Both the position numbers and the translations under genes were made by a program. Shown one piece after another: positions 1-64,000 of a stretch of 64,000 nt of DNA; within the stretch, counting starts at the first letter, position 1; the number at the start of each line of letters is the position of its first letter. The notes under the pieces were generated by a model that had not been told where the DNA came from, did no database searches, and saw nothing but the letters and a program-made list of their open reading frames with translations. The stretch is from Promethearchaeia archaeon (GTDB lineage: Archaea; Asgardarchaeota; Lokiarchaeia; Sigyniarchaeales; SOKP01): assembly GCA_029856155.1 (NCBI GenBank), contig JAHQWL010000085.1, positions 29,846-93,845 on the forward strand, written 5' to 3'.

Positions 1-55
1 AAAATATAAAGAAAATAATTGATTAAAAATCAATATACCAAAATTTGAAAAAATC

Positions 56-412
56 ATGAATAATAATGAAATTTCTGAGATAACTGCCAATTTCTTTATT
101 TTGTATAAGGATGAGGAAAATTGGCTAGACGGGTGGATTTCATTGGATCCTTCGCTGGAAGAATTTATTTCTGTTCTTCGAGAAGAGATTGAATATTCAT
201 GGGAATTAGAAAATGTTGATATGTCTGATTATTTGTTGTTCCATATTGATCTTGATGATAAAAATAATTTGAAAGAAATTGAAGATAATGAATACTATCA
301 GTTAGTTAGACAACTTCAAGATATTTTCATTGTAGTGCTACATAAAGATATTAAATATCGTATAATCGAAAATATCCCTCCTGTATTTGAGTGGTTTATG
401 GGAGCATTATAA
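56..412 (+). CDS. Hypothetical acidic protein
   Basis: 118-aa ORF with ATG start, co-directional with the next gene; no recognisable motif. Confidence 0.6.
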   Translation: MNNNEISEITANFFILYKDEENWLDGWISLDPSLEEFISVLREEIEYSWELENVDMSDYLLFHIDLDDKNNLKEIEDNEYYQLVRQLQDIFIVVLHKDIKYRIIENIPPVFEWFMGAL

Positions 413-427
413 AATAGGGCTATAAAT

Positions 428-1174
428 TTGAATTTCTTACAAATTCTTCTCATCATTTTCGGGATTATAATAGCATTAATTCTAATTTTTGGTTTACCTC
501 GAAAAAAGAATTATAGGAAACCTAGTATTGAAGGTCTTGATAGTCCTGAAGTTGCAGCAGCATTCGAAAAAATGACTAATTTTCTACCATTCAAGCTCTT
601 AAGAAGAAAAGTGTTATCTCAATTGAATTTATATAATCCTATTGGAACACTCGTTGATATAGGGTGTGGATCAGGGAATTTAATTGTTGAAATAGCTAAA
701 ACTTATCAAGATCTTAATCTAATAGGAGTCGATATATCTGATGAAATATTGGATTTGGCAAAAAAGAGAGCCTTTGAAAACTATTTAAATGAAAGGATAG
801 ACTTTAGATTAGGAAATGTTGAACATTTACCATTTCCAGACAATTCAATAGATTTTTTGCTAAGTACTTTTTCTCTCCATCATTGGCAAGACCCCTTACG
901 AGCCTTTAATGAATTTTTTCGCGTTTTAAGAGACGAAGGCACTTTATTAATTTTTGATTTTCGTAGAGACGCAAGGAAATTTTTCTACGGGTTATTAAAA
1001 TTTGCTACTAAAATAGTTGTTCCTAAGGCTTTAAAGAAAATAAATGAGCCAATAGGCTCTCTACAAGCAGGATATACTCTTAAAGAGATTAGACAAATAA
1101 TTTCTCAATTACCTTTTAATAATGTAGAGACTAATCCATTTCTAGCTTGGACATTTATTTATATGAAGAAATAA
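428..1174 (+). CDS. Class I SAM-dependent methyltransferase (UbiE-like) with N-terminal membrane anchor
   Basis: Motif I VDIGCGSG, GVDIS, LPFPDNSIDF, FSLHHW; hydrophobic N-terminus. Confidence 0.9.
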   Translation: MNFLQILLIIFGIIIALILIFGLPRKKNYRKPSIEGLDSPEVAAAFEKMTNFLPFKLLRRKVLSQLNLYNPIGTLVDIGCGSGNLIVEIAKTYQDLNLIGVDISDEILDLAKKRAFENYLNERIDFRLGNVEHLPFPDNSIDFLLSTFSLHHWQDPLRAFNEFFRVLRDEGTLLIFDFRRDARKFFYGLLKFATKIVVPKALKKINEPIGSLQAGYTLKEIRQIISQLPFNNVETNPFLAWTFIYMKK

Positions 1175-1328
1175 ATAATAGATCAATTGATTTTATTATT
1201 ATTATTTTAGACTCATCTTATTATAATGAATATGAATTTAGAATTTTGAAAAAATCTTAATTGTGGATATAGGTACTCAACGAAGAACCCTCATTCTTGT
1301 GACTCAATTTAGATTGACAAACAAAATA

Positions 1329-1865
1329 TTATTTATTAGAGGATTTATAAATATGTGACACTAATTTAGAAAAAAATTCTTCCACTCCAGAACCAATTTT
1401 AGCGCTCGATTCATGATATGCGCAAACTTTCAATTGCTTTTTAAGATTTTGAGCCTCTTCTTCTCCAATTATTCTTTTTTTACTAGTTATTAAATCGAGC
1501 TTATTTCCAACAAGTACACTTGAAAATCCTTTGATAGCTTTTTCTATTTCATTTTTCCAACCATTTATATTATCAAATGTTTGCTTTCTAGTTAAATCAA
1601 AAACATAGACTATTCCTTTAGCTCCTTTATAAAATTCATGTCTAACCCATTTAAAGTGTTCTTGCCCTGCTAAATCCCATATCTGTAAGGTAATAGGAGT
1701 CTTAACATTAGGAATTTTAATATATTTTGCAAAAAAATTGGAACCTATCGTAGAGCTTACATTTGGGTTAAATCTCCTTTCTAAATATTGGTGAAGCAAA
1801 GTTGTTTTACCTACTCCAAAATCACCAACTATACATATCTTATAAAAAGGAATTTTTAAACCCAA
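1329..1865 (-). CDS. Rab-like small GTPase
   Basis: G1 GDFGVGKT, STIGSNF, G3 WDLAGQE, G4 GNKLD, G5 ESSAK; no C-terminal Cys. Confidence 0.95.
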   Translation of the reverse strand: MGLKIPFYKICIVGDFGVGKTTLLHQYLERRFNPNVSSTIGSNFFAKYIKIPNVKTPITLQIWDLAGQEHFKWVRHEFYKGAKGIVYVFDLTRKQTFDNINGWKNEIEKAIKGFSSVLVGNKLDLITSKKRIIGEEEAQNLKKQLKVCAYHESSAKIGSGVEEFFSKLVSHIYKSSNK

Positions 1866-2093
1866 CCTGTATTCTATAAATGGACTTAATTAATTTAATG
1901 CGAATTTAATTTATAATTTTATCTTGTATAGAGAAAGTTTAAAAAAAATTTAGAAAGTAAGATAAATCCAGTAGGAAATAATTCGCTGATATATAATCAC
2001 CTTCCATCATAATAAAGCTAACTAGATATCATAAAGTGAAAACTTAATTTTGGAAATAAAATTATTATTAATAAATATTCAAAATGAATAGCA

Positions 2094-2774
2094 TTGAAGC
2101 AATCCTTTGAAATTAATATTGTCTATGACGATAAATGCCCTAAATCAGGATTCTTAACGGGTTTTGGGTTTTCTTCCTTAATATATAATTATTTTACAGG
2201 AAATTTTTCTTTATTTGATACAGGTGGAAATGGTACTATTTTAATCCATAATATCAAGGAATTTAATGTGGATCTCTCAGAGATAAAGAATGTTATAATT
2301 TCCCACAATCACCATGATCATGCTGGAGGATTAGCAAAAATACTTCAAAATAATCCTCTTATAGATGTCTATGTTCCAATTGATGACTTAAAATCGTTTT
2401 TGAGAGTATTTCCGAATAAACAAATTCATGGAGTCTCAAAAATGATAGAAATTGAAAAAAATCTCTTTATATCAGGTCAGTTTAAAGGAAGTTTTAACTC
2501 AGAGCAATCAGTTTTTCTAAAAACTAATGATAATGAGTTAATTATATTGGTTGGTTGCGCGCATCCAGGTTTAGAAAAATTTATCATAAAAGCTCAGAAT
2601 ATTTCAAGAATTAGAGCTATAATCGGGGGATTTCATGGTTTTAAAAAATTATCCTATTTAGAAGATATTGAATTTATAGGAGCTTGTCACTGCTCAAAGT
2701 ATTACAATTTTATAAAAGAGACGTTTCCAAGGCAATTTAAGCGTATCTGCGTTGGAGATAATTATCGCTTTTAA
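2094..2774 (+). CDS. MBL-fold metallo-hydrolase
   Basis: LFDTG, SHNHHDHAGG, GCAHPG, GGFH and CHC motifs. Confidence 0.9.
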   Translation: MKQSFEINIVYDDKCPKSGFLTGFGFSSLIYNYFTGNFSLFDTGGNGTILIHNIKEFNVDLSEIKNVIISHNHHDHAGGLAKILQNNPLIDVYVPIDDLKSFLRVFPNKQIHGVSKMIEIEKNLFISGQFKGSFNSEQSVFLKTNDNELIILVGCAHPGLEKFIIKAQNISRIRAIIGGFHGFKKLSYLEDIEFIGACHCSKYYNFIKETFPRQFKRICVGDNYRF

Positions 2775-3052
2775 AAGCAAAAAATTTGATATTAGTATCA
2801 ATTTTTTCTATTGTTTTTTATTAAATTCGGATCTTTTATCTTTAATTTAGATCTTTAGAGTTAACTTAAAAGATTATTATATGATTATAAATTAATATTT
2901 TATTAATTCCAAGTCTTTTGGTTTAATAAATGGTTTTTCTCCTTTCTAATGCTCATTAGGTGATAGATAATCTTGAGCAAATTAGGGATGACTAAAAAGT
3001 TTAAATATAATGAAGCCTAATAAATTTAATAAGAACATTAAGTTAAAAAAAA

Positions 3053-3613
3053 ATGGATCTATTCCCTGCGTTATCAATTGGATGGTTGAATGGTTGGATA
3101 TTTCAAGTAATCTTCTTTATTTCATTTGGTATCTTTTTACTAACTTGTTCAAAAGAAGTAATTTCACGGCTTTATGATGAAGAAGGATGGAATAAATTAC
3201 AGCAAAGATTTACAAAAATCGCAAAAATTTTTGGTTTAATTGCTCTGATATTATTCATTTTTACTCCTTTGAATATTGGTACTCTAGAGTTTATTATTGG
3301 GGTTGTTCTAATAGTTACTGGAACAATAGGATTTCTTATAGCAATAAATAATTTTAAAAATTCACCAATTAATAAACCGATAACTACTGGATTATATAAA
3401 ATTTCTCGTAATCCTCAATTAGTTATGATGTATTTAACGTCATTAGGAAACTGTTTAGTAATTGGATCTTGGACAGCATTAATTATTTTTTGTTTATCGA
3501 TAATAGCAGGACATTTTCGAATTTTAGGAGAAGAAAAAAGGCTTACTGAACAGTATGGCGATTCATATTTAGAATATAAAAAAAAGATTCCAAGATATCT
3601 CATATTTTTTTAA
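3053..3613 (+). CDS. Isoprenylcysteine carboxyl methyltransferase/PEMT-family membrane protein (copy 1)
   Basis: TM helices; TTGLYKISRNPQ, EEKRL..YGDSYLEYKKKIPRY. Confidence 0.85.
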   Translation: MDLFPALSIGWLNGWIFQVIFFISFGIFLLTCSKEVISRLYDEEGWNKLQQRFTKIAKIFGLIALILFIFTPLNIGTLEFIIGVVLIVTGTIGFLIAINNFKNSPINKPITTGLYKISRNPQLVMMYLTSLGNCLVIGSWTALIIFCLSIIAGHFRILGEEKRLTEQYGDSYLEYKKKIPRYLIFF

Positions 3614-3631
3614 GAAAAAGAAAGTGAAAAT

Positions 3632-4192
3632 ATGGATTTTGTACCTCAATTTGGCATAGGATGGTTAAATGGTTGGCTTCCTTTTGTAATCTATGTTTCA
3701 ATACAATCTATTGTGACATTTACTTGTCCAAAAGAAGTAAGAAGAAGGTTAATTGAAAGAAAAGGATGGACAAAAACACAAATATTTATGACGACGATAG
3801 GTAAATCATTTAGTCTTATTAATATTATTTTATTATTTCTTTCACCGTTAAAATTTGGTTCTGTCGAATTTTATATTGGGATCATTTTATATTTTATAGG
3901 AATAATAGCATTGAGCACTGCAATAATTAACTTTAAAAATGCACCCTTAGGAAAACCAATTACTAATGGATTTTATAAAATTTCCCGTAATCCACAATTA
4001 TTCAGTATTTATATTATTTTTCTCGGACATATACTTATGATTGGGTCATGGATATCATTAATTATACTTCTAATTTCAATTATAGGCTCATATTTTAATA
4101 TATTAGGAGAAGAAAAACAACTTTATGCGCAATATGGTGATTCATATTTAGAATACAAAAAAAAAGTTCCACGATATTTTATATTTTTTTAG
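3632..4192 (+). CDS. ICMT/PEMT-family membrane protein (copy 2, paralog of copy 1)
   Basis: Same length (186 aa) and motifs: IGWLNGW, GFYKISRNPQ, YGDSYLEYKKKVPRY. Confidence 0.85.
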   Translation: MDFVPQFGIGWLNGWLPFVIYVSIQSIVTFTCPKEVRRRLIERKGWTKTQIFMTTIGKSFSLINIILLFLSPLKFGSVEFYIGIILYFIGIIALSTAIINFKNAPLGKPITNGFYKISRNPQLFSIYIIFLGHILMIGSWISLIILLISIIGSYFNILGEEKQLYAQYGDSYLEYKKKVPRYFIFF

Positions 4193-4236
4193 AATATACA
4201 GATTATAAACAACAGGATTACAATTGGTGAATTAAA

Positions 4237-4854
4237 ATAATAGAAACAATATTTATAAAATTCTTTTTTATTATTTGTATAATTTTATTTTTAGCTGGAT
4301 TTTTTTGGCCTATCATTCTTGTTAAAAAAAGTGGAAAAGATCCTCATGGTACTCATGAGGGTTCATTATTATTAACGAGGTTAAGCTCAGTTTCTATTTT
4401 CTTGTGGCTTGGTCTCATAATTTTATATATCTTTCTCAATAGTATAATAGAGCGTTTATGGCGCTTGAATTTCTTATCTAATGATATTTCAGTCATAATT
4501 GGAATGATTATGATTTCATTAGGCTTTCTATTTGAAATATTAGGAATCAATGCCCTCGGTATAAACTTTAGGATTGAACTCCCTACAGATGATACCGAGC
4601 TTATCACTTATGGAATTTATAGAATAATGAGAAATCCTATCGTTTTTGGAATTTTTTTGCTCGTCATTGGTTCTTTTCTAATTATTCCAACGGTGATTGC
4701 ATTATTTATATGTATATTTAATATTCTTACGTTTAATTCAAAAGCTATTGATGAAGAAAGATTTTTGCTCCAAGCATTTGGTGAAGATTTTAAAAACTAC
4801 TTGAATAAAGTAGGAAGGTATTTACCTTTTAGAATTTCAAGAAATAAAGAGTAA
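4237..4854 (+). CDS. ICMT/PEMT-family membrane protein (copy 3); start probably upstream of the TTG at 4402, at a non-canonical ATA/ATT
   Basis: GIYRIMRNPI, EERFL..FGEDF..Y..KVGRY. Frame open from 4231, encoding an extra TM helix (FFFIICIILFLAGFFWPIIL); GGTGA RBS at 4226-4230. Start position uncertain. Confidence 0.75.
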   Translation: MIETIFIKFFFIICIILFLAGFFWPIILVKKSGKDPHGTHEGSLLLTRLSSVSIFLWLGLIILYIFLNSIIERLWRLNFLSNDISVIIGMIMISLGFLFEILGINALGINFRIELPTDDTELITYGIYRIMRNPIVFGIFLLVIGSFLIIPTVIALFICIFNILTFNSKAIDEERFLLQAFGEDFKNYLNKVGRYLPFRISRNKE

Positions 4855-4877
4855 AAGCATATCAAAAATAAATTACA

Positions 4878-5528
4878 GTGAGTAATATGTCAATTTTATG
4901 GTTAATCAGATTAATTTTAATGGGATTTCTATTCATTCTTGCAGCTATTTTTGCTTACTTTCTTAAAAATCGAGAAAAATATTCAAGTCTTTTAGAAAAC
5001 ACAACTATAAATCTGTTTTCAGTCATTTTATTTAATGCTTTTTGTTATATATCTATGATAATACCTTCTGATGAGAGTGTAATAGCTAGACCTCCACTTT
5101 TTAATCATGCTTTAAATCTTAGATGGTTTGATATATTAGGTTTGATTATGATGATTTTTGGTGTTCTGATAATGTTGAGAACTATTTTCATTCGTAAAGC
5201 TGTTGGAGCACAAGATACTGCTGGAAAGTTATTAACTAAAGGTATTTATTCTTTTTGCAGGCATCCTATATACTTTGGTATTATAATGGTTTCTCTAGGA
5301 TTAGGTTTAAGAAGAATTAATGTAGATGGATTGATTATATATCCATTAATTCTACTAGCTAATTTTATTCAAGCAAAATTGGAAGAAGTATTTGATGTGG
5401 GAGTACGCTTTAAGGAAGAGTATTTGGAATATAAAAAAAAAATAAGAATATTTGGACCGATTTGGTTTTGGCTTGTACTTTTAATCGTTTTAATCTTACC
5501 GCTTATAATATCTATTTTAAATCCATAA
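4878..5528 (+). CDS. ICMT/PEMT-family membrane protein (copy 4)
   Basis: LLTKGIYSFCRHPIYFG, LEE..RFKEEYLEYKKK. Confidence 0.85.
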   Translation: MSNMSILWLIRLILMGFLFILAAIFAYFLKNREKYSSLLENTTINLFSVILFNAFCYISMIIPSDESVIARPPLFNHALNLRWFDILGLIMMIFGVLIMLRTIFIRKAVGAQDTAGKLLTKGIYSFCRHPIYFGIIMVSLGLGLRRINVDGLIIYPLILLANFIQAKLEEVFDVGVRFKEEYLEYKKKIRIFGPIWFWLVLLIVLILPLIISILNP

Positions 5529-5564
5529 GAATAGTAGTTATCTTTTTCAAACTACAATAATTCT

Positions 5565-5783
5565 TTAAAAACGTTTTTTCATCCAAATAACATATTGTAT
5601 TCTAGTAAATAATAGGATTCCCGCAAGGAGCAACGCTATTCCTATAGACATTAGAACTGGAGAAGCTTTTTCTGGTGAATTTAAAACACTTATAATCCAA
5701 ATAACAAGGAGAATAATTGCTATGAAAATTATAATTAAAGAAATATTTCTAAATTTTTTGTCGAATCTATTCAATTCTTCCAT
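5565..5783 (-). CDS. Small two-TM membrane protein
   Basis: 72 aa with two hydrophobic helices. Confidence 0.6.
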   Translation of the reverse strand: MEELNRFDKKFRNISLIIIFIAIILLVIWIISVLNSPEKASPVLMSIGIALLLAGILLFTRIQYVIWMKKRF

Positions 5784-5905
5784 TTTTATAAAAATAATAA
5801 TTTGTAGTATTCAAATAAAATCCATATTAAACTTAATATACATATTAAAATTAGAAAAAAAATGTTTACATTCAATATTTAGGCAATTTTTGACTTGAAA
5901 AGAAA

Positions 5906-7972
5906 ATGAATATATTAAAGGAAGGTACAGTATATACACCTGAAAATATTGCAAATTATATTGCCAAAACGGTAATCGAGAAGTATCTGCTTAAAAAAAT
6001 AAATAATAAGTTCTCAACAGAAGTATCGAATTTAAAGGAATTATTTGATAAAGATTATCAAAATAATAATACTAACAAAAAGTTTGAAGGCTTGTCTATT
6101 ACTAAAAGTGATAGAGTCCAATTTAAATATATTTTTGAACTATTAAATTCTCTAAAAATCTTAGATCCTGCTGTAGGCAGCGGACACTTTATTATTGCTT
6201 CGTTAGAGTTTTTAGAGGGCTGTTATCTTAACTTGAAAGATTTAGGAATAATAAACTGGCCTGAGTATAAAATCAGAGAGTATATTATATCAAATAGTTT
6301 ATTTGGTGTTGATATTGAAATTGAAGCTATTGCGGTTACTACAAGGAGATTGTTGTCAAGACTTTATGATTTAAACACTAACAAAAAAAATATTAAGGTT
6401 TTACCTAATATTGATTCCAATTTTAAGGTAGGTAATGCGATAGTTGGTTTTTTAAGACATTCGGATATTTGTATTCCGGATTGTACAGATTTAAATTCTT
6501 GTTTTTATGAGGAAATAAAGAGTGTATTTGAGACTCACAAGGATTTAAAGAAAATTGAATTAACGGAAAAACAAAAGAAAGCAATGCTATTAAATTTAAA
6601 GCCATTTCATTGGTTTCATGAATTTCCAGAAATTATGGAAAAAGGGGGTTTTGATGTAATCATTGAAAATCCACCATATATCTCTAACAAGCAGTTGAGT
6701 TCTCTCGAGAAGGCAATATATCAAAATAGATATAAAACACCTAAAGGATTAATGAATGTTTTTGGAATTTTTATAGAACGGTCTATTAATTTATGTCATC
6801 AATCTTCAATAGCAAGCTTTATACTTCACAAAAATATAATTCGGTCAAATAATTATGATTTATTGAGAAAATATCTTTTAGAACACACTACAATAGAGGA
6901 AATCATTGATGCAGGAGCTCGAGCTTTTCATTCAGTAACAGCTGAAACGGTAATTATTATTTTAACAACAATAACTCCTCCAGAAGATCATAAAATATTA
7001 ATAAAAACTAATTTCTTAAATCAAAAAAATCATACAGCTAAAGATGTTTCATTAAAGCAAATTGCCCAAAAAACATATTTGGAACAAGAAAATTATAATT
7101 TCAATTTAGAACTCCAATATAACGAGCTTGAAATTATTAATTATATAAAAGAAACAAAAGATTGTGATTTAATCAATTATTTTGAAGCTAAAACTTGTAT
7201 AGCTACTGGAGATGATGAGAAATTTCTGGCAAATCATAAAGTAGATAAATCATATAAGAAAACTCTAAAAGGTAAGAATATCGGGCGTTATTATATAGAT
7301 TTTGATGGATTATATGTACTATACGATGCAAAAACCCTTCATAGGTCAAGAGACGAGGCTATATTTCAAACTACTGAAAAATTGGTTATGCAAACAATTA
7401 GCTCAAATCTTACCGTAGCATATGACAATAAGAATTATTATCCTTTAAGCACATGTATCGCGATAATTCCAAAAGTTAATACAAGTAATCGTTTTAGTAT
7501 AAAATATCTTCTTCTATTAATGAATTCGACACTTTTGAATTTCTATTATGATTTTGTATTTAATTTGGGTGCTCATTTGACTACAGAAATCTCTGTAAAT
7601 AATATAAATCGATTACCACTCAAGTCACTCCAAAATTATGAAACTTTTAATATTTTGGCAGATTTAATGAATTCTATGAATGAAAAAAAGGCTTTAAGAG
7701 AAGATAACAAAGATTATATTGACATTTTAGAAGATTTAATTAACATCTTGATTATAGAGGTAATTTTTTCCTATAAATTTCAATTAGATGGCTTAAATAC
7801 ACACTTACTCAACCGAGTATCTCAATATATTGTTAATAGGAATTTAAATTCAATTGCACAGATTCAAGAATGTATTAAAAACATACAAGATGATGAGGAT
7901 ATCCATATCGAAAGGCAATATATCAAAAATCATCCTTGGGTTAAAATTGTAAAGAAATATTTTAAAAAATAG
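5906..7972 (+). CDS. N6-adenine DNA methyltransferase (Eco57I/TaqI-like, with C-terminal target-recognition domain), apparently orphan
   Basis: VYTP, ILDPAVGSGHF, FDVIIENPPY, TaqI_C-like region; no N-terminal nuclease domain and no adjacent endonuclease. Confidence 0.88.
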   Translation: MNILKEGTVYTPENIANYIAKTVIEKYLLKKINNKFSTEVSNLKELFDKDYQNNNTNKKFEGLSITKSDRVQFKYIFELLNSLKILDPAVGSGHFIIASLEFLEGCYLNLKDLGIINWPEYKIREYIISNSLFGVDIEIEAIAVTTRRLLSRLYDLNTNKKNIKVLPNIDSNFKVGNAIVGFLRHSDICIPDCTDLNSCFYEEIKSVFETHKDLKKIELTEKQKKAMLLNLKPFHWFHEFPEIMEKGGFDVIIENPPYISNKQLSSLEKAIYQNRYKTPKGLMNVFGIFIERSINLCHQSSIASFILHKNIIRSNNYDLLRKYLLEHTTIEEIIDAGARAFHSVTAETVIIILTTITPPEDHKILIKTNFLNQKNHTAKDVSLKQIAQKTYLEQENYNFNLELQYNELEIINYIKETKDCDLINYFEAKTCIATGDDEKFLANHKVDKSYKKTLKGKNIGRYYIDFDGLYVLYDAKTLHRSRDEAIFQTTEKLVMQTISSNLTVAYDNKNYYPLSTCIAIIPKVNTSNRFSIKYLLLLMNSTLLNFYYDFVFNLGAHLTTEISVNNINRLPLKSLQNYETFNILADLMNSMNEKKALREDNKDYIDILEDLINILIIEVIFSYKFQLDGLNTHLLNRVSQYIVNRNLNSIAQIQECIKNIQDDEDIHIERQYIKNHPWVKIVKKYFKK

Positions 7973-8303
7973 TAATTATTGTAAAAGAAAAATTTTGATA
8001 ATACTTTATTATTTACCAATTATTTCTTAATACCTTAATTGAATCTCTCATTACCATTATTGTCTTAATATTCAGCTAAATTTTCTTTTTCCACTATTAT
8101 ATTAATAAAAACCTTTAGACCACGATCATTATCAACAAGAGTTTTGTTTAAAAATAGGGATTAGATTTTAGAAAGAGTAATCCAAATTGCATAAAAGCAA
8201 TCTGCAAGCTTTGACACATACCACCTCTGATATTAAAGTTTTAAACCTATTTTATAACATTGGTTATCTATAATAGCATCTGTTAATTTAATAGCATGAT
8301 ATT

Positions 8304-8786
8304 ATGTCAAAAAACAATTCTTCGCCAGTGAAGGTTAAACTAACTATACAGATTGATAATTTAATCCCTATTTATGAACAAAAAGCGGAATGTGGAATTT
8401 TCTTTAAACTTAATCCAGAAAAATCACCTTTAGAGATTCTTGGTGTATTAGATTTTTTAAAAGATAGGATAAAGAGGTGGGGGAACACAAATCTTTTTAG
8501 TTATCATGGCTGTCTATTCAGTAGAGGTGATGTTCTAATAGTTGGAGCTCGGCATTTAGAAGAAGCTATAAGCATAATAATTTATATGTATTTATCTAAT
8601 GTAGTGGACAATGAAGATGGAATTAATTATCTAATTGAAAAATTAGGTTCTTCAAGTGATCTTGAAATATTTTTAAGAAATGAAATTTCAGAAAATATTG
8701 AAAAAGGATATCCCGCTAACCTTGATTTAGACTCAAAAATTAGGAAATATATTGATGATATTCTTTATAATCAAAATGATGAATAA
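8304..8786 (+). CDS. Hypothetical protein
   Basis: 160-aa ORF with ATG start; abuts the convergent gene. Confidence 0.65.
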   Translation: MSKNNSSPVKVKLTIQIDNLIPIYEQKAECGIFFKLNPEKSPLEILGVLDFLKDRIKRWGNTNLFSYHGCLFSRGDVLIVGARHLEEAISIIIYMYLSNVVDNEDGINYLIEKLGSSSDLEIFLRNEISENIEKGYPANLDLDSKIRKYIDDILYNQNDE

Positions 8787-10067
8787 CTATGAATGCTCAT
8801 AATTATTTTTTCTTCGTTTAATATTTCGTGAAAGGAATATTAGAAATATCAATATTATAGGCCCCAGAAATGTTAAGAACCAATGTATTCCAAATAAATA
8901 TACTTCAAAAATATAACCTGCGATTATAGGGGTTAAACCAAAACCCATACCTATTATAATTTCATTGATTGTGGCATATTTTGAAGTGTTTTCAGCGGTT
9001 CCATATTCTAACATTATCTTTAAACCGACTCCATGGATTAACCCCAAGAATAGACCTGCAATAGCAGTTATAATTGAAATATACCAAATATTTCCAAGAA
9101 GAACAATTGTGAATGTAATTATGCCGACAAAAATAATACTTATTAATGATGCTATTTTTCTACTATAAATTTTCATTGAATTTATCCAAGTTAATCCAAT
9201 AAGTTGCATTACTTGTAACCCGCATTGCACAAGATAGGTAAGGGAGGAAAATTCCTCAGATAAGAGGGCTTTTACTAAAATAGGATAACCAAAAATAAAT
9301 ATTGATTTTGAGATCGCCAAAAACATTATACTCAACCATGAAAAAAGCACAGGATATACAATCATAGGTGTTTTTGAATTAACCACTAAATCCTCTTTAA
9401 TATCTAAGTGAGAAAGAGGATCTTCTGATTGATAAATCACAATTTCTTGTGAAACAAAGGATGTTTCCCCCTTTTTTATAAAAAAACTTACAGGGATTAG
9501 TAGAAATGATAAAGACCAGGAAATAATCATAGCAAAAAAATCACTCCATGAAAATGCCCATAGAAAACCAACAATTAATCCGCTGATGAAGCCCGCATTC
9601 CAACTTAAATTAAAAAAGGCAAAATTCTTTTTTGATTTTTTAGAACTACTTACTTTTCCCCATCGGCTTAAAAGGTTTAAACAGTTTGGCCAATACAATC
9701 CTAATGTCAATCCCAATAAAATCCGACAGATTATTAAGAACCAAGCCTCGGGATAGATAATTTGAAGCCCTGTTAATAAAGGTGTCAAGATGGAAGTTAA
9801 AATAAGAGCATTTCTTATTCCTAAAAATTTTTTTGTAAGCAATTGTCCTAAAATTGGCGCAAAAATATAAGTTATAGCTCCCGCTGATGAAATAAAACCT
9901 AAAATACTCTCTCTAATACCAATATCATAATATAGATAATTATATAAGGCTCTTTCAAAAATAGACACATAAAATAACCTTATAAAGCCAAGTAAAAATA
10001 ATGACCATGATCTATAGTTTACAGAAGCTTGATTTTGGTCTTGAAGAGTCTTATTCGGGGGTTGCAA
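8787..10067 (-). CDS. MFS transporter
   Basis: About 12 TM helices in two bundles; CRILLGLTLG motif. Confidence 0.85.
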   Translation of the reverse strand: MQPPNKTLQDQNQASVNYRSWSLFLLGFIRLFYVSIFERALYNYLYYDIGIRESILGFISSAGAITYIFAPILGQLLTKKFLGIRNALILTSILTPLLTGLQIIYPEAWFLIICRILLGLTLGLYWPNCLNLLSRWGKVSSSKKSKKNFAFFNLSWNAGFISGLIVGFLWAFSWSDFFAMIISWSLSFLLIPVSFFIKKGETSFVSQEIVIYQSEDPLSHLDIKEDLVVNSKTPMIVYPVLFSWLSIMFLAISKSIFIFGYPILVKALLSEEFSSLTYLVQCGLQVMQLIGLTWINSMKIYSRKIASLISIIFVGIITFTIVLLGNIWYISIITAIAGLFLGLIHGVGLKIMLEYGTAENTSKYATINEIIIGMGFGLTPIIAGYIFEVYLFGIHWFLTFLGPIILIFLIFLSRNIKRRKNNYEHS

Positions 10068-10202
10068 AATACTATCCCTTTCCTTGTCAAGGTAAAACGT
10101 AAAATTGTGCTTTATTCAAATACTTTCTTATAAATAAGTAAATATAAATAATTGGATTATTACTTCATATTTACAATATTCTATAAAGGGATCTTTGAGC
10201 AT

Positions 10203-10988
10203 ATGAAAAGAATAAAATATAAGGTGATGCTATTTTTAGGGTTTTTAACTATCATTGCTTCAATTCAACCCGCTTTCGCATTAAATCAATATTCTGTAAA
10301 CCCTGGTGCGCATTTTAGATGGGACGCGACTAAATATATCTTTATAAGAGATGGCTTGGGTCTTGGTATTAATCTTGAATATACACATTCTTACTATTTA
10401 GAGTTTGATTTTACAAATTGGGCTGGCATGTCAGGGATGGAATATCTAAATGGAACCTATAATAACAACGGAACGGTTTATGATGGAGAAATAAGCCATG
10501 AATATTATTATGATAATCCACCGGGACAAAACTGGGCTACAGTAATTCTTAATGTTGGAGTTGCTACATATCCCGTACATATATATTTAGTATGTAATAC
10601 TGAAATAGAACAAACTACAAAACCTGATATGCAAAATCTTGATACTAATTCATGGATTAATTTTACTGAGCCTTCCACTAATAACTTTACACTTTCTGGA
10701 ACTTATCCAAGTGGTATTGATAGAACAACGTATACAGCGTTTGTCGAGTTTAACTCAGATAAAGTTTTGAAATATGTATTCGATGAAGTAGTTCAAGTAA
10801 CTTCTGATATAACCATGAGTATTACGCGATATATATGGTCTCTCACATATACACCCGGAACAGATACAGGTAATGGCGATACAAACGGAATTCCTGGATT
10901 TTCACTTTACATAATAATATTCGTTGTGGGATTAGGCATTATAATAACCCTATCAAAAAAGAATTATTTTAAAACTAAAATATATTAG
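10203..10988 (+). CDS. Secreted/cell-surface protein with IPGF-type (PGF/Loki-CTERM-like) C-terminal anchor
   Basis: Signal peptide from MKRIKYK (ATG 10203); Thr/Gly/Asn linker, then IPGF, TM helix and basic tail. Confidence 0.8.
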   Translation: MKRIKYKVMLFLGFLTIIASIQPAFALNQYSVNPGAHFRWDATKYIFIRDGLGLGINLEYTHSYYLEFDFTNWAGMSGMEYLNGTYNNNGTVYDGEISHEYYYDNPPGQNWATVILNVGVATYPVHIYLVCNTEIEQTTKPDMQNLDTNSWINFTEPSTNNFTLSGTYPSGIDRTTYTAFVEFNSDKVLKYVFDEVVQVTSDITMSITRYIWSLTYTPGTDTGNGDTNGIPGFSLYIIIFVVGLGIIITLSKKNYFKTKIY

Positions 10989-11014
10989 ATCGATTTTTTT
11001 TTTAATTTTTTAAT

Positions 11015-11638
11015 TTAATTTACTCTTTCTCTCAATTTCGGTAAAAACATCGGCACTTTATTTTTATAATCCTCATATTCTTTACCAAATTCTTTAATTA
11101 ACTCCTTTTCTTCCTTCCAAGATATCAGAAAATTTAATAAAATTATAATTGGGGATGTCAATAAAGATAAGAATGCTGATAAAAGAATAGTGATTCCTAT
11201 ATGTGCTAATATTCCCCCAAGGTATTGTGGATGACGTATTACAGAGTATAACCCGGAAGATATAACTTTTTCTGCTCTATGAGTTTCTGCTACTTTTAAA
11301 GTTGTTTCTCTTACACTTCCAATTCCAAACCAAGCACCTATTATAATGAAAGGTATAGAAATTAAAAGATGTGTTAATGGAATTGATAAATTAATAAGTG
11401 GAATTTTGAGAACAAGATTTTCTATAATTGGTATGATAAAACGCTGTTGAGGGGAGAGCCACACTCCAAACCAAAATAAAAAAAAGCCCCATCCAGAAAC
11501 TAGGCCCAGGATATCACCAATTTTTGTTCCTTTTTCTTTTCCAAATTTTTCTTGAAGCTTTAAGTGTTCAACGGATAAAAAATGAAGATCTACCATAAAA
11601 CACATACCTACAATTGAGATAATAAACCAGATAAACAT
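11015..11638 (-). CDS. ICMT/PEMT-family membrane protein (copy 5)
   Basis: SSGLYSVIRHPQY, EEKELIKEFGKEYEDYKNKVP. Confidence 0.88.
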   Translation of the reverse strand: MFIWFIISIVGMCFMVDLHFLSVEHLKLQEKFGKEKGTKIGDILGLVSGWGFFLFWFGVWLSPQQRFIIPIIENLVLKIPLINLSIPLTHLLISIPFIIIGAWFGIGSVRETTLKVAETHRAEKVISSGLYSVIRHPQYLGGILAHIGITILLSAFLSLLTSPIIILLNFLISWKEEKELIKEFGKEYEDYKNKVPMFLPKLRERVN

Positions 11639-11808
11639 TTTTTCAATCGAATCCTATTAAATGTAATAAGTCTTATTCATTCTAATACTAAAAAGATATG
11701 AAGCATTTTTTAGATAAATTTTAGGTTAAACTTATATCAACAGAATTCTTAAAAAACTTAATTGGTACAATTTAAACCAAATATCACAACTTTAATCAGG
11801 TTGTATCA

Positions 11809-12063
11809 ATGGGAAAAGGAACTGTAAAGTGGTTTAACAAAAAAAAAGGGTATGGATTCATAACCCCAGATGATGGATCTCCTGATATATTTGTTCATTA
11901 TTCTGCCATAAAAGGTGGAACTGATGAATTTAAGATAATCTATGAAGGGGATATAGTAGAATATGAGACTACGGAGGGTCAAAAGGGCCCACAAGCTAGC
12001 AACGTCACAATAATTGAAAAAGGACCTCGAACGAGTTCTCATGGCCGAAAGTCTTTCTATTAA
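11809..12063 (+). CDS. cspA: Cold-shock domain protein
   Basis: GTVKWFN, RNP1 KGYGFI, RNP2 [16 protein letters not shown]. Confidence 0.95.
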
Positions 12064-12305
12064 TAAGTAAATTATTGATTACAAAAAAGAATAAAAGGTT
12101 TAAATTTAAGGAATTTTGGAAGATATAAAATACATATAAATGAGTTTTTCGACTTCTTTTTAGATTTATTTTGCATCTTTTACAGATTCCCTTTTTTTTA
12201 TTTTAAAACAAGGTTTATATTTTCAAGTAAAATTACTTTTGAATGTCAGCTTTGGGAGCCTAAATCTAGGGATAAAGGAAAGAAAAATTTTCATTTGTGT
12301 CCCAA

Positions 12306-13823
12306 TTATATTGTATACTTCTCATTTTCTTTTAAAAGAACTACATTATCAAAATTTTCACTAAACCATGCTGGATTATCGGTGTGGACTGGAATTATGA
12401 CCTCAGGATCGATAGTTTCGATAGTATTGATTAAATCGGATTTTGAAGCATGTCCAGAAGCATGATACCCCTCACTAAATTTTGGTTTTAATCTATTACC
12501 TTCTTTAGTAACTTCAAATCCATGAATATCAAATCCTAGGTATTTTAACCAATGATTTAATCTCACAAAATCAAATTCTGATTCCTCTTCAAAAGCTTCA
12601 CTTGAAGAATATATATAGGTTCCTTGGTTAGGTTTAATGTCTAATAAGTTTTTCATGTCAAAGAAAGAAAAACATAGTAAATAATTTTCTTGATTTTTTG
12701 ATATTTTTGTAGGATCTACATAGTCCAGATCTCTCTTTTCATTGAGATATTTTTCCCAGTTGGGTTGGGTTATTTTTAATTCTCCATAAATTAAAAGATC
12801 CCTTAATCTATCTACACCCTCAGCCTTTTCAATAGCATTAAGTAAAAATGCATCTTTAGAGGTAATAATTAGTTTTCTTCCAATATTTGAAGCAATTTTC
12901 TTGAATATATCTAGTCTTTCAAAATTTCGGGCTGAAAAATCAGCTATGATTAATCCCGATGCATTTTCAGCTGTCTTTAGACAATTTTCATAGACTAGTT
13001 CTTCTGATTCAATCCTTTCTTCACTTTTAGCTCTCGTTCCTTCAATTATCAGTACAGAAGCATTCTTAGCTTTATTGATGAATTCTTTGCTTTTCCATCC
13101 TCTTTTCCCATGTAAACGAAAATCTCCAGTATAGGCGATAGTGTTTTCTCCAGAAAGAAGGTAAGCTGTGGCTCCAAGGATGGAATGATCGACTTCAAAA
13201 GCTTTCACTTCAATATCGAGTGTAAAATCATTTATATGAGATATTGTCCCCACCTCAAATTTTTTTCTTTGTTTAACGGTTGATGTTAAATATTTACGTA
13301 GTGAATCTGGAAAGCTATCAGTACATATCAGATTTCGTCCAATATCTGTATAACTATCCGCTTTAAAGACTCTATTATCTTCCATAGCGATTCTAGGAGA
13401 AAAATAGGCTGCATCAGATCCTAGAGCTGCAGTAGAGCAATCTATAATCCCTTTAATTAATGCTAGGGTAATTGGGGATGCAACTATGGGAAAATCAGGT
13501 TTAAGTAAACCAATGTTGCCAAAATGGTCTAAATGAGCATGACTGAGTAATACTGCATTTATATTCAAATTAGGAAATGATGATATATCATAATCTGAAG
13601 GAATTATATCTTTTCTATATATATTGAGTTTAGGGATCAAATTCAATTGAAAAAGATCGTAGATACCCCTTGACCGTCTCCAATTGAGAAATTCTTGGAA
13701 GAATTTTCCGTGTTTCTTGAAATTTAATCCAAAATCGAGAAAAATTCCTTTACCATTTTCCTCTATATATATTTTGTTTCCTCCTATTGTGTCACTTCCA
13801 TCAAATATTTGTATAGAAGTCAT
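12306..13823 (-). CDS. MBL/beta-CASP ribonuclease (RNase J-like)
   Basis: TIGGN, LDFG, SHAHLDH, VDHS, YTGDFR, HASGH, IPVHT. Confidence 0.85.
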   Translation of the reverse strand: MTSIQIFDGSDTIGGNKIYIEENGKGIFLDFGLNFKKHGKFFQEFLNWRRSRGIYDLFQLNLIPKLNIYRKDIIPSDYDISSFPNLNINAVLLSHAHLDHFGNIGLLKPDFPIVASPITLALIKGIIDCSTAALGSDAAYFSPRIAMEDNRVFKADSYTDIGRNLICTDSFPDSLRKYLTSTVKQRKKFEVGTISHINDFTLDIEVKAFEVDHSILGATAYLLSGENTIAYTGDFRLHGKRGWKSKEFINKAKNASVLIIEGTRAKSEERIESEELVYENCLKTAENASGLIIADFSARNFERLDIFKKIASNIGRKLIITSKDAFLLNAIEKAEGVDRLRDLLIYGELKITQPNWEKYLNEKRDLDYVDPTKISKNQENYLLCFSFFDMKNLLDIKPNQGTYIYSSSEAFEEESEFDFVRLNHWLKYLGFDIHGFEVTKEGNRLKPKFSEGYHASGHASKSDLINTIETIDPEVIIPVHTDNPAWFSENFDNVVLLKENEKYTI

Positions 13824-14054
13824 CTTTTCTGTAAATTAACTTTTTAAGATTTTATTTTCTTTTTGTTTAATTTATTACTGTTAAAATCCTTTTTAATTAA
13901 TTACTTTTTTAAGAAAATTTTAAAAGAGAATGATATAGGGTTGTCTCTAAAAAGTACAATTATTAACTTTTTTCTAATTTATGGATAATATCTTATAAGC
14001 TTCCTTTAAATTAAAAAACAATACTTTAAATAAGAAATATCAATAGGAGAAAAC

Positions 14055-15290
14055 ATGCATCAAAATTGCCAAACACAAGCTACGAGCTTTTCAAAATCAA
14101 TTGAATTTATTATATTTTTACTATTTCTGTTAGGCCCTTTAACTGGGAACATAATTAACGTCTTATTTGGTGTTCTTTCTGCTGATTTCAATGTTACCAC
14201 TGATCATATATTAATTGCAATTCCAGCGTTTATGTTCCCATTTGCTATAACACAACTTTTTTCTGGTGCAATTTCCGATATAAAAGGTAGAATCCCCGTA
14301 TTAATTTTAGGTCTGATATTATTTTTAATAGCAATGGTAATAGCTGTATCATCATTTAGTTTGGGGATGTATGTAATTGCTAATTTAATAGGAGGGGTAG
14401 GATTTGGCTTTATAAATCCTATTCTTATAGCTTTAATGACGGATATTACACCTCCACCACTTATTCCTAAGAAAATGGGATATCTGAGTGCAAGCGCGAA
14501 TTTAGGAGTTGGTATAGGACCATTAATTGCATCTCAAATGATATTAATTAGTTGGCAGTCGATCTATGTGTTATTTATAGTAATTACTTCTTTTTGCTTA
14601 GTGTATTTCATCTTTACTAAAAAACCACCAAAAATTGTCAAAGAAGAATCAGGGATTCGTATCTTCTTATCTCAACTTTCAAAAGAATGGCGTCGATTTC
14701 CGGTGATATTAATGATATTATCTGCGTTCTTAATATCACATACATATATAGCTTTAAATATTTGGATTTCGAAGACACTAACGCAAGCTCATGTTGTAAA
14801 TGAAACAATAATCGGTATAATTCTGGGCATTGCAGGTATTGGCGCAGCTATAACTGGAATTTTAACCGGATTTTTGATAAAAAGAAGAGATGCAAAAATT
14901 CCTTTATTTGCAGGCTCATTAATATTAGTTTGTTCTTTAGCGATCTTATTAGTTAGTGGAGATGTGACCATTCATAAAAGTTTTATATTTTTATCGTTAG
15001 GTTGGATTCTAGCAAGTTTATCAGGTGGAATACTTTTCACTTCAATTACGTATTATAGTCAAGTTTTATCGCTTGAAAGACGTGGTGCTTTAGCAGGATC
15101 ATTGACAGCAGCGTATTTTACAGGGATTGCTTTAGTTCCGACAACACTTGCACCAGTCTCAAATGTTTTTAGTATTACTGGAGTCTATTTTGCTATACTA
15201 TTTGTATCAATAATTTTTATAATAGTCATAATGCTTTTATATATTTTTACAAAACATATAGTTAAACATATAGAGAAAACTCCAGATTGA
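14055..15290 (+). CDS. MFS transporter (drug:H+ antiporter-like)
   Basis: Motif A GAISDIKGR, GIGPLIA; 12 TM helices. Confidence 0.9.
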   Translation: MHQNCQTQATSFSKSIEFIIFLLFLLGPLTGNIINVLFGVLSADFNVTTDHILIAIPAFMFPFAITQLFSGAISDIKGRIPVLILGLILFLIAMVIAVSSFSLGMYVIANLIGGVGFGFINPILIALMTDITPPPLIPKKMGYLSASANLGVGIGPLIASQMILISWQSIYVLFIVITSFCLVYFIFTKKPPKIVKEESGIRIFLSQLSKEWRRFPVILMILSAFLISHTYIALNIWISKTLTQAHVVNETIIGIILGIAGIGAAITGILTGFLIKRRDAKIPLFAGSLILVCSLAILLVSGDVTIHKSFIFLSLGWILASLSGGILFTSITYYSQVLSLERRGALAGSLTAAYFTGIALVPTTLAPVSNVFSITGVYFAILFVSIIFIIVIMLLYIFTKHIVKHIEKTPD

Positions 15291-15357
15291 TTTTTAAGCA
15301 GCAATTATTTATTTACTTAAAAAAAATAAGATAAAATATGATAAATTTTGGTAATAT

Positions 15358-15738
15358 TTAGGATTTAATCATTACTAACATCATCTTAAATTTTTCCAGA
15401 GCTCTCAGGGCATGTGGTTCATTAGCAGGCATAATAATCATCTGACCCTTTTTCAATACAAATTTCTTACTTGAGATTGTTATTTCAGCTTCTCCATTGA
15501 AAACGTAAACGAGGGCATCAAATGGTGCAGTATGTTCACTTAAACCTTCATCCTTATCGAAAGAAAACAAAGTTACTGTTCCAACATCCTTATTAATTAT
15601 TGCTCTACTAACAACAGATCCTTCTTGAAAATCGAGCATAGAATCCAAATTTAATATTACTTTTTTAATATCTTTATCACTCATATTTCTCATTTTGATT
15701 TTTAAATTTGTTTTATATAATTGGTAAAGAAAAATCAA
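15358..15738 (-). CDS. Cupin domain protein (true start probably MSDKD)
   Basis: LSEHTAPFDA, GEAEI, MPANEPHAL. Confidence 0.9.
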   Translation of the reverse strand: MIFLYQLYKTNLKIKMRNMSDKDIKKVILNLDSMLDFQEGSVVSRAIINKDVGTVTLFSFDKDEGLSEHTAPFDALVYVFNGEAEITISSKKFVLKKGQMIIMPANEPHALRALEKFKMMLVMIKS

Positions 15739-15838
15739 ATTTAAACCTAAAACCGAACATGTTTATTTTAATAATTCTCAATTATTCCCTAAGACTATAA
15801 ATGAAATACTAAGCTCTAAAAATAATTAGGGTACAGTT

Positions 15839-16336
15839 TTACATTTCTAATGGTACACGCCATTCTACTCCACATTCCCCACAATGATATTTTTTTCCAT
15901 ACATACGTGGATAATCTGATATTAGATGAGTCTTATCGATAGTTTCTCTGATAAGCGTTTTATTGTGATTCCCACATTTGGGACATTCTCTTCTCGAATC
16001 ACCTTGGAGAATTTGCCCTTTACCCATTTCAAGAGGAGCTACATCTTTAGAAAAAATTGAATCTGAAACGATTATTTCTTTTTTTTGTTCAATGGGTTTA
16101 ATTTCTTCTTGTTTAATTATATCTTCAACTAATATCACGGGCTCATTTGTTTCTGTTTCAATTATAGGTTTTAATATTTCTTTAATTGGTTCTTTCGGTA
16201 CTGTATATGGGCGTTCTCTATTTTCTAATTCAGCAATTCTCTTTTTAAGAATTTCATTCTCTTTCATTAATTCTTCAATGAGGTCTTTATATTCTTGGAG
16301 AGTAAAGTCTTTTTTTTCTGTCATTTCTTTGCTCAA
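15839..16336 (-). CDS. Coiled-coil protein with C-terminal zinc ribbon
   Basis: N-terminal heptads; CPKCG...CGECG. Confidence 0.75.
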   Translation of the reverse strand: MSKEMTEKKDFTLQEYKDLIEELMKENEILKKRIAELENRERPYTVPKEPIKEILKPIIETETNEPVILVEDIIKQEEIKPIEQKKEIIVSDSIFSKDVAPLEMGKGQILQGDSRRECPKCGNHNKTLIRETIDKTHLISDYPRMYGKKYHCGECGVEWRVPLEM

Positions 16337-16499
16337 TTTTTAAAATTCTATTTTGACTAAAAAAAGTAATATTATAAGAACATAATAGAGGTTGTATTAT
16401 TAAACTTAAGGAAATCAATAACTTTAGACAGAAAGAAGATTTTTAAATTCTTGATCTATTTATTCTTATATTGTTAGATTATAGTTAAGAGAGAGTATA

Positions 16500-17336
16500 A
16501 TGCAACTATTTAATATTAGTGATGAGGGAGAATTAATCAAGATAGATAGGTTATCTTTTGAGGAAAATGATGTTTATCTTGTTGATGACGAGGAAAAAAA
16601 CACTATTTATATTTGGGTAGGTTTAAAAGTACTTCAAGCAAAAAAAGACATAATAGCGGACATTGCTAGAAAGATTGATAAAGAACGCGGTGGATCAGCA
16701 AAAATCTTGATAATGAAACAAAAAAGAGAATATGGTTCCTTTTTAGCTATGATGCATGATCTTGAAAAAGGGCTAATCCCGGGAAAAACTATTGAAAGGA
16801 GACCAGAATTTGTACTAAAAACACCTCCTGAAAGGATAAAATCAGTTAATCTTGAAGAACCTCCTGAAGAAAGAGAATTAAGCATTGAAACAAAATTAAT
16901 CGAATGGTTTCAACAACTTAAGAATCATAGAAGCTATGAACCACAAGAAAAGCTAAAGGAAACCACAGAAACTGTTACATTCGTTAAGTTTGAACAAGCA
17001 CCCATGGAAGTTAAAGCTACTGAAGAGTTAGAAAGAATAGTTGAAGAGAAAAAAGAAGAACCTGAAGAACCAGATCTTAAGACACAAATAAAGGAAGCAG
17101 CATATTATCTGTCTTTAGATGAATATACTTACGATCAACTATGCTGGATTTTAGCTGAAAAAATCCAGAAAGTAAACCTAGATATGCCCTCTATAGAAGA
17201 TATTAGGAGAAAAGCGGAGGAAGTCTTCAATTCAAGCTGTACATACGATGAACTCTGTTGGTTAAATGCTGAAATGGATATCTTAACTAGAAGAAGCTTT
17301 CTTGAACAGAAAAAGAGAAAGATGTTTGATTATTAA
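16500..17336 (+). CDS. Single-domain gelsolin protein with C-terminal helical-repeat domain (Asgard 1DGelX-like)
   Basis: Gelsolin signature F..NDVYLVD...IYIWVG....Q..E..SF; acidic linker; duplicated Y(D)xLCWxxAE motif. Confidence 0.82.
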   Translation: MQLFNISDEGELIKIDRLSFEENDVYLVDDEEKNTIYIWVGLKVLQAKKDIIADIARKIDKERGGSAKILIMKQKREYGSFLAMMHDLEKGLIPGKTIERRPEFVLKTPPERIKSVNLEEPPEERELSIETKLIEWFQQLKNHRSYEPQEKLKETTETVTFVKFEQAPMEVKATEELERIVEEKKEEPEEPDLKTQIKEAAYYLSLDEYTYDQLCWILAEKIQKVNLDMPSIEDIRRKAEEVFNSSCTYDELCWLNAEMDILTRRSFLEQKKRKMFDY

Positions 17337-17375
17337 ACATCAAATTAAAACTAAAATTTAGGAAGCCTTAATCTC

Positions 17376-17681
17376 CTATCCACAACAACTATTATTTTGT
17401 GGGTTTTTTGCTACTGCACGAGCATTCCATAAACATCCACAACCTTTTCGTTCTTGTAATATAATTGCCATTGTTGGACAATTTCTTTTACAAGCAGAAC
17501 ATTCTGTACAGCGTTCTGGTTCATACATCTCATACTTTCCTTCGTTATTAGGATTTGGTATTCCAAACGGGCATACTTCCCCACAAATTCCACACCCTGT
17601 GCACAAATCAGGATTTATCGAGATTTTTGGAATAACAATAGGTATCTTGATTGAAGCTGCTTTTATCGTTATCTTTATCAC
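17376..17681 (-). CDS. 2[4Fe-4S] ferredoxin, HgcB-like
   Basis: CTGCGICGEVCP and CTECSACKRNCP, extra GCGC and C-terminal CC; directly downstream of the HgcA-like gene. Confidence 0.85.
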   Translation of the reverse strand: MIKITIKAASIKIPIVIPKISINPDLCTGCGICGEVCPFGIPNPNNEGKYEMYEPERCTECSACKRNCPTMAIILQERKGCGCLWNARAVAKNPQNNSCCG

Positions 17682-17729
17682 CTAATTTTTCTCTAATTAT
17701 ATTATTTTTTTTATTTTATTTATTCTATT

Positions 17730-19412
17730 TTATTTTAAAATATTAAAAAAAATGAACCCAATAATTTTAGTAACAAGACCAATTATCAATAAAATCATAT
17801 TAATTTTACTGAAAATGGGATATTCATCTTGAATTTCTCTAGGGCTTGTTGCCATAGTATATCCACTAAACGATATTGTCGAAAAGAAAGCTAACCAAAA
17901 GTAAAAAATACTACTCAGAAGAATGGATAACAGTGAATAATGAAAAAGCCAAGAAAATCCACCAAACAATAAAACATTAATAACTCCAAAAATAACTCCT
18001 TTATTGACAAATTTGCGCGTAAATTTTGTAATGGGAAAAAATATCGCGATAAGTGCATTTGCTATAATTATCCAAAGCCAAATTTCGCCCACAATCAATA
18101 ATTGTGATATCCATACAGTATTAATGAAACTTAGTCCTATAAATAACAAAATTAAGGCAATACTAGGCCACAGAAATATCTTTCGAAGTAAAAATGTTGT
18201 ATGTGTAATTTCTGCTCGAAAACGATGCGATATTGTAAATTTTGCTAATTTCATTTTATCTGGTTTTCGAGCGGGACGTTCTTCTAAGAATTTAGGTAAA
18301 TATTTAGCCCATACAGGACCATATAAAACATTAAAGGGAAAGTCAGGCGCCTCAGCTTTTATCAGTGGTGTTGCAATTCCTCCTGCTGAGAGTTGAGGTA
18401 CAATTATTGTTTTTTTATTAGTAATTTGTGCAATCCCTGTAGCTTTAACAGCTTCAATTAATTGTTTATTTCCAAAATCGTTTCCACGTGCTGCGCACCA
18501 TACATTTATACCCCTAGAATCAACACATAATACCCAAGCATCTAATCCTTTTAGAGCACGCATCACCTTAATATATGTATAAATATAATTAGCTGTTACA
18601 ATGATAGGCGAAGCTTCATTGGGATTACCAGATTGGTAAATACCTGGTTCAATTGGTATTTGATCTATTTGTCCCGTGAGTATACAACGATAAATACTCA
18701 TTTGAGCCCCTAATCCTTTGTATTTTCTATTTCCGGGATGATAATACCCAGGTTTTATTAAATCCTCCTTAAATATTTTTTTTAGTTCAATGGCTTGAAT
18801 AGAGCCATGCCTCCATTTCATAACTGCTGAAATTTCAAATCCTATAGGTTCCAAATATTTAAAGAACCACTTTACTATAAATGTACTTTGTATTCTGAGT
18901 CTCCGTAATTTCTTTTTATAACGCCATCGTTTAAAATTAAACCAAAGCTTCCAGAAGCCCGACGGTACAAATTCTGCCGCTATAATCATTCGACCATTTG
19001 GTTTTAATGCTTTCCATGCATTTCTTAGAAAGATTTGCTGTTCGAAAGGTCTAAGTTCTGAAAGCATAAATGTGCTAATAATAATATCCATTGTGGCATC
19101 CTCAACTGGTAGATCATCTATAGAGCCTATCTGATATAACAACTTAAGATTTGATTTAGAGGGGTAATTTTTCATTGCAGCAGTTATCATTCTATGGTTT
19201 TTATCTAATGCCAGCACATCATTTCCTTTTAAAGCCATTTCTGCTGCGAGAGTACCTGTTCCGCAACCTACTTCTAGGATGTTCTCTTGTGTATTAATTC
19301 GCTCTAATATCCAATCCTTTACTTCTATATTTACTCCTTTAGTAAGAGCTGTAAATTTTGACTCATATAAATCTGGTTCCAATTCCAACTTTCGCATATA
19401 CACTACAGCGAT
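17730..19412 (-). CDS. Fusion of a class I SAM methyltransferase with an HgcA-like corrinoid domain and TM domain
   Basis: N-terminal LEVGCGTG and STFMLSE; middle IEPGIY..GNP...SPIIVTANY, DSRGINVWCAARG, IIVPQLSAGG, VLYGPVWA; 4-5 C-terminal TM helices. Start between 19397 and 19415 uncertain. Confidence 0.85.
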   Translation of the reverse strand: MAVVYMRKLELEPDLYESKFTALTKGVNIEVKDWILERINTQENILEVGCGTGTLAAEMALKGNDVLALDKNHRMITAAMKNYPSKSNLKLLYQIGSIDDLPVEDATMDIIISTFMLSELRPFEQQIFLRNAWKALKPNGRMIIAAEFVPSGFWKLWFNFKRWRYKKKLRRLRIQSTFIVKWFFKYLEPIGFEISAVMKWRHGSIQAIELKKIFKEDLIKPGYYHPGNRKYKGLGAQMSIYRCILTGQIDQIPIEPGIYQSGNPNEASPIIVTANYIYTYIKVMRALKGLDAWVLCVDSRGINVWCAARGNDFGNKQLIEAVKATGIAQITNKKTIIVPQLSAGGIATPLIKAEAPDFPFNVLYGPVWAKYLPKFLEERPARKPDKMKLAKFTISHRFRAEITHTTFLLRKIFLWPSIALILLFIGLSFINTVWISQLLIVGEIWLWIIIANALIAIFFPITKFTRKFVNKGVIFGVINVLLFGGFSWLFHYSLLSILLSSIFYFWLAFFSTISFSGYTMATSPREIQDEYPIFSKINMILLIIGLVTKIIGFIFFNILK

Positions 19413-19524
19413 AATATTTACACCTTTTTATTACCCATTTTATTAAATTTAAACAAAAAAAGAATAAAAATTTTGATTTTATAATTTTTAAACTAGATTC
19501 AATACAAAAATCGAGATGTTCGCT

Positions 19525-19620
19525 TTAACAACATTCTTCTTTTGATTGAGCTTCTTTTTCACTTTTAGTCTCTTCAACACAACATCCTTCAGTACAACAT
19601 TCTTCATTTTTTTCTATCAT
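19525..19620 (-). CDS. 31-aa acidic peptide with three Cys-Cys pairs (not in the ORF track)
   Basis: Manual translation MIEKNEECCTEGCCVEETKSEKEAQSKEECC; ATG with GAAGTGGT upstream; first ORF after the TATA box and operator. Confidence 0.7.
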   Translation of the reverse strand: MIEKNEECCTEGCCVEETKSEKEAQSKEECC

Positions 19621-19660
19621 TTGTTTATACCACTTCATTAATTTATTAATTAGTTAATTG

Positions 19661-19680
19661 ATAGTTAGGATCCTAACTAT
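19661..19680. promoter_or_regulatory. Perfect 20-bp palindrome ATAGTTAGGATCCTAACTAT, probable MarR operator abutting a minus-strand TATA box (TTTTATATA, 19678-19686)
   Basis: Exact inverted repeat; degenerate copies at 19699-19718 (16/20) and 20238-20257 (15/20). Confidence 0.75.
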
Positions 19681-19757
19681 ATAAAAGTTTCGTTTCGTAT
19701 AATTAAGATCCTAACAAACGTTAAAAACATTCAAAATTCAAAGAGGATTTAGTAATA

Positions 19758-20234
19758 TCATAAAGAAATAAGTGAATTCAGGAGTTTTTGGAGTAATTCT
19801 CCTAATTTTTTTATCTCTTCCTCATTAATTTCCGGACAACATCCATTTACCATTGATTCTAATCGAGGTGTTTTGGTTTTTAAATCTTCTCCCTTTTTAG
19901 TAAGTTTAACAAGAAGGCTTCGTCTATCGCTAGGATGTGACTCACGAGAAACCAATTCCTTCTTCTCCATAGTGTCTACTACTCCTGTAATTGTAGATCT
20001 AGAACAATTACATGTTTCTGCTAATTCTTTAAATTGTTGACCATCAGAACTCCATAATTCTCTTAGAATTAGATGTTGAGTTGGTGTTAGTTCTAACATT
20101 TGAATATTATTTCGCTGTAATTTTTCATATTTTTTATTTAAGGTATTGATAAGTTCAAAAACTTGAACAATGTCTTCAGGTTGACAACAAATATTTGAAG
20201 ATTTTTGAGAATTTTTATCATTCATAATTATCAA
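19758..20234 (-). CDS. MarR-family transcriptional regulator with Cys-Cys pairs
   Basis: LTPTQHLIL, ELAE..SRSTITGVVD.MEKK.LV.R, DRRSLLVKLTKKG; NICCQ and NGCCP. Confidence 0.92.
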   Translation of the reverse strand: MIIMNDKNSQKSSNICCQPEDIVQVFELINTLNKKYEKLQRNNIQMLELTPTQHLILRELWSSDGQQFKELAETCNCSRSTITGVVDTMEKKELVSRESHPSDRRSLLVKLTKKGEDLKTKTPRLESMVNGCCPEINEEEIKKLGELLQKLLNSLISL

Positions 20235-20237
20235 ATC

Positions 20238-20257
20238 TTAGTTAGGTTCTTAATAAT
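20238..20257. promoter_or_regulatory. Degenerate operator copy immediately upstream of the MarR gene (autoregulation)
   Basis: TTAGTTAGGTTCTTAATAAT, 15/20 match to the 19661 palindrome. Confidence 0.5.
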
Positions 20258-20399
20258 TTATATCCTTATAATTTTAATAGCTCTTACTATTTTATATTTT
20301 TTGTGGTTCTGAATAGGTTTATAAAATCTTTCAATTATCTATGCTAGTTAATTTTAAATACTTCTCTTTATATCTAATACTAAATTTTAATTTAAAAAA

Positions 20400-20999
20400 T
20401 TGGTAATCTTAATGGAAAATAGTGATGAAGTAAGTGAAAAGCAGTTGTGGAAAAGAATTTGGAGTGAATTTCGAATACCACTTATAGTAGTAATTCTAGC
20501 TGGTATTTGTGCTATCATCGGAGCTCTTCTTGTTCTCTTTTGGTTTATAAGGATAACACCTCTTGGTTATTATGGTACTGCCCCTATTGGATTATGGAGA
20601 ATGAATTGGGTCGTTGGGTTTATGATCCTTTTAGCTCTATTCGAGCTTTTATTTATTGGTGTTCCAGCGGGATTATTTTTCGGTCTAGGCGGATATTTAT
20701 GGTGGCGTAATTTGGCTCCTGAAAAAAAGCAATTTTTCAAAGACAGAGAAAAGAAAAAGACCCATAGAAAGCAAGAATATGGTGGTGGGGGTGGATTTGG
20801 ATTCTTTATGTTCATATTTTATTGTATTTATCTTGCCTTTGATGGTCATTACAATGCTCCTTTTGGTAGTGAACCCTATACTTATTGGATTTATGCATGG
20901 TTTTTAACAATCATGTGGCTCTTGATATATGTTGGAATCCCAGCAGCAATAATTTGCCTTATTTTATACTTTACTAAGTGGCGAAAAATACCTGAATAA
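20400..20999 (+). CDS. Four-TM hypothetical membrane protein
   Basis: Hydrophobic helices and a GGGGGFG loop; likely ATG start at 20412. Confidence 0.75.
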   Translation: MVILMENSDEVSEKQLWKRIWSEFRIPLIVVILAGICAIIGALLVLFWFIRITPLGYYGTAPIGLWRMNWVVGFMILLALFELLFIGVPAGLFFGLGGYLWWRNLAPEKKQFFKDREKKKTHRKQEYGGGGGFGFFMFIFYCIYLAFDGHYNAPFGSEPYTYWIYAWFLTIMWLLIYVGIPAAIICLILYFTKWRKIPE

Positions 21000-21011
21000 A
21001 TAAAACTCTCC

Positions 21012-21046
21012 TTTTTTTTTTTTTTAAGAGAATGATAAAAAAAAAA
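21012..21046. terminator. Oligo-T/oligo-A tracts between convergent genes (probable bidirectional archaeal terminator)
   Basis: T14 followed by an A-run between two stop codons. Confidence 0.45.
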
Positions 21047-21082
21047 TAAAGATATTTTTAGCTCTGAAATTTGAGAAACTAT

Positions 21083-22390
21083 TTAATTCTTAGCCATCGC
21101 TGTTATAGTTTTATCTTTAGGTTCTGGTACAAATTGCAGTGCTATAAAAACACCAATAAATGCTACTAAGCTTAAGAGCATCCCCACACCTAATGCTTGT
21201 AGAGAAATGAATGGATGTAATAATCTTTCTGCTGTTGTAGTATAAGGATTAAGAGAATCAGAAATTGCACCTACCATAAAACCACCAAAACTTGCCCCTC
21301 GAGCTATTGAAAAAATAATTGAATTAGCTGAAGCTCTAATTTCTGTATCATATAATTCAGAAGACCATACTCCAAAGATGCCATGCAATGCAAAACCAAT
21401 AGTAATAACTCCACCAGCTATTATAAGCAATGTATTATTGAAAATTAAGAAACCAAATATGCCAAATAATACTCCTCCAGTGATACCAATTAAGTTATCT
21501 ATTAAAAATGCTTTTTTCCTACCTATATAATCGCTCAGTGCCCCAAAAGAAAACAACATCACAGCGGCTATTACCATATAAATTAACATGATAAGCAGAG
21601 CACTAGTTTCAGGATTTGCCGCACCTGAATAGGTAAATAAATATTCAAAAAATACCGGGGCAAAATCAACTAGAGTATGATATGCCGTTTCAGCAAACCA
21701 GAAAAGAATTGTTAGTAAAATCGTTAATTTGAGCCATTTCTTACCAAAGACTTCCCTTATTCTTATTTTTTGCTTAACTTGTTTCTCCTTAGTTATTTTG
21801 TCGTATTCTGACCAGACTTCTGATTCAGGTAAAGCAAACCAAAATAGAACAAGGAAGGGTATTGGAAATAAAGCAGTAAGAAAACAATATTGCCATCCTA
21901 AGGGTCCAATCAACATTGTTGTGAGAATAGCGGCAATGTAACCTATTACAAAAGTAGAATGAACCAATCCTCCTGCAGCTCCTCTTCTTTTTGTTGTAAA
22001 ATACTCAGAGATTATTGAAAAGGATATTCCCCAACTCACACCTAATCCAGAAAGCATACGTAATATGGCAAAAAGGAGAAAACTATTGCGAGGAACAAAA
22101 GCTGTAGAAGCTGAAAAAATAGCATCCCAAGCAATTGACAAAATCAAAGCTTTTTTTCTGCCAAATCTATCACCAATTTCACCAAATAATATTGCTCCTG
22201 GTACAGTACAAACAAATTGTAATGAAATAACTAGTCCAATCGCAGTATCTCCTACACTAAAATAATCTTTTAATCTTTGAGCAAGAGTACTTATTAATAC
22301 AAGTGAGTATCCATCATGCATCCAAGCAATTATTGCGGCTAGCATAACAACCATTAAAATACCTTTTGAATAAGATTTTTCTTCACTCAT
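21083..22390 (-). CDS. MFS transporter (sugar/organic acid type)
   Basis: GEIGDRFGRK, ISEYF..KRRG, LPES, GALSDYIGRK, SELYDTEIRA. Confidence 0.92.
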   Translation of the reverse strand: MSEEKSYSKGILMVVMLAAIIAWMHDGYSLVLISTLAQRLKDYFSVGDTAIGLVISLQFVCTVPGAILFGEIGDRFGRKKALILSIAWDAIFSASTAFVPRNSFLLFAILRMLSGLGVSWGISFSIISEYFTTKRRGAAGGLVHSTFVIGYIAAILTTMLIGPLGWQYCFLTALFPIPFLVLFWFALPESEVWSEYDKITKEKQVKQKIRIREVFGKKWLKLTILLTILFWFAETAYHTLVDFAPVFFEYLFTYSGAANPETSALLIMLIYMVIAAVMLFSFGALSDYIGRKKAFLIDNLIGITGGVLFGIFGFLIFNNTLLIIAGGVITIGFALHGIFGVWSSELYDTEIRASANSIIFSIARGASFGGFMVGAISDSLNPYTTTAERLLHPFISLQALGVGMLLSLVAFIGVFIALQFVPEPKDKTITAMAKN

Positions 22391-22467
22391 TTTAAGCCTC
22401 TCTATAGAAATTTATTATAATAAATAGTTAAATATAGCCTTTTCATCTATTTAAATCTATAAAAAAA

Positions 22468-24006
22468 TTAGGTCCCAGCAATTCTCTTTGGATATCTTGT
22501 CTGAGCTTTTAAATTTTCTTGAAATAATTTAATCACAAGTTCAAATCGTTTATCTCTTAAACTACTATCATTCCATAAATTATTCATTTCATATGGATCT
22601 TTTTTACGATCATAAATTTCACCGAAATCGTTTAATCCTTCATAAATAGTTAGTTTATAATCCTCTGTTATTAAATGTCTCAATCTTACATTTAATATTC
22701 CTACTTCCTCATCATTTTCTATTAAACAACAATCCCTAGGTTGTAATTTATGATTTTCAGGTTCTTTTAAAACGGTAGTAATATCATATCCTTGCATATC
22801 AGGGGGTTGTTGACTTTCTTTTATCCTTAGAAGATTTAAAATAGTCTTAGGATAATCAATAGAACTCATTAAGGAATTAGTTATTCCTGGTTTTGTAAGC
22901 CCTGGTACTCTCCATATCATTGGTATATGAAAAACACCCATATAAGTTGATGGACCTTTGAAAATCATTCCGTGTTCACCCATCAAATCACCATGATCAC
23001 TAGTATATATTACTATTGTATTATCAGCATACCCTAGTTTTTCAAGAGATGCTAAAATCTGGCCTACGCAATCGTCTATTAGGGAAATTGTTCCATAAGT
23101 ATAAGCGATAAATTGTTTTACTTCTTCTTCTGTAGTTTCTCTTAACATAGCTCCTGGCATTACATTAATATATGGTGCTAGATATGGGTGATTCCGTAAC
23201 TTCTCAAGATTGTCAAAATTTTTAGGCAAATCAATATCTTCTGGACTATACATATCCTTATATTTACCTGGAGGCCATACTGGTTGATGGGGATCAGGGA
23301 AAGAGCAATGGACATAGAAAGGTTTTTTCCCATAATGTCCCTTGGAATGTCTTTCTAGAAAGGCAATAGTTCTTTCGGTTACATATGAACTAGAATATAA
23401 TTCTACAGGTAAGTCATGTTCAGTAAAAACAGAAAAGAAATTATCTATATTTTTCCATCTTTCTCGCATTTTCTCTACCTGGAGAGGTGATCTTTCTTCT
23501 AACCAATCCAAATAATGACCACATAAACATGCACCATGACCTAATACTGTTTCAACTTCTTGGTATCCATAATAGGGTATAGGAAAGTTTTCACGTACAG
23601 GATAATTGCCTTCTTGAGGAAATACCCAATCTTGAAAATGTTCTGTAGATTTATAGTAGAGTTTGTAAGGTGCCACATTAAATTGATGGTGTAATTTTCC
23701 AAATGCTGCAGTATACCATCCTTTCTTTACGAGTGTCTGAGTAATTGTAGGAACATCTTTAGACAGAATCATTCCATTGCTTCGAACTCCATGAACGTTT
23801 GGATATAATCCCGTCAATAGCGTCGCTCTATTAGGCATACACATAGGATTAGTACAGAAGGCATTAGTAAAATGTACCCCTTCACTTGATAATCTATCAA
23901 TATTTGGTGTCTTCAAAATCGGATTTCCAGAGCAACTCAGATGGTCATATCTTTGTTGATCAGTAATTATAAATAAAACATTCATTCTTTCACTCATAAT
24001 AATCAA
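22468..24006 (-). CDS. Cys-type sulfatase (paralog 2)
   Basis: NVLFIITDQ, CMPNRATLLTG, GKLH, FPDPH, TSDHGD. Confidence 0.93.
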   Translation of the reverse strand: MIIMSERMNVLFIITDQQRYDHLSCSGNPILKTPNIDRLSSEGVHFTNAFCTNPMCMPNRATLLTGLYPNVHGVRSNGMILSKDVPTITQTLVKKGWYTAAFGKLHHQFNVAPYKLYYKSTEHFQDWVFPQEGNYPVRENFPIPYYGYQEVETVLGHGACLCGHYLDWLEERSPLQVEKMRERWKNIDNFFSVFTEHDLPVELYSSSYVTERTIAFLERHSKGHYGKKPFYVHCSFPDPHQPVWPPGKYKDMYSPEDIDLPKNFDNLEKLRNHPYLAPYINVMPGAMLRETTEEEVKQFIAYTYGTISLIDDCVGQILASLEKLGYADNTIVIYTSDHGDLMGEHGMIFKGPSTYMGVFHIPMIWRVPGLTKPGITNSLMSSIDYPKTILNLLRIKESQQPPDMQGYDITTVLKEPENHKLQPRDCCLIENDEEVGILNVRLRHLITEDYKLTIYEGLNDFGEIYDRKKDPYEMNNLWNDSSLRDKRFELVIKLFQENLKAQTRYPKRIAGT

Positions 24007-24073
24007 AAGATTTCATTTCTGCTTAAAATTCAAATTAATTCTATAATTATTTTAGGGAATCGTTTCATTCTTG

Positions 24074-25600
24074 TTATGTTCCAGCTATGCGTTTTGGATA
24101 ATAGGATTGAGCATTAAGATTTTCGTGTAATAATTTATTTACTAATTCAAATCGTTTATCCTTAAAATTATCATTATACCATAAATTATTTAATTCATGA
24201 GGATCATTTTTTCGATCATAAATATCACCAAACTTACTAAGGCTATTATATATAGTCAATTTATAATTCTCGGTTATTAAATGACGTAATCTTGCTTTAA
24301 GAGTGCCTACTTCTTCATCATTTTCAATTAAAATACTATCTCTTATCTTCTCATCAGGATCTTTTAAAATTGGAGAAATATCATAACCTTGCATTTCAGG
24401 AGGATGGTATCTTTCCGGTATGTCTAAAAGGTTTAAAATTGTTTTGGGATAATCAATTGAGCTGACTAGTGACTCAGACACGTCTCCAGGACTGGTTAAT
24501 CCTGGCACTTTCCAAATTAAGGGTAGTTGTAGTACACCATTAAAAGGACAAGGACCCTTAAATAAGAGCCCATGATCACCCATTAAATCCCCATGATCAC
24601 TCATAAAAACAATTATTGTATTATCTGAAAGTTCCGATTTTTCCAATGAAGCTAGTATCTTTCCTATACTATAATCCACATATCCTATTGCTGCATATGT
24701 CAATGCTGTTATCTTGCGGACTTCTTCTTCCGTAGATTCACGTAAGAAAGCTCTTTTAAAAGGAGGATTTTTCAAATGGTAACCTAAGAATTCATGGTTG
24801 TATAAATTAGCAATATCATCAAAATTTGCGGGAATGGTTATGTCTTCTGGTTTATACATAGCTTGATATCTTTCAGGGGGATATAACGGATAATGCGGAT
24901 CAGGAAATGAGCAATGTAAATAAAAGGGCTTATCTCCATAATTTCCCTTGTTGTACCTTTCGAGAAATGCTAGGGTCCTTTCTGTTACCCACGTAGTATT
25001 ATACAATTCTTCAGGTATCGCATCACAAAAAAGGCTAAATAAATTATCATAATTCATTACTCGTTTCTTCATATCTTTTGCAATTTCAGGAGCTCTTTCC
25101 TCTAACCATTCTAAATAATGTCCCGCACAAACAGAACCATTTCCCGAAATCACTTCAACTTCTTCATAGCCATAATAAGGTATTGGAAAACTTTCTCTCA
25201 CCGGATAAGTTATATCTCTATTAAGAGCCCAATCAGTTAAACTTTCTGCAGATCTACTCCTATGTTTAAATGGCCCTAACCAATATTGATGATGTATTTT
25301 TCCAAAAGCAGCGGTATGCCATCCTCTTTTCTTAAGAGTTTGAATGATCGTTGGAATATCTTTTCTTAAATTAATACCATTACTTCTAACGCCATGAACA
25401 TTTGGGTATACTCCTGTAACCATAGTTGCTCTATTTGGCATACAGATGGGGTTTGTACAGAAATAATTCGTAAACCTAACGCCTTCTGCAGCTAATTTAT
25501 CAAGGTTCGGAGTTCTCACTGTTGGACTACCCGCACAACCCATATGGTCTGCACGCATTGCATCAGTTATGATAAATAAGACGTTTAATTTTTCATTCAT
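24074..25600 (-). CDS. Cys-type sulfatase (paralog 1)
   Basis: NVLFIITD, CMPNRATMVTG, GKIH, FPDPH, MSDHGD. Confidence 0.93.
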   Translation of the reverse strand: MNEKLNVLFIITDAMRADHMGCAGSPTVRTPNLDKLAAEGVRFTNYFCTNPICMPNRATMVTGVYPNVHGVRSNGINLRKDIPTIIQTLKKRGWHTAAFGKIHHQYWLGPFKHRSRSAESLTDWALNRDITYPVRESFPIPYYGYEEVEVISGNGSVCAGHYLEWLEERAPEIAKDMKKRVMNYDNLFSLFCDAIPEELYNTTWVTERTLAFLERYNKGNYGDKPFYLHCSFPDPHYPLYPPERYQAMYKPEDITIPANFDDIANLYNHEFLGYHLKNPPFKRAFLRESTEEEVRKITALTYAAIGYVDYSIGKILASLEKSELSDNTIIVFMSDHGDLMGDHGLLFKGPCPFNGVLQLPLIWKVPGLTSPGDVSESLVSSIDYPKTILNLLDIPERYHPPEMQGYDISPILKDPDEKIRDSILIENDEEVGTLKARLRHLITENYKLTIYNSLSKFGDIYDRKNDPHELNNLWYNDNFKDKRFELVNKLLHENLNAQSYYPKRIAGT

Positions 25601-25800
25601 ACTTTTCGAAGCTTACTATGTAGTATAATATACAATTTTTGTATAAAAACCAGTCTTATAATATCATTACTATTTATGGAAATATATAACTATTGGAGAT
25701 CTACATGAGAAGTTAGACTTATTTATCAAAAGCTATTAAATAAAAGAATTATTTTTTCTGAGGATTACCTTTAATTTGACAGTTGAAGCTAAAGAGAAAA

Positions 25801-26904
25801 TTAGTTCCTTACATTATTTTGTTTTATAATTATATTTCTTTTTTCTAGCTCTTTTTCCATCTTATCAAGATTTAGATCGGGGCATCCTTCTGGTGGAAAT
25901 AAACCATGAGAGCTAATATCTTTATTAACAATCATTTGAGCTGTAATTGAAGCCGGTACTGAGGTGAGTTTTGCAACTTCTCCTATGACTGCGAATGATA
26001 AATGAACATTTTTCTGATTTTGTATACCAATAACATCAGTCTTAAAAGAAGAAATAATCTCTCTCTCTTCTATTTTCCCAGTTATAAGAGGAAATATCTT
26101 CAGAAAGAATTTACAAACTAGTGTCATAATTTTTTCATGTTTTATCGGAATTATTTTATCAAGTACTTTAGTTAATAGAATATCTGATTCTGGTAGAATC
26201 CCTCCTTTGCAGATTGCTTCTTTTGTGTCTATATAACGTGGGAGTGTTACGGGCTCAGGATGCCCAACAAAATATAAAGGAACTGAGCCTAATGGATCGG
26301 GAAATTCAATAACCTCTCTATCAGTTAGGGCTCTGATATTAGTCCATTCTCCATTAATATATTGTGGGACTTTTCCCATAGCAATGTGAGCCCAGTGTGC
26401 TAACTGTCCAAAACCAATTGTTTCACCAGTATCCTCAAACCATAATACTCTTATAGATTCAACTTTATCTAATTGATTTGCTCCCATTTTTGCCATTATA
26501 TTTGTAAGACCCGCTGATGCTCCTGAATTAATAAGAAAAGTTAAATTTTCACGCTCTACAAATTTATTCATTTTTAAGAATGTTAGAGTAGTATCATGAT
26601 CATCGCATATATCGACATAATTAATTCCTGCTTGAATTGTTGCTCGAGGAATCCAATCCCCAAACATGTAATACGGACCAATATTGTTTACTACTAATTT
26701 ATGATCTTTAAGAATTTCTACTAGGTTTTCAAAATCCATAACATCTAATTTTTGAAAAGTAGCTCTTGTACCTAATTTCTCAGCAATCTTTTTACCTTCT
26801 CTTTCCCTTATATCCGCTAAAGTAACATTGAATCCGCTTTTTACTAGATCAAAAGCAATATATCTGCCAACTTCTCCACATGCACCTAAGATAATAATAC
26901 TCAT
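25801..26904 (-). CDS. Saccharopine dehydrogenase-family oxidoreductase
   Basis: ILGACGEVG, NNIGPY, NYVDICDD, GHPEPVTLPR. Confidence 0.88.
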   Translation of the reverse strand: MSIIILGACGEVGRYIAFDLVKSGFNVTLADIREREGKKIAEKLGTRATFQKLDVMDFENLVEILKDHKLVVNNIGPYYMFGDWIPRATIQAGINYVDICDDHDTTLTFLKMNKFVERENLTFLINSGASAGLTNIMAKMGANQLDKVESIRVLWFEDTGETIGFGQLAHWAHIAMGKVPQYINGEWTNIRALTDREVIEFPDPLGSVPLYFVGHPEPVTLPRYIDTKEAICKGGILPESDILLTKVLDKIIPIKHEKIMTLVCKFFLKIFPLITGKIEEREIISSFKTDVIGIQNQKNVHLSFAVIGEVAKLTSVPASITAQMIVNKDISSHGLFPPEGCPDLNLDKMEKELEKRNIIIKQNNVRN

Positions 26905-26924
26905 CTATTACCATCCTTTTTAGA

Positions 26925-27311
26925 TTATATTCTCTTAAAAATTAGTCCTTCTTTTTTTAATAATAGTATCATAAATAAAGACCATAACAAATCATATGGA
27001 ATAGCGAATAGGAGAATCACAAGAAATTCTGGATATTCAAATATATTAATAAGACTAAAAATAACCATAATAACCCTTACTAAAATATTTACTAAAGGAA
27101 TTATTTTAAATTTCTCTACATCTCGGGCAGAATATATTAGAAGGATACCATAGCATAATAAAAAAGAACCCGCCATTTGTGTAAATATGGGTATGTTTTC
27201 CAGTCCTATTTGTTCAAAAAGAATATCTAAAACCATAAATAACAAACCTATAACTATTTCTACAATTCCACCTAAAACTACTAAAATTTTCAAAATTTTT
27301 TTAGAACTCAT
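26925..27311 (-). CDS. Four-TM membrane protein
   Basis: Hydrophobic pattern; operonic spacing. Confidence 0.7.
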   Translation of the reverse strand: MSSKKILKILVVLGGIVEIVIGLLFMVLDILFEQIGLENIPIFTQMAGSFLLCYGILLIYSARDVEKFKIIPLVNILVRVIMVIFSLINIFEYPEFLVILLFAIPYDLLWSLFMILLLKKEGLIFKRI

Positions 27312-27337
27312 AATTTCTAATTAATTTCTCCTTCTTT

Positions 27338-28555
27338 TTAACAATTTTTAAGAGGTGTCATGAACCCACCCGCAGTTCTTTTTGTCAATGGAGTCATTGA
27401 TTCACACTCTTTAATATCCACCTTTTCATCGAAAAAAAATTGCCCTATTTCTTTCATTTGAGAATATAAAACATTATGTAGATCATTTTCAATTGATTGG
27501 AATAAGTGAAATTTAACTAGAGGTTTTGGTTTTTCTTCTGTATCCCATACTCCGATAGCAATACCATCTAAAAATATAGTCGCTGTGATATTTCCAGAAC
27601 GATCAAAAATCTTGTTATAATTCTTAGGATCAATATACCTATCTCGGTTTTTATATCCCATAGGATATGGATCAAGTTCAGGCAATAATATTAATGATGA
27701 TTTTCCCGTAAATAGTTTATTATTCAAAATATTTAGATCTTCTTTAGCTATTATAAAAGGTGCCTGTATTGTAGAAATTTTGACTTTATTAAGTTGTAGC
27801 TCAATACTTTTCAAAACATCTTTAATTTTTGTTTTTGTTAAACCTGTCCACCAAGATATATCGGTTTCTGTCACAGGTCCATACGCTTTTATATATTTTT
27901 CTACAAGCATTTCTATTGCCTCTTTCTCGTTTAGTTTGTTTAAATCTAGTCCTGGAAAATAATCATTAAAAAGAGCATAATTATTTCTCCTATCTTTCCA
28001 GTCTTTGATTGGTTTTCCCCTGATTAACAATCCATGATTACACATAACATGGATTATTGCTGGTATATTTGAGGTTGAATTTAATTCTTTTCGTATTTCA
28101 GCGGCAGATAATTCTCTTCCTTGCAGTATTTTTAAAATATTTTCTGATATTTCTTGATATTTTCTCAATGAAACTTTATGAAAATCCATATATTTCTCTA
28201 AATTTTTCTCATTTAGGTTAAATGTTGCAGTATAAATTATAGGAATCCAATCTTTAGATTCAATAAATAGAGTTCTCCTCATCCCCCGTATTCTAGCAAG
28301 GTTTTTTTTTTCATAAAGCTCTACCTCTAAGGATAATTTCTTAAATCTATTAGTTCTCGCAAAAAGAGATAAATAGGAAGTTTTGAGATCAGTTGAATGC
28401 AAACCACAAATATCCTCTGTAATCTGAATAATATCCTCAATTTTTGAATCTTGAGTTAGGTGGTGCTTTCTTAATATTAATTTATTAACTTGATCTAAAT
28501 CTAAAATTTGCATTATTACATCTAAATATTGGATGGATTTTAAGAATATAATCAT
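27338..28555 (-). CDS. AlkZ/YcaQ-family (HTH_42) DNA glycosylase-like protein
   Basis: YLSLFAR, RGMRRTLF, YIKAYGPVT..DISWWTGL, LLPELDPY.MGY. Confidence 0.82.
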   Translation of the reverse strand: MIIFLKSIQYLDVIMQILDLDQVNKLILRKHHLTQDSKIEDIIQITEDICGLHSTDLKTSYLSLFARTNRFKKLSLEVELYEKKNLARIRGMRRTLFIESKDWIPIIYTATFNLNEKNLEKYMDFHKVSLRKYQEISENILKILQGRELSAAEIRKELNSTSNIPAIIHVMCNHGLLIRGKPIKDWKDRRNNYALFNDYFPGLDLNKLNEKEAIEMLVEKYIKAYGPVTETDISWWTGLTKTKIKDVLKSIELQLNKVKISTIQAPFIIAKEDLNILNNKLFTGKSSLILLPELDPYPMGYKNRDRYIDPKNYNKIFDRSGNITATIFLDGIAIGVWDTEEKPKPLVKFHLFQSIENDLHNVLYSQMKEIGQFFFDEKVDIKECESMTPLTKRTAGGFMTPLKNC

Positions 28556-28627
28556 TATATTTAAATTTATAATAAGCGATAAAACTTATACAAATAGAAT
28601 ACTATTACTGTATTATATTAAAATTGG

Positions 28628-29968
28628 ATGATGGTTATTCTCAGAAAAAAGAAATTAAAACTATTTTTCAAAATATTATTTTTTATACTAATTCTAATTT
28701 ATCCTTCATTCTTGTTTATTAGTTTCGAATTTAAACCTCAAAAAGAAATTAGTAAAAATTTAAAATCCTCAAGTAGTACTGCGGCTAAAAGCATAATATT
28801 AATGATTGGGGATGGACTGGGTTTTGAACATTTAAAACTGGCAAGATGGGTAGAAATGGGTAAAAATAATCCATTCCTCGTCGAAAAATTGCCGTTTCAT
28901 CTTGATGTTACTACTTATAGTGCTGATAATTTAATTACTGATTCAGCTGCAGCCGCAACAGCAATAGCTACGGGTAATAAAACCAATAATGGAATGATCG
29001 CAGTTTCACCTTTATTTAAACCTTTAGAAACAATTCTTGAGATTTCTCGTCAGTATGCAAGATCCACAGGAATAATAACTACAACTTCAGTTACTCACGC
29101 GACTCCTGCGGCTTTTATAACTCATGTGAAATCAAGATCAAATATTACAGAAATATCTCGTCAGATTATAGAAAATTCAAGTATTAATATTCTACTAGGA
29201 GGAGGAAAGGACCATTTCTCAGCATCACAATTAATACAATTAGAAGCAAATGGATATAATTTAATTGAAAACCGTTCTGAGTTAATTAAAGCAAATTCTA
29301 GTAATATTATTGGATTATTTGCTCCTACACAGCTACCTTATGAGATTAGTCGTGATGAAGAAGTAATTCCATCATTATCAGAGATGACAACTAAAGCTTT
29401 AGAAATACTTTCTCAAGATCCAGAAGGTTTTTTTCTAATGGTTGAAGGAGGACTAATAGATCATGGTGGCCATGCAAATAATAAAACTAATGTCGCATTA
29501 GAAACAATTGAATTTAGTAAAGCTGTTAATAATGCAATATCCTTCTCTAAATCAAGAAATAATGTATTATTAATAGTAACTGCTGACCATGAAACAGGAG
29601 GTTTAAGAATTCTAAATGACACATTAAACAATGTTATTCCTTCATCTAATAAAACACCTGAAGAAAATAGAGTAATTAGATTTGAAAGAATTAATAATAT
29701 CTCTGTTAGTTGGACTACTACTTATCATACTAATTTGGATGTTCCTTTTTTTGGATACAGAATAGATTTTTATGGGCTTAATAATCTAAGTGTAATTGAC
29801 AATACTGAAATTTTTAACATAATGAAAGCGTTTATATCTGATGGTTCCATTAATGATTCTGATTTTGCCCATATTATATTAATAGGTGTAGGAATTACAG
29901 GTTTCTCAATTGCGGGGATAGTAATTTTATATTCGATTAAAAATAAGAAAATCCAAAAAAAAAAATGA
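28628..29968 (+). CDS. phoA: Alkaline phosphatase, membrane-anchored
   Basis: LMIGDG, TDSAAAATA, THATPAAF, FFLMVEGG.IDH..H, VTADHETGG; N- and C-terminal TM helices. Confidence 0.93.
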   Translation: MMVILRKKKLKLFFKILFFILILIYPSFLFISFEFKPQKEISKNLKSSSSTAAKSIILMIGDGLGFEHLKLARWVEMGKNNPFLVEKLPFHLDVTTYSADNLITDSAAAATAIATGNKTNNGMIAVSPLFKPLETILEISRQYARSTGIITTTSVTHATPAAFITHVKSRSNITEISRQIIENSSINILLGGGKDHFSASQLIQLEANGYNLIENRSELIKANSSNIIGLFAPTQLPYEISRDEEVIPSLSEMTTKALEILSQDPEGFFLMVEGGLIDHGGHANNKTNVALETIEFSKAVNNAISFSKSRNNVLLIVTADHETGGLRILNDTLNNVIPSSNKTPEENRVIRFERINNISVSWTTTYHTNLDVPFFGYRIDFYGLNNLSVIDNTEIFNIMKAFISDGSINDSDFAHIILIGVGITGFSIAGIVILYSIKNKKIQKKK

Positions 29969-29977
29969 TAATAACTA

Positions 29978-30541
29978 CTACTTTAGTTTATTAAGTAAAA
30001 AAGCAAAATTTTTACCTAAATTTTCAAATGTCCTTATACCTTCTTCATCATCTAACACTTCTCCTGGCGCTCGTCCAATGCCTACATTCCAATAAGTTGA
30101 TCCTACTACAAACATCTGTTTAATAAGGAAGAAGTAATTGATGCTGGAAAACACGTGATTTGCACCAGCTCTCCTAACTGCTACGACTGCTGCACCAACT
30201 TTATGTTTTAGGTAACCACCAGTAGCATACCCGGCACGTTCTATTAATGCTTTTGTGCTTGTTGATAAATCAGAGAAATATGTGGGGGACCCAATGATTA
30301 TTCCATCAGAATTTAACATTTTTTCAATATAATCATTCATTTTATCTCCTGTCAATGCACACCGTTGATCATCATTTTCTATGCATTTCATGCAAGCCGT
30401 ACAGCCTTGCAATTTTTCCATACCAATCCAGTTATAATCACATTCAATGCCAGCTGCTTTCAATTCATCCATAACTACATTTAAGCAATGATATGTATTT
30501 CCTTTTTTTCTTGGACTTCCATTAAATAATACTACTTTCAT
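29978..30541 (-). CDS. Iron-sulfur flavoprotein (flavodoxin family)
   Basis: NGSPRKKGNT, CTACMKC...C, GSPTYF. Confidence 0.9.
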   Translation of the reverse strand: MKVVLFNGSPRKKGNTYHCLNVVMDELKAAGIECDYNWIGMEKLQGCTACMKCIENDDQRCALTGDKMNDYIEKMLNSDGIIIGSPTYFSDLSTSTKALIERAGYATGGYLKHKVGAAVVAVRRAGANHVFSSINYFFLIKQMFVVGSTYWNVGIGRAPGEVLDDEEGIRTFENLGKNFAFLLNKLK

Positions 30542-30654
30542 TTTTGTATCCCTTTTTAAAATATTTTATTAATTTATTTTCAATAATTCATTTAACACTT
30601 TCATTTTTTATAAAAACTATGTTAAATTTAAGGGGACACTAAATTTCTTTAGAA

Positions 30655-31395
30655 TTAAGTGTTTTCTTCTTCCTTTTTTTTCTTTATATAGATAATAAAA
30701 TCCCTCTCTTGTCTCTTTTTTTCTTGAAGAGCTCGAGTTTTCGGATTTGGAACGCTTAAAATTTTCAATATCCCCGAAATGATTCCAATTAAAGATACAA
30801 TATAGAAAAACCATCCCCAAACCTTTGTTATAAATAAATTATAGTCAATTGCTTTGCCTGAAACTAGTATAGTATAAATGTACTCATAAGGGATTGTTAC
30901 ATTTAGAATTATTCCATTATTATTAAAGCTTATTTTTGCACTCCCTTCTATTATAACATCATCTGCAGGTAATACCCTTACTGCACTAGATATATATATA
31001 GGATTGTCCTCTAAATTATAATAATAAGTGTTTATAACAGGATAAACTGCTTCTCGGTCTGGTTCAACTGTGAGTTTGAATGTAATTTCATAAAATCCTA
31101 AACTAGAGACATTTTCACTTGTATAGGTATTATATTTTAACCTTATTATAAAATAGTCAGAAGCTGTATAAAAATGGCCACTAGTTTCATGTGTTATGTA
31201 TATATTTAAATTAAGACCACCAATCCCTTCTGGAAAGGAAGTTTCGAAATTTCGATTTGAACTATCCTTAAATTCAAAAAATTGACCAATGTTTAACATT
31301 ACTGGAAGTAAAAAAATCCAAACAACTATCAACCCTAATAAAATGAATAAAATTGTTCGCCTGAGTGTATTTTCTGTAATTTTTAAAACTCCCAA
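30655..31395 (-). CDS. Hypothetical membrane protein (two TM helices flanking an extracellular domain)
   Basis: N- and C-terminal hydrophobic helices. Confidence 0.7.
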   Translation of the reverse strand: MGVLKITENTLRRTILFILLGLIVVWIFLLPVMLNIGQFFEFKDSSNRNFETSFPEGIGGLNLNIYITHETSGHFYTASDYFIIRLKYNTYTSENVSSLGFYEITFKLTVEPDREAVYPVINTYYYNLEDNPIYISSAVRVLPADDVIIEGSAKISFNNNGIILNVTIPYEYIYTILVSGKAIDYNLFITKVWGWFFYIVSLIGIISGILKILSVPNPKTRALQEKKRQERDFIIYIKKKKEEENT

Positions 31396-31622
31396 TTTTT
31401 GTATTTTTAGAGATAATTAATTTCATATTATATAATTATAGTATTTAAATGTAATGAATGGATACAAAATAGTAAAATCTCTTGAATGAACTTTTAATGA
31501 TCATAATATTAAATTATTGCTTCAATTAGTTTGGTTAGCTGCTCAGATTGTTTTTTATTTTTTTGCTCTCAAATTAAAAAAAAAAAATTAATTCTTGACT
31601 TATTTATAAATAGCAATATCTC

Positions 31623-31946
31623 TTATTGCATTCTTTCTACTTTAAAAATAACTGGTCGAAACCAATCACTACATCCAGTAATAATTGTACCTTTATATTT
31701 CATTCCCATAACGTCTCCTCCAGAAGCAACAAGCATTATATCATTTTTTATGTCTGCCCAAGCCCAATCACAAAATCCATCTGGAACCTTAGGAATATTT
31801 GGATCAATTATTATTTCTTGTCCTTCTTTAAAAATTTCACAGAGTTCCATACCAGTATATTCATCACTGATAAATTGTTCAATTAAGTCCTTATTCAATG
31901 ACCTTTTCAATACTGTTATTTTACATTTTGGCATAGAATAACTCAT
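31623..31946 (-). CDS. TIGR04076-like Cys-containing protein
   Basis: C..FKEGQE, PDGFCDWAW, CSDWFRPVIFKVER; GGAGGT RBS. Confidence 0.8.
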   Translation of the reverse strand: MSYSMPKCKITVLKRSLNKDLIEQFISDEYTGMELCEIFKEGQEIIIDPNIPKVPDGFCDWAWADIKNDIMLVASGGDVMGMKYKGTIITGCSDWFRPVIFKVERMQ

Positions 31947-32036
31947 TTTTTGACCTCCTTCACTATGACAATTTTAAAATTCTATATTTTATATTGATAT
32001 ATTAAAGGAAAATTATAAAGATCTTTAAATTTTAAT

Positions 32037-33275
32037 ATGGAGAATCGCCCAGAATTAGTTGCACCAATCCAAGAATGGAGTTCCCTGAAAATAGTATCTG
32101 GTTTAGCGGATGCTATATATTTTGGCGTAAAACAGTATAATATGAGACAAAAAGCTAAAAATTTCGAAAGAAAAGATTTAAGAAAGGTGACTGAATTTTG
32201 TCATAGCCAAAATCCACCAATAAAAGCATATTTAACAACAAATATTCTAATCTATGATACAGAGTTACAAGATTTAGAAAGACTGATTTTGGACGCTAAG
32301 GATTCTGATATTGATGCTATTATTGCTCACGATCTTGCGACTATCAGAATCGCAAAAAGAAATAATATGAAATTTCATATATCAACACAAGCTAACGTTT
32401 CTAATATTGAAGCTGCGAAATTTTATGAGGAACTTGGAGCAGAAAGGATAATTTTGGCTAGGGAATTATCATTAAAGCAAATCAAGCTTATAAAACATTT
32501 ACTTTCAAAAACAAAAATTGAGTGTTTTGTTCACGGTTCAATGTGTACTTCAATTTCAGGACGATGTTATTTTTCTGCTACTATTACTGATTCAGAAGAA
32601 TATTCTGCAAACCGTGGAAACTGTCTCCAACCATGCAGAAGAGAATGGAGAGTGTTAGATGATAAGAATAATGAATTTATTTATGATGGTCAGTTGTTTT
32701 TGAATGCTAAAGATCTTTGCATGATAGAATATATCCCCGAATTAATAAATGCTCAAATAGATGCATTCAAGATAGAAGGAAGAATGAAAGATCCTTTATA
32801 TGTAAAAACCGTAGTTGAGTGTTATAGAGAAGCTTTAGATAGTTATTTTAATAGAACATATACTAAAGATAAAATAAAGATTTGGTTGGAAAAATTATCA
32901 AGTGTGTATAATAGGGGCTTTCATACAGGTTTTTATTTCCAAAAGCCGACTATTGAGGAAATTGAATTAGATAAAAGAGGAAATATCTCACGTTATAAAA
33001 AACATTACTTAGGAAAAATATTATCCTATGATGAAAACAGCAAATCTGCTAATGTTCTATTAGAAAGTCTAGAATTTCCTTTAAAAGTTGGTGATGAAAT
33101 AATTATTACTGGTCCTAATACTTTTACCAATGAAACAATAAAAAAAATGATATATAAAGGAGAAAAGATTAAAAGTATAGTTAGAAAACGTTATAGTGAC
33201 CCAGTAAGAATTAATCTTCGTATTAATAAAGAGGTCGAAATGAACGATAAAATTTTTATATTACACTTAAAGTAA
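32037..33275 (+). CDS. Peptidase U32-family protein (Fe-S hydroxylation family)
   Basis: HISTQAN, ILARELS, ECFVHGSMC...SGRC, NRGNCLQPCR, FKIEGRMK. Confidence 0.93.
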   Translation: MENRPELVAPIQEWSSLKIVSGLADAIYFGVKQYNMRQKAKNFERKDLRKVTEFCHSQNPPIKAYLTTNILIYDTELQDLERLILDAKDSDIDAIIAHDLATIRIAKRNNMKFHISTQANVSNIEAAKFYEELGAERIILARELSLKQIKLIKHLLSKTKIECFVHGSMCTSISGRCYFSATITDSEEYSANRGNCLQPCRREWRVLDDKNNEFIYDGQLFLNAKDLCMIEYIPELINAQIDAFKIEGRMKDPLYVKTVVECYREALDSYFNRTYTKDKIKIWLEKLSSVYNRGFHTGFYFQKPTIEEIELDKRGNISRYKKHYLGKILSYDENSKSANVLLESLEFPLKVGDEIIITGPNTFTNETIKKMIYKGEKIKSIVRKRYSDPVRINLRINKEVEMNDKIFILHLK

Positions 33276-33283
33276 TAAACGCA

Positions 33284-33964
33284 ATGAATTTCGAGGAAAA
33301 AAGGAAAAAACTTGTTGAAAGTTTAAAAAGTCGAGAGATATTAACAAAGCAAAATGTAATTAGGGCAATGTTAATTGTTCCAAGACATAAATTCGTACCA
33401 AAAGATGCAGAATCAAGCGCATATATGGATTCTCCCCTTTCTATTGGATTAGGTCAGACAATTAGCGCCCCTCATATGAATGCTATGATGTGTGAATATC
33501 TTGAACTGAAAGAAGGGGATAAAGTATTAGAAATAGGTACGGGGTCAGGTTACCATGCAGCTTTATGTGCTGAATTAGTAGCACCGGAAAATTCGAAAAC
33601 TCCAGGCCATATATATACAATTGAGCGACATGAAGGATTGGTAGAAAACGCTAAAAGGAGTCTTAAAGAAACGGGATATGATCAAAATGTTACAGTAATT
33701 CATGGAGATGGAACATTAGGATTCCCCAAAGAAGCACCTTATGATAAAATATTAGTAACCGCCGCTTCCCCAACAAAGATCCCTCTTCCCCTAAGAGACC
33801 AGTTAATTGATGGTGGTATCCTCTGTATCCCTGCGGGATCTAAAAGTTTTAGCCAAAATTTATATATTATTAGAAAACAAGGAGAACATTTTGACACAAC
33901 CAAAATTACAGGAGTCCGGTTTGTCCCTCTTATTGGAAAATATGGATTTGAATCCTCAGACTAG
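33284..33964 (+). CDS. pcm: Protein-L-isoaspartate O-methyltransferase
   Basis: VPRHKFVP, GQTISAPHM, VLEIGTGSGY, APYDKILVTAA, RFVPLIG. Confidence 0.96.
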   Translation: MNFEEKRKKLVESLKSREILTKQNVIRAMLIVPRHKFVPKDAESSAYMDSPLSIGLGQTISAPHMNAMMCEYLELKEGDKVLEIGTGSGYHAALCAELVAPENSKTPGHIYTIERHEGLVENAKRSLKETGYDQNVTVIHGDGTLGFPKEAPYDKILVTAASPTKIPLPLRDQLIDGGILCIPAGSKSFSQNLYIIRKQGEHFDTTKITGVRFVPLIGKYGFESSD

Positions 33965-33980
33965 GGAAAATTCTACAAAA

Positions 33981-34130
33981 TTAATTGATTTTCCTTAATT
34001 TTTTTAATTTCTTGCTTCTTAGTTCATCTCTAATCCGTTTCACATATTCTGATCTTTCAATACACACTTGTAGATTTTCATCACAACAATTCCAACTAGA
34101 GCATCTTTCCTTGGCATAAGAAACGGTCAA
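33981..34130 (-). CDS. Possible 49-aa protein with four Cys and a basic tail
   Basis: TTG start with AAGGT upstream; MTVSYAKERCSSWNCCDENLQVCIERSEYVKRIRDELRSKKLKKLRKIN. Confidence 0.4.
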   Translation of the reverse strand: MTVSYAKERCSSWNCCDENLQVCIERSEYVKRIRDELRSKKLKKLRKIN

Positions 34131-34300
34131 AATTCAGTTTACCTTTTAATTGTGTTTTTAACTCTATTTCATTCATAAAAAGATGAGCGGGATATTTTAA
34201 AGTAATGTTTATGAATGTGAAAAGTTTTAGCTATATCTTCTAAAAAATATAAAGAAAGAATAATTGTGAATTATAAAAATTAGGTCCTAATAGAATAAGG

Positions 34301-34444
34301 TTATTTCTGGAGTTTTTTTCGAAGTTTTTTCTCCATTAACTTTTTTCGAGTATTTCGAACAAAGTGATTATTTTCAATAGTTGTTTTCAATGTTTTTTTG
34401 TTATAAACCCAGCCACTCCGCTTCCCATTTCCAGTAACTCCCAT
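34301..34444 (-). CDS. Possible 47-aa highly basic small protein
   Basis: MGVTGNGKRSGWVYNKKTLKTTIENNHFVRNTRKKLMEKKLRKKLQK; AGGT upstream. Confidence 0.5.
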   Translation of the reverse strand: MGVTGNGKRSGWVYNKKTLKTTIENNHFVRNTRKKLMEKKLRKKLQK

Positions 34445-34575
34445 AAATGTCAAAACCTACATTAAAATATATATTTTATAGGTGATATTAGGTCCTTAAT
34501 ATATTTAAAGATAGGTAATATCGACAAAATTCTCACGTATATTACACATTTGTAAGGAAAACAAAAGTTTAAATA

Positions 34576-36750
34576 TCAAAAAATTTCTAGTTTTAGATGA
34601 AATTCTAAATTCTTACTAAGTTTAAGAAAGGGAGTAACATTGATTCCTTGATAAATCTCTTTATAGCCCTCATCTGTAAAAGCATATGCAATTATTGGAA
34701 ATTTATTAATTTTAATTTTATCGCTTTTACTTAAAAGCTTAATTTCAAAATTAAGATCATAAGTTTCATCATAAGCTTTAAAATGATGACCGATATATTG
34801 AAATGGTTCTAATAATTCTATTTTAATATCATCTTCAAGATCCACTTGCTTGCTTTCCCATTTGAATTTAGTTGTATCTCCATTAAAGAAAAAAGGAATG
34901 TCAACAGCTACATTTAATTTATTAACAATACGGTTTAACATTTTTTCTTTTCCGGGGATTTCATTGAAATTAATTCTTATTATAACTTCAATTTCATTAT
35001 CTTCTACATATATATCTTTTGTAATTCGCACGGGATTCCTATCATCAGTGTCAGGATCTTTTATACTTCCAATTCTTTCCATTTCTATTATGGCAATTTT
35101 TCCTTCTTTTTCACTACTTGTAACCCTGTAGCCTTCATCAACAAAATCTCCAAAGTCATAATATTGATCGGCTTGAAGCTGTTCAAGCGTCACATCTTCA
35201 TGTAAAAATCTAAGGCGTAGAAGACTTCTTCTAAATCGATCAACCAACACTTCCTTTGATTCAAGTTTCTTGCTATCATGATAAGCTTCAGGCCATCTCG
35301 TTAATGTATTTAACAAATTATAAGATTTGGGTTTATAATCTAATTCAAAAATTGTTCCTGCATCATTAGGATTAATATAAATGTTTAAAAGATCTGATTC
35401 AATTAAGTACTCTGTTTTACTATCCTTAATAAAATCAGTCGGTGTTATATATATATAGGATTTCAATTTTGGATTGATTAAAGTATTTATTTCATCAATT
35501 ATCTTCTCAGTATTTATCAAATGTGTATATACTGAAAACCTTAAAAATTGTAAATAGACACCTCCAAATAATCCGTGCCAATAGCAATCATTACATTGAG
35601 CTTTATAAATCTCATCCCATGCTTTGTTTATCTTTTTCAGTAGTAAAGAAATAAATTGTTCATCTTCAACTTTTAGTAGTTTCTCTTCAGTGGAAATTAG
35701 TTTATTTCTTACATAAATCATTTTCTTGTGCATATTATTAGATTCTGGGTATTTTACAAGGAAATATCTCCAAAAACCTCCCTTTAAAAATTGATATATT
35801 TCACTTTTGGTGATATCTTCTTTCAGATTCTTTCTAATTCTTTTGAAGTTCTTGCGAATGGGTGTTGGGAGTGCCCATTCCTCCATTTTATCGTAACTTG
35901 CTGTTGGAAGGTATATTAAACCTTTTGCGGGGAATTTTTCCATATATTCTGACAGTGTAATAGATTTAATCCATGTATTATTTCTTATTTGTTCGAAAAA
36001 TGCGGGAATGAAAGGCTTTCCATTATCTCCATCTTTATGACCTTGCCCTTCTACATAACAGATTTGGTGAGTAGTACCCCACACACCCATCTTTTCAGCA
36101 TCAGATATTAATAAAGCAACTCGATCCCCTTTTTCATCTGAAATTTTATTTAAATAATCAATTGATAAATAAGTTGGCTTCCAGGGTGTTAAATATCTCA
36201 ATTCTTCATTAATAGGAAAAATACGCAATGTTTTTCCTTCATCTTCAGTAATGTATGAATACAATGTTCCCTCTTCCGTAATTCCGGTGGAGCGAAAATG
36301 ATTATCATCAACAATAACATATTTCAATCCAACATCGTTTAAAAATGAAGGATAATTCGGTTCCCATACTCTTTCTGATAACCAAGCACCCTTGACATCT
36401 AACCCGAATTTTTTTTTAATTAAGTCAGATAACTTTTTCATTTGAGCTATTTTATCACGATAAGGGATAATAGCAAAAATAGGTTCATAATAACCCCCTC
36501 CAATTATTTCTATCTGACCCCTCTTCGCCATAATTTTTATTTTATCTACAAATTCAGGCTTATGATTTAGAAACCATTCTAATAAATTACCAGAAAAGTG
36601 AAGAGTAATTTTTATATCTTCAAATTGATATATATTGTCAATAAGAGGTTCGTACGATTTTTTATATACATCTTCAAATACCCATTCAAAATTATCTACA
36701 GGTTGGTGAAAATGAAAGACGATAGGTAAATGAATACTTCTTTCACGCAT
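34576..36750 (-). CDS. GH57 alpha-amylase/4-alpha-glucanotransferase
   Basis: HFHQP, GGYYEP, GAWLSERVW, SDAEKMG, ASYDKMEEW, AQCNDCYWHGLFGG. Confidence 0.93.
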   Translation of the reverse strand: MRERSIHLPIVFHFHQPVDNFEWVFEDVYKKSYEPLIDNIYQFEDIKITLHFSGNLLEWFLNHKPEFVDKIKIMAKRGQIEIIGGGYYEPIFAIIPYRDKIAQMKKLSDLIKKKFGLDVKGAWLSERVWEPNYPSFLNDVGLKYVIVDDNHFRSTGITEEGTLYSYITEDEGKTLRIFPINEELRYLTPWKPTYLSIDYLNKISDEKGDRVALLISDAEKMGVWGTTHQICYVEGQGHKDGDNGKPFIPAFFEQIRNNTWIKSITLSEYMEKFPAKGLIYLPTASYDKMEEWALPTPIRKNFKRIRKNLKEDITKSEIYQFLKGGFWRYFLVKYPESNNMHKKMIYVRNKLISTEEKLLKVEDEQFISLLLKKINKAWDEIYKAQCNDCYWHGLFGGVYLQFLRFSVYTHLINTEKIIDEINTLINPKLKSYIYITPTDFIKDSKTEYLIESDLLNIYINPNDAGTIFELDYKPKSYNLLNTLTRWPEAYHDSKKLESKEVLVDRFRRSLLRLRFLHEDVTLEQLQADQYYDFGDFVDEGYRVTSSEKEGKIAIIEMERIGSIKDPDTDDRNPVRITKDIYVEDNEIEVIIRINFNEIPGKEKMLNRIVNKLNVAVDIPFFFNGDTTKFKWESKQVDLEDDIKIELLEPFQYIGHHFKAYDETYDLNFEIKLLSKSDKIKINKFPIIAYAFTDEGYKEIYQGINVTPFLKLSKNLEFHLKLEIF

Positions 36751-36841
36751 ATCTTTGAATTCACTATATAATGTGGTTAAATATATGTAAAAATTTTTAC
36801 TTATAAAAGATAACTAATTATATTATTGAAAACTGAAATAA

Positions 36842-38572
36842 TTGGTTTTTATGTTTAAATATATTGATAAGAATGTGATCCAAGGAATTTGTAATTCGAA
36901 TGAGTTTAAGGGATGGCTGCTCTCAAGAAGATGGTTTGGAGATAAATCAGCTCTATCAAATTTAGAATTTGATGTGTTGCTACAATATTTTGAAACGATC
37001 GCGGAAAGAATTTTCCTAACAATAATTGATGTAAAGACTGCAACTTATTCTAAGACTTATTTTATTCCTTTAATCTATTACGAAAAAATTGAAAATATTC
37101 TTGAGCCTAATGAAAAAACTCGTTCTAATATTTTGCACCTTACTGAAAATACATTTAGTAAAAAATTAGCTATGACTGTTAAAAATGAACAAAAAATAAT
37201 AACACTTAATTTACTAGAGGCTGAATTCTGTGTTTTTTTCTGGAAGAAAATGTTATTTGACGCAGCTATTTCTGAAAAGTTTCCAAAAATGGATTTGGAA
37301 CTAACACTTTATAGTAAACAATTCGAAGATGATACTAACATGAAGAAGGTTCAAAATTTAATAGAAGCGGGATTATATCCGGATCGATATGAGCTTTCAT
37401 TAGACCAATTAGGGAAAGGAAATACTACCAATCTCCTCTTTTCATTAAATATATATAATAAAAGAACTCCATCCCAAAAACCAATTTCGTATGTATTAAA
37501 ATCTTATAAAGATTATTCTTTAAGTTTAGAACCCTCTACATTATATGTTTTAGTAAAAAATAAGTTTCCAAATGCACCTAAAATCTATGGTACAATAAAG
37601 ATCCAAGATAAAGAAACAGTTGGAATAATAGAAAGTGTTCCTAATGAAGGAAATTTAGGAGATATATATTGGAATGAGCTAAATAATATGATTAAAACAG
37701 TATTTAAAGATATTAATGATAATTTTTCTTCGCTTACTGAAAAATCAAATATCTCGAAAATGATTAAAGAAAAATGTGTTGAAACTATAAATGTATCTAT
37801 TGAGATAGGAAACTATATCAAAAACTTACATAAATCCTTAATTTTATCCTCCCAGAAAGAGTACAATTTAGAATCAGTAAATAGTGAAAAGTACCTTAAA
37901 ATTTATACAGATAGATTAAATTCAATGATTTCAGAATTGCTAAGTCATATGACTGAGCAACCAGAAAGTGCATTTTTCAACTTACCAAAAATAAGTTCAA
38001 TCCTTATAGACATTAAAGATATTATCCAGAGATTTCGTTCAGAATTCAAAGAAACAGAGATTAAAATTCAACCTGTGCATCAAGACTTACATATGGAACA
38101 GATTCTATTCAATAAAGTTGAGAATCATTATGATTTTTACTTTATTGATTTTGAAGGTGATCCGCAACTATCCTTTGAGGAAAAGAAAGGTAAATTCCCC
38201 ATTGAAAAAGATTTGGCTTCTTTTTTAAGAGCTTTGAGTTATATAAAATTTAATACTTTACTCAAGTTTATTGAGCAAAAAATAATTCGAAAAGAGAAAT
38301 ATGAAGTACCTGAAGAAATTCTTTATAATCTTTATTTCAGGAGAGCTGCTAGACCCATAAAAAAAGTTCTTGATATTGTTCTCAACGTTCTTAATATATG
38401 GGAATCAAAATTAATAGGAAAAATATTGAAAAATCTAAACCCAAATTATATTCTAATTACGTATTTTTATATGGAAAGGGCTTTATATGAATTAAATTAT
38501 GAAATTTTATTCCGCCCGAATAAAACAATCGTTCCAATTTTAGGTTTAAAAGAAATTGTAGATAAAAGTTAA
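36842..38572 (+). CDS. Maltokinase (Mak/Pep2)-like kinase
   Basis: WL.SRRWFGDK, VHQDLHMEQIL, FIDFEGDP, KDLASFLRA, ERALYELNYE..RP. Confidence 0.8.
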   Translation: MVFMFKYIDKNVIQGICNSNEFKGWLLSRRWFGDKSALSNLEFDVLLQYFETIAERIFLTIIDVKTATYSKTYFIPLIYYEKIENILEPNEKTRSNILHLTENTFSKKLAMTVKNEQKIITLNLLEAEFCVFFWKKMLFDAAISEKFPKMDLELTLYSKQFEDDTNMKKVQNLIEAGLYPDRYELSLDQLGKGNTTNLLFSLNIYNKRTPSQKPISYVLKSYKDYSLSLEPSTLYVLVKNKFPNAPKIYGTIKIQDKETVGIIESVPNEGNLGDIYWNELNNMIKTVFKDINDNFSSLTEKSNISKMIKEKCVETINVSIEIGNYIKNLHKSLILSSQKEYNLESVNSEKYLKIYTDRLNSMISELLSHMTEQPESAFFNLPKISSILIDIKDIIQRFRSEFKETEIKIQPVHQDLHMEQILFNKVENHYDFYFIDFEGDPQLSFEEKKGKFPIEKDLASFLRALSYIKFNTLLKFIEQKIIRKEKYEVPEEILYNLYFRRAARPIKKVLDIVLNVLNIWESKLIGKILKNLNPNYILITYFYMERALYELNYEILFRPNKTIVPILGLKEIVDKS

Positions 38573-38595
38573 TTTTTTTTTGCTTCTTATTTTTA

Positions 38596-39255
38596 TTAAG
38601 TTTCTTCTTCGGCTATTTTAGCAAATTCATATGAAAAATGAGATGAGGATCGCTCTACAGGGTGTACCTGTTTCTCATAAGCAGTCCTTATTTTACTTTG
38701 GTTTTCTATTTTTGATGAAATCCAATCTGGATTAAATTCTCCTTTGTTAAAAATCGTCCATATGAACGCTTCTACAAATTTTATAGGACCAAATTTCTTA
38801 TCTATTAATAAGTATTTTTCATCATCTGTAAATTTACGGAAAAAGCCTAGATTATCACACATTTCTATTTTATAATCCATATCATCTAATTTACCATTAA
38901 TTCTTGCACAATCATTTATAAATCGAGCTAATTTTTCACCTAAAACTATTTGTTCTTCTTCATCCCAATTCTCTATAAGTTTTCTTAAAAAACTTCTTTT
39001 TATAATTATTAAATCTCGATCATTTAATGACTGAATTGAAATCTTTTGTTTTATTATATATTTTGACATTTCTAAATAATTTCTTATAAGATCGGCCTTA
39101 GAAACCCCTAATTTTGCGCGAGTTTTTTCTATATTATAGTTCAATTCTTCATCAATTCTTACAGTTATGACGCTTGTTGAATCAATTAATTTATTCCTTC
39201 TTTGTGAAACAATTTTTTCTGGATTTGATGATTTTTGTACAGGGTTTCTACTCAA
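38596..39255 (-). CDS. Ribbon-helix-helix DNA-binding protein
   Basis: VITVRIDEEL.....GVSKADLIRNYL; GAGGT RBS 7 nt before TTG. Confidence 0.78.
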   Translation of the reverse strand: MSRNPVQKSSNPEKIVSQRRNKLIDSTSVITVRIDEELNYNIEKTRAKLGVSKADLIRNYLEMSKYIIKQKISIQSLNDRDLIIIKRSFLRKLIENWDEEEQIVLGEKLARFINDCARINGKLDDMDYKIEMCDNLGFFRKFTDDEKYLLIDKKFGPIKFVEAFIWTIFNKGEFNPDWISSKIENQSKIRTAYEKQVHPVERSSSHFSYEFAKIAEEET

Positions 39256-40055
39256 TTATAATACCTCAATAATATTTTGTTTGTAATATTTGTATTAATT
39301 TTATAGTATATGTAATATAAGTAACTTATGAATATAAATGATTGTGATTTACAATTTCTTTTAAAAGTCATGGGAAAGTAAATATACAATTAATAAATAT
39401 TTCATTATATATTTATTTGGATATTATCACTTGTATACTGTTTTAATCTAAGGAGATCCAGCTTTCAAATAATGAATCTTATTTTAAGTTCAGTTTAATA
39501 AAATATTTTAATTAGGATTTTGAGAATTTAAAAGAAATATTTATAGAGATTTAGAATTAATATTTATCCAGAATACTTTGTTTGTTAATTTTTATATATT
39601 TATTATGAATAGTAAATTTTACAAATATATCAAAAACATAAAAGAAAATAAAAATATTCAAGATTTTTATCGTAATGGGATTCGTGTGGTATTTTAATAA
39701 TTTTTGGAAAGATTTTTATTAAAATCACAATGTTCACTCTAAATATACTTTAATTAATATAGAGAACCAGTTTATTTAAAGGATATAATAAATTATCTAA
39801 ATATTTGATAATAGTTTCAAATCTAAAGATTTGGAATCACTCAATGAATTTAATTTTGTTAAAAGAACACTTCATTAAATAAATAATCCCCAATACAAAA
39901 ATAAGATATAGTTAATTTTAATACCAATTGTAATCATTGTAATTATTTGTAAATCTTATATACAAAAGATACACAAGGTAAATATAAATACCGTCAAAAA
40001 TATTGATTTAATGTAAATAACTACTAGAACTTTATTAAGGGTTGGATAAAAAGTC

Positions 40056-40379
40056 ATGGAAATTACACAAACTGGTATTTTAGAAGTCAATTTGCAAAAT
40101 AAATCTGAAACCGTTTCTGTAAAGGTAGATGAGCAAATTGAAAAGATTGTAAAAGCCTTATCATCACGAACCAGGCGTCAAATACTCCATCATATTCAAG
40201 AAGAACCGATGGATGTTTCTAATATTGCAGCTAGTTTAGCTATGACTGAAGCAAATATTTCTGCTCAAATTAAGAAACTTGAAGAAGCAGGTTTAATTAC
40301 TTGCGATTACGCATCCGGTGACCACGGGGTTCGTAAAATTAGCAAGTTAAAATTTAATAAACTTGTAATAGAGTTTTAA
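40056..40379 (+). CDS. ArsR-family HTH regulator
   Basis: KALSSRTRRQIL, IAASL..TEANISAQIKKLEEAGLI. Confidence 0.9.
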   Translation: MEITQTGILEVNLQNKSETVSVKVDEQIEKIVKALSSRTRRQILHHIQEEPMDVSNIAASLAMTEANISAQIKKLEEAGLITCDYASGDHGVRKISKLKFNKLVIEF

Positions 40380-40476
40380 TCACTTCTAATTTTTGACAGA
40401 AAGCTTAAAAAAGGGATTTAAACTAGATATATACTTAATATTATAAGAAAGAAATAAAATTCAACAATAAATTAAT

Positions 40477-42060
40477 TCAGTTGGTTATTTTTACAGGTTT
40501 AGTTTCCTTTCTCACAAGAGGAATTATTTCCTTTTCGTTTCCACCAATTTTCGGTTTACTTGTAAATAAGGGTTTACCTGCTTTTCCTCTCGCCATAATT
40601 TCTGCCATTTCTTCAGATATAATTGATTGCGTGACTCCCATCGACATAAGCATCTCTCTGCCACTCCTAATCACTGTTTTAGCAAAACGCGGTATATTTC
40701 GCGTCATCCAATTGAATTTACCAAATGGATTACCATATCTTTTTATGAGCATTTTAAGCCAACCCTTACTAAGATAATAAGCAGAATACGCTTCACCCAC
40801 TAGTTGATACATTTCATTACTGCTTAGTTGTTCTGTACGCATCATAGGATGAAACAAATCATAATGCCGATAATCATTACTCGTAATCATATTTTTTTCT
40901 AACATTTCATTATAAAAGTCAGTTCCGGGAAAAGCTGTAATTGGTGTGAATTGAATACAACTCAAATTAAGTGATTTTGCATATTGAATATTTTGTCTTA
41001 CCATGGTTTTAGTTTCCCCTGGAAATCCAATGATCACGCCGCCAAAAATTGAAATTCCACGGTCCTGAAGCAATGAAACAACCTTTCTAACCATATCAGG
41101 AGTAGTATTTTGCTTATTCATTGCATCAAGGCTTTGTTGATGAACTGATTCGATCCCGAGAAAAACTTGTCTCATACCTGCTTTATGCATTAAATCAATT
41201 AACCAAGGATTTCTGTATAGCGAATCAACTCGGGATTGGCAAGAGAAAAGCATTTTATTAGGAACTCCTGAACGGATTATGGTTTCAAGAATCTCTTTTG
41301 TACGTTTTATTTTAATAGTAAAATTATCTTCACAGAAAAAGATAAAATCATTTTTCAAATCAATACTATAGATTTCTTGCATTATTCTTTTAGTAGATTT
41401 AGTTCTATAAGTTACGGCACGATCTGAATTTCTCCACATTTTTATGATACAACAGAATTTACAATTATGTGGACAACCTCGTGAGGTTTCAAGTTGAGCG
41501 ACTCTTGCACCTAGATAAACATAATTTTTATCGTCTAATAAATCTCTACGAGGCATAGGAAAATTATCCAAATTAGGCTCTAATTTTCGATCTTTGTTAT
41601 GAACTACTTGTCCTTCTTTGTTTTTATATGAAATTCCATCTATATTTCTTAACGTGGTGTTGCCTTTGTTTCCATCTATATAATCCACAAGTTCATGAAA
41701 AGTGTGTTCTCCTTCTCCCCTAACTGCATAATCTATCGCAGGATGTTTTGCTACGTATTCAGGGACCAGGGTTGGCTGATATCCACCAATAATTGTAGTA
41801 CAGCCTTGTTCTTTAGCCATTTGAGCTACTTCAAATGCATGAGAGATTTGGGGTGTCATACTTGTGAGAGCTACTATGTCACTCTGATTCAATAATGAAT
41901 TGAATTTTCTCTCATTATATTTGTGGACTTTAAAATCGAATAATTTCGCATCATGTTGTGGAACCATTGCTGCAATTGAAATTAAACTTAAAGGAGGACC
42001 TTTAATTATTGCATCAAGACCAGAACTTAATCGGGCGGGATTAACATATAGAATCTTCAA
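40477..42060 (-). CDS. Cobalamin-binding radical SAM enzyme
   Basis: PPLSL, GGYQPT, RGEGE, TSRGCPHNCKFC, LGIES, GFPGET. Confidence 0.93.
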   Translation of the reverse strand: MKILYVNPARLSSGLDAIIKGPPLSLISIAAMVPQHDAKLFDFKVHKYNERKFNSLLNQSDIVALTSMTPQISHAFEVAQMAKEQGCTTIIGGYQPTLVPEYVAKHPAIDYAVRGEGEHTFHELVDYIDGNKGNTTLRNIDGISYKNKEGQVVHNKDRKLEPNLDNFPMPRRDLLDDKNYVYLGARVAQLETSRGCPHNCKFCCIIKMWRNSDRAVTYRTKSTKRIMQEIYSIDLKNDFIFFCEDNFTIKIKRTKEILETIIRSGVPNKMLFSCQSRVDSLYRNPWLIDLMHKAGMRQVFLGIESVHQQSLDAMNKQNTTPDMVRKVVSLLQDRGISIFGGVIIGFPGETKTMVRQNIQYAKSLNLSCIQFTPITAFPGTDFYNEMLEKNMITSNDYRHYDLFHPMMRTEQLSSNEMYQLVGEAYSAYYLSKGWLKMLIKRYGNPFGKFNWMTRNIPRFAKTVIRSGREMLMSMGVTQSIISEEMAEIMARGKAGKPLFTSKPKIGGNEKEIIPLVRKETKPVKITN

Positions 42061-42419
42061 CTTTTAATTCACCATATTTTTTTTGGTTTTTTTAGTTAGA
42101 TGCCTAATCTCCACTATCCATATATAAAACTGAATAGCATTAACAGAGGAGAAAAAGCATAGAGAAACCTTCAAAGATTTCTCAATAATCAAAACCTTAA
42201 ATATTAAATAGTAATCGATCTTTATAAACCTTTTGCTAAATCTACATAGCTGTAAAAAATACAAAGACGGCTTTAAAATGTAATATAGAAAAATCTAATA
42301 AATAATGACATAAAACAAATACAAATTGGGAATTTTGGTATTTTTGCTAACACTGAGGAAGAAATTAATAGATGAATAAAAAAGCTGTTGGACTAAATGC
42401 ATTTTGATAGCTCAAGACT

Positions 42420-43583
42420 TTATTTAAAATAACCAATAAGAGTATTTTTTATTAGTTCAAAATGACCTAAATGTACCTTAGAAAGGACTCCTAATGCTTC
42501 TCTAATACCTAATTTTTGAATTCTTTCAGTTATCTTAAAATAAGGTGATTCTTTGATTTCTTTTACTAATGCTTTATTTTTCTCAATATCTCCTAATAAG
42601 AATTCATTTGGATTTATTTGATGAATGCCTAGCATTCCTTGAATAATCGAAATTAACATTGTATCGAAAGTAATTCTTAAAATAATTTCATGATCAAAAT
42701 CTGAGTTTATAGGAAGAAGATAAGACTTAAGCATAGAAATTGATTCTTTAAAAAGTTCAAACGATTGTACTCCTAATTCTTTAATTCGATCATTATGAAC
42801 GCGATTTTCAGATGCTCTTAAACATAATGCTGATACTGTCTGATATTCTGCAACAAAATGTATAAATCTCGCTTTAGCATTAAGTAATGTATCCTTGGAT
42901 TCTACTTCATCTATTACATTATCTAAATCATCCAAAGCTTTTTTAAAGTTAGCGGCTATCTCAAAGAATTTCTTAGCAGAAGCTTCAAATTCTTTTCTAG
43001 ACAACAAATTGAACGCCCTTTTTTCTTCTAATTCATAAAGTTCATCAAATTTATGTATTTTCATTACCGCTTTTAAAATTAACCGTTTACCTTCGTCTTT
43101 TTTGAGTCTAGATCGTTCAAAAGATTGTCCCGCTTTTAGAAGGAGCACTGAAGATAAATTTCTATACTCTTCAGGATCAGTTTTATATAAATAATCTGCA
43201 GCGCTTTGCCAAGACTCTCCCGCAGTCTCCCAATCATGCATTCTAAAAGAAATATTTCCTAATTGAATTAATAATTTAGCAGATACTTCATATAGTTTTA
43301 ATTCTTCAGTTTTTCTAATAATTGATTTCAATCTATAAATAGCTTGAATATTATTCTTAAATCTTGAGATAATTTGAGCTATTCGTATAAATAATTCATC
43401 CAGTTTAATATAACTCCCAAGATCAAGGTAAATTGAAGCAGCTTTTTCATAGAAATTAATAGCTTCTTCTCCTTTTCCACGATCAGCGAGTGTTTCTGCT
43501 TGGTCTATTAACCTTACCGCTTCCAATTCTTTCTCATCATTATAGCGATTATTGATCATATTTTTTTCCTCACAAATAAGCAT
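42420..43583 (-). CDS. TPR/alpha-SNAP-like helical repeat protein
   Basis: Repeated A..YEKAASIY / AGESWQSAADY / LLKAGQSF / SAKKFFEIA helices. Confidence 0.65.
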   Translation of the reverse strand: MLICEEKNMINNRYNDEKELEAVRLIDQAETLADRGKGEEAINFYEKAASIYLDLGSYIKLDELFIRIAQIISRFKNNIQAIYRLKSIIRKTEELKLYEVSAKLLIQLGNISFRMHDWETAGESWQSAADYLYKTDPEEYRNLSSVLLLKAGQSFERSRLKKDEGKRLILKAVMKIHKFDELYELEEKRAFNLLSRKEFEASAKKFFEIAANFKKALDDLDNVIDEVESKDTLLNAKARFIHFVAEYQTVSALCLRASENRVHNDRIKELGVQSFELFKESISMLKSYLLPINSDFDHEIILRITFDTMLISIIQGMLGIHQINPNEFLLGDIEKNKALVKEIKESPYFKITERIQKLGIREALGVLSKVHLGHFELIKNTLIGYFK

Positions 43584-43724
43584 TTAGTAAATAACGGATT
43601 CAATTAAAATTTCTATACAATTTACATAGACTTAATTAAGATATTAAAACCTTAGTATTAATAGCTTTCTATCAATATTATGACTCTACACTTCTTTATA
43701 ATTAAATTTAAAAGTGTGGTTTTA

Positions 43725-44609
43725 TTAAAACTGTTTAAAGAGTTTTATATTTCTACTTTTTATTATGTCTCTGAATTCTATTGATTGATACACCGATGTA
43801 AATGATTCTTTTGCATCTTCAATCGCTCCGTAAAAAATAAAGTTGGAAACCCATGCTACAATAAACATAATACTAGCCCTCCTATATCGAGTGTGGAATT
43901 TAATATTCAAGCGTGGAGAGGAGTATTGAAAAAGAAAGAGATTTGCAGCTGTACCTACTGGAAGTTTCAAGGATGTACTTACTAGTTGTTGTGTCTCTAG
44001 TATATGAGCTAAGCTTTCCAAATTAACAACACCTCCATCAATCCAGAATTTTTCAACACCAATCTTATTCAATCCCTCGAGTATATTCATATTATTCGGT
44101 TGATTTCTTTCAGTAAGGTATGCATATCTCTGGGTTGAAGTCATGTTTTCTGAACTGAGAATTAAAATTACGGCAGATTCTATTTTGTATTTCCTAATAA
44201 TTTCTATTTCTTTCTTGTTTTTTAGATTTGAAATTGTATTGTAAATATATTGATCTGGTTTTATGCCAAGTTCTGCAAGATATTCGATCCCAGCTACTCT
44301 TGATTCGAAATTTCCACCAAGTATAAATGGAGGATCATAATGATCTAAGAAAAATTCTAAATAATTTCTCATTGATTTAGCAGATGTAGCTGATATTTCC
44401 ACTAAATTAGGAATTTTATATTTTTTAGATAATGATATGTGAGTATTAATACGTTTCATTGCTTTAGATGAATTAAAAACTTCAGGATTCTTCCTATCTA
44501 CAATAGTTTCATTCTGATAAAAAATTGTACCAATTAAAATTGGTGGTAATTCAAAATTTCCTTTTCCCAATTTTATATTCCCATAAGAATAATAATCAGA
44601 ATTATCCAT
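43725..44609 (-). CDS. mtrH: MtrH-like (tetrahydromethanopterin methyltransferase subunit H family) protein
   Basis: PPILIGTIFY, IYNTIS, LKLPVGTAAN, FIFYGAIE; no other mtr genes adjacent. Confidence 0.78.
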   Translation of the reverse strand: MDNSDYYSYGNIKLGKGNFELPPILIGTIFYQNETIVDRKNPEVFNSSKAMKRINTHISLSKKYKIPNLVEISATSAKSMRNYLEFFLDHYDPPFILGGNFESRVAGIEYLAELGIKPDQYIYNTISNLKNKKEIEIIRKYKIESAVILILSSENMTSTQRYAYLTERNQPNNMNILEGLNKIGVEKFWIDGGVVNLESLAHILETQQLVSTSLKLPVGTAANLFLFQYSSPRLNIKFHTRYRRASIMFIVAWVSNFIFYGAIEDAKESFTSVYQSIEFRDIIKSRNIKLFKQF

Positions 44610-44851
44610 CTTGGATCAGTTATTAATTATAATATTTAAAATAAGAATGAAAATTAAATTAATCTACTTGATTTCTTAAGACTCAATTCTTTTCAAAATT
44701 TTATTTATTTCTATGCTTATATCAAGATTAACCATTCTTATAATTTTCTTAAATCATAAGGAAATTTTAATAATAGAAATTAAATGTCTAAAAACTATTA
44801 ATTAATTGAGAAATATTAGGATTTTTTAAAATAAAAATAATATTAAAAAAA

Positions 44852-45100
44852 ATGAGTGAAGATAAAGTTTCCTATATTAATGTTGCAGCATATTTTTTAG
44901 CACAAAAGGGATATGCCTATGATAAATTGTGTTGGATGCTTGCTGAAAGGCAATTACTTTTTCAGAGAGACTCTAGATATAATCAAGAAGAAAGAATCAG
45001 AGAAAAAGCGGCAGAAATATTTTTTTCTGGCCCAGGTTATGACGTATTATGTTATTTGATATCAGAAATAGATATTATGATGAGATCAGGAAAAAAATAA
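44852..45100 (+). CDS. Standalone helical-repeat domain homologous to the C-terminal domain of the 16500..17336 gelsolin protein
   Basis: AAYFL...YDKLCWMLAE...IREKAAEIF...YDVLCYLISEIDI. Confidence 0.8.
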   Translation: MSEDKVSYINVAAYFLAQKGYAYDKLCWMLAERQLLFQRDSRYNQEERIREKAAEIFFSGPGYDVLCYLISEIDIMMRSGKK

Positions 45101-45218
45101 GAAATCAAAGGAAGAATCTAATCATCAATTTATTGGAATTATCTAAAAGAGTATAAAGTTTTATTTTCAATTAGATAATTTTAGAAAAGGATTTAATATT
45201 GATATACACACCAATTAT

Positions 45219-46424
45219 TTAATAAAGATGTAGTTTCACTTCACACTTTCTACAATGACCATCCTTTAATTTTTTAAAACAATCTTCATGATAAAGAGCG
45301 TTACATTGAAGATTACCACATTGAACTGCTGATTGACCTTTCTCAAAAATCAAATGACAAACCGGGCACGCATTAAATAAAGCTTCATCTCCAAGTATCC
45401 CCACATCTTGAATATATTTAGCAGGCATAAGATCAGGTTTTTTTGCTGTTTCTTCTTTCGAACCTTTTGTAAGAATACGTAATTTTTGAATTTGAGTGAC
45501 TTCTATAGGTATCTTCAAAAGGTAGAAACAATGTGGGCATCGGGCTGTGCCAGACCTTTTTATTTGATGATTTTTTTGAGAATCTGCCCATGCAGCTAAA
45601 CAATGTATATGAAAGGGTGTAGTACAATTAGGACAATATCTCCCAGTAACATAAAATGATCCTTTTGTATAAGGATTTTGATCAGAAAAGCAAATAGAAC
45701 ATTTTTTAAAATCACCTTCTCCACGTATCTGTTTTACACGTTGTTCTTGATCTTTTGTTAAATCCTGAACTCTCAGCAAATCTGCTGCAATTTTCCTAAG
45801 AAAAGCGGGGTTCTCGATAAGGACTTCTTTACTCGACCCATACGTTTTATAATTATCGTCAGCAATTTCTTGAGCCGATCTAATTAATGACTCAGGATCA
45901 TTATTATAAAAATTTCTACCCCCGGTTATGTCACTAATTTTTTTTAGTACATTATCTTTTCTTGTATTTCCAAGACCAAAAGTATCAATTCTGATATTTA
46001 AACCTTGAGCTAAACGCGCCATCTTTATAGGATCAGCTACAGTTCTCATATAATTCCCATCAGAGATCAGAACGATTCTAGGAGTTTTAGCACCAATCTT
46101 ACGCAATTCTGCTATAAGCGATTTAATTGATAACGCTAAAGCGTCACCCATAGCAGAATAACCACCACATTTAAGAGAATTTAAACCTTCAATGAGTTGA
46201 TTTTCAAAATTTGACGTAGTGAAGTCTATTATCTTTTTTGCTTTGTTAGAGTATTTTATTATAGAAAATGCACTTAAACTATCTAAATTAAACCTTTCTT
46301 TAATTAATGTTTTAATCGCAGATATACAGCATGTAAGTCGGTTAGGAGCAAAATCCTTTCTAAACATCGACCGTGATGTATCTATGCAAATTACTAGATT
46401 TTCGGGGATTCTATTCTCTGACAT
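45219..46424 (-). CDS. vWA domain plus two RING/PHD-like zinc fingers
   Basis: MIDAS DTSRS, LISDG; CSIC..CPNC..HIHC..CPHC and CPVC..C...C..HEDC..CRKC. Confidence 0.85.
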   Translation of the reverse strand: MSENRIPENLVICIDTSRSMFRKDFAPNRLTCCISAIKTLIKERFNLDSLSAFSIIKYSNKAKKIIDFTTSNFENQLIEGLNSLKCGGYSAMGDALALSIKSLIAELRKIGAKTPRIVLISDGNYMRTVADPIKMARLAQGLNIRIDTFGLGNTRKDNVLKKISDITGGRNFYNNDPESLIRSAQEIADDNYKTYGSSKEVLIENPAFLRKIAADLLRVQDLTKDQEQRVKQIRGEGDFKKCSICFSDQNPYTKGSFYVTGRYCPNCTTPFHIHCLAAWADSQKNHQIKRSGTARCPHCFYLLKIPIEVTQIQKLRILTKGSKEETAKKPDLMPAKYIQDVGILGDEALFNACPVCHLIFEKGQSAVQCGNLQCNALYHEDCFKKLKDGHCRKCEVKLHLY

Positions 46425-46645
46425 TTTATTTTAACAATTTTTAGTGTATGATTTTTACGTACTGAAATTGAACTATATGATTCAATCGATTTTTTATACT
46501 TTTATTAATTACTAATTAATTAATACTACTTCAATTAGATAAAGTTTTTTTTTACGAATATTAATATATATTTAATAATACCTTTTAGTACTAGTAAAGA
46601 TAAGGATATTAGTTAAAAGATAATTGAAAATAAATTTGATGCCTA

Positions 46646-47854
46646 ATGTCAGATAATAGTGGAAAGAGTTTAGCAATTAAGGATTTCTTCAAAAGGAACG
46701 TTCTTATTAATGATCTTGAAGAGGTTTTGAGATTTAAACCCGATACATTAATAGGTGTTGATAAAATTAGTTCGGATCAATTATTTGATAAAGGAATAAA
46801 AACAATTGAGGATTTAGCTAACTTGTCTGTCGCAAATCTCCCCGAAATAAAAGAAATACTACCAAGTATGCTACAAAAATGGGTGAAAATTGCACAGGTA
46901 ATTCAAAAGAATGTTAAAGAACAATTGAGGAGACATAAAAAATTATTAATGATCGGTTTAGATAATGGTGGTAAAACATCTATACTTGCAGTAGTTCAAG
47001 ATAAATTCTCAATTATTAAATCTCTTTTACCCACAAGGGGTGTAAAGAGGGAAAAGCTTGATTTTTTTGGGTATCCAATAATTTCATGGGACTTAGGAGG
47101 TCAAGTCCAGTATCGAGAAAAACTGTATTTTAATCGACCAGAGCTTTTTTTCACTGAAGCTGATATTATGCTATATGTTGTCGATAGTCAAGATCCAGAT
47201 AGAATTCCTGAAGCCGCTAATTATTTTCGGGAGGTTTTAAAAGTATTAGAAGAGCTTCACGAAATACCTCCAGTTTTAATAGTTTTAAGCAAAAGTGATC
47301 AAGATGCTCGTAAAACACTTCAATGGCAACAAACTGTAACAAGTATAAAAAATAAATTCAATAGTATTGTTCAGGAATTTGAAGAATTTTCAATTGATTA
47401 CTGCGATACGACGATTTTTCAAAGAGAAAGTATCATGCAAATGTTCAGTACTGCATTAAAGAAAGTATCTGACACCTCTGAAATAATAGAAAATATCCTC
47501 GAGGAGTTCACACATCAAGTAGAGGGAAAAGCTTCAAGTTTAGTTTCAATGGATGGTCTTATTTTCGGTAGTTATACTGGATCTGATACAGATGAAATGC
47601 TAGTAAATAACACAGCTTTATTACTACAAACGCTTTCAAATTTTTATAATTCAATAGGTTTAATAAGAGAAAAATCTATAAGACTAGATTTACCACTTAA
47701 TGGATTTACAATTCGAGGTGAAAAATTATTTGAGTACTCTGAATTGCAGATTCCTGTATATTTATGGATGCTTTCTCAAAATCCAGAATTGTTAGAGGGA
47801 AAAATCGAATACTTTAAAGAGCAATTACTTCCGTTGATTAATCTTTTCCTATAA
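46646..47854 (+). CDS. Arf-like small GTPase with N-terminal HhH and C-terminal roadblock/longin-like domain
   Basis: LIGVD..GIKTIEDLA; GLDNGGKTS, PTRG, WDLGGQ, SKSD; C-terminal SLVSMDGLIFGS. Confidence 0.85.
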   Translation: MSDNSGKSLAIKDFFKRNVLINDLEEVLRFKPDTLIGVDKISSDQLFDKGIKTIEDLANLSVANLPEIKEILPSMLQKWVKIAQVIQKNVKEQLRRHKKLLMIGLDNGGKTSILAVVQDKFSIIKSLLPTRGVKREKLDFFGYPIISWDLGGQVQYREKLYFNRPELFFTEADIMLYVVDSQDPDRIPEAANYFREVLKVLEELHEIPPVLIVLSKSDQDARKTLQWQQTVTSIKNKFNSIVQEFEEFSIDYCDTTIFQRESIMQMFSTALKKVSDTSEIIENILEEFTHQVEGKASSLVSMDGLIFGSYTGSDTDEMLVNNTALLLQTLSNFYNSIGLIREKSIRLDLPLNGFTIRGEKLFEYSELQIPVYLWMLSQNPELLEGKIEYFKEQLLPLINLFL

Positions 47855-47924
47855 ATCCATTAATATATTTATACTAATTTAAGATCTTAGTTTTACTTTT
47901 TATTTTTTTTTGATTGATTTTAGT

Positions 47925-48143
47925 TTACATCGACTCTAAATCCTTATATGCAGTAAGTAAAAACTCATTGCATTTATCTAACATTTCAACTGCCTTATCT
48001 AATTGTCCCACAATGGATTCTAATCCTTTTTCTATAGCAATATTCCGCCATTTTATAAAATTTTCTTTATGTGAATCATTATGATCTGCCCAATGTTTAC
48101 ATAATTTTGATAATTTTAAAATGTCTTTATCTTGTTTATCCAA
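47925..48143 (-). CDS. Small helical His-rich protein (HWxxHNxSH), possible Ni/metal-binding accessory protein downstream of cdhA
   Basis: KHWADHNDSH motif; position. Confidence 0.6.
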   Translation of the reverse strand: MDKQDKDILKLSKLCKHWADHNDSHKENFIKWRNIAIEKGLESIVGQLDKAVEMLDKCNEFLLTAYKDLESM

Positions 48144-48348
48144 AGTATCTCACATCTTTATTATTAAACAAATCTACTAATAAAAATATCCACTACCACA
48201 TTAATTTTTAGTTTTTCTATTTAGCTAAATTTAAATTACCCCAACTTATTATCAAATGATTCTCAAAAATGAAATTTCCTTGAGAAATATAATCGCATCT
48301 CAATTTGAATTAAAACTAAAAAAAAGAAGAATAAAAAATTATATAAAA

Positions 48349-50760
48349 TTAAGTTCTACACAATCTTTTTAAGAGTGTAGGATCTATTATTTCTTTTGGC
48401 GTCCAACCTTTTTCCTTTAGGTACTCGTGAATTTCATCTTTCATGTTAATAGGAATGTCTGCCTCAACACGTACAAATTTCTCTAAGTCATTGGGAAATT
48501 GGACACCTTTGTATTTTTTCTCTAAATCAATCCAATGAGAAAGTTTAATCATTCTTCCTTTAGAGTTATCTGCAGGTCTTAAACATAATTTTGCTGCTAG
48601 ACAAATAGCTTGTTCAATACTTTCAGCAGTAGTTAATAAATGTTCTGGACCTGGACCAACTAAATGATCTGAGGTGCCATCTCTAGCATTCCATACTTTC
48701 CATGTATTTTCATCATCAGATCTGCCAATATACATACGTCTATATTCTGCTGAATGAGGTCCACATATTGCTGGTATTCCCATACCATTACAGCTACTGG
48801 CAATACTAGCGGCTTTTTGAGACATTGCACCCCAAGCAACTCCACAAGCACCTACACGGTTCAAAACATAATCCGCAATTTCCTCATAGTTACCTCGTAA
48901 TGGACGTCTAGCAAAAATATTAGCAACTTTTATTGCTGCCCCATTAATATGTGGGTTTGAAACGCATGAACCAACATTTACTAACCCTCCCCTATCAAAA
49001 TCACCGGGATATCTATCATAAAGTGTTTTACCATCTTCATCCTTTACAAGCCCTATATCCATAGCTCCGCAACCAGATACAACCACAATATAATTTCTTC
49101 TACAAAACTCTTCAGCCATTATATATAATTCTTGTATTTCTTTAGCATAATTAGCACAACCAATAATTGCAATGATTCCAGGAATTTCGCCTAAGACTAT
49201 GGGAGCTCCAACATTGCGAATTTCTGTGTCCATAATTGGACCGCGACCCGCTCTCATATTAAATTTTTCATTTCTAATCTTTTCACGTCCAGCGTACATT
49301 ATGAGAGTAAGAGGTGACACATTTTTCATACAATCTGATTCGCATCTTCCGCAATCTAAGCATTGATCAAAAACATCAGTCAATACTGAAAAATCACCAT
49401 CTTTTACCCTATTTACTCCTTCTACTAATGGTAAATCATTTGGACAATTTCTTTGACAGTTTCCACATCCATTGCAGTTCATTGCCATATCAATACAGCC
49501 TTTTTCATCAGGAACTGCACTTTTAGATTTTCTAATTGGTTTTACTTTAATGGCCGTTTCAACAGCAACTTTTCCTGCTTTTATTGGATCTAATATTAAT
49601 ACTCCATCAACTTTTCCACTGACTAAATCATCAATAATTTCTTCTGCAGGGTCATCTGTTCTATTAGGTAACCCTCCCATATTTTTTTCATTAGTCGCTA
49701 TAAACGGAGCATTTACGAGCTTTGCTTGCTCATAAGTACGTAAATGAACACATTGTTCATCTACCATAACAACATCAGCTAATCCAGAACGTATATAAAA
49801 CATCTGTCGAGCTAGTGAGCCAACAATCTTCGCACCATCAAAATATCTTGTCAAATCTATTGCAGTGCAACAAATTGCTCCCACATCTACCTTATCTTCA
49901 TAAGCCTTTTCCCTCATATAATCCACTAGTTCGATTCCTGGTGCTACGTTATGTCCAATCATTAAAATTGTTGCTTTATTTTCAGTATCCAGTGTACCCA
50001 TTCCTAATTCAATAATAGGAACGTCTGGTTCCCCCATAGGAAACCCGTAGGCAGAAATCTGAGCTGCATCAGATATTTCCATACCAACAGCATCTGCACA
50101 ACCTGCTAAAAATGCTTTCGCTTCATAATCAAGATAGCTAGATTCTTGCCCTGTATGCCCTGAGGCAAGAAGATGCGTAATCGTATAATGTACCCATTCC
50201 ATTGCGGTTTCCAAATCTTCTAAAGTTTCTGGTTTCATGCCAACAATTAATCGTGTACAAGGCATTTCAACCTCTATATTAGTTCCAAAATTTATTGGGA
50301 CATTACCATATTTCTCTTTAAGCCAGTGGAGCAGATGGTCACCATGAGCACTATGACATGATGCACCAATACAACAAGCAATTTCTACGATTTTTGCACA
50401 TGCAGTCTCCAGATTTATTCCGCATGCCCCAGTTCTGCCCTTGGAAAGGTTACATTTACCGAAAGTGCAATTACCCTTATAAAAGCTATGTTTTATAAGT
50501 TAAACAGCACATGTCACAAATTTGCCCATACTTTCTCTAAATGAAAGAATGCTTGGCATGTAAAACGGTTTGTACCTTTCCATGAGCTTGAAGAACCAAT
50601 TACGTAATGTAGGGATATGGGGCATCATCGTTGGGCCAATGGGTTCCCACTCTGTTTCGTCTCCATAACTTACTTTACCAGTGGTTAATTCAAATCCCTT
50701 GATTGTACCGAGTGGTCCTTTATATTCATCAATTTTAATTTTAGCTCCTCTTTTTTCCAT
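48349..50760 (-). CDS. cdhA: CO dehydrogenase/acetyl-CoA synthase alpha subunit, interrupted by two candidate BHB introns; exons 50760-50553, 50520-50501, 50469-48349 (782 aa spliced)
   Basis: WEPIGPT, RYKPFYMP, reconstructed ICDMCCLCTFGKC...GACG, CHSAHG, IGHNV, ICCTAIDL, two ferredoxin-type motifs, GCANY, GSCVSN, WGAMSQKA. Confidence 0.93.
50470..50500 (-). other. Candidate BHB mRNA intron 2 in cdhA (31 nt)
   Basis: ACUUAUAAAACAUAGCUUUUAUAAGGGUAAU; 9-bp inner stem, central helix UGUU/GGUA, bulges UA^A and AU^U, outer helix GUGC/GCAC; excision gives TGT TTA|TGC ACT TTC (C-L-C-T-F). Confidence 0.82.
50521..50552 (-). other. Candidate BHB mRNA intron 1 in cdhA (32 nt)
   Basis: GCAUUCUUUCAUUUAGAGAAAGUAUGGGCAAA; central helix UGCC/GGCA, bulges AA^G and AA^U; excision gives ATG CCA A|TT TGT GAC (M-P-I-C-D). 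Confidence 0.8.
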
Positions 50761-50947
50761 ATTTCAATTCACATTATTTATAGTTTGATTTTTTTTTGAT
50801 TTTTTAATATTTGATTATAATTAGAGTTATATTAGATTTTATTTTAATTATTATATTCCAAAACTCAAAATCTAATCTATATTAATTAAAAAAAGTGTGA
50901 AATTTCACTCAATATTGTATAATATAAAAAATAGAGAGAAATAAACT

Positions 50948-51541
50948 TTAAAGAGTAGATAAAAACTCTGAAACATTTTCTTCGGAATCCTCATCTATGA
51001 GGCTATCATCTAATTCTTTTCCAATGAACTGAAATTTGAATACGCATTTTTCATGTCCTAGTAAAACACATTCAATCTCCTCACCATCAACATCAATTAA
51101 CAAAGTCTCAAAGATTGCTAGAAAAATCCCTTGATAAAGTAAACAAAGATTTTTAGCCATAATATTATCGGATTCTTCTTTTGCTAGTGAATCTGATACC
51201 TTAATTAACATATGATCTTTTTTAAACACCCCTGTTAATTCTCCATAACCCATCAATTCCAATGCTTCAAGGTTTCCTATAATGACTTCTTTTTTTAATG
51301 CTAGAGTTTCTGAACTCCAATCTTTATTGTCGAAGAATTTTTCCATATATGCCCTTCCAAGAGTTTTCCCTACCCAAATAAGTATATCATCTGCATTTGC
51401 ACCAGCGAACTCGGAGAATTCAATTAAATCAATAGGTCTTAACATAAGTAAACGTAAATCTTTCTTTTTATCACCAAAAAATAATTGACCTGCTTTCTCT
51501 TCAATCATAATTTGTAATTCTTTTTTGAGTCTCTTAGACAT
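50948..51541 (-). CDS. V4R-domain protein
   Basis: LELMGYG, LCLLYQGIF, EIECVLLGHEKCVF. Confidence 0.82.
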   Translation of the reverse strand: MSKRLKKELQIMIEEKAGQLFFGDKKKDLRLLMLRPIDLIEFSEFAGANADDILIWVGKTLGRAYMEKFFDNKDWSSETLALKKEVIIGNLEALELMGYGELTGVFKKDHMLIKVSDSLAKEESDNIMAKNLCLLYQGIFLAIFETLLIDVDGEEIECVLLGHEKCVFKFQFIGKELDDSLIDEDSEENVSEFLSTL

Positions 51542-51704
51542 GCTTTATCACGAGTTAACTATTAATAAGAGAAATATTAAGTTTTATTTCATATAATAGA
51601 AATTTAAACGGCTAGATATTTAAATTTAATGTTTACTTCATCAAAACACTATAATTATTAGAGTTAGGAATTTTTTATTCAAATAATGCTTTTTAATTAG
51701 CAAT

Positions 51705-52703
51705 CTAGGAAGAGATCAAATCTAAAATCGCTGGAATTATATAATCGATATTATAATTGGTTTTTACTGAAGTAAATAATAATTTCCATCTTCGATCTTT
51801 TATTTTGTTTAAATTAAAAAATTCTGAAATTTCTCTTTTTAAGGTGTGAAATTCTTTTTTATAGGATTCCTTAGCATTTATGACTAAATCAGTTTTATTG
51901 CATATTAATAGTAATGGGACTGCTCTTAATTCATTGTTATTTATTACATTCCAAAACTCTTTTTTAGATTCCTCAAATCTTCTTTGATTAGCAATATCGA
52001 TCATATAAATAATAATGTTAGAATCTTGAAGCCCTATCAACCATCTTGATCTGAAAGTTTTTTGTCCCGGCATATCCCAAACCGCAAATAGCCCTTTTTC
52101 TTCTGCAGGTATATATTCAATGTTGAATTTTCGTGTTGAAGTAAAGAAATTATCGTTAAACTTACCAGTTTTTAACCGTCTTACTAAGCTAGATTTTCCA
52201 ACTTCATCAATACCAAAGAGGAAGACTTTGAAAAATGTATCTCTTTGATAATAATATTCAATTTCTGGAGGTTTTTCGATAACCTCCTCATAAAATCTAC
52301 GAATATCAATAAACATAGAAATTAGTAAATTTTCAATTTCGATTTCATCATTAAAGGAATATTCATTGCCATTTATCAATAATTCATTCAATAATTCCTT
52401 AAAGATATCCTTATAGTCGTAAGGGTTATCTTCATTATCAAAAATTAAACCGATTATAATTTTTCTATTAACACAGGAAGTATATATATTCAAATCATCG
52501 ATAAATTGAGCAATAGGTTCATCCATTTTAAAATGATTTGATGTTGATTTCGGAATAACATCTACATTGTCATGTTCTTTTATAATTTTATTAACAAGGA
52601 TTTTATCATTAATATTAATAATTTCATTAGGATAACAATAAATATTTAGATCTTCTAAATCTCGAATTTCATTTCCTTTGAATAAAAAGATGTTATGTAA
52701 CAA
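51705..52703 (-). CDS. Arf-like small GTPase with N-terminal longin-like domain
   Basis: GIDEVGKSS, WDMPGQ, CNKTD, TSVK; N-terminal alpha/beta domain (IIIGLIFDNEDNPYDY). Confidence 0.85.
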   Translation of the reverse strand: MLHNIFLFKGNEIRDLEDLNIYCYPNEIININDKILVNKIIKEHDNVDVIPKSTSNHFKMDEPIAQFIDDLNIYTSCVNRKIIIGLIFDNEDNPYDYKDIFKELLNELLINGNEYSFNDEIEIENLLISMFIDIRRFYEEVIEKPPEIEYYYQRDTFFKVFLFGIDEVGKSSLVRRLKTGKFNDNFFTSTRKFNIEYIPAEEKGLFAVWDMPGQKTFRSRWLIGLQDSNIIIYMIDIANQRRFEESKKEFWNVINNNELRAVPLLLICNKTDLVINAKESYKKEFHTLKREISEFFNLNKIKDRRWKLLFTSVKTNYNIDYIIPAILDLISS

Positions 52704-52868
52704 TTAAATTTCTCAAATTCTTTATTCCTATAAGTTTGAAAATAAAAGTACCTTAAAAAAAGTTTGGAATCTTGCTGATTTTAATTACTTTTAAAGTTTT
52801 TGGTTTAAAATATGAAAGGCAATCAATCTTTTGCTATTAATAAAGTATCTAAAAAAGTATAATGGATA

Positions 52869-54281
52869 TTATTGATCTACTTTTTCTTCTTTAATATCTT
52901 CTGAAAGTTCTTTTTTTGTTTCTTCAACGGTGTGTTCTTCTGAATCTTCACTTAGTTCTGAGATGTGAGGCTCAATGGGTTCTGATTCTGGCTTATCACC
53001 TACAGGGGTCTCACAAACAGGACAACGGCTCCAACCAGGTCTTAAACTATACCCGCATTTAGCACATTCTTTCATATTTTCATCTATCTTCCATTCTGGT
53101 ATATCTAGACCTCCTTGTCGTTTTTTTGATAATTCTTGTAATTCTTCCTCAGTCCAGACCTCCATTCCTTCAGGTAATGCTGTTTCTCTCTCAGATGCAA
53201 ATTTTGTTAAATCATCTTCCGTCCAAGTAGGAATATCTGGCTGAGAAGACATTCTTTTTTGTGTTTCTTCTGCTAATTCTTCAGCTGTCCAAGATTTAAG
53301 TTCTTGCCCCCCAGGAGTTCTAATCGCTCCAGAAGAGGGAGGGCTTACTTGTCCAGGCATCTGAGGTTGTTGAACCGGGACATTGCAGCTTTCAGCAGAA
53401 AATCTTAATAGAGCTTCAAAACACCTTGAATATTTATTTGGATCTCTACCTTCATCTGTGACTAGTAATAAAGTAGTTTTATCAGTAGAATGGGGTATTG
53501 CAATACTAAATATAGCAATATCTGATGTAAGTCTATTAGATTCGATACCAGAAGTGATTCGCTCCATTGAATTCATTAGTTCATTATCTTTCATTAAAAA
53601 ATCACAAATCGGATCACCATGTCTTTGATAACCTTCATGATATTTTGCGAGATGATTTTTTGTTATGATGGAATCAAAAGAATTAATTATCGCGCTTATA
53701 TAAGAATATCTTTGTGATTTAGGTTCTTTTTGAGATTCATCCAGTCTATAACCTCCTAAATCAATAGCTCCCATGATTGGAGCAAATAAAGGTTTCTCAT
53801 CTTTCATCTTCCCAAAGATAGTTGATCGTGAAATAACACATTTAATTTCACCATAATAAGCAATTGCGTTATCTAAAAGCTCTAATTTCTTGTTAAAAAT
53901 TATTCGTGGAACTGTCCGAAATAATACATTAACCCATGGCATCTCTTTTATGGGAATTATTATGACACAAGTTTTTTCAATTATTTCCCGTAATAATTTA
54001 ATGTAATTCTTCAATTCTTTCTTTAAATCTGCATATTCCTCGTTTTTTAATTCTTCGTTCACCTTATTTTCGAGTTCTTTGAACTTCTCTTCATTTATTT
54101 TAAGATTTCCTCCAAATGATTGAATTTCCCCTATAATATTTTCCTTCATTATAGAAGTAGCACTTTCGATCGTTTTCTTCTGAAAATCAGTAAGCTCATG
54201 CTCTTTACTTGAAACTAAGTATTCGGCGGGATCAAATTCTATTTTGTTAATAAATACTTGAAATAATTTCTGTTCTGACAA
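52869..54281 (-). CDS. Hypothetical protein with WT(E/A)(E/D)(E/D)L repeats, C-terminal zinc ribbon and acidic tail
   Basis: WTAEEL, WTEDDL, WTEEEL; CAKCG...CPVC. Confidence 0.75.
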   Translation of the reverse strand: MSEQKLFQVFINKIEFDPAEYLVSSKEHELTDFQKKTIESATSIMKENIIGEIQSFGGNLKINEEKFKELENKVNEELKNEEYADLKKELKNYIKLLREIIEKTCVIIIPIKEMPWVNVLFRTVPRIIFNKKLELLDNAIAYYGEIKCVISRSTIFGKMKDEKPLFAPIMGAIDLGGYRLDESQKEPKSQRYSYISAIINSFDSIITKNHLAKYHEGYQRHGDPICDFLMKDNELMNSMERITSGIESNRLTSDIAIFSIAIPHSTDKTTLLLVTDEGRDPNKYSRCFEALLRFSAESCNVPVQQPQMPGQVSPPSSGAIRTPGGQELKSWTAEELAEETQKRMSSQPDIPTWTEDDLTKFASERETALPEGMEVWTEEELQELSKKRQGGLDIPEWKIDENMKECAKCGYSLRPGWSRCPVCETPVGDKPESEPIEPHISELSEDSEEHTVEETKKELSEDIKEEKVDQ

Positions 54282-54442
54282 TTTCTTTCCCTTTTTATAG
54301 TTAGTAATTTTGATTCGTAGCTAATTATAAATATATCAATGGATTGTATATAAAAATTTATTTGAATTAAGATTATTTATTTAAAATAAAGTTAAAGGCG
54401 TTCCTTTTTTTTTTTCTAATAATATCATAACATTCTAAAACT

Positions 54443-55495
54443 ATGCAAGAGTCGGATTTTCAAGAAATTATGTTTGATAAAAATATTGTTGTATGTTTTG
54501 TTTCTACTATACCTGAACAAGTAAGAGAATATCTAACCGAGAAATTAAATTCTTTAAATAATGTTCAGATAATATATCGAAAAGATTCATCCGAAAAGAA
54601 ATTACTTAAGCTTGTATCACGAGCAGATATTTTAATTGGATGGCGTCCATCTAAGAAAATTCTAAAAGCAGCAACAAACCTAAAGGTTTTCATTAATCCT
54701 GGAGCAGGAATCCAACACCTTATAGAACTTTTTCGAGAAATTAATAGAGAAAGGAAAGTGCTTCTTATCAATGGTCATGGCAATTCTTATTTTGTAGCCC
54801 AACATGCAGTAGCGCTTTTAATGGCCCTTATGAATAAAATTATCCCTCATCATAATTGGATGTGTAAGGGAAAATGGCGAACTGGAGATAAGGATGCTGC
54901 ATCAATTCCATTAAGATATAAAAAAGTTGGATTACTTGGATATGGGGCAATAAATCAAAAAATTCATCTTTTTTTAAGTGGATTTGATATAGAATTTTCA
55001 ATTTTAAGAAGGCATTGGGAAAAGCAGAAATTGCCATTACCAACTCAAGTAAAACGATATCAATTTTCTCAACTTCATAACTTTCTTGAAGAGATTGAAA
55101 TACTAATAGTTGGTATACCTTTAACTACCTTAACGAATAATTTGATTGCTAGAGAAGAATTAGAACTATTAGGCTCTAACAGTTTAATTGTGAATGTTAG
55201 TAGAGGTGATATTATAGATGAAGAAAGCTTATATCGGGCATTAAAAGATGGAATTATACATAGTGCTGCGATTGACGTCTGGTATAACTACAATCCAAAA
55301 AAAGATAAAGAAGGAAAAAAATATCCATATAATTTTCCCTTTTATTCTCTAGACAACATTATTCTATCACCGCATAGAGGATATTCACCTTTTAATGATT
55401 TATTAAGATGGAATGAAGTTATTGAAAATATTTCTCGAATGGCTATAGGTCGTCGAGATTTTATTAATGTGGTAAATTTAGAGGAGGAATATTAA
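54443..55495 (+). CDS. D-isomer-specific 2-hydroxyacid dehydrogenase
   Basis: VAQHA, GLLGYGAI, IVNVSRG, AAIDVW, ILSPHRG. Confidence 0.92.
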   Translation: MQESDFQEIMFDKNIVVCFVSTIPEQVREYLTEKLNSLNNVQIIYRKDSSEKKLLKLVSRADILIGWRPSKKILKAATNLKVFINPGAGIQHLIELFREINRERKVLLINGHGNSYFVAQHAVALLMALMNKIIPHHNWMCKGKWRTGDKDAASIPLRYKKVGLLGYGAINQKIHLFLSGFDIEFSILRRHWEKQKLPLPTQVKRYQFSQLHNFLEEIEILIVGIPLTTLTNNLIAREELELLGSNSLIVNVSRGDIIDEESLYRALKDGIIHSAAIDVWYNYNPKKDKEGKKYPYNFPFYSLDNIILSPHRGYSPFNDLLRWNEVIENISRMAIGRRDFINVVNLEEEY

Positions 55496-55987
55496 AAAGT
55501 AATATTTTACTTTAAAATATCCCAAAACTTGACTAATTTTATTGTAAAGTATATTAAATTATGAATTTTATCAAACAGATGATTATTTAAATTGAAAAAG
55601 TGTTTATTATTATTTAAATAAGTAAACATTTTTGATATTTATAATATTTTTTTACAATTTCATTCTACTTATTATTCAGGAAACTTATAAAAGTGTTCAT
55701 ACATCCTTATATAATAATTAAAACTTCAAAAATATCCTTAAATTTGAGGAGTATAGAAACATTTTAAAAATTAATACATTAATATAATATTTGGAATATT
55801 TAAGACATGACAAATTAGTCTTTCTTAAAATATATTAATCCGATAAAAAAAAACATTTATATATTAATGTGTAATACAATAAAATATAAAAAAATTTGTG
55901 GTTTAAGGCGTTTGATTTAAAATAAATTTTAGAAATTTTGCCGATTTTTGAATTTGGCATATCTAAGATATCATAAGGTGTATAAAA

Positions 55988-56278
55988 ATGAAAATAGTTA
56001 CTGTTAACATTCCAGAATCCTATCTCGATAGTATTGTAAAATTAGTGGGTGAAAATGGATTATATCCCTCTAGGTCAGAACTAATTCGAGTAGCTGTAAG
56101 AGATTTTTTGCTTCGAGAGTTGAAATTAGCTAATAATATGGCTAAATATAAGGAGACTGAAATTGAAGAGTTTGATGATGAAAATTTTGTTAGAGTTCCA
56201 GTTGAACGTTTAAATGAAAAGGATGAACCAGTCCGAGAATTTAAAACATATAAGATTATTAAGAAACTAGAATATTAA
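55988..56278 (+). CDS. CopG/RHH transcriptional regulator
   Basis: IVTVNIPESYL...GLYPSRSELIRVAVRDFL. Confidence 0.92.
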   Translation: MKIVTVNIPESYLDSIVKLVGENGLYPSRSELIRVAVRDFLLRELKLANNMAKYKETEIEEFDDENFVRVPVERLNEKDEPVREFKTYKIIKKLEY

Positions 56279-56445
56279 GAATTTTACAATTTGTGGTCTT
56301 GTTAAATTTCGCATAATATAGCAAAATAAAGCTCTTTTTTTTTTTTTTAATTTATATCCTTATAATTAAAGAATTAAGTAAAGCATAAATAATATTGAAA
56401 TATTATTTATAAAATCTACAATAAATTAGAATAGAGGCAATTTTT

Positions 56446-57723
56446 ATTTCTGAGGATAAAAAAAGCCCAGATCATTACAGTCCCCAGTTTATGGAGTGGG
56501 GAATAATAAATAAAGAAAATTTTGAAAATAAAACAACATATGATTGCCCAGTTAAACGATGGGATCCTCTTTCTATAGTGCAAATAAAGTCAGAAGCTTT
56601 TGGTCTTCGAAAAGAACATACGAGATTTTATGGTCATTATTCCTATATATCTCCAATTAGAGGTTCAAGGCCAAAAGGATTTAAGAATGATGAACAGGAA
56701 AAACAATTTTATGATTGCTTAGAGAAAGTAGTACCAAAATTTAAAGATGTTTTTTCTTCTATAATTGAAGGTAAAATAGTTCACGATGATTGGGGAATGC
56801 CTATAGGAGATGGATTTACAATGATTATAACTGAAGATGAAATAAGACGGGATAATCCTTTTTCAGAAACTCCACATCGAATAGAAAGAATTCCTGATTC
56901 TTGTAGAGCAATAACTTTAATAAATAGATACCCCTCAATGGCACGGATTATAGATAAAGATATTGAAGCGCATATAATGAAAAAACTTCCTCCACATATA
57001 AAGCTATCAGAAGGAATTAATTTAGTTACAATTTCGCGTAATTTTTATCCCTCATTATGTTTCAATTTAATACCTGAAGATGTATTAGCAGGTATTTTTG
57101 TCTCAATGAGAGCAGCAATCCTATATTGTATTGAAGAATCTATTAATAAAGATTATTATGATATTCCCGTTATGCCCTTTTTCAACATAGGTACTAAAGT
57201 TGGTGGTTCTCAACCAAGAATACATAGCCAAGTTTATATTGATTTAAATATGGATGGTCATGGAAGTAGATTAGAAGGATATCTCGAAGCTTTCAAAGAA
57301 ATGGGAAATACATGCCATTTATGCAAAACTTCTCATGGAGGCTCTGATCGCATCATACTGGAAACGGAATTCTGGACATTTTATACTACAGGTAGCCCCG
57401 TAAGAAATTATCACATAAGATTTCATCCAAATGAACATATCCGAAGATTTTCCCAATTAAAACTCAATCAAATTGAAGATTTAGCAACATCATTAAAAAA
57501 GATTTTTCAAGCATTAGATGACATAGAGATTGATAAAAATAGAAATATACTATTCAATTGTTGTCCATATGGTTATAATGCTGATTTCCATATGTTTGCT
57601 GATATTATTCCACATGAGGTAATTGGCGGTGCTGAAATGGCTGATGATATGCGAGTTGCAAGAAAATTACCCCATATCGCAGCTAAAGAAATTAGAAATT
57701 CATTAGAAAAATACATAATGTAA
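56446..57723 (+). CDS. GalT-like (HIT superfamily) nucleotidyltransferase; start probably ATT at 56446 rather than ATG at 56491
   Basis: R..RP, NRYP, FFNIG..VGGSQPRIHSQ, CHLC; frame open upstream as (M)SEDKKSPDH with GAGG RBS. Confidence 0.75.
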   Translation: MSEDKKSPDHYSPQFMEWGIINKENFENKTTYDCPVKRWDPLSIVQIKSEAFGLRKEHTRFYGHYSYISPIRGSRPKGFKNDEQEKQFYDCLEKVVPKFKDVFSSIIEGKIVHDDWGMPIGDGFTMIITEDEIRRDNPFSETPHRIERIPDSCRAITLINRYPSMARIIDKDIEAHIMKKLPPHIKLSEGINLVTISRNFYPSLCFNLIPEDVLAGIFVSMRAAILYCIEESINKDYYDIPVMPFFNIGTKVGGSQPRIHSQVYIDLNMDGHGSRLEGYLEAFKEMGNTCHLCKTSHGGSDRIILETEFWTFYTTGSPVRNYHIRFHPNEHIRRFSQLKLNQIEDLATSLKKIFQALDDIEIDKNRNILFNCCPYGYNADFHMFADIIPHEVIGGAEMADDMRVARKLPHIAAKEIRNSLEKYIM

Positions 57724-57912
57724 ATTCATTATTTTATAATCTTAAAATATCAAAGGGATTTTTAATAAAAAAAATGTTGATCCAAACATTTTAAGACTTA
57801 TTTACCTAAGAGTTTTAGTTTCAATAGATAAGTTTTAAATTTCAATTAAAATTACATTTAAATCTATTAATTTTTTTATATTTAATGAAAATTTTTAAAA
57901 GAGATTCCAACA

Positions 57913-59061
57913 TTGAGAGAATGGTCTGCAATAGTTTTAGCGGGAGGTAAAGGTAAACGATTAATGCCTTTGACATCATTAATTCCAAAACCGCTTGTAA
58001 AAGTTACAAATGTTCCTATGGTTGATTATTCGATTGCCCATTTAGTATACGCAAATATCAAGCACATTATACTAGCATTAGCTTACAAGGGAAAGGAAAT
58101 GAAAGATTATCTCAAACAAACTTGGACTCCAGACAGATTAGGTGATGTAGAATTAGAATATGAGATTCAAGAGAGTAAGGGTACTGCAGACGCGTATAGG
58201 CTTTTAGCTGATCGAATCGATTCTAAAGAAATAGTCGTATCAATGGCAGACATCGTAACCAATCTCCCGATGAAGAGATTCATGGATTTCCATTCTGATA
58301 AAGGAGGGCTAGCAACAATTTCAATGAAAACTGTTGAAAGTCATATTTCTCAATATGGTGTTGTATTGTTAGATAAAAATCGAAAAATATATCTTTTCTT
58401 AGAAAAACCAGCGCCCATGGAATTGTATTTAAGTAGTATAGCTCAACGAGAAGATCTCTTTTTACATACAAACATAATTAATACCGGTATTTATTGCTTT
58501 AGTAAAGAAATTGACAGTATTCTTCATGAAACAGGACTATTGGATTTTGGAAGCGACGTTTTTCCGTATCTTCTTGAAAATACATATGATCTATTCGGAT
58601 TTGTTGAAAATTATTATTGGATGGATGCAGGAAATTCGACTACTTATTTATGGACAAATTGGGATCTACTACGTAAATATGCATGGCCTATTTTACCTAA
58701 TGGTGTTGATTATGATGGAATTTATGTAATGGGAATTATAAACTCAGGACAAAATATTATAATTGAAAAACCCGCTTGTTTCGGAGAATTTGTCCAGTTG
58801 GCGAACCGAGTAAAAATTAAAGAATTAACGTCAATAGGACATAATGTAACCATAGGAGAAGATTCGATAATTGAGAAAAGTGTCATCTGGGATGAAATTA
58901 AAATCGGGGCTGGTTGTATAATTAAAGAAAGTATTATTTGTAATAACTGTGAAATTGGAGATAATACTTTGTTGGAGAGAGCAATTATCGCACCTAATTG
59001 TAAAATTAGTAGTAATTCTCAAATCAGAGATAAAACTCTGAAGTTAGGACATGAAATGTAA
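57913..59061 (+). CDS. NDP-sugar pyrophosphorylase (mannose/glucose-1-phosphate nucleotidyltransferase) with left-handed beta-helix
   Basis: LAGGKGKRLMPLT..PKPL, KGTADA, FLEKP, INTGIY, YWMDAG; hexapeptide repeats. Confidence 0.93.
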   Translation: MREWSAIVLAGGKGKRLMPLTSLIPKPLVKVTNVPMVDYSIAHLVYANIKHIILALAYKGKEMKDYLKQTWTPDRLGDVELEYEIQESKGTADAYRLLADRIDSKEIVVSMADIVTNLPMKRFMDFHSDKGGLATISMKTVESHISQYGVVLLDKNRKIYLFLEKPAPMELYLSSIAQREDLFLHTNIINTGIYCFSKEIDSILHETGLLDFGSDVFPYLLENTYDLFGFVENYYWMDAGNSTTYLWTNWDLLRKYAWPILPNGVDYDGIYVMGIINSGQNIIIEKPACFGEFVQLANRVKIKELTSIGHNVTIGEDSIIEKSVIWDEIKIGAGCIIKESIICNNCEIGDNTLLERAIIAPNCKISSNSQIRDKTLKLGHEM

Positions 59062-59170
59062 ATAATACAATTTCTAAATCAATCTATTCGAAAAATAGTT
59101 CATAAGGGAAAATATTTAATAGTAAAAAATTAGGATATTCATATTTAGGATATCAATAAGATAGATTATT

Positions 59171-59472
59171 ATAAGTCCATATTGCATAATTTGTGGTAAT
59201 GAAGTAGAAGAATTATGGAGTGCCTGTTCAAACTTCTCGTTTTAAATTTCCTATTAACCTCCTTAAATTTTTATTCCGTTTATGGTCTTTTAATAACTTG
59301 TTATAAATGTGATTCCCCGTTTAATTGGGAAAATTGTGCTGGGTTTTGTACAATTAGAGAAAGAATGGAAAAAGATAATTTAAAAAATATATTTATTATT
59401 CTTGAAAGGTTTTCTTACAGATTAAAAGAAAAAAGAGATCAAAAAGTAAGTAAAATTAATCTTACTACATAA
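59171..59472 (+). pseudogene. Possible degraded zinc-ribbon protein gene
   Basis: 59171-59245 reads (I)SPYCIICGNEVEELWSACSN then stops; an overlapping frame carries CYKC...C...C. Confidence 0.3.
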
Positions 59473-59514
59473 AAGAATAAACATTCAAAAAAATTTACTA
59501 CCTATCAAATTGAT

Positions 59515-60759
59515 ATGAAATTACAGAAATATTCAATTGGTACAGGAGACCGATTTGGTTGTCAAGGAAAAGCTCTATTGAGAGCGATAATAAAAGCAGA
59601 ACAAAATGGTGTAGATCTAGCTATCGTTTGGAATAAATCACATAGGGAACATTTAATCACCAAAACAACACCTCTAGATGTTTTAAATGAAGCTCAAGAA
59701 GCTGTAAAGGAATTAAGATGGAAAGGTAAATACTATATTGATGCTGATCACATAGGATTTTCTAATGTAGATTTGTATATTGATTCATGTAATTTTTTCA
59801 CTCTCGATGTAGCAGACTTTATAGGAAAAAAGGCTTCTAGTGATGAAATTAACAATTTTATTGATAAATATAAAAAATACATTCGCAAAATATCAATTCC
59901 AAATATTAAAGAGTCATTGAATGTTAGCGAGAAGCAGCTATTTAGTATTGCTGAAGAATATCTCCTTGCAATAAAAGAAGCCGGTAAAATTTATCATAAG
60001 ATTGAGGAGGAAAAAGGGAAGAATAATTTTATAATTGAAATCTCCATGGACGAATCGAATAAACCTCAAACACTTGTAGAAGTATTTTTTATATTAGCGG
60101 CTATAGCCGATGAAAGAATCCCCATTCAGACTTTTGCACCTAGATTTTGTGGTAACTTCTATAAAGGAGTTGATTATCAGGGTAATATTCAGCAATTTTC
60201 GGAAGATTTTGAGAATTTACTAGAGATAATTCAATTTTCAATAAAAGAATTCTCTTTACCAGATAATTTAAAGTTAAGTATTCATTCTGGAAGTGATAAA
60301 TTCTCAATTTATGACGTGATTAATAAAGCTATTAAAAAATTTAACACAGGAGTTCATTTAAAGACATCTGGAACTACATGGTTAGAAGAAATAGTTTCTT
60401 TAGCCATGGTTGGAGGTGAGTGTCTTAATATCGCTAAAGAAATCTATAATAGAGCTTATAATCGGTTTGACGAGCTATCCTTTCCCTATAGAACTGTAAT
60501 AAATATCAAAAAAAAGAAATTACCTCATCCAAGTTTTGTTAATAATTGGACTGGTGAAGAGTTTGCCAAAGTTTTAAAACATGATGAAACTTGTAAAGCC
60601 TTTAATCCAAATTTTCGTCAATTTCTGCATATAGGATATAAAATTGCGGGGGAAATGGGATCTCGATATATAGAAGTTCTAAAAAAATATGAAAATATAA
60701 TAACTCCAAATATTATCCAAAACATTTATAATAGACATATAGCTCGGTTATTTCTATGA
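59515..60759 (+). CDS. uxaE: Tagaturonate/fructuronate epimerase
   Basis: GTGDRFG, DADH, EISMDE, APRF.G.FYKGVDY, KLSIHSGSDKFSIY, HLKTSGTTWLEE. Confidence 0.92.
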   Translation: MKLQKYSIGTGDRFGCQGKALLRAIIKAEQNGVDLAIVWNKSHREHLITKTTPLDVLNEAQEAVKELRWKGKYYIDADHIGFSNVDLYIDSCNFFTLDVADFIGKKASSDEINNFIDKYKKYIRKISIPNIKESLNVSEKQLFSIAEEYLLAIKEAGKIYHKIEEEKGKNNFIIEISMDESNKPQTLVEVFFILAAIADERIPIQTFAPRFCGNFYKGVDYQGNIQQFSEDFENLLEIIQFSIKEFSLPDNLKLSIHSGSDKFSIYDVINKAIKKFNTGVHLKTSGTTWLEEIVSLAMVGGECLNIAKEIYNRAYNRFDELSFPYRTVINIKKKKLPHPSFVNNWTGEEFAKVLKHDETCKAFNPNFRQFLHIGYKIAGEMGSRYIEVLKKYENIITPNIIQNIYNRHIARLFL

Positions 60760-60843
60760 AGTAATCAGTTTTAATACAAATTCAGTTTTAATTAATCTAT
60801 TAAAAAAACAAGTATTTTAAAAAAAAACTTAATTGATAAAGCC

Positions 60844-62590
60844 CACTCACTCGACAAAATCATTTAGGTGCCCTCTAATTGCCTTAAGTTATCTTCAAAC
60901 CATGCGATGTTTCCGGTGTTAACGTCCCTGATTCTCCACGTTCGCTTGATGGTTGCATATTGAGCATTAAATTCTCGTTTATTCGCTTCAATGAGGGGCG
61001 TTTCGCATGCTAATAACACGTCTGACACGCTTTCCTTGGAAAAGTCAACATCTAAGAGCTGCACGTGCAGTGCTCCATGATTTAAAAACGCTCTTGAAAC
61101 ATTATCCCGTCCTAATAAGGCCTTAAAATGGTGCTTGCTTCGTTGAAATAATTGCTCCATTGCGTTGTTCGTGAATTCCAATTCTTCCATGTCATAGGCA
61201 ACCAGTAATCCGTCTTGATAGGAATTGACCAATCGGATCCATTGCTGCCACGTTTCCTCGCAATTCATGGCGTAGGAAGCCTGTTTCCATTTGAATTTTA
61301 AAGGATCGTATTCCAATCCCCTCCGCTTCAATCGACTTTGAAGCTTGTATTTCCACTTGATCAATTCTCTTCGGATTTGGGGAGACTTCCTCTTTCTTTT
61401 AGACAATATGACGCGAACATGCTGAAATTCAGGAATTAAAGTCGCTATTTCTTCCGCTAATGAATGGTTAGATTCGAGACACGTCCGTAGAAATTCGAGA
61501 AGAGAATTTAACGTGTTAGCTGGTTTTATAGGCAAGGATAAGCCTTCGAAGCGTTCTAATTGAGTTAGCACGTGTTCTAAATTCTTGTAGGCTTCAAGTC
61601 CCGGAAACACGTTAAATCGATCACCTCTTGTGGCTGTTGCACACCGTAACTCTTCACTGATCGGCTCAAATAGCCAGTATAAGGGATTTGTCTCGGCTTG
61701 CGTTCTATTTTGGACAATGGAAAGTTTAGCTACGGCCTTTCGAAGCATTTTCTTCAAGAAAGAATCCTTCGCAGCAATCGGTTCTACCACGTGGTTTAAG
61801 AAGTGATATTGACAATAGGCGTGAGGAATGTCAGGATTAAAATGTTTAACGGCATTTACGATGTTTTTTTGCTTATCCGATATTACTGCGACGATAGGAA
61901 CCCCATAGAGGCTTTCAATTTCTTCAAAAAGCTTTTCTAACACGTTTGCTGAAGCGCTATCCAAGTTTTTAGCAAGAAGGACGTTCCCCGTGAGACGATC
62001 TGAAAACACCCAAAGTGAAGGTTCTTTCTTGACTGGTTGGGCTCCATCGAGCGAAAGCACGATCCTACCGTTCAAACTAATTTTTTCCAATACTTTCTCA
62101 TCCGTGTATTGCTTGCCGGCCATCTCAAAGAACTGACAAATGCTTGCTACCGTGCTTCTAGAAATCGAGACTTCCCAATCGTCCCACATCAGCCCTACTA
62201 TAGTCGAATAATTAAGATGATACTTGAAATGGTGTTGAATAATTTTAGCCCATACCTCTAACGAAAATCGCTTCCTAAGCATGGCAGAATGACAAGCTGC
62301 AGGAAAGGCTTCCTGCATCTCACATTCGGAGTTAGTACAGCTGTAATAATTCGTTACGACCCATAAACTACCTTTTAATGTTACGATTCTCCTTCCTCCG
62401 TTATTAAATTCATGTTTGAGCGGCGAAGAACACAAGGGACAAATAAATCCATCCTGAGATTCCCAATACGTGTAAATCGTGCTTTTTTGAATGTCGGAAG
62501 GTTTTGCTGGCATTAATAATAATAAGGATTTAACGAAGATAAATCTTTCTAGCGTGAAGACGCACCCACATTGATTTTGTCGGGTGAGTG
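60844..62590 (-). mobile_element. Insertion sequence with 19-bp terminal inverted repeats (possibly extending to 60818..62616)
   Basis: CACTCACTCGACAAAATCA (60844-60862) versus TGATTTTGTCGGGTGAGTG (62572-62590), 18/19 match; visibly higher GC than the flanks; no direct target duplication. Confidence 0.88.
60864..62513 (-). CDS. DDE transposase (Mutator/IS256-like CxxH type, N-terminal zinc finger)
   Basis: CPLC..CTNSEC, LSLDG, VISDKQ, CQYHFL, TNNAMEQLF. Confidence 0.9.
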   Translation of the reverse strand: MPAKPSDIQKSTIYTYWESQDGFICPLCSSPLKHEFNNGGRRIVTLKGSLWVVTNYYSCTNSECEMQEAFPAACHSAMLRKRFSLEVWAKIIQHHFKYHLNYSTIVGLMWDDWEVSISRSTVASICQFFEMAGKQYTDEKVLEKISLNGRIVLSLDGAQPVKKEPSLWVFSDRLTGNVLLAKNLDSASANVLEKLFEEIESLYGVPIVAVISDKQKNIVNAVKHFNPDIPHAYCQYHFLNHVVEPIAAKDSFLKKMLRKAVAKLSIVQNRTQAETNPLYWLFEPISEELRCATATRGDRFNVFPGLEAYKNLEHVLTQLERFEGLSLPIKPANTLNSLLEFLRTCLESNHSLAEEIATLIPEFQHVRVILSKRKRKSPQIRRELIKWKYKLQSRLKRRGLEYDPLKFKWKQASYAMNCEETWQQWIRLVNSYQDGLLVAYDMEELEFTNNAMEQLFQRSKHHFKALLGRDNVSRAFLNHGALHVQLLDVDFSKESVSDVLLACETPLIEANKREFNAQYATIKRTWRIRDVNTGNIAWFEDNLRQLEGT

Positions 62591-62594
62591 TAGA

Positions 62595-63370
62595 TCAACA
62601 ATTAAGTTTTTTTTTAGAATCCATTTCTAATTTTTTTTTCTTTCTCCTGACCATCTCAACAAAGCTTTCCACTCTTGTTAAAAGACCTGCTTCTCCACTA
62701 TGTTCATCCATTGTTATCTCAAGAAAAGGGAGCCCCACAACCATCATATCTCGCATAATTAATTCAGAAATGAGGCTATCTGGACCACAAGCAAAACTTA
62801 TAAGGAAAATAACTCCATCAATCTCGTCACGACCCTTAGTGAGAAAATATCTAATCGATTGCATGATTTCCTCTTCATGTCTCCAATAATTTCTAAGGCG
62901 TTTATTTATTATCACTGGTTCTTTAAATAATGATTCTGGTAAATTTTCGATGGTTAAAACTTCAACCCCTTGATCTTGTAGTTTTTTCTGGAAATCTAAA
63001 TTAATAAAGGTATCGAAAATATTATAGGCGTGCCCTAAGAGCAAAAACTTAATATCACCCTTGTGTTTTTTTTTAGGTAAGGTAAAAGGACGATTTCTTT
63101 CCACTAATCGTAATGCATGATTGACGGGAGCTCCATCTCGTAAAAATTTATGATATTCATCAAAATACTTTTGAGCCTCTCTATATGCATTTAAAGACTG
63201 ATTTTGAGTTCTCCCTAATTCATTTCCAAGCTCGATTGCGGAAGTGGCTATTGGAAATTCCTTTACATTCACTTCGAAATTTAATATTTTCGAAGAAAGT
63301 TAAGAATACACTCGAAGAAAGTCTTGAACGCCGGCCACGAATTGCCCATATTTGGAAAAGAAACTTTCAT
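62595..63370 (-). pseudogene. Acyl-CoA dehydratase activase-associated protein (DUF2229-like), broken by an internal deletion/frameshift
   Basis: N-terminal piece 63370..63281 (MKVSFPNMGNSWPAFKTFFE...stop) is out of frame with the C-terminal piece (LLGHAYN, SFACGPDSL, DEHSGEAGLLTRVESF). Confidence 0.6.
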
Positions 63371-63384
63371 AACAAAATAGCCTT

Positions 63385-64000
63385 TCAAAGCTTAAAAAGA
63401 GATCCGATACCAAAAAACGAATTTCTTGAAAAAAACTCGAGTCCATTCTTAACGGTGAATCCTACATCTAATTTCTTTGTTGGATTCAGCATTGTTAAAA
63501 CAATTGACATTGGTTTTTCAATACTAGACACGAAATATTCAAAATTGGATTTCGGCTTAAAATATATATTTTTTATTTCATCCGGGACCACATACTTGAC
63601 ATCTCTAAACAAAGGATTAGTTTTCTTGTTGCCAACCATTAAATCATGAAATGCTTCGATTCTTGTTCTAAGTCCTTCAAAACCAGAACTTCCATCAAGA
63701 CTAAAATGAATTTGGGGCATGTAAAACTTGTCCATGTTTTTCTCAGCTTCTAACATTCCCATGAGGGATATTTCAGGCATGCAAGTAAATGGGAATATAT
63801 GGACAAAACCATCAAAACCTTTTTCTTGAGACTCAAGATAACTTCCCATGTTCCATACTGCTTCTCCACCAATATCCATTGGAATATACTTTCTTGCACT
63901 ATGTTCAAGCCGTCTTCTTCGTTTGCTGGCGTTAAGTTTGTACATGACCCAATCAAAGACATCATACTGCTTGTGAACCTCGATACCCATGACGCCTAAT
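63385..64000 (-). CDS. 2-hydroxyacyl-CoA dehydratase/activase-associated protein, 3' part (runs off the window)
   Basis: IGGEA, DGFVHIFPFTCMPEI, EGLRTRIEAF. Confidence 0.8.
   Translation of the reverse strand, partial: LGVMGIEVHKQYDVFDWVMYKLNASKRRRRLEHSARKYIPMDIGGEAVWNMGSYLESQEKGFDGFVHIFPFTCMPEISLMGMLEAEKNMDKFYMPQIHFSLDGSSGFEGLRTRIEAFHDLMVGNKKTNPLFRDVKYVVPDEIKNIYFKPKSNFEYFVSSIEKPMSIVLTMLNPTKKLDVGFTVKNGLEFFSRNSFFGIGSLFKL

What the first reader, a model, noticed from the sequence alone, without database searches (positions are those of the whole stretch)
50470..50552. Two tandem bulge-helix-bulge introns in a protein-coding gene (cdhA) of a probable Asgard archaeon
Seen in sequence: cdhA is split into an 86-aa ORF and a 638-aa ORF. 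The sense strand reads ...TAC ATG CCA A[GCATTCTTTCATTTAGAGAAAGTATGGGCAAA]TT TGT GAC ATG TGC TGT TTA[ACTTATAAAACATAGCTTTTATAAGGGTAAT]TGC ACT TTC GGT AAA TGT. Removing the 32-nt (50552-50521) and 31-nt (50500-50470) inserts restores YMPICDMCCLCTFGKC and an uninterrupted 782-aa protein. Each insert is a hairpin that pairs with its exons to form a 4-bp helix between two 3-nt bulges. Insert 1: UGCC/GGCA, bulges AAG and AAU, outer helix only 1 bp or register-shifted. Insert 2: UGUU/GGUA with G-U pairs, bulges UAA and AUU, outer GUGC/GCAC, inner 9-bp stem. Established: the archaeal splicing endonuclease EndA cuts after the second nucleotide of each BHB bulge and RtcB ligates. Applying that rule gives the frame-restoring junctions at all four cut sites. 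BHB introns are known mainly from tRNA and rRNA; crenarchaeal cbf5 is the classic mRNA case. Inference: these are spliced mRNA introns in a Wood-Ljungdahl enzyme. Such genes would be mis-annotated as pseudogenes, and the finding bears on the origin of eukaryotic non-spliceosomal mRNA splicing.
Basis: partly seen in the sequence, partly recalled or inferred. Interest (0 to 1): 0.97.

Follow-up and report, generated by a model that had tools for sequence, protein, structure and literature searches.

The report
Two tRNA-type introns split Asgard cdhA
The only gene for the CO-dehydrogenase subunit CdhA in this Loki-type Asgard archaeon is broken by two tiny inserts (32 and 31 bases) shaped like tRNA introns; comparison with about 95 related genes indicates they are cut out of the mRNA, a kind of splicing published for only one archaeal protein gene (cbf5).

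Summary
Removing window 50552-50521 (32 nt) and 50500-50470 (31 nt) from the minus-strand cdhA joins three pieces into a 782-aa protein. Its Cys-rich motif is identical to that of intact Asgard orthologues.

Both inserts fold as bulge-helix-bulge (BHB) motifs, and the standard cut rule gives the protein-restoring junctions.

Across 96 related loci I found 22 distinct inserts at six positions, all in the first 345 nt of the gene.
- **Helix at the junction:** the 4-bp BHB helix is 4/4 paired in 16 and 3/4 in 6, against 3 of 330 fully paired in shifted registers.
- **Carriers are live genes:** all 19 carriers examined are otherwise intact, and dN/dS is 0.02-0.13.
- **Structure is selected:** stems covary, close relatives lack the inserts precisely, and carriers keep a long exon-exon clamp helix.
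- **Host context:** cdhA is single copy. The genome encodes two EndA paralogues and RtcB, and has similar inserts in psmA, AMP phosphorylase, Roadblock and uL11.

No RNA data could be obtained, so splicing is inferred rather than observed. This scan has already flagged and followed up the same phenomenon in other Asgard genomes. In print, only crenarchaeal cbf5 is a confirmed case. Confidence is about 0.9.

The parts
50553..50760 (-). cdhA exon 1 (ATG at 50760; 208 nt, ends in phase 1 inside the Ile codon)
   Evidence: TIGR00314 profile positions 4-62
50521..50552 (-). intron 1, 32 nt, BHB. Central helix 50558-50555 with 50526-50523; bulges 50554-50552 and 50522-50520; inner stem of 8 bp with one mismatch
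50501..50520 (-). exon 2, a 20-nt micro-exon. It carries the 3' outer-helix strand of BHB1 (50518-50514), and the 5' outer-helix (50510-50507) and central-helix (50506-50503) strands of BHB2
50470..50500 (-). intron 2, 31 nt, BHB. Central helix 50506-50503 with 50475-50472; bulges 50502-50500 and 50471-50469; 9-bp inner stem 50499-50491 with 50484-50476; outer helix 50510-50507 with 50468-50465
48349..50469 (-). cdhA exon 3 (706 codons plus stop)
   Evidence: TIGR00314 profile 69-761, 966 bits
50566..50582 (-). 5' arm of a long-range exon1-exon3 clamp helix that encloses both BHB motifs
50442..50461 (-). 3' arm of the exon1-exon3 clamp helix

Best explanation
The two inserts are archaeal bulge-helix-bulge introns in the cdhA pre-mRNA.

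Proposed mechanism: the transcript folds so that each intron hairpin, together with exon sequence, forms a 4-bp helix flanked by two 3-nt bulges. A longer exon1-exon3 helix clamps the whole 83-nt region. The splicing endonuclease EndA, which here has two paralogues as in the broad-specificity (alpha-beta)2 type, cuts after the second nucleotide of each bulge. RtcB then joins exon 1, the 20-nt exon 2 and exon 3. Only the spliced mRNA encodes the Fe-S-binding Cys motif and a full 782-aa CdhA.

Shown: the anatomy, its conservation and covariation, selection on the gene, and the presence of the enzymes.
Inferred: cleavage, ligation, and their timing relative to translation.
For: 1. Removing the inserts restores the frame and the exact conserved motif.
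2. I found 22 non-identical inserts at six positions in orthologues. At the protein-correct junction the central helix is 4/4 paired in 16 and 3/4 in 6. In shifted registers it is 4/4 in 3 of 330 and 3/4 in 47 of 330.
3. Covariation supports the stems. At site 2, 94.7% of cells are paired against 36-57% when the partner is slid, and 4 pairs are compensated. At site 1, 88.9% are paired, 12 cells are compensated, and 0 of 500 shuffles reach this.
4. All 19 carrier loci examined become intact 781-783-aa frames after removal.
5. dN/dS between carriers is 0.02-0.13, the same as for intact pairs.
6. Same-genus genomes G003, G006 and G008, and loci L002, L003 and L049, lack exactly these 31 and 32 nt. 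Independent assemblies carry them.
7. Exon flanks between the clamp arms differ at 1 of about 80 nt between the window and L004, although the genes differ at 19% overall and the introns themselves have diverged. A strong clamp is present in 12 of 13 carriers of sites 1, 1b and 2 against 13 of 72 others. In independent pairs about 6 go the same way and 0 the other, median p 0.03.
8. cdhA is single copy and CdhC is intact.
9. There are two EndA paralogues; the best solved match of one is the Aeropyrum alpha subunit. There is one RtcB. Asgard EndA is reported as (alpha-beta)2 with the L1 loop (PMC5829648).
10. The same genome has BHB inserts in AMP phosphorylase (profile 1-165 and 167-500), psmA, Roadblock (2 TAA inside the match) and the single-copy uL11.
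Against: - There is no RNA evidence.
- The central helix of intron 2 has one Watson-Crick and three G-U pairs.
- Intron 1 has either a 1-bp outer helix or a 4-nt 3' bulge, which is a relaxed motif.
- Six of the 22 inserts have one mismatch in the central helix.
- My genome-wide ORF-fusion scan showed no enrichment over decoys shifted by 1-2 nt. The genome-wide extent therefore rests on individually checked genes.
- All sequences come from metagenome assemblies.
- The clamp threshold was chosen after seeing the data.
Confidence: 0.9

Rival explanations
1. cdhA is a decaying pseudogene and the inserts are disruptive junk, for example small palindromic mobile DNA that is not removed from the RNA.
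For: The gene is split into two ORFs with a stop and frameshifts. Public annotation calls truncated proteins.
Against: There is no other lesion in any of 19 carriers. dN/dS is 0.02-0.13 between carriers. The gene is single copy and its partner CdhC is intact. The inserts persist while synonymous sites saturate (dS above 1.3). The stems covary. Essential single-copy genes such as uL11 carry the same kind of insert.
Confidence: 0.03
2. The ribosome skips the inserts by translational bypassing or hopping, as at T4 gene 60 or in yeast mitochondrial byps, or by programmed frameshifts, without RNA splicing.
For: The inserts are short, contain hairpins and carry stops near their 5' ends.
Against: There are no matching take-off and landing codons at either insert: CCA and UUA have no usable in-frame match at the 3' ends (read). 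Junction 1 lies inside a codon. What is conserved across six sites is the BHB geometry with exon-intron pairing, not codon matches.
Confidence: 0.03
3. The inserts are an assembly or sequencing artefact.
For: The genome is a metagenome-assembled genome of 104 contigs with 5.7% contamination.
Against: The same two inserts are in the nearest species genome G005 and in L001, with one pairing-preserving change. Homologous inserts are in more than 15 independent assemblies from different studies.
Confidence: 0.01

Closest known systems
BHB intron in the cbf5 (pseudouridine synthase) pre-mRNA of Crenarchaeota (Watanabe 2002; Yoshinari 2006; Yokobori 2009, PMC2738675)
   Same: A short intron inside an archaeal coding sequence. 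It has a BHB or relaxed BHB fold with cuts between the second and third bulge residues. It is linked to hetero-oligomeric EndA and is gained and lost patchily among relatives.
   Different: The gene (cdhA), the phylum (Asgard) and the number differ. Here two introns sit in tandem around a 20-nt exon. There are six positions in one gene across lineages and an exon-exon clamp helix. Other genes of the same genome are also interrupted. Splicing of cbf5 was shown by cDNA; here it is inferred.
Non-canonical and multiple BHB introns of Asgard tRNA genes (Valentin-Alvarado 2024, PMC11291895; bioRxiv 10.64898/2026.10.13.758758)
   Same: The same motif and presumably the same enzymes. Sizes are similar: ARAGORN-45-nt introns in most of the 14 intron-bearing tRNAs it finds here. 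The introns depend on exon sequence to build half of the motif.
   Different: The host RNA is an mRNA, so the exon half of the motif is also constrained by coding. Neither paper text holds 'mRNA', and their only 'protein-coding' mention concerns genes neighbouring tRNA loci.
Unconventional cytoplasmic splicing of HAC1/XBP1 mRNA (IRE1 cut, RtcB or Trl1 ligation)
   Same: Non-spliceosomal, protein-only endonuclease cuts at paired stem-loops in an mRNA, followed by tRNA-ligase joining. The intron shifts the frame.
   Different: The endonuclease is IRE1 rather than EndA, and the substrate is twin 7-nt loops rather than BHB. That system is regulated by stress; regulation here is unknown. This comparison rests on my own knowledge and the review PMC13149111.
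Translational bypass elements (T4 gene 60; mitochondrial byps)
   Same: Short non-coding gaps with hairpins inside ORFs.
   Different: They need matching take-off and landing codons and act at the ribosome. Those features are absent here.

Membership tests
Archaeal BHB (EndA-type) intron | [quoted passage not shown] | tested here: met
   Intron 2 has UGUU/GGUA with bulges UAA and AUU. Intron 1 has UGCC/GGCA with bulges AAG and AAU; the 3' bulge is 4 nt in the minimum-energy fold.
Archaeal BHB (EndA-type) intron | Cuts after the second bulge nucleotide give a functional junction | tested here: met
   The predicted junctions restore the frame and the exact conserved motif. This holds for all 22 inserts at six sites, against 3 of 330 fully paired helices in shifted registers.
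Archaeal BHB (EndA-type) intron | Flanking helices h (exon-exon) and h' (intron) of at least 2 bp | tested here: met
   Intron 2: h 4 bp, h' 9 bp. Intron 1: h' 8 bp with one mismatch; h is 1 bp with a 3-nt bulge or 5 bp with a 4-nt bulge, so it is a relaxed form. There is also a 16-bp clamp.
Archaeal BHB (EndA-type) intron | Structure maintained by compensatory change | tested here: met
Archaeal BHB (EndA-type) intron | Host encodes the splicing endonuclease and RtcB ligase | tested here: met
   Two PF01974 ORFs of 198 and 202 aa and one RtcB.
Archaeal BHB (EndA-type) intron | Intron is excised and exons ligated in RNA | not testable with these tools
Group I / group II self-splicing intron | Catalytic RNA core of hundreds of nt matching Rfam models | tested here: not met
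   The inserts are 31-32 nt, and there is no Rfam match at E<=1 in 50200-50900.
Translational bypass element | Matching take-off and landing codons flanking the gap | tested here: not met
   Read directly from the sequence; no in-frame match at either insert.

The most novel reading that the evidence does not exclude
The cdhA 5' region may be a hotspot of a dynamic mRNA-intron system in Asgard archaea.

Observations: BHB micro-introns have been repeatedly gained, moved between sites a few nucleotides apart, and precisely lost. The site-2 and site-3 introns are homologous (z = 5.4). All six positions fall in the first 15% of the gene, which resembles the 5' bias of intron-poor eukaryotes.

Further speculation: exon synonymous sites co-evolve with the introns to build a clamp helix. 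Splicing could then gate translation of CODH/ACS, because unspliced mRNA yields only an 86-aa peptide. That would make this a regulated, HAC1-like switch rather than passive baggage.
Probability: 0.25. Interest if true: 0.93.

Novelty: new variant of a known kind. Interest (0 to 1): 0.85.

Why it matters
Published work confirms EndA-type splicing inside an archaeal coding sequence for one gene family only, cbf5 in Crenarchaeota. The 2009 paper says there was no confirmation for any other gene (PMC2738675). My literature searches found nothing on Asgard mRNA introns.

Here a central Wood-Ljungdahl enzyme of an Asgard archaeon needs two such splices 20 nt apart, and core genes of the same genome are interrupted in the same way. 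This has three consequences.
- **Annotation:** Asgard gene calls and metabolic reconstructions are biased, because such genes are recorded as truncated or as pseudogenes.
- **Biology:** the closest prokaryotic relatives of eukaryotes process mRNAs by cutting and rejoining, despite coupled transcription and translation.
- **A tractable system:** it offers six sites, a clamp helix, precise losses and a 5' bias for studying how protein-gene introns arise, persist and are lost.

Tried and rejected
- **Genome-wide ab initio scan** for a BHB hairpin plus ORF fusion: hits at the true geometry were no more frequent than at decoys shifted by 1-2 nt (for example 265 against 273-289). The scan is dominated by gene-boundary hairpins and chance ORFs in a 30% GC genome. 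It also misses real cases with weak inner stems (uL11) or tandem introns (cdhA itself). I drew no genome-wide count from it.
- **Rfam:** no match.
- **ARAGORN on the window:** no tRNA.
- **AIR-synthase-like gene at C44:81452-81481:** only the downstream exon hit a family, so continuity is unproven.
- **The two window introns as copies of one mobile element:** similarity between site-1 and site-2 introns is weak (mean z 1.3). Their shared 3' ends are explained by pairing to similar UG-rich exon strands. Only site 2 and site 3 look homologous.
- **Recent lateral transfer of an intron cassette** as the reason for identical exon flanks in the window and L004: rejected because the introns between those flanks have diverged.
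- **Other readings:** bypassing, frameshifting, artefact and pseudogene are treated under rival explanations.

Full report
**Observation.**
On the minus strand, cdhA appears as an 86-aa ORF (50760..50500) and a 638-aa ORF (50265..48349); the second frame is open back to 50469. Deleting 50552-50521 (32 nt) and 50500-50470 (31 nt) yields a 2349-nt frame and a 782-aa protein.

The NCBIfam cdhA model TIGR00314 matches the first piece at profile positions 4-62 and the third piece from position 69, with 966 bits. This leaves room for exactly the six residues of the 20-nt middle exon. The joined motif, YMPICDMCCLCT[FY]GKC, is identical to that of dozens of intact 782-783-aa homologues named Promethearchaeota or Lokiarchaeota. 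Junction 2 is unique. Junction 1 is ambiguous over three positions because of an AA repeat.

**Structure.**
The 151-nt region folds at -42.4 kcal/mol, z = -4.15, with 0 of 200 shuffles as stable. The minimum-energy fold contains both hairpins with their exon-intron helices at the same time. It also contains an outer helix that pairs exon 1 (50582-50566) with exon 3 (50461-50442).
- Intron 2 is a canonical hBHBh' motif, but its central helix is weak (one A-U and three G-U pairs).
- Intron 1 has a strong central helix (UGCC/GGCA). Its outer helix is 1 bp with a 3-nt bulge, or 5 bp with a 4-nt 3' bulge.

**Relatives.**
I collected 96 related Asgard cdhA loci from species genomes, metagenome contigs and the contigs behind truncated database proteins. 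A gapped DNA comparison with an intact reference found inserts of 29-34 nt in 20 of the 85 full-length loci. They sit at six positions, which I number by order of discovery rather than by position:
- codon about 46 (site 4);
- the Pro|Ile junction (site 1);
- one nucleotide further on (site 1b);
- Asp|Met (site 3);
- Leu|Cys (site 2);
- codon about 115 (site 5).

One locus has three inserts. No insert lies beyond nucleotide 345 of the 2349-nt gene.

For 22 non-identical inserts I placed the junction by the protein alone and then asked whether BHB geometry fits there. The central helix is 4/4 paired in 16 and 3/4 in 6. In the 330 non-equivalent registers within 8 nt, at the same length, it is 4/4 in 3 and 3/4 in 47.

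Stems covary.
- At site 2, 94.7% of cells are paired, against 36-57% when the partner is slid, with four pairs changed on both sides.
- At site 1, 88.9% are paired, with 12 compensated cells and 0 of 500 shuffles as high.

**Live gene, not a wreck.**
After removing the inserts, all 19 carrier loci examined give intact 781-783-aa frames. dN/dS between carriers is 0.13 (window-L001), 0.07 (L004-L055) and 0.02 (L026-L098). This matches the intact pair L002-L003 at 0.075.

cdhA is single copy in this genome, and CdhC is intact. Same-genus genomes G003, G006 and G008 align collinearly through cdhA and lack exactly these 31 and 32 nt, while the nearest species G005 has both. Loci L002, L003 and L049 (93-94% protein identity) carry the precise spliced junction in their DNA.

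**Selection on exon RNA.**
Between the window and L004 the spliced genes differ at 19% of sites and dS is about 1.3. Yet the roughly 80 nt from the 5' clamp arm to the 3' clamp arm differ at one position, while the introns between them have diverged. Intron 1 is unalignable and intron 2 differs at 5 of 31 positions. In contrast, the close but intron-free L002 has its differences from the window concentrated in this same segment.

A strong exon1-exon3 duplex (at or below -13.6 kcal/mol) occurs in 12 of 13 carriers of sites 1, 1b and 2, and in 13 of 72 other rows. Over phylogenetically independent pairs, about 6 go the same way, 0 the other and 2 tie, with a median sign-test p of 0.03. L097 keeps the clamp through compensating synonymous changes on both arms. 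The threshold was chosen after seeing the data, and the tree is a FastTree, so I treat this as supportive and not decisive.

**Evolution.**
On the CdhA tree the carriers are scattered. Site 1 has 8 carriers and needs at least 7 changes; site 2 has 7 carriers and needs 7 changes. Introns at one site are homologous across distant carriers (mean z 3.9-8.6). One cross-site pair, site 3 against site 2, is also similar (z = 5.4). Many precise losses, some relocation, or short-tract recombination are all possible. I cannot separate them.

**Machinery and context.**
The genome has two EndA-domain ORFs. The 198-aa ORF on C13 has the Aeropyrum pernix catalytic subunit chains 3P1Z_B and 3AJV_B as its best solved relatives. 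The 202-aa ORF on C52 is closest to 1A79. There is one RtcB. Kaneta et al. report that Asgard archaea have the (alpha-beta)2 EndA with the L1 loop that confers broad specificity (PMC5829648).

ARAGORN finds only 28 tRNA genes in this 97%-complete genome, and 14 of them have introns. This suggests many further interrupted tRNAs.

**Other genes in the same genome.**
Leads came from first-stage notes. I checked the following myself.
- AMP phosphorylase has a 30-nt insert at C98:57026-57055. TIGR03327 matches profile 1-165 before it and 167-500 after it, and the BHB central helix is 4/4.
- The proteasome alpha subunit at C1 is split into profile 1-98 and 95-189, with a 29-nt BHB that restores the conserved motif.
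- One of 12 Roadblock genes has a 30-nt in-frame insert with two TAA codons and a 4/4 BHB helix.
- The only uL11 gene has its N-terminus in three pieces.
- TFS and RpoN matches stop short of the end of their profiles. I did not resolve their junctions.

My own ab initio scan could not give a genome-wide count.

**Literature and earlier scan results.**
The searchable library holds cbf5 as the only confirmed case of BHB splicing inside an archaeal coding sequence. The 2009 paper states this explicitly. The papers on Asgard tRNA introns do not treat protein genes. Other searches found nothing closer.

This scan has flagged the same phenomenon in many other Asgard genomes. Some follow-up agents report exactly spliced environmental RNA for other genes. 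I did not check those claims, and they are not evidence for this locus.

**Verdict.**
These are two tandem BHB introns in the single cdhA gene, very probably removed by EndA and RtcB (confidence 0.9). The missing piece is direct RNA evidence.

Noticed in passing
G000 C98:57026-57055 (outside the window): A 30-nt BHB insert lies inside AMP phosphorylase. The TIGR03327 profile runs 1-165 before it and 167-500 after it. Central helix UAGC/GUUA, 9-bp inner stem.
   Followed up: yes
G000 C1:10074-10102; C72:106002-106031; C44 about 135.94-136.05 kb; C25 about 12765; C14 about 57530: The proteasome alpha subunit, one Roadblock/LC7 paralogue, the single-copy uL11 (two inserts), TFS and RpoN all appear interrupted by inserts of about 30 nt. 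BHB geometry and the restored motif were verified for psmA and Roadblock only.
   Followed up: partly
whole genome G000: ARAGORN finds only 28 tRNA genes, 14 with introns, in a 97%-complete genome. Many tRNA genes are probably hidden by non-canonical or multiple introns.
   Followed up: no
related loci L001-L137, nt 1-345 of cdhA: All six intron positions found in 96 loci lie in the first 15% of the gene, mostly on UG-rich Cys codons. None lies in the remaining 2000 nt.
   Followed up: partly
L026/L098/L131 (site 3) versus window 50470-50500 (site 2): Introns at two sites 12 nt apart are about 65% identical with compensated stem changes (z = 5.4). This suggests an intron moved or was copied between neighbouring sites.
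   Followed up: partly
window 46646-47854 (+) and 51705-52703 (-): cdhA is flanked by ORFs of 402 and 332 aa that look like small GTPases. The equivalent 402-aa neighbour in L103 carries Arf, Gtr1/RagA and Roc Pfam hits.
   Followed up: no
public protein databases (P0001, P0002, P0055, P0079, P0109 and others): CdhA entries of 675-723 aa are N-terminally truncated gene calls, some starting inside an intron. They come from intron-bearing loci and are evidence of systematic mis-annotation.
   Followed up: yes

What the first reader, a model, noticed from the sequence alone, without database searches (positions are those of the whole stretch)
50501..50520. 20-nt micro-exon carrying Fe-S ligand cysteines: both splicing events are needed for CODH
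Seen in sequence: the middle exon TTTGTGACATGTGCTGTTTA encodes (I)CDMCCL. Its 5' part supports the outer helix of BHB1 and its 3' part forms the helices of BHB2, without overlap, so both can fold at once. Unspliced RNA stops at a TAA spanning the exon 2/intron 2 junction. Removing only intron 1 hits TAG inside intron 2. Removing only intron 2 frameshifts to a TAA about 18 codons later. The two inserts total 63 nt, so the flanking ORFs share a frame and the locus mimics a single nonsense mutation. Established: this Cys motif ligates the N-terminal Fe-S clusters of CODH. Inference: the introns sit in the most conserved segment, as parasitic introns do, or make enzyme output depend on EndA/RtcB activity.
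Basis: partly seen in the sequence, partly recalled or inferred. Interest (0 to 1): 0.75.

Follow-up and report, generated by a model that had tools for sequence, protein, structure and literature searches.

The report
Two tRNA-type introns split Asgard CODH gene
The only gene for the CO-dehydrogenase subunit CdhA in this Loki-type Asgard archaeon is broken by two tiny tRNA-style introns around a 20-base exon that encodes iron-sulfur-binding cysteines; public RNA data show both introns cut out exactly as predicted, a kind of mRNA splicing published so far for essentially one archaeal coding gene.

Summary
cdhA (minus strand, 48349-50760) is interrupted by a 32-nt and a 31-nt insert flanking the 20-nt micro-exon 50501-50520. 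Removing both gives an open 782-aa CdhA reading FYMP-ICDMCCL-CTFGKC, which fills a 7-residue gap against solved CdhA structures.

Each insert fits the archaeal bulge-helix-bulge (BHB) cut rule. Covariation across relatives supports both motifs (92-95% of cells paired, against 25-56% in slid controls).

A metatranscriptome contig with no mismatches carries both joints at the predicted bases. A contig from a second study carries the intron 1 joint.

The genome encodes two EndA paralogues and one RtcB. dN/dS is about 0.05, so the gene is not a pseudogene.

The BHB shape alone is not enriched over chance. The case rests on frame restoration, comparison and RNA.

The parasitic reading is favoured. 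In Promethearchaeota, cdhA carries such introns at seven sites, five of them within this 8-codon motif. Their distribution is very patchy, and a 94%-identical element occurs at two different sites. A regulatory role is untested and looks less likely.

The scan had already noted similar introns in at least 8 other genes of this genome, and had read this stretch once before.

The parts
50553..50760 (-). cdhA exon 1 (Met1 to Pro69 plus the first base of the Ile70 codon)
   Evidence: ORF and translation. It matches residues 22-64 of CdhA 8riu_A. RNA contigs cover it.
50521..50552 (-). Intron 1, 32 nt, BHB type (relaxed: 4-nt 3' bulge). Cut AA|G at the 5' side and AA|T at the 3' side.
   Evidence: The BHB cut rule restores the frame. 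Covariation: 92% of cells paired, central helix 100%. RNA joint 50520/50553 is seen in X15 and X19; the joint can slide by 2 nt because of a repeated AA.
50501..50520 (-). 20-nt micro-exon encoding (I)CDMCCL: the C-X2-C D-cluster motif plus the first B-cluster Cys
   Evidence: Intron-less relatives have the same 21 nt. It is present between both joints in RNA contig X19 record 14.
50470..50500 (-). Intron 2, 31 nt, BHB type with canonical geometry: 9-bp inner hairpin, cuts TA|A and AT|T
   Evidence: Covariation: 95% of cells paired, 8 pairs with double changes, 0 of 500 shuffles reach the observed values. The canonical register beats the shifted one, 92.5% against 67%. RNA joint 50469/50501 is in X19.
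48349..50469 (-). cdhA exon 3 (Cys77 to the stop codon; 706 codons)
   Evidence: E = 3.7e-247 to CdhA 8riu_A. Pfam Prismane/CODH plus 4Fe-4S domains. dN/dS is 0.04-0.06.
50555..50558 (-). BHB1 central helix, exon strand (TGCC). It pairs with intron bases 50523-50526 (GGCA).
   Evidence: Four Watson-Crick pairs. Pair probability 0.85-0.99. 100% of cells paired in relatives, with C>U and A>G wobble changes.
50503..50506 (-). BHB2 central helix, micro-exon strand (TGTT). It pairs with intron bases 50472-50475 (GGTA).
   Evidence: One Watson-Crick pair plus three G-U pairs. 92.5% of cells paired in relatives, with exon and intron changing together at the third pair (CG, UG, UA). Not favoured by the energy model here.
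50567..50587 (-). Exon 1 strand of a long 'clamp' stem that encloses both BHB motifs. It pairs with exon 3 bases 50437-50460.
   Evidence: In the MFE fold, with pair probabilities mostly 0.97 or higher. Clamp duplex is -15 to -19.7 kcal/mol in all 10 two-intron carriers, against a median of -7.8 in 112 intron-less sequences (descriptive, rows are not independent).
50437..50460 (-). Exon 3 strand of the clamp stem

Best explanation
The single cdhA gene of this Promethearchaeota (Loki-type Asgard) genome encodes the Ni-CODH alpha subunit of acetyl-CoA decarbonylase/synthase. It is split, inside the codons for the Fe-S cluster motif P-I-C-D-M-C-C-L-C, by two archaeal bulge-helix-bulge mini-introns of 32 and 31 nt separated by a 20-nt micro-exon.

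In the pre-mRNA each intron folds with its exon flanks into helix-bulge-helix-bulge-helix. The two motifs use different parts of the micro-exon and sit inside a long exon 1-exon 3 clamp stem.

The tRNA-splicing endonuclease (EndA, probably an alpha-beta heterotetramer) cuts between bulge nucleotides 2 and 3 on each strand. RtcB joins the three exons. Only the doubly spliced mRNA encodes full-length CdhA; the other three forms terminate within 26 codons of the first junction.

The introns are most likely selfish or neutral mobile elements rather than a dedicated switch. They belong to a population of mini-introns that has repeatedly entered, or been precisely lost from, this motif in related genomes.

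Shown: the anatomy, the exact restoration of the frame, covariation, the spliced RNA, the presence of the enzyme genes, purifying selection, and the patchy multi-site distribution. Inferred: that EndA and RtcB are the enzymes, and how the introns move.
For: - Frame restoration and a 7-residue homology gap filled exactly.
- Intron-less relatives have exactly the 21 nt of the spliced product.
- The canonical cut rule gives an in-frame, homologous product in all 30 intron instances at 7 sites.
- Covariation at site E: 95.3% of cells paired, 8 pairs with compensatory changes, 0 of 500 shuffles, slid controls 35-55%.
- Covariation at site B: 92.1% paired, slid controls 25-49%.
- RNA: X19 contig of 221 nt, 0 mismatches, maps 50301-50469|50501-50520|50553-50583. 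X15 contig from another study carries the intron 1 joint.
- The nearest intron-less relative is only 88% identical over those 220 nt.
- Two EndA paralogues: one keeps Tyr/His/Lys, the other lacks the His. There is one RtcB.
- cdhA is single-copy and CdhC is present elsewhere.
- dN/dS is 0.057 between two interrupted copies, the same as for intron-less pairs.
- Mobility and patchiness: at least 6 state changes for 12 carriers at site B and at least 7 for 14 at site E. For most of the 16 carrier lineages the nearest sequence is intron-less. The L062 site-B intron is 94% identical to the G044 site-A intron, against a null maximum of 72%.
- uL11 in the same genome is also in three pieces.
Against: - The RNA evidence is from assembled contigs, not reads. 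No DNA run was laid, so an intron-less allele with identical exons cannot be strictly excluded.
- One RNA-library contig (X18) is colinear with the DNA through both introns.
- The BHB-like shape alone is not enriched, either in the window or in the genome.
- BHB1 has a 4-nt 3' bulge.
- The canonical central helix of BHB2 has a probability near 0 in the energy model for this sequence.
- EndA/RtcB dependence is inferred only.
- Counts of gains and losses rest on a FastTree topology and on rows that are not independent.
Confidence: 0.9

Rival explanations
1. Regulatory switch. The introns are kept because two-step splicing makes CODH output depend on EndA/RtcB activity or on a condition-sensitive RNA fold (redox, temperature, growth). 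Unspliced and half-spliced mRNAs then act as an off state.
For: All three incompletely spliced forms truncate the protein before the Fe-S motif is complete. An unspliced form is present in one RNA library (X18). The weak G-U-rich central helix of BHB2 could make cutting rate-limiting. A clamp stem specific to carriers suggests a selected structure.
Against: The nearest relatives of the window lineage and of most other carrier lineages lack the introns. Intron sequences at the same site are unrelated between lineages. Seven different sites are used. A housekeeping gene (uL11) in the same genome is interrupted in the same way. No quantitative or condition-dependent data exist. The unspliced contig may be DNA carry-over.
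Confidence: 0.1
2. The 'spliced' RNA contigs come from DNA or RNA of an unsampled intron-less strain with identical exons. The interrupted gene in this genome is then not spliced and is a recently inactivated gene.
For: RNA libraries can contain DNA. Only contigs were available and no DNA run was laid. Intron-less and intron-bearing copies can be close: G005 against G003 has dS of 0.2.
Against: The contig matches the window's exons with 0 mismatches over 220 nt. The closest intron-less sequence among about 230 loci is 88% identical there, and the exon flanks of carriers are distinctive. Two libraries from two studies show the joint. Interrupted copies in at least 6 lineages keep intact 706-codon exons with dN/dS of 0.05. 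Covariation maintains the BHB helices, which a dead gene would not do.
Confidence: 0.03
3. The gene is read through at the level of translation (two ribosomal bypass or frameshift events), or the inserts are assembly or sequencing artefacts.
For: The locus looks like a single in-frame stop, and hairpins are present at both inserts.
Against: The joints are seen in RNA. The same inserts occur in independent assemblies and metagenome contigs from many studies and in DNA runs holding 0.9-0.99 of the words. The micro-exon is in a different frame from both neighbours, so two precise hops would be needed. No Rfam family matches.
Confidence: 0.01

Closest known systems
BHB intron in the cbf5 (pseudouridine synthase) pre-mRNA of Crenarchaeota (Watanabe 2002; Yokobori 2009, PMC2738675)
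   Same: A small tRNA-type intron sits inside a protein-coding sequence. It is removed by the tRNA-splicing endonuclease and a ligase, it is needed to restore the frame, and lineage-specific loss has been documented.
   Different: cbf5 has one intron at one site, inherited from a common ancestor of two orders with at least two losses. Here there are two introns 20 nt apart in a metabolic enzyme of an Asgard archaeon. Relatives use seven sites in the same gene, the distribution within one genus is extremely patchy, and near-identical elements occur at different sites.
Multiple and non-canonical BHB introns in archaeal tRNA genes, including the heavily interrupted tRNA genes of Asgard archaea (Marck and Grosjean 2003; bioRxiv 10.64898/2026.10.13.758758)
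   Same: Same motif, same cut rule and similar size (9-45 nt for most tRNA introns of this genome). Several introns per gene with very short exons, repeated independent gains, and an EndA with two paralogues.
   Different: The host here is an mRNA coding sequence, so the reading frame and codon choice are constrained together with the helices. No sequence similarity to this genome's ARAGORN-called tRNA introns was found (best 0.71, at the null level).
BHB intron in the 5' UTR of Haloferax volcanii HVO_1309 mRNA (PMC7714728)
   Same: An mRNA substrate of the archaeal splicing endonuclease, confirmed in vivo and in vitro.
   Different: It lies in the untranslated leader, not in the coding sequence, and there is a single intron.
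HAC1/XBP1 mRNA splicing by IRE1 and RtcB in eukaryotes (own knowledge; XBP1 intron mentioned in PMC12530127)
   Same: Works alike: a tiny intron defined by RNA stem-loops is removed by a protein endonuclease and the exons are joined by an RtcB-type ligase. Removal changes the reading frame.
   Different: The endonuclease is different (IRE1). It is a proven stress-regulated switch with one conserved intron, and there is no evidence of mobility.
Homing group I introns and inteins in conserved motifs of essential genes
   Same: Insertion into the most conserved segment of a gene, patchy distribution among close relatives, and flanking exon sequence that differs between carriers and non-carriers.
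   Different: At 31-32 nt these introns have no ribozyme and no endonuclease ORF. No Rfam match. The mechanism of movement is unknown.

Membership tests
Archaeal BHB (tRNA-type) intron | [quoted passage not shown] | tested here: met
   Intron 2 has exact geometry. Its central helix is paired in 92.5% of cells across relatives, against 67% for the rival register. Intron 1 has a 4/4 Watson-Crick central helix and a 3-nt 5' bulge, but its 3' bulge is 4 nt, so it is a relaxed variant.
Archaeal BHB (tRNA-type) intron | Flanking helices: an outer one made of exon sequence and an inner one made of intron sequence | tested here: met
   The inner hairpins show 6-7 pairs with compensatory double changes. 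The outer helices are 97-100% paired.
Archaeal BHB (tRNA-type) intron | Cuts between bulge nucleotides 2 and 3 on both strands, with exons joined precisely | tested here: met
   The RNA joints 50469/50501 and 50520/50553 coincide with the positions the rule predicts. For intron 1 the joint is ambiguous by 2 nt. The rule restores the frame in all 30 instances at 7 sites.
Archaeal BHB (tRNA-type) intron | Removal by EndA and ligation by RtcB | not testable with these tools
   The genes are present: two EndA paralogues (198 and 202 aa) and one RtcB. Dependence on them is not shown.
Archaeal BHB (tRNA-type) intron | The excised intron is released, often as a circle | not tested
   No small-RNA or circRNA data were examined.
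CdhA / Ni-CODH alpha subunit of the ACDS complex | Full-length homology to solved CdhA and the Prismane/CODH fold, with an inserted 2x[4Fe-4S] domain | tested here: met
   E = 3.7e-247 to 8riu_A and 3.5e-219 to 3cf4_A. Pfam PF03063 plus Fer4 families.
CdhA / Ni-CODH alpha subunit of the ACDS complex | N-terminal Cys motif for the D and B clusters (C-X2-C-C-X-C-X4-C) | tested here: met
   It is present only in the doubly spliced product. The motif definition comes from PMC9782325. It is identical in about 100 intron-less relatives.
Self-splicing group I / group II intron | A ribozyme core of hundreds of nucleotides | tested here: not met
   The inserts are 31-32 nt, and no Rfam match has E up to 1.

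The most novel reading that the evidence does not exclude
The cdhA inserts are members of a so far undescribed class of mobile BHB mini-introns in Asgard archaea. These elements transpose between sites and genomes inside protein-coding genes, and they choose or reshape targets whose exon sequence can supply half of the splicing motif. The Fe-S motif of cdhA is a recurrent landing site (five sites in 8 codons). Carriers share a homogenised exon patch of about 75 nt and a clamp stem, which would be a footprint either of homing-like co-conversion or of exon-intron co-adaptation. If so, the closest prokaryotic relatives of eukaryotes have a dynamic population of protein-spliced mRNA introns with micro-exons.
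Probability: 0.4. Interest if true: 0.9.

Novelty: new variant of a known kind. Interest (0 to 1): 0.8.

Why it matters
In the papers I could search, splicing of archaeal mRNA coding sequences by the tRNA-splicing machinery is documented for one gene (cbf5), plus one 5' UTR. This case has several features that go beyond that:

- A key carbon-fixation enzyme needs two such splicing events around a 20-nt exon.
- There is direct RNA support in public data.
- It occurs in the lineage closest to eukaryotes.

It shows that gene callers will truncate or miss such genes: here a 782-aa enzyme is read as an 86-aa ORF plus an N-terminally truncated downstream ORF (638 aa from the first ATG). That can wrongly remove the Wood-Ljungdahl pathway from metabolic reconstructions of Asgard genomes.

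The multi-site, patchy pattern, with the same element at different sites, makes intron gain, loss and mobility in a prokaryote directly testable. That bears on long-standing questions about how introns spread through coding genes before or outside the spliceosome.

Tried and rejected
1. **Motif-only detection.** Strict BHB geometry gives 15 hits in the window against 7-23 in Markov-simulated windows. The other hits do not rescue any ORF. One lies inside conserved cdhA coding sequence (49753-49784).
2. **Genome-wide signature search.** A search for the family signature (hairpin followed by GGTA-AA/AT with a 4/4 central helix) gave 35 hits against about 29 expected.
3. **Genome-wide ORF-fusion test.** 19 BHB candidates passed against about 15 per displaced control. 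It cannot detect micro-exon genes either. I dropped it as uninformative.
4. **Covariance model.** Model R1, built from site-E introns, found only cdhA intron 2 in the genome when searched against the window's own genome. Only 150 of 3628 candidates were scored, so absence is not shown.
5. **Similarity to tRNA introns.** The best identity between cdhA introns and ARAGORN-called tRNA introns of this genome is 0.71, which is at the null level.
6. **Mixed-site alignment.** MAFFT alignments of introns from all sites (A3, A4) were not structurally consistent, so I did not use them for pair counts.
7. **RNA runs.** X18 and X20 gave no joints. Parts of the gene without contig cover say nothing.
8. **Rfam.** No match at the locus.
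9. **Literature.** Searches for Asgard mRNA BHB introns found none. The library lacks most subscription journals, so this is not proof of absence.
Full report
**Observation**

The gene lies on the minus strand. Frame 0 from the ATG at 50760 reads 86 codons and stops at a TAA. After that stop the same frame runs for 715 codons, and from the tenth it reads CTFGKC. Another frame of the stretch in between reads ICDMCCL.

This gives a single open frame of 782 codons with FYMP-ICDMCCL-CTFGKC at the junctions.

Exon 3 matches solved CdhA chains from residue 71 of 8riu_A onwards (E = 3.7e-247). Exon 1 matches up to residue 64. The gap is 7 residues, the length of ICDMCCL. Pfam finds Prismane/CODH and 4Fe-4S domains.

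**BHB anatomy**

The archaeal rule is: outer helix, 4-bp central helix, 3-nt bulge cut between nucleotides 2 and 3, inner helix, and the mirror image on the 3' strand. Under this rule:

- Intron 1 has central helix TGCC/GGCA, 5' bulge AA|G, and an inner helix of 3+5 bp. Its 3' bulge is AA|T plus one extra T before a 5-bp outer helix.
- Intron 2 has outer helix GTGC/GCAC, central helix TGTT/GGTA (one Watson-Crick and three G-U pairs), bulges TA|A and AT|T, and a perfect 9-bp inner hairpin.

The cuts predicted by the rule are the very cuts that restore the frame. The MFE folds show both motifs together. In a 203-nt context they sit inside a long exon 1-exon 3 stem, 50567-50587 with 50437-50460. 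Removing either intron in silico leaves the pair probabilities of the other motif unchanged, so the order of excision need not matter.

One caveat applies. The energy model gives a probability near zero to the canonical central helix of intron 2 and prefers a register shifted by one to two bases.

**Chance control**

The shape alone proves nothing in this 30% G+C genome.

- Strict BHB geometry occurs 15 times in the window, against 7-23 times in simulated sequence. The other hits do not rescue any frame.
- Genome-wide motif and ORF-fusion scans were likewise not enriched.

The evidence therefore has to come from elsewhere, and it does.

**Comparative evidence**

cdhA is single-copy here. In 54 genomes of the genus, most copies are continuous and have exactly 21 nt encoding ICDMCCL between the two anchors. 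Several have truncated frames. The same picture comes from 80 metagenome contigs and 80 species-level genome contigs, the latter titled Promethearchaeota or Promethearchaeia MAGs.

Inserts of 29-34 nt occur at seven sites:

| Site | Position | Size | Carriers |
|---|---|---|---|
| A | Codon about 46 | 31-32 nt | G044, G061, L051 |
| B | Ile70, phase 1 | 29-33 nt | Window, G066, G005, G042, L062, L090, L091, L112, L136 |
| B' | Ile70, phase 2 | 34 nt | G016, a second copy in G002, G044, L048, L068, L174 |
| C | Asp72, phase 1 | 33 nt | L113 |
| D | Between Asp72 and Met73 | 30-31 nt | L070, L111, L165, L177, L201 |
| E | Between Leu76 and Cys77 | 31 nt | All site-B carriers above except L136, plus G053, L103, L104, L106, L149 |
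| F | Inside CH\|SAHG | 30 nt | G069, L111 |

In all 30 instances tabulated, the canonical cut rule gives an in-frame, homologous product, and the central helix has at least 3 of 4 pairs.

Covariation was counted on gap-free or nearly gap-free alignments:

- Site E: 95.3% of cells paired, 8 of 17 pairs with changes on both sides, none of 500 shuffles as high, slid controls 35-55%.
- Site B: 92.1% paired, 6 pairs with double changes, slid controls 25-49%.
- In the central helix of site E, the exon base and the intron base change together (CG, UG, UA).
- The canonical register is paired in 92.5% of cells, against 67% for the register the energy model prefers.

**RNA evidence**

Four metatranscriptome runs hold parts of the gene. 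When laid on the gene:

- X19 record 14 (221 nt, depth 5.6, no mismatch) maps as 50301-50469, 50501-50520, 50553-50583. Both introns are removed at the predicted bases and the micro-exon is retained.
- X15 record 5 comes from a different study. It maps as 50553-50794 then 50501-50520, with five further letters too short to place.
- X18 record 10 (three mismatches) runs colinear through both introns. It is either unspliced RNA or DNA carry-over.

However, the most similar intron-less sequence among about 230 loci is only 88% identical over the 220 nt that the spliced contig matches perfectly. The contig therefore cannot stem from any known intron-less relative.

**Machinery and selection**

- The genome has two EndA paralogues. 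One (198 aa) keeps the Tyr/His/Lys pattern. The other (202 aa) lacks the His. Together they suggest a catalytic plus structural pair, as in the broad-specificity heterotetramers. This agrees with the preprint on Asgard tRNA introns.
- There is one RtcB.
- CdhC is encoded elsewhere in the genome.
- dN/dS over the 706 codons of exon 3 is 0.057 between two interrupted copies (G000 and G005) and 0.04-0.06 in all other pairs. The interrupted genes are therefore under the same purifying selection as the continuous ones.

**Parasite or switch?**

Intron presence does not follow the gene tree.

- G005 (both introns) and G003 (none) differ by dS 0.2. G000 is closer to intron-less G018 (dS 0.84) than to G005 (dS 1.33).
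- On a tree of 150 sequences, site B needs at least 6 changes for 12 carriers and site E at least 7 for 14.
- A tree-free view finds 16 carrier lineages; for most of them the nearest sequence is an intron-less one.
- Introns at the same site can be unrelated in sequence (window against G005 at site B). Introns at different sites can be nearly identical: L062 at site B and G044 at site A are 94% identical, against a null maximum of 72%.
- Many introns share the outline A-CTT, stem, CATAG-like loop, stem, AAG-GGTA-AA/AT.

This is the pattern of a mobile element population, or at least of frequent precise gain and loss. It is not the pattern of a conserved regulatory device. uL11 in the same genome is also in three pieces with stop-containing spacers of about 33 nt. 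That agrees with earlier notes of this scan, which list similar introns in other genes of this genome.

A regulatory role is not excluded, but nothing here supports it.

**Unexplained**

Carriers share a distinctive exon patch. Window against G005 is 97-100% identical over about 75 nt around the sites, against a background of 63-83%. Window against its nearest intron-less relative drops to 70-80% there, against a background of 90-100%.

There are two possible explanations:

- The patch travels with the introns (co-conversion).
- The exon bases are held by the BHB helices and the clamp stem.

The clamp duplex is -15 to -19.7 kcal/mol in all ten two-intron carriers, against a median of -7.8 in 112 intron-less sequences (the rows are not independent). 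That favours a structural component.

Why five of the seven sites fall within 8 codons also remains open.

**Comparison with what is known**

In the library I could search, the published archaeal mRNA BHB introns are:

- the cbf5 intron of Crenarchaeota: one site, ancestral, with at least two losses (PMC2738675);
- a 5' UTR intron in Haloferax (PMC7714728).

The recent Asgard preprint treats tRNA genes only. Further searches found nothing on Asgard mRNA introns.

The assignment of the Cys motif to the D and B clusters agrees with the CODH literature (C-X2-C or C-X7-C D-cluster motif; PMC9782325). It also agrees with the alignment of exon 3's first Cys to residue 51 of CODH-II chains.

**Verdict**

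- It is a new variant of a known kind: tandem BHB introns with a micro-exon in a metabolic gene of an Asgard archaeon, with RNA support, and part of a dynamic multi-site intron population.
- Confidence that these are RNA-level BHB-type introns is 0.9.
- Interest is 0.8.

Noticed in passing
window 51705-52703 (-), 46646-47854 (+), 45219-46424 (-), 50948-51541 (-): The neighbours of cdhA are eukaryote-like signature proteins typical of Asgard archaea: two Arf/RagA-family small GTPases with long N-terminal extensions, a VWA plus RING-finger protein, and a V4R-domain protein. cdhA is not in an operon with other cdh genes here.
   Followed up: partly
window 43725-44609 (-) and 40477-42060 (-): An MtrH-family methyltransferase and a B12-binding radical SAM protein lie downstream of cdhA.
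   Followed up: no
L042:548-584 (G069) and L111 about 560-680: Another 30-nt BHB-type intron sits inside the conserved CH|SAHG motif of cdhA in two relatives. L111 carries this one together with a site-D intron.
   Followed up: partly
L022 (G022:C22): This cdhA copy has a degraded site-B' intron (33 nt) and a motif that no longer encodes ICDMCCL. It is followed by high-G+C sequence and a run of N. It is probably a decaying copy or a chimeric scaffold.
   Followed up: no
L023, L024, L025 (other families of the same order): More distant CdhA homologues read INDVCEL, VNDICEL or ISDRCEL at the motif, so they lack two of the three micro-exon cysteines, including the first Cys of the C-X2-C pair. 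None of them has introns there.
   Followed up: no
G000 C44 about 135,900-136,400 (L208:1210-1400): The only uL11 gene is in three pieces (ALVTGGSA / ASGGPPIA / PSVGPTGINIK) separated by spacers of about 33 nt that contain stops. This is consistent with two more mini-introns and a short middle exon. My strict BHB scanner did not call them.
   Followed up: partly
whole genome G000: ARAGORN finds only 28 tRNA genes in this 97%-complete 4.1-Mb genome, 14 of them with introns of 9-529 nt. Many tRNA genes are probably hidden by multiple or non-canonical introns.
   Followed up: no
window 49753-49784 (-): A perfect-looking BHB shape (4/4 central helix, outer helix 4 bp) lies inside conserved, continuous cdhA coding sequence (RSGLADVVMVDEQCV). 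It is a chance look-alike and a warning against motif-only calls.
   Followed up: yes
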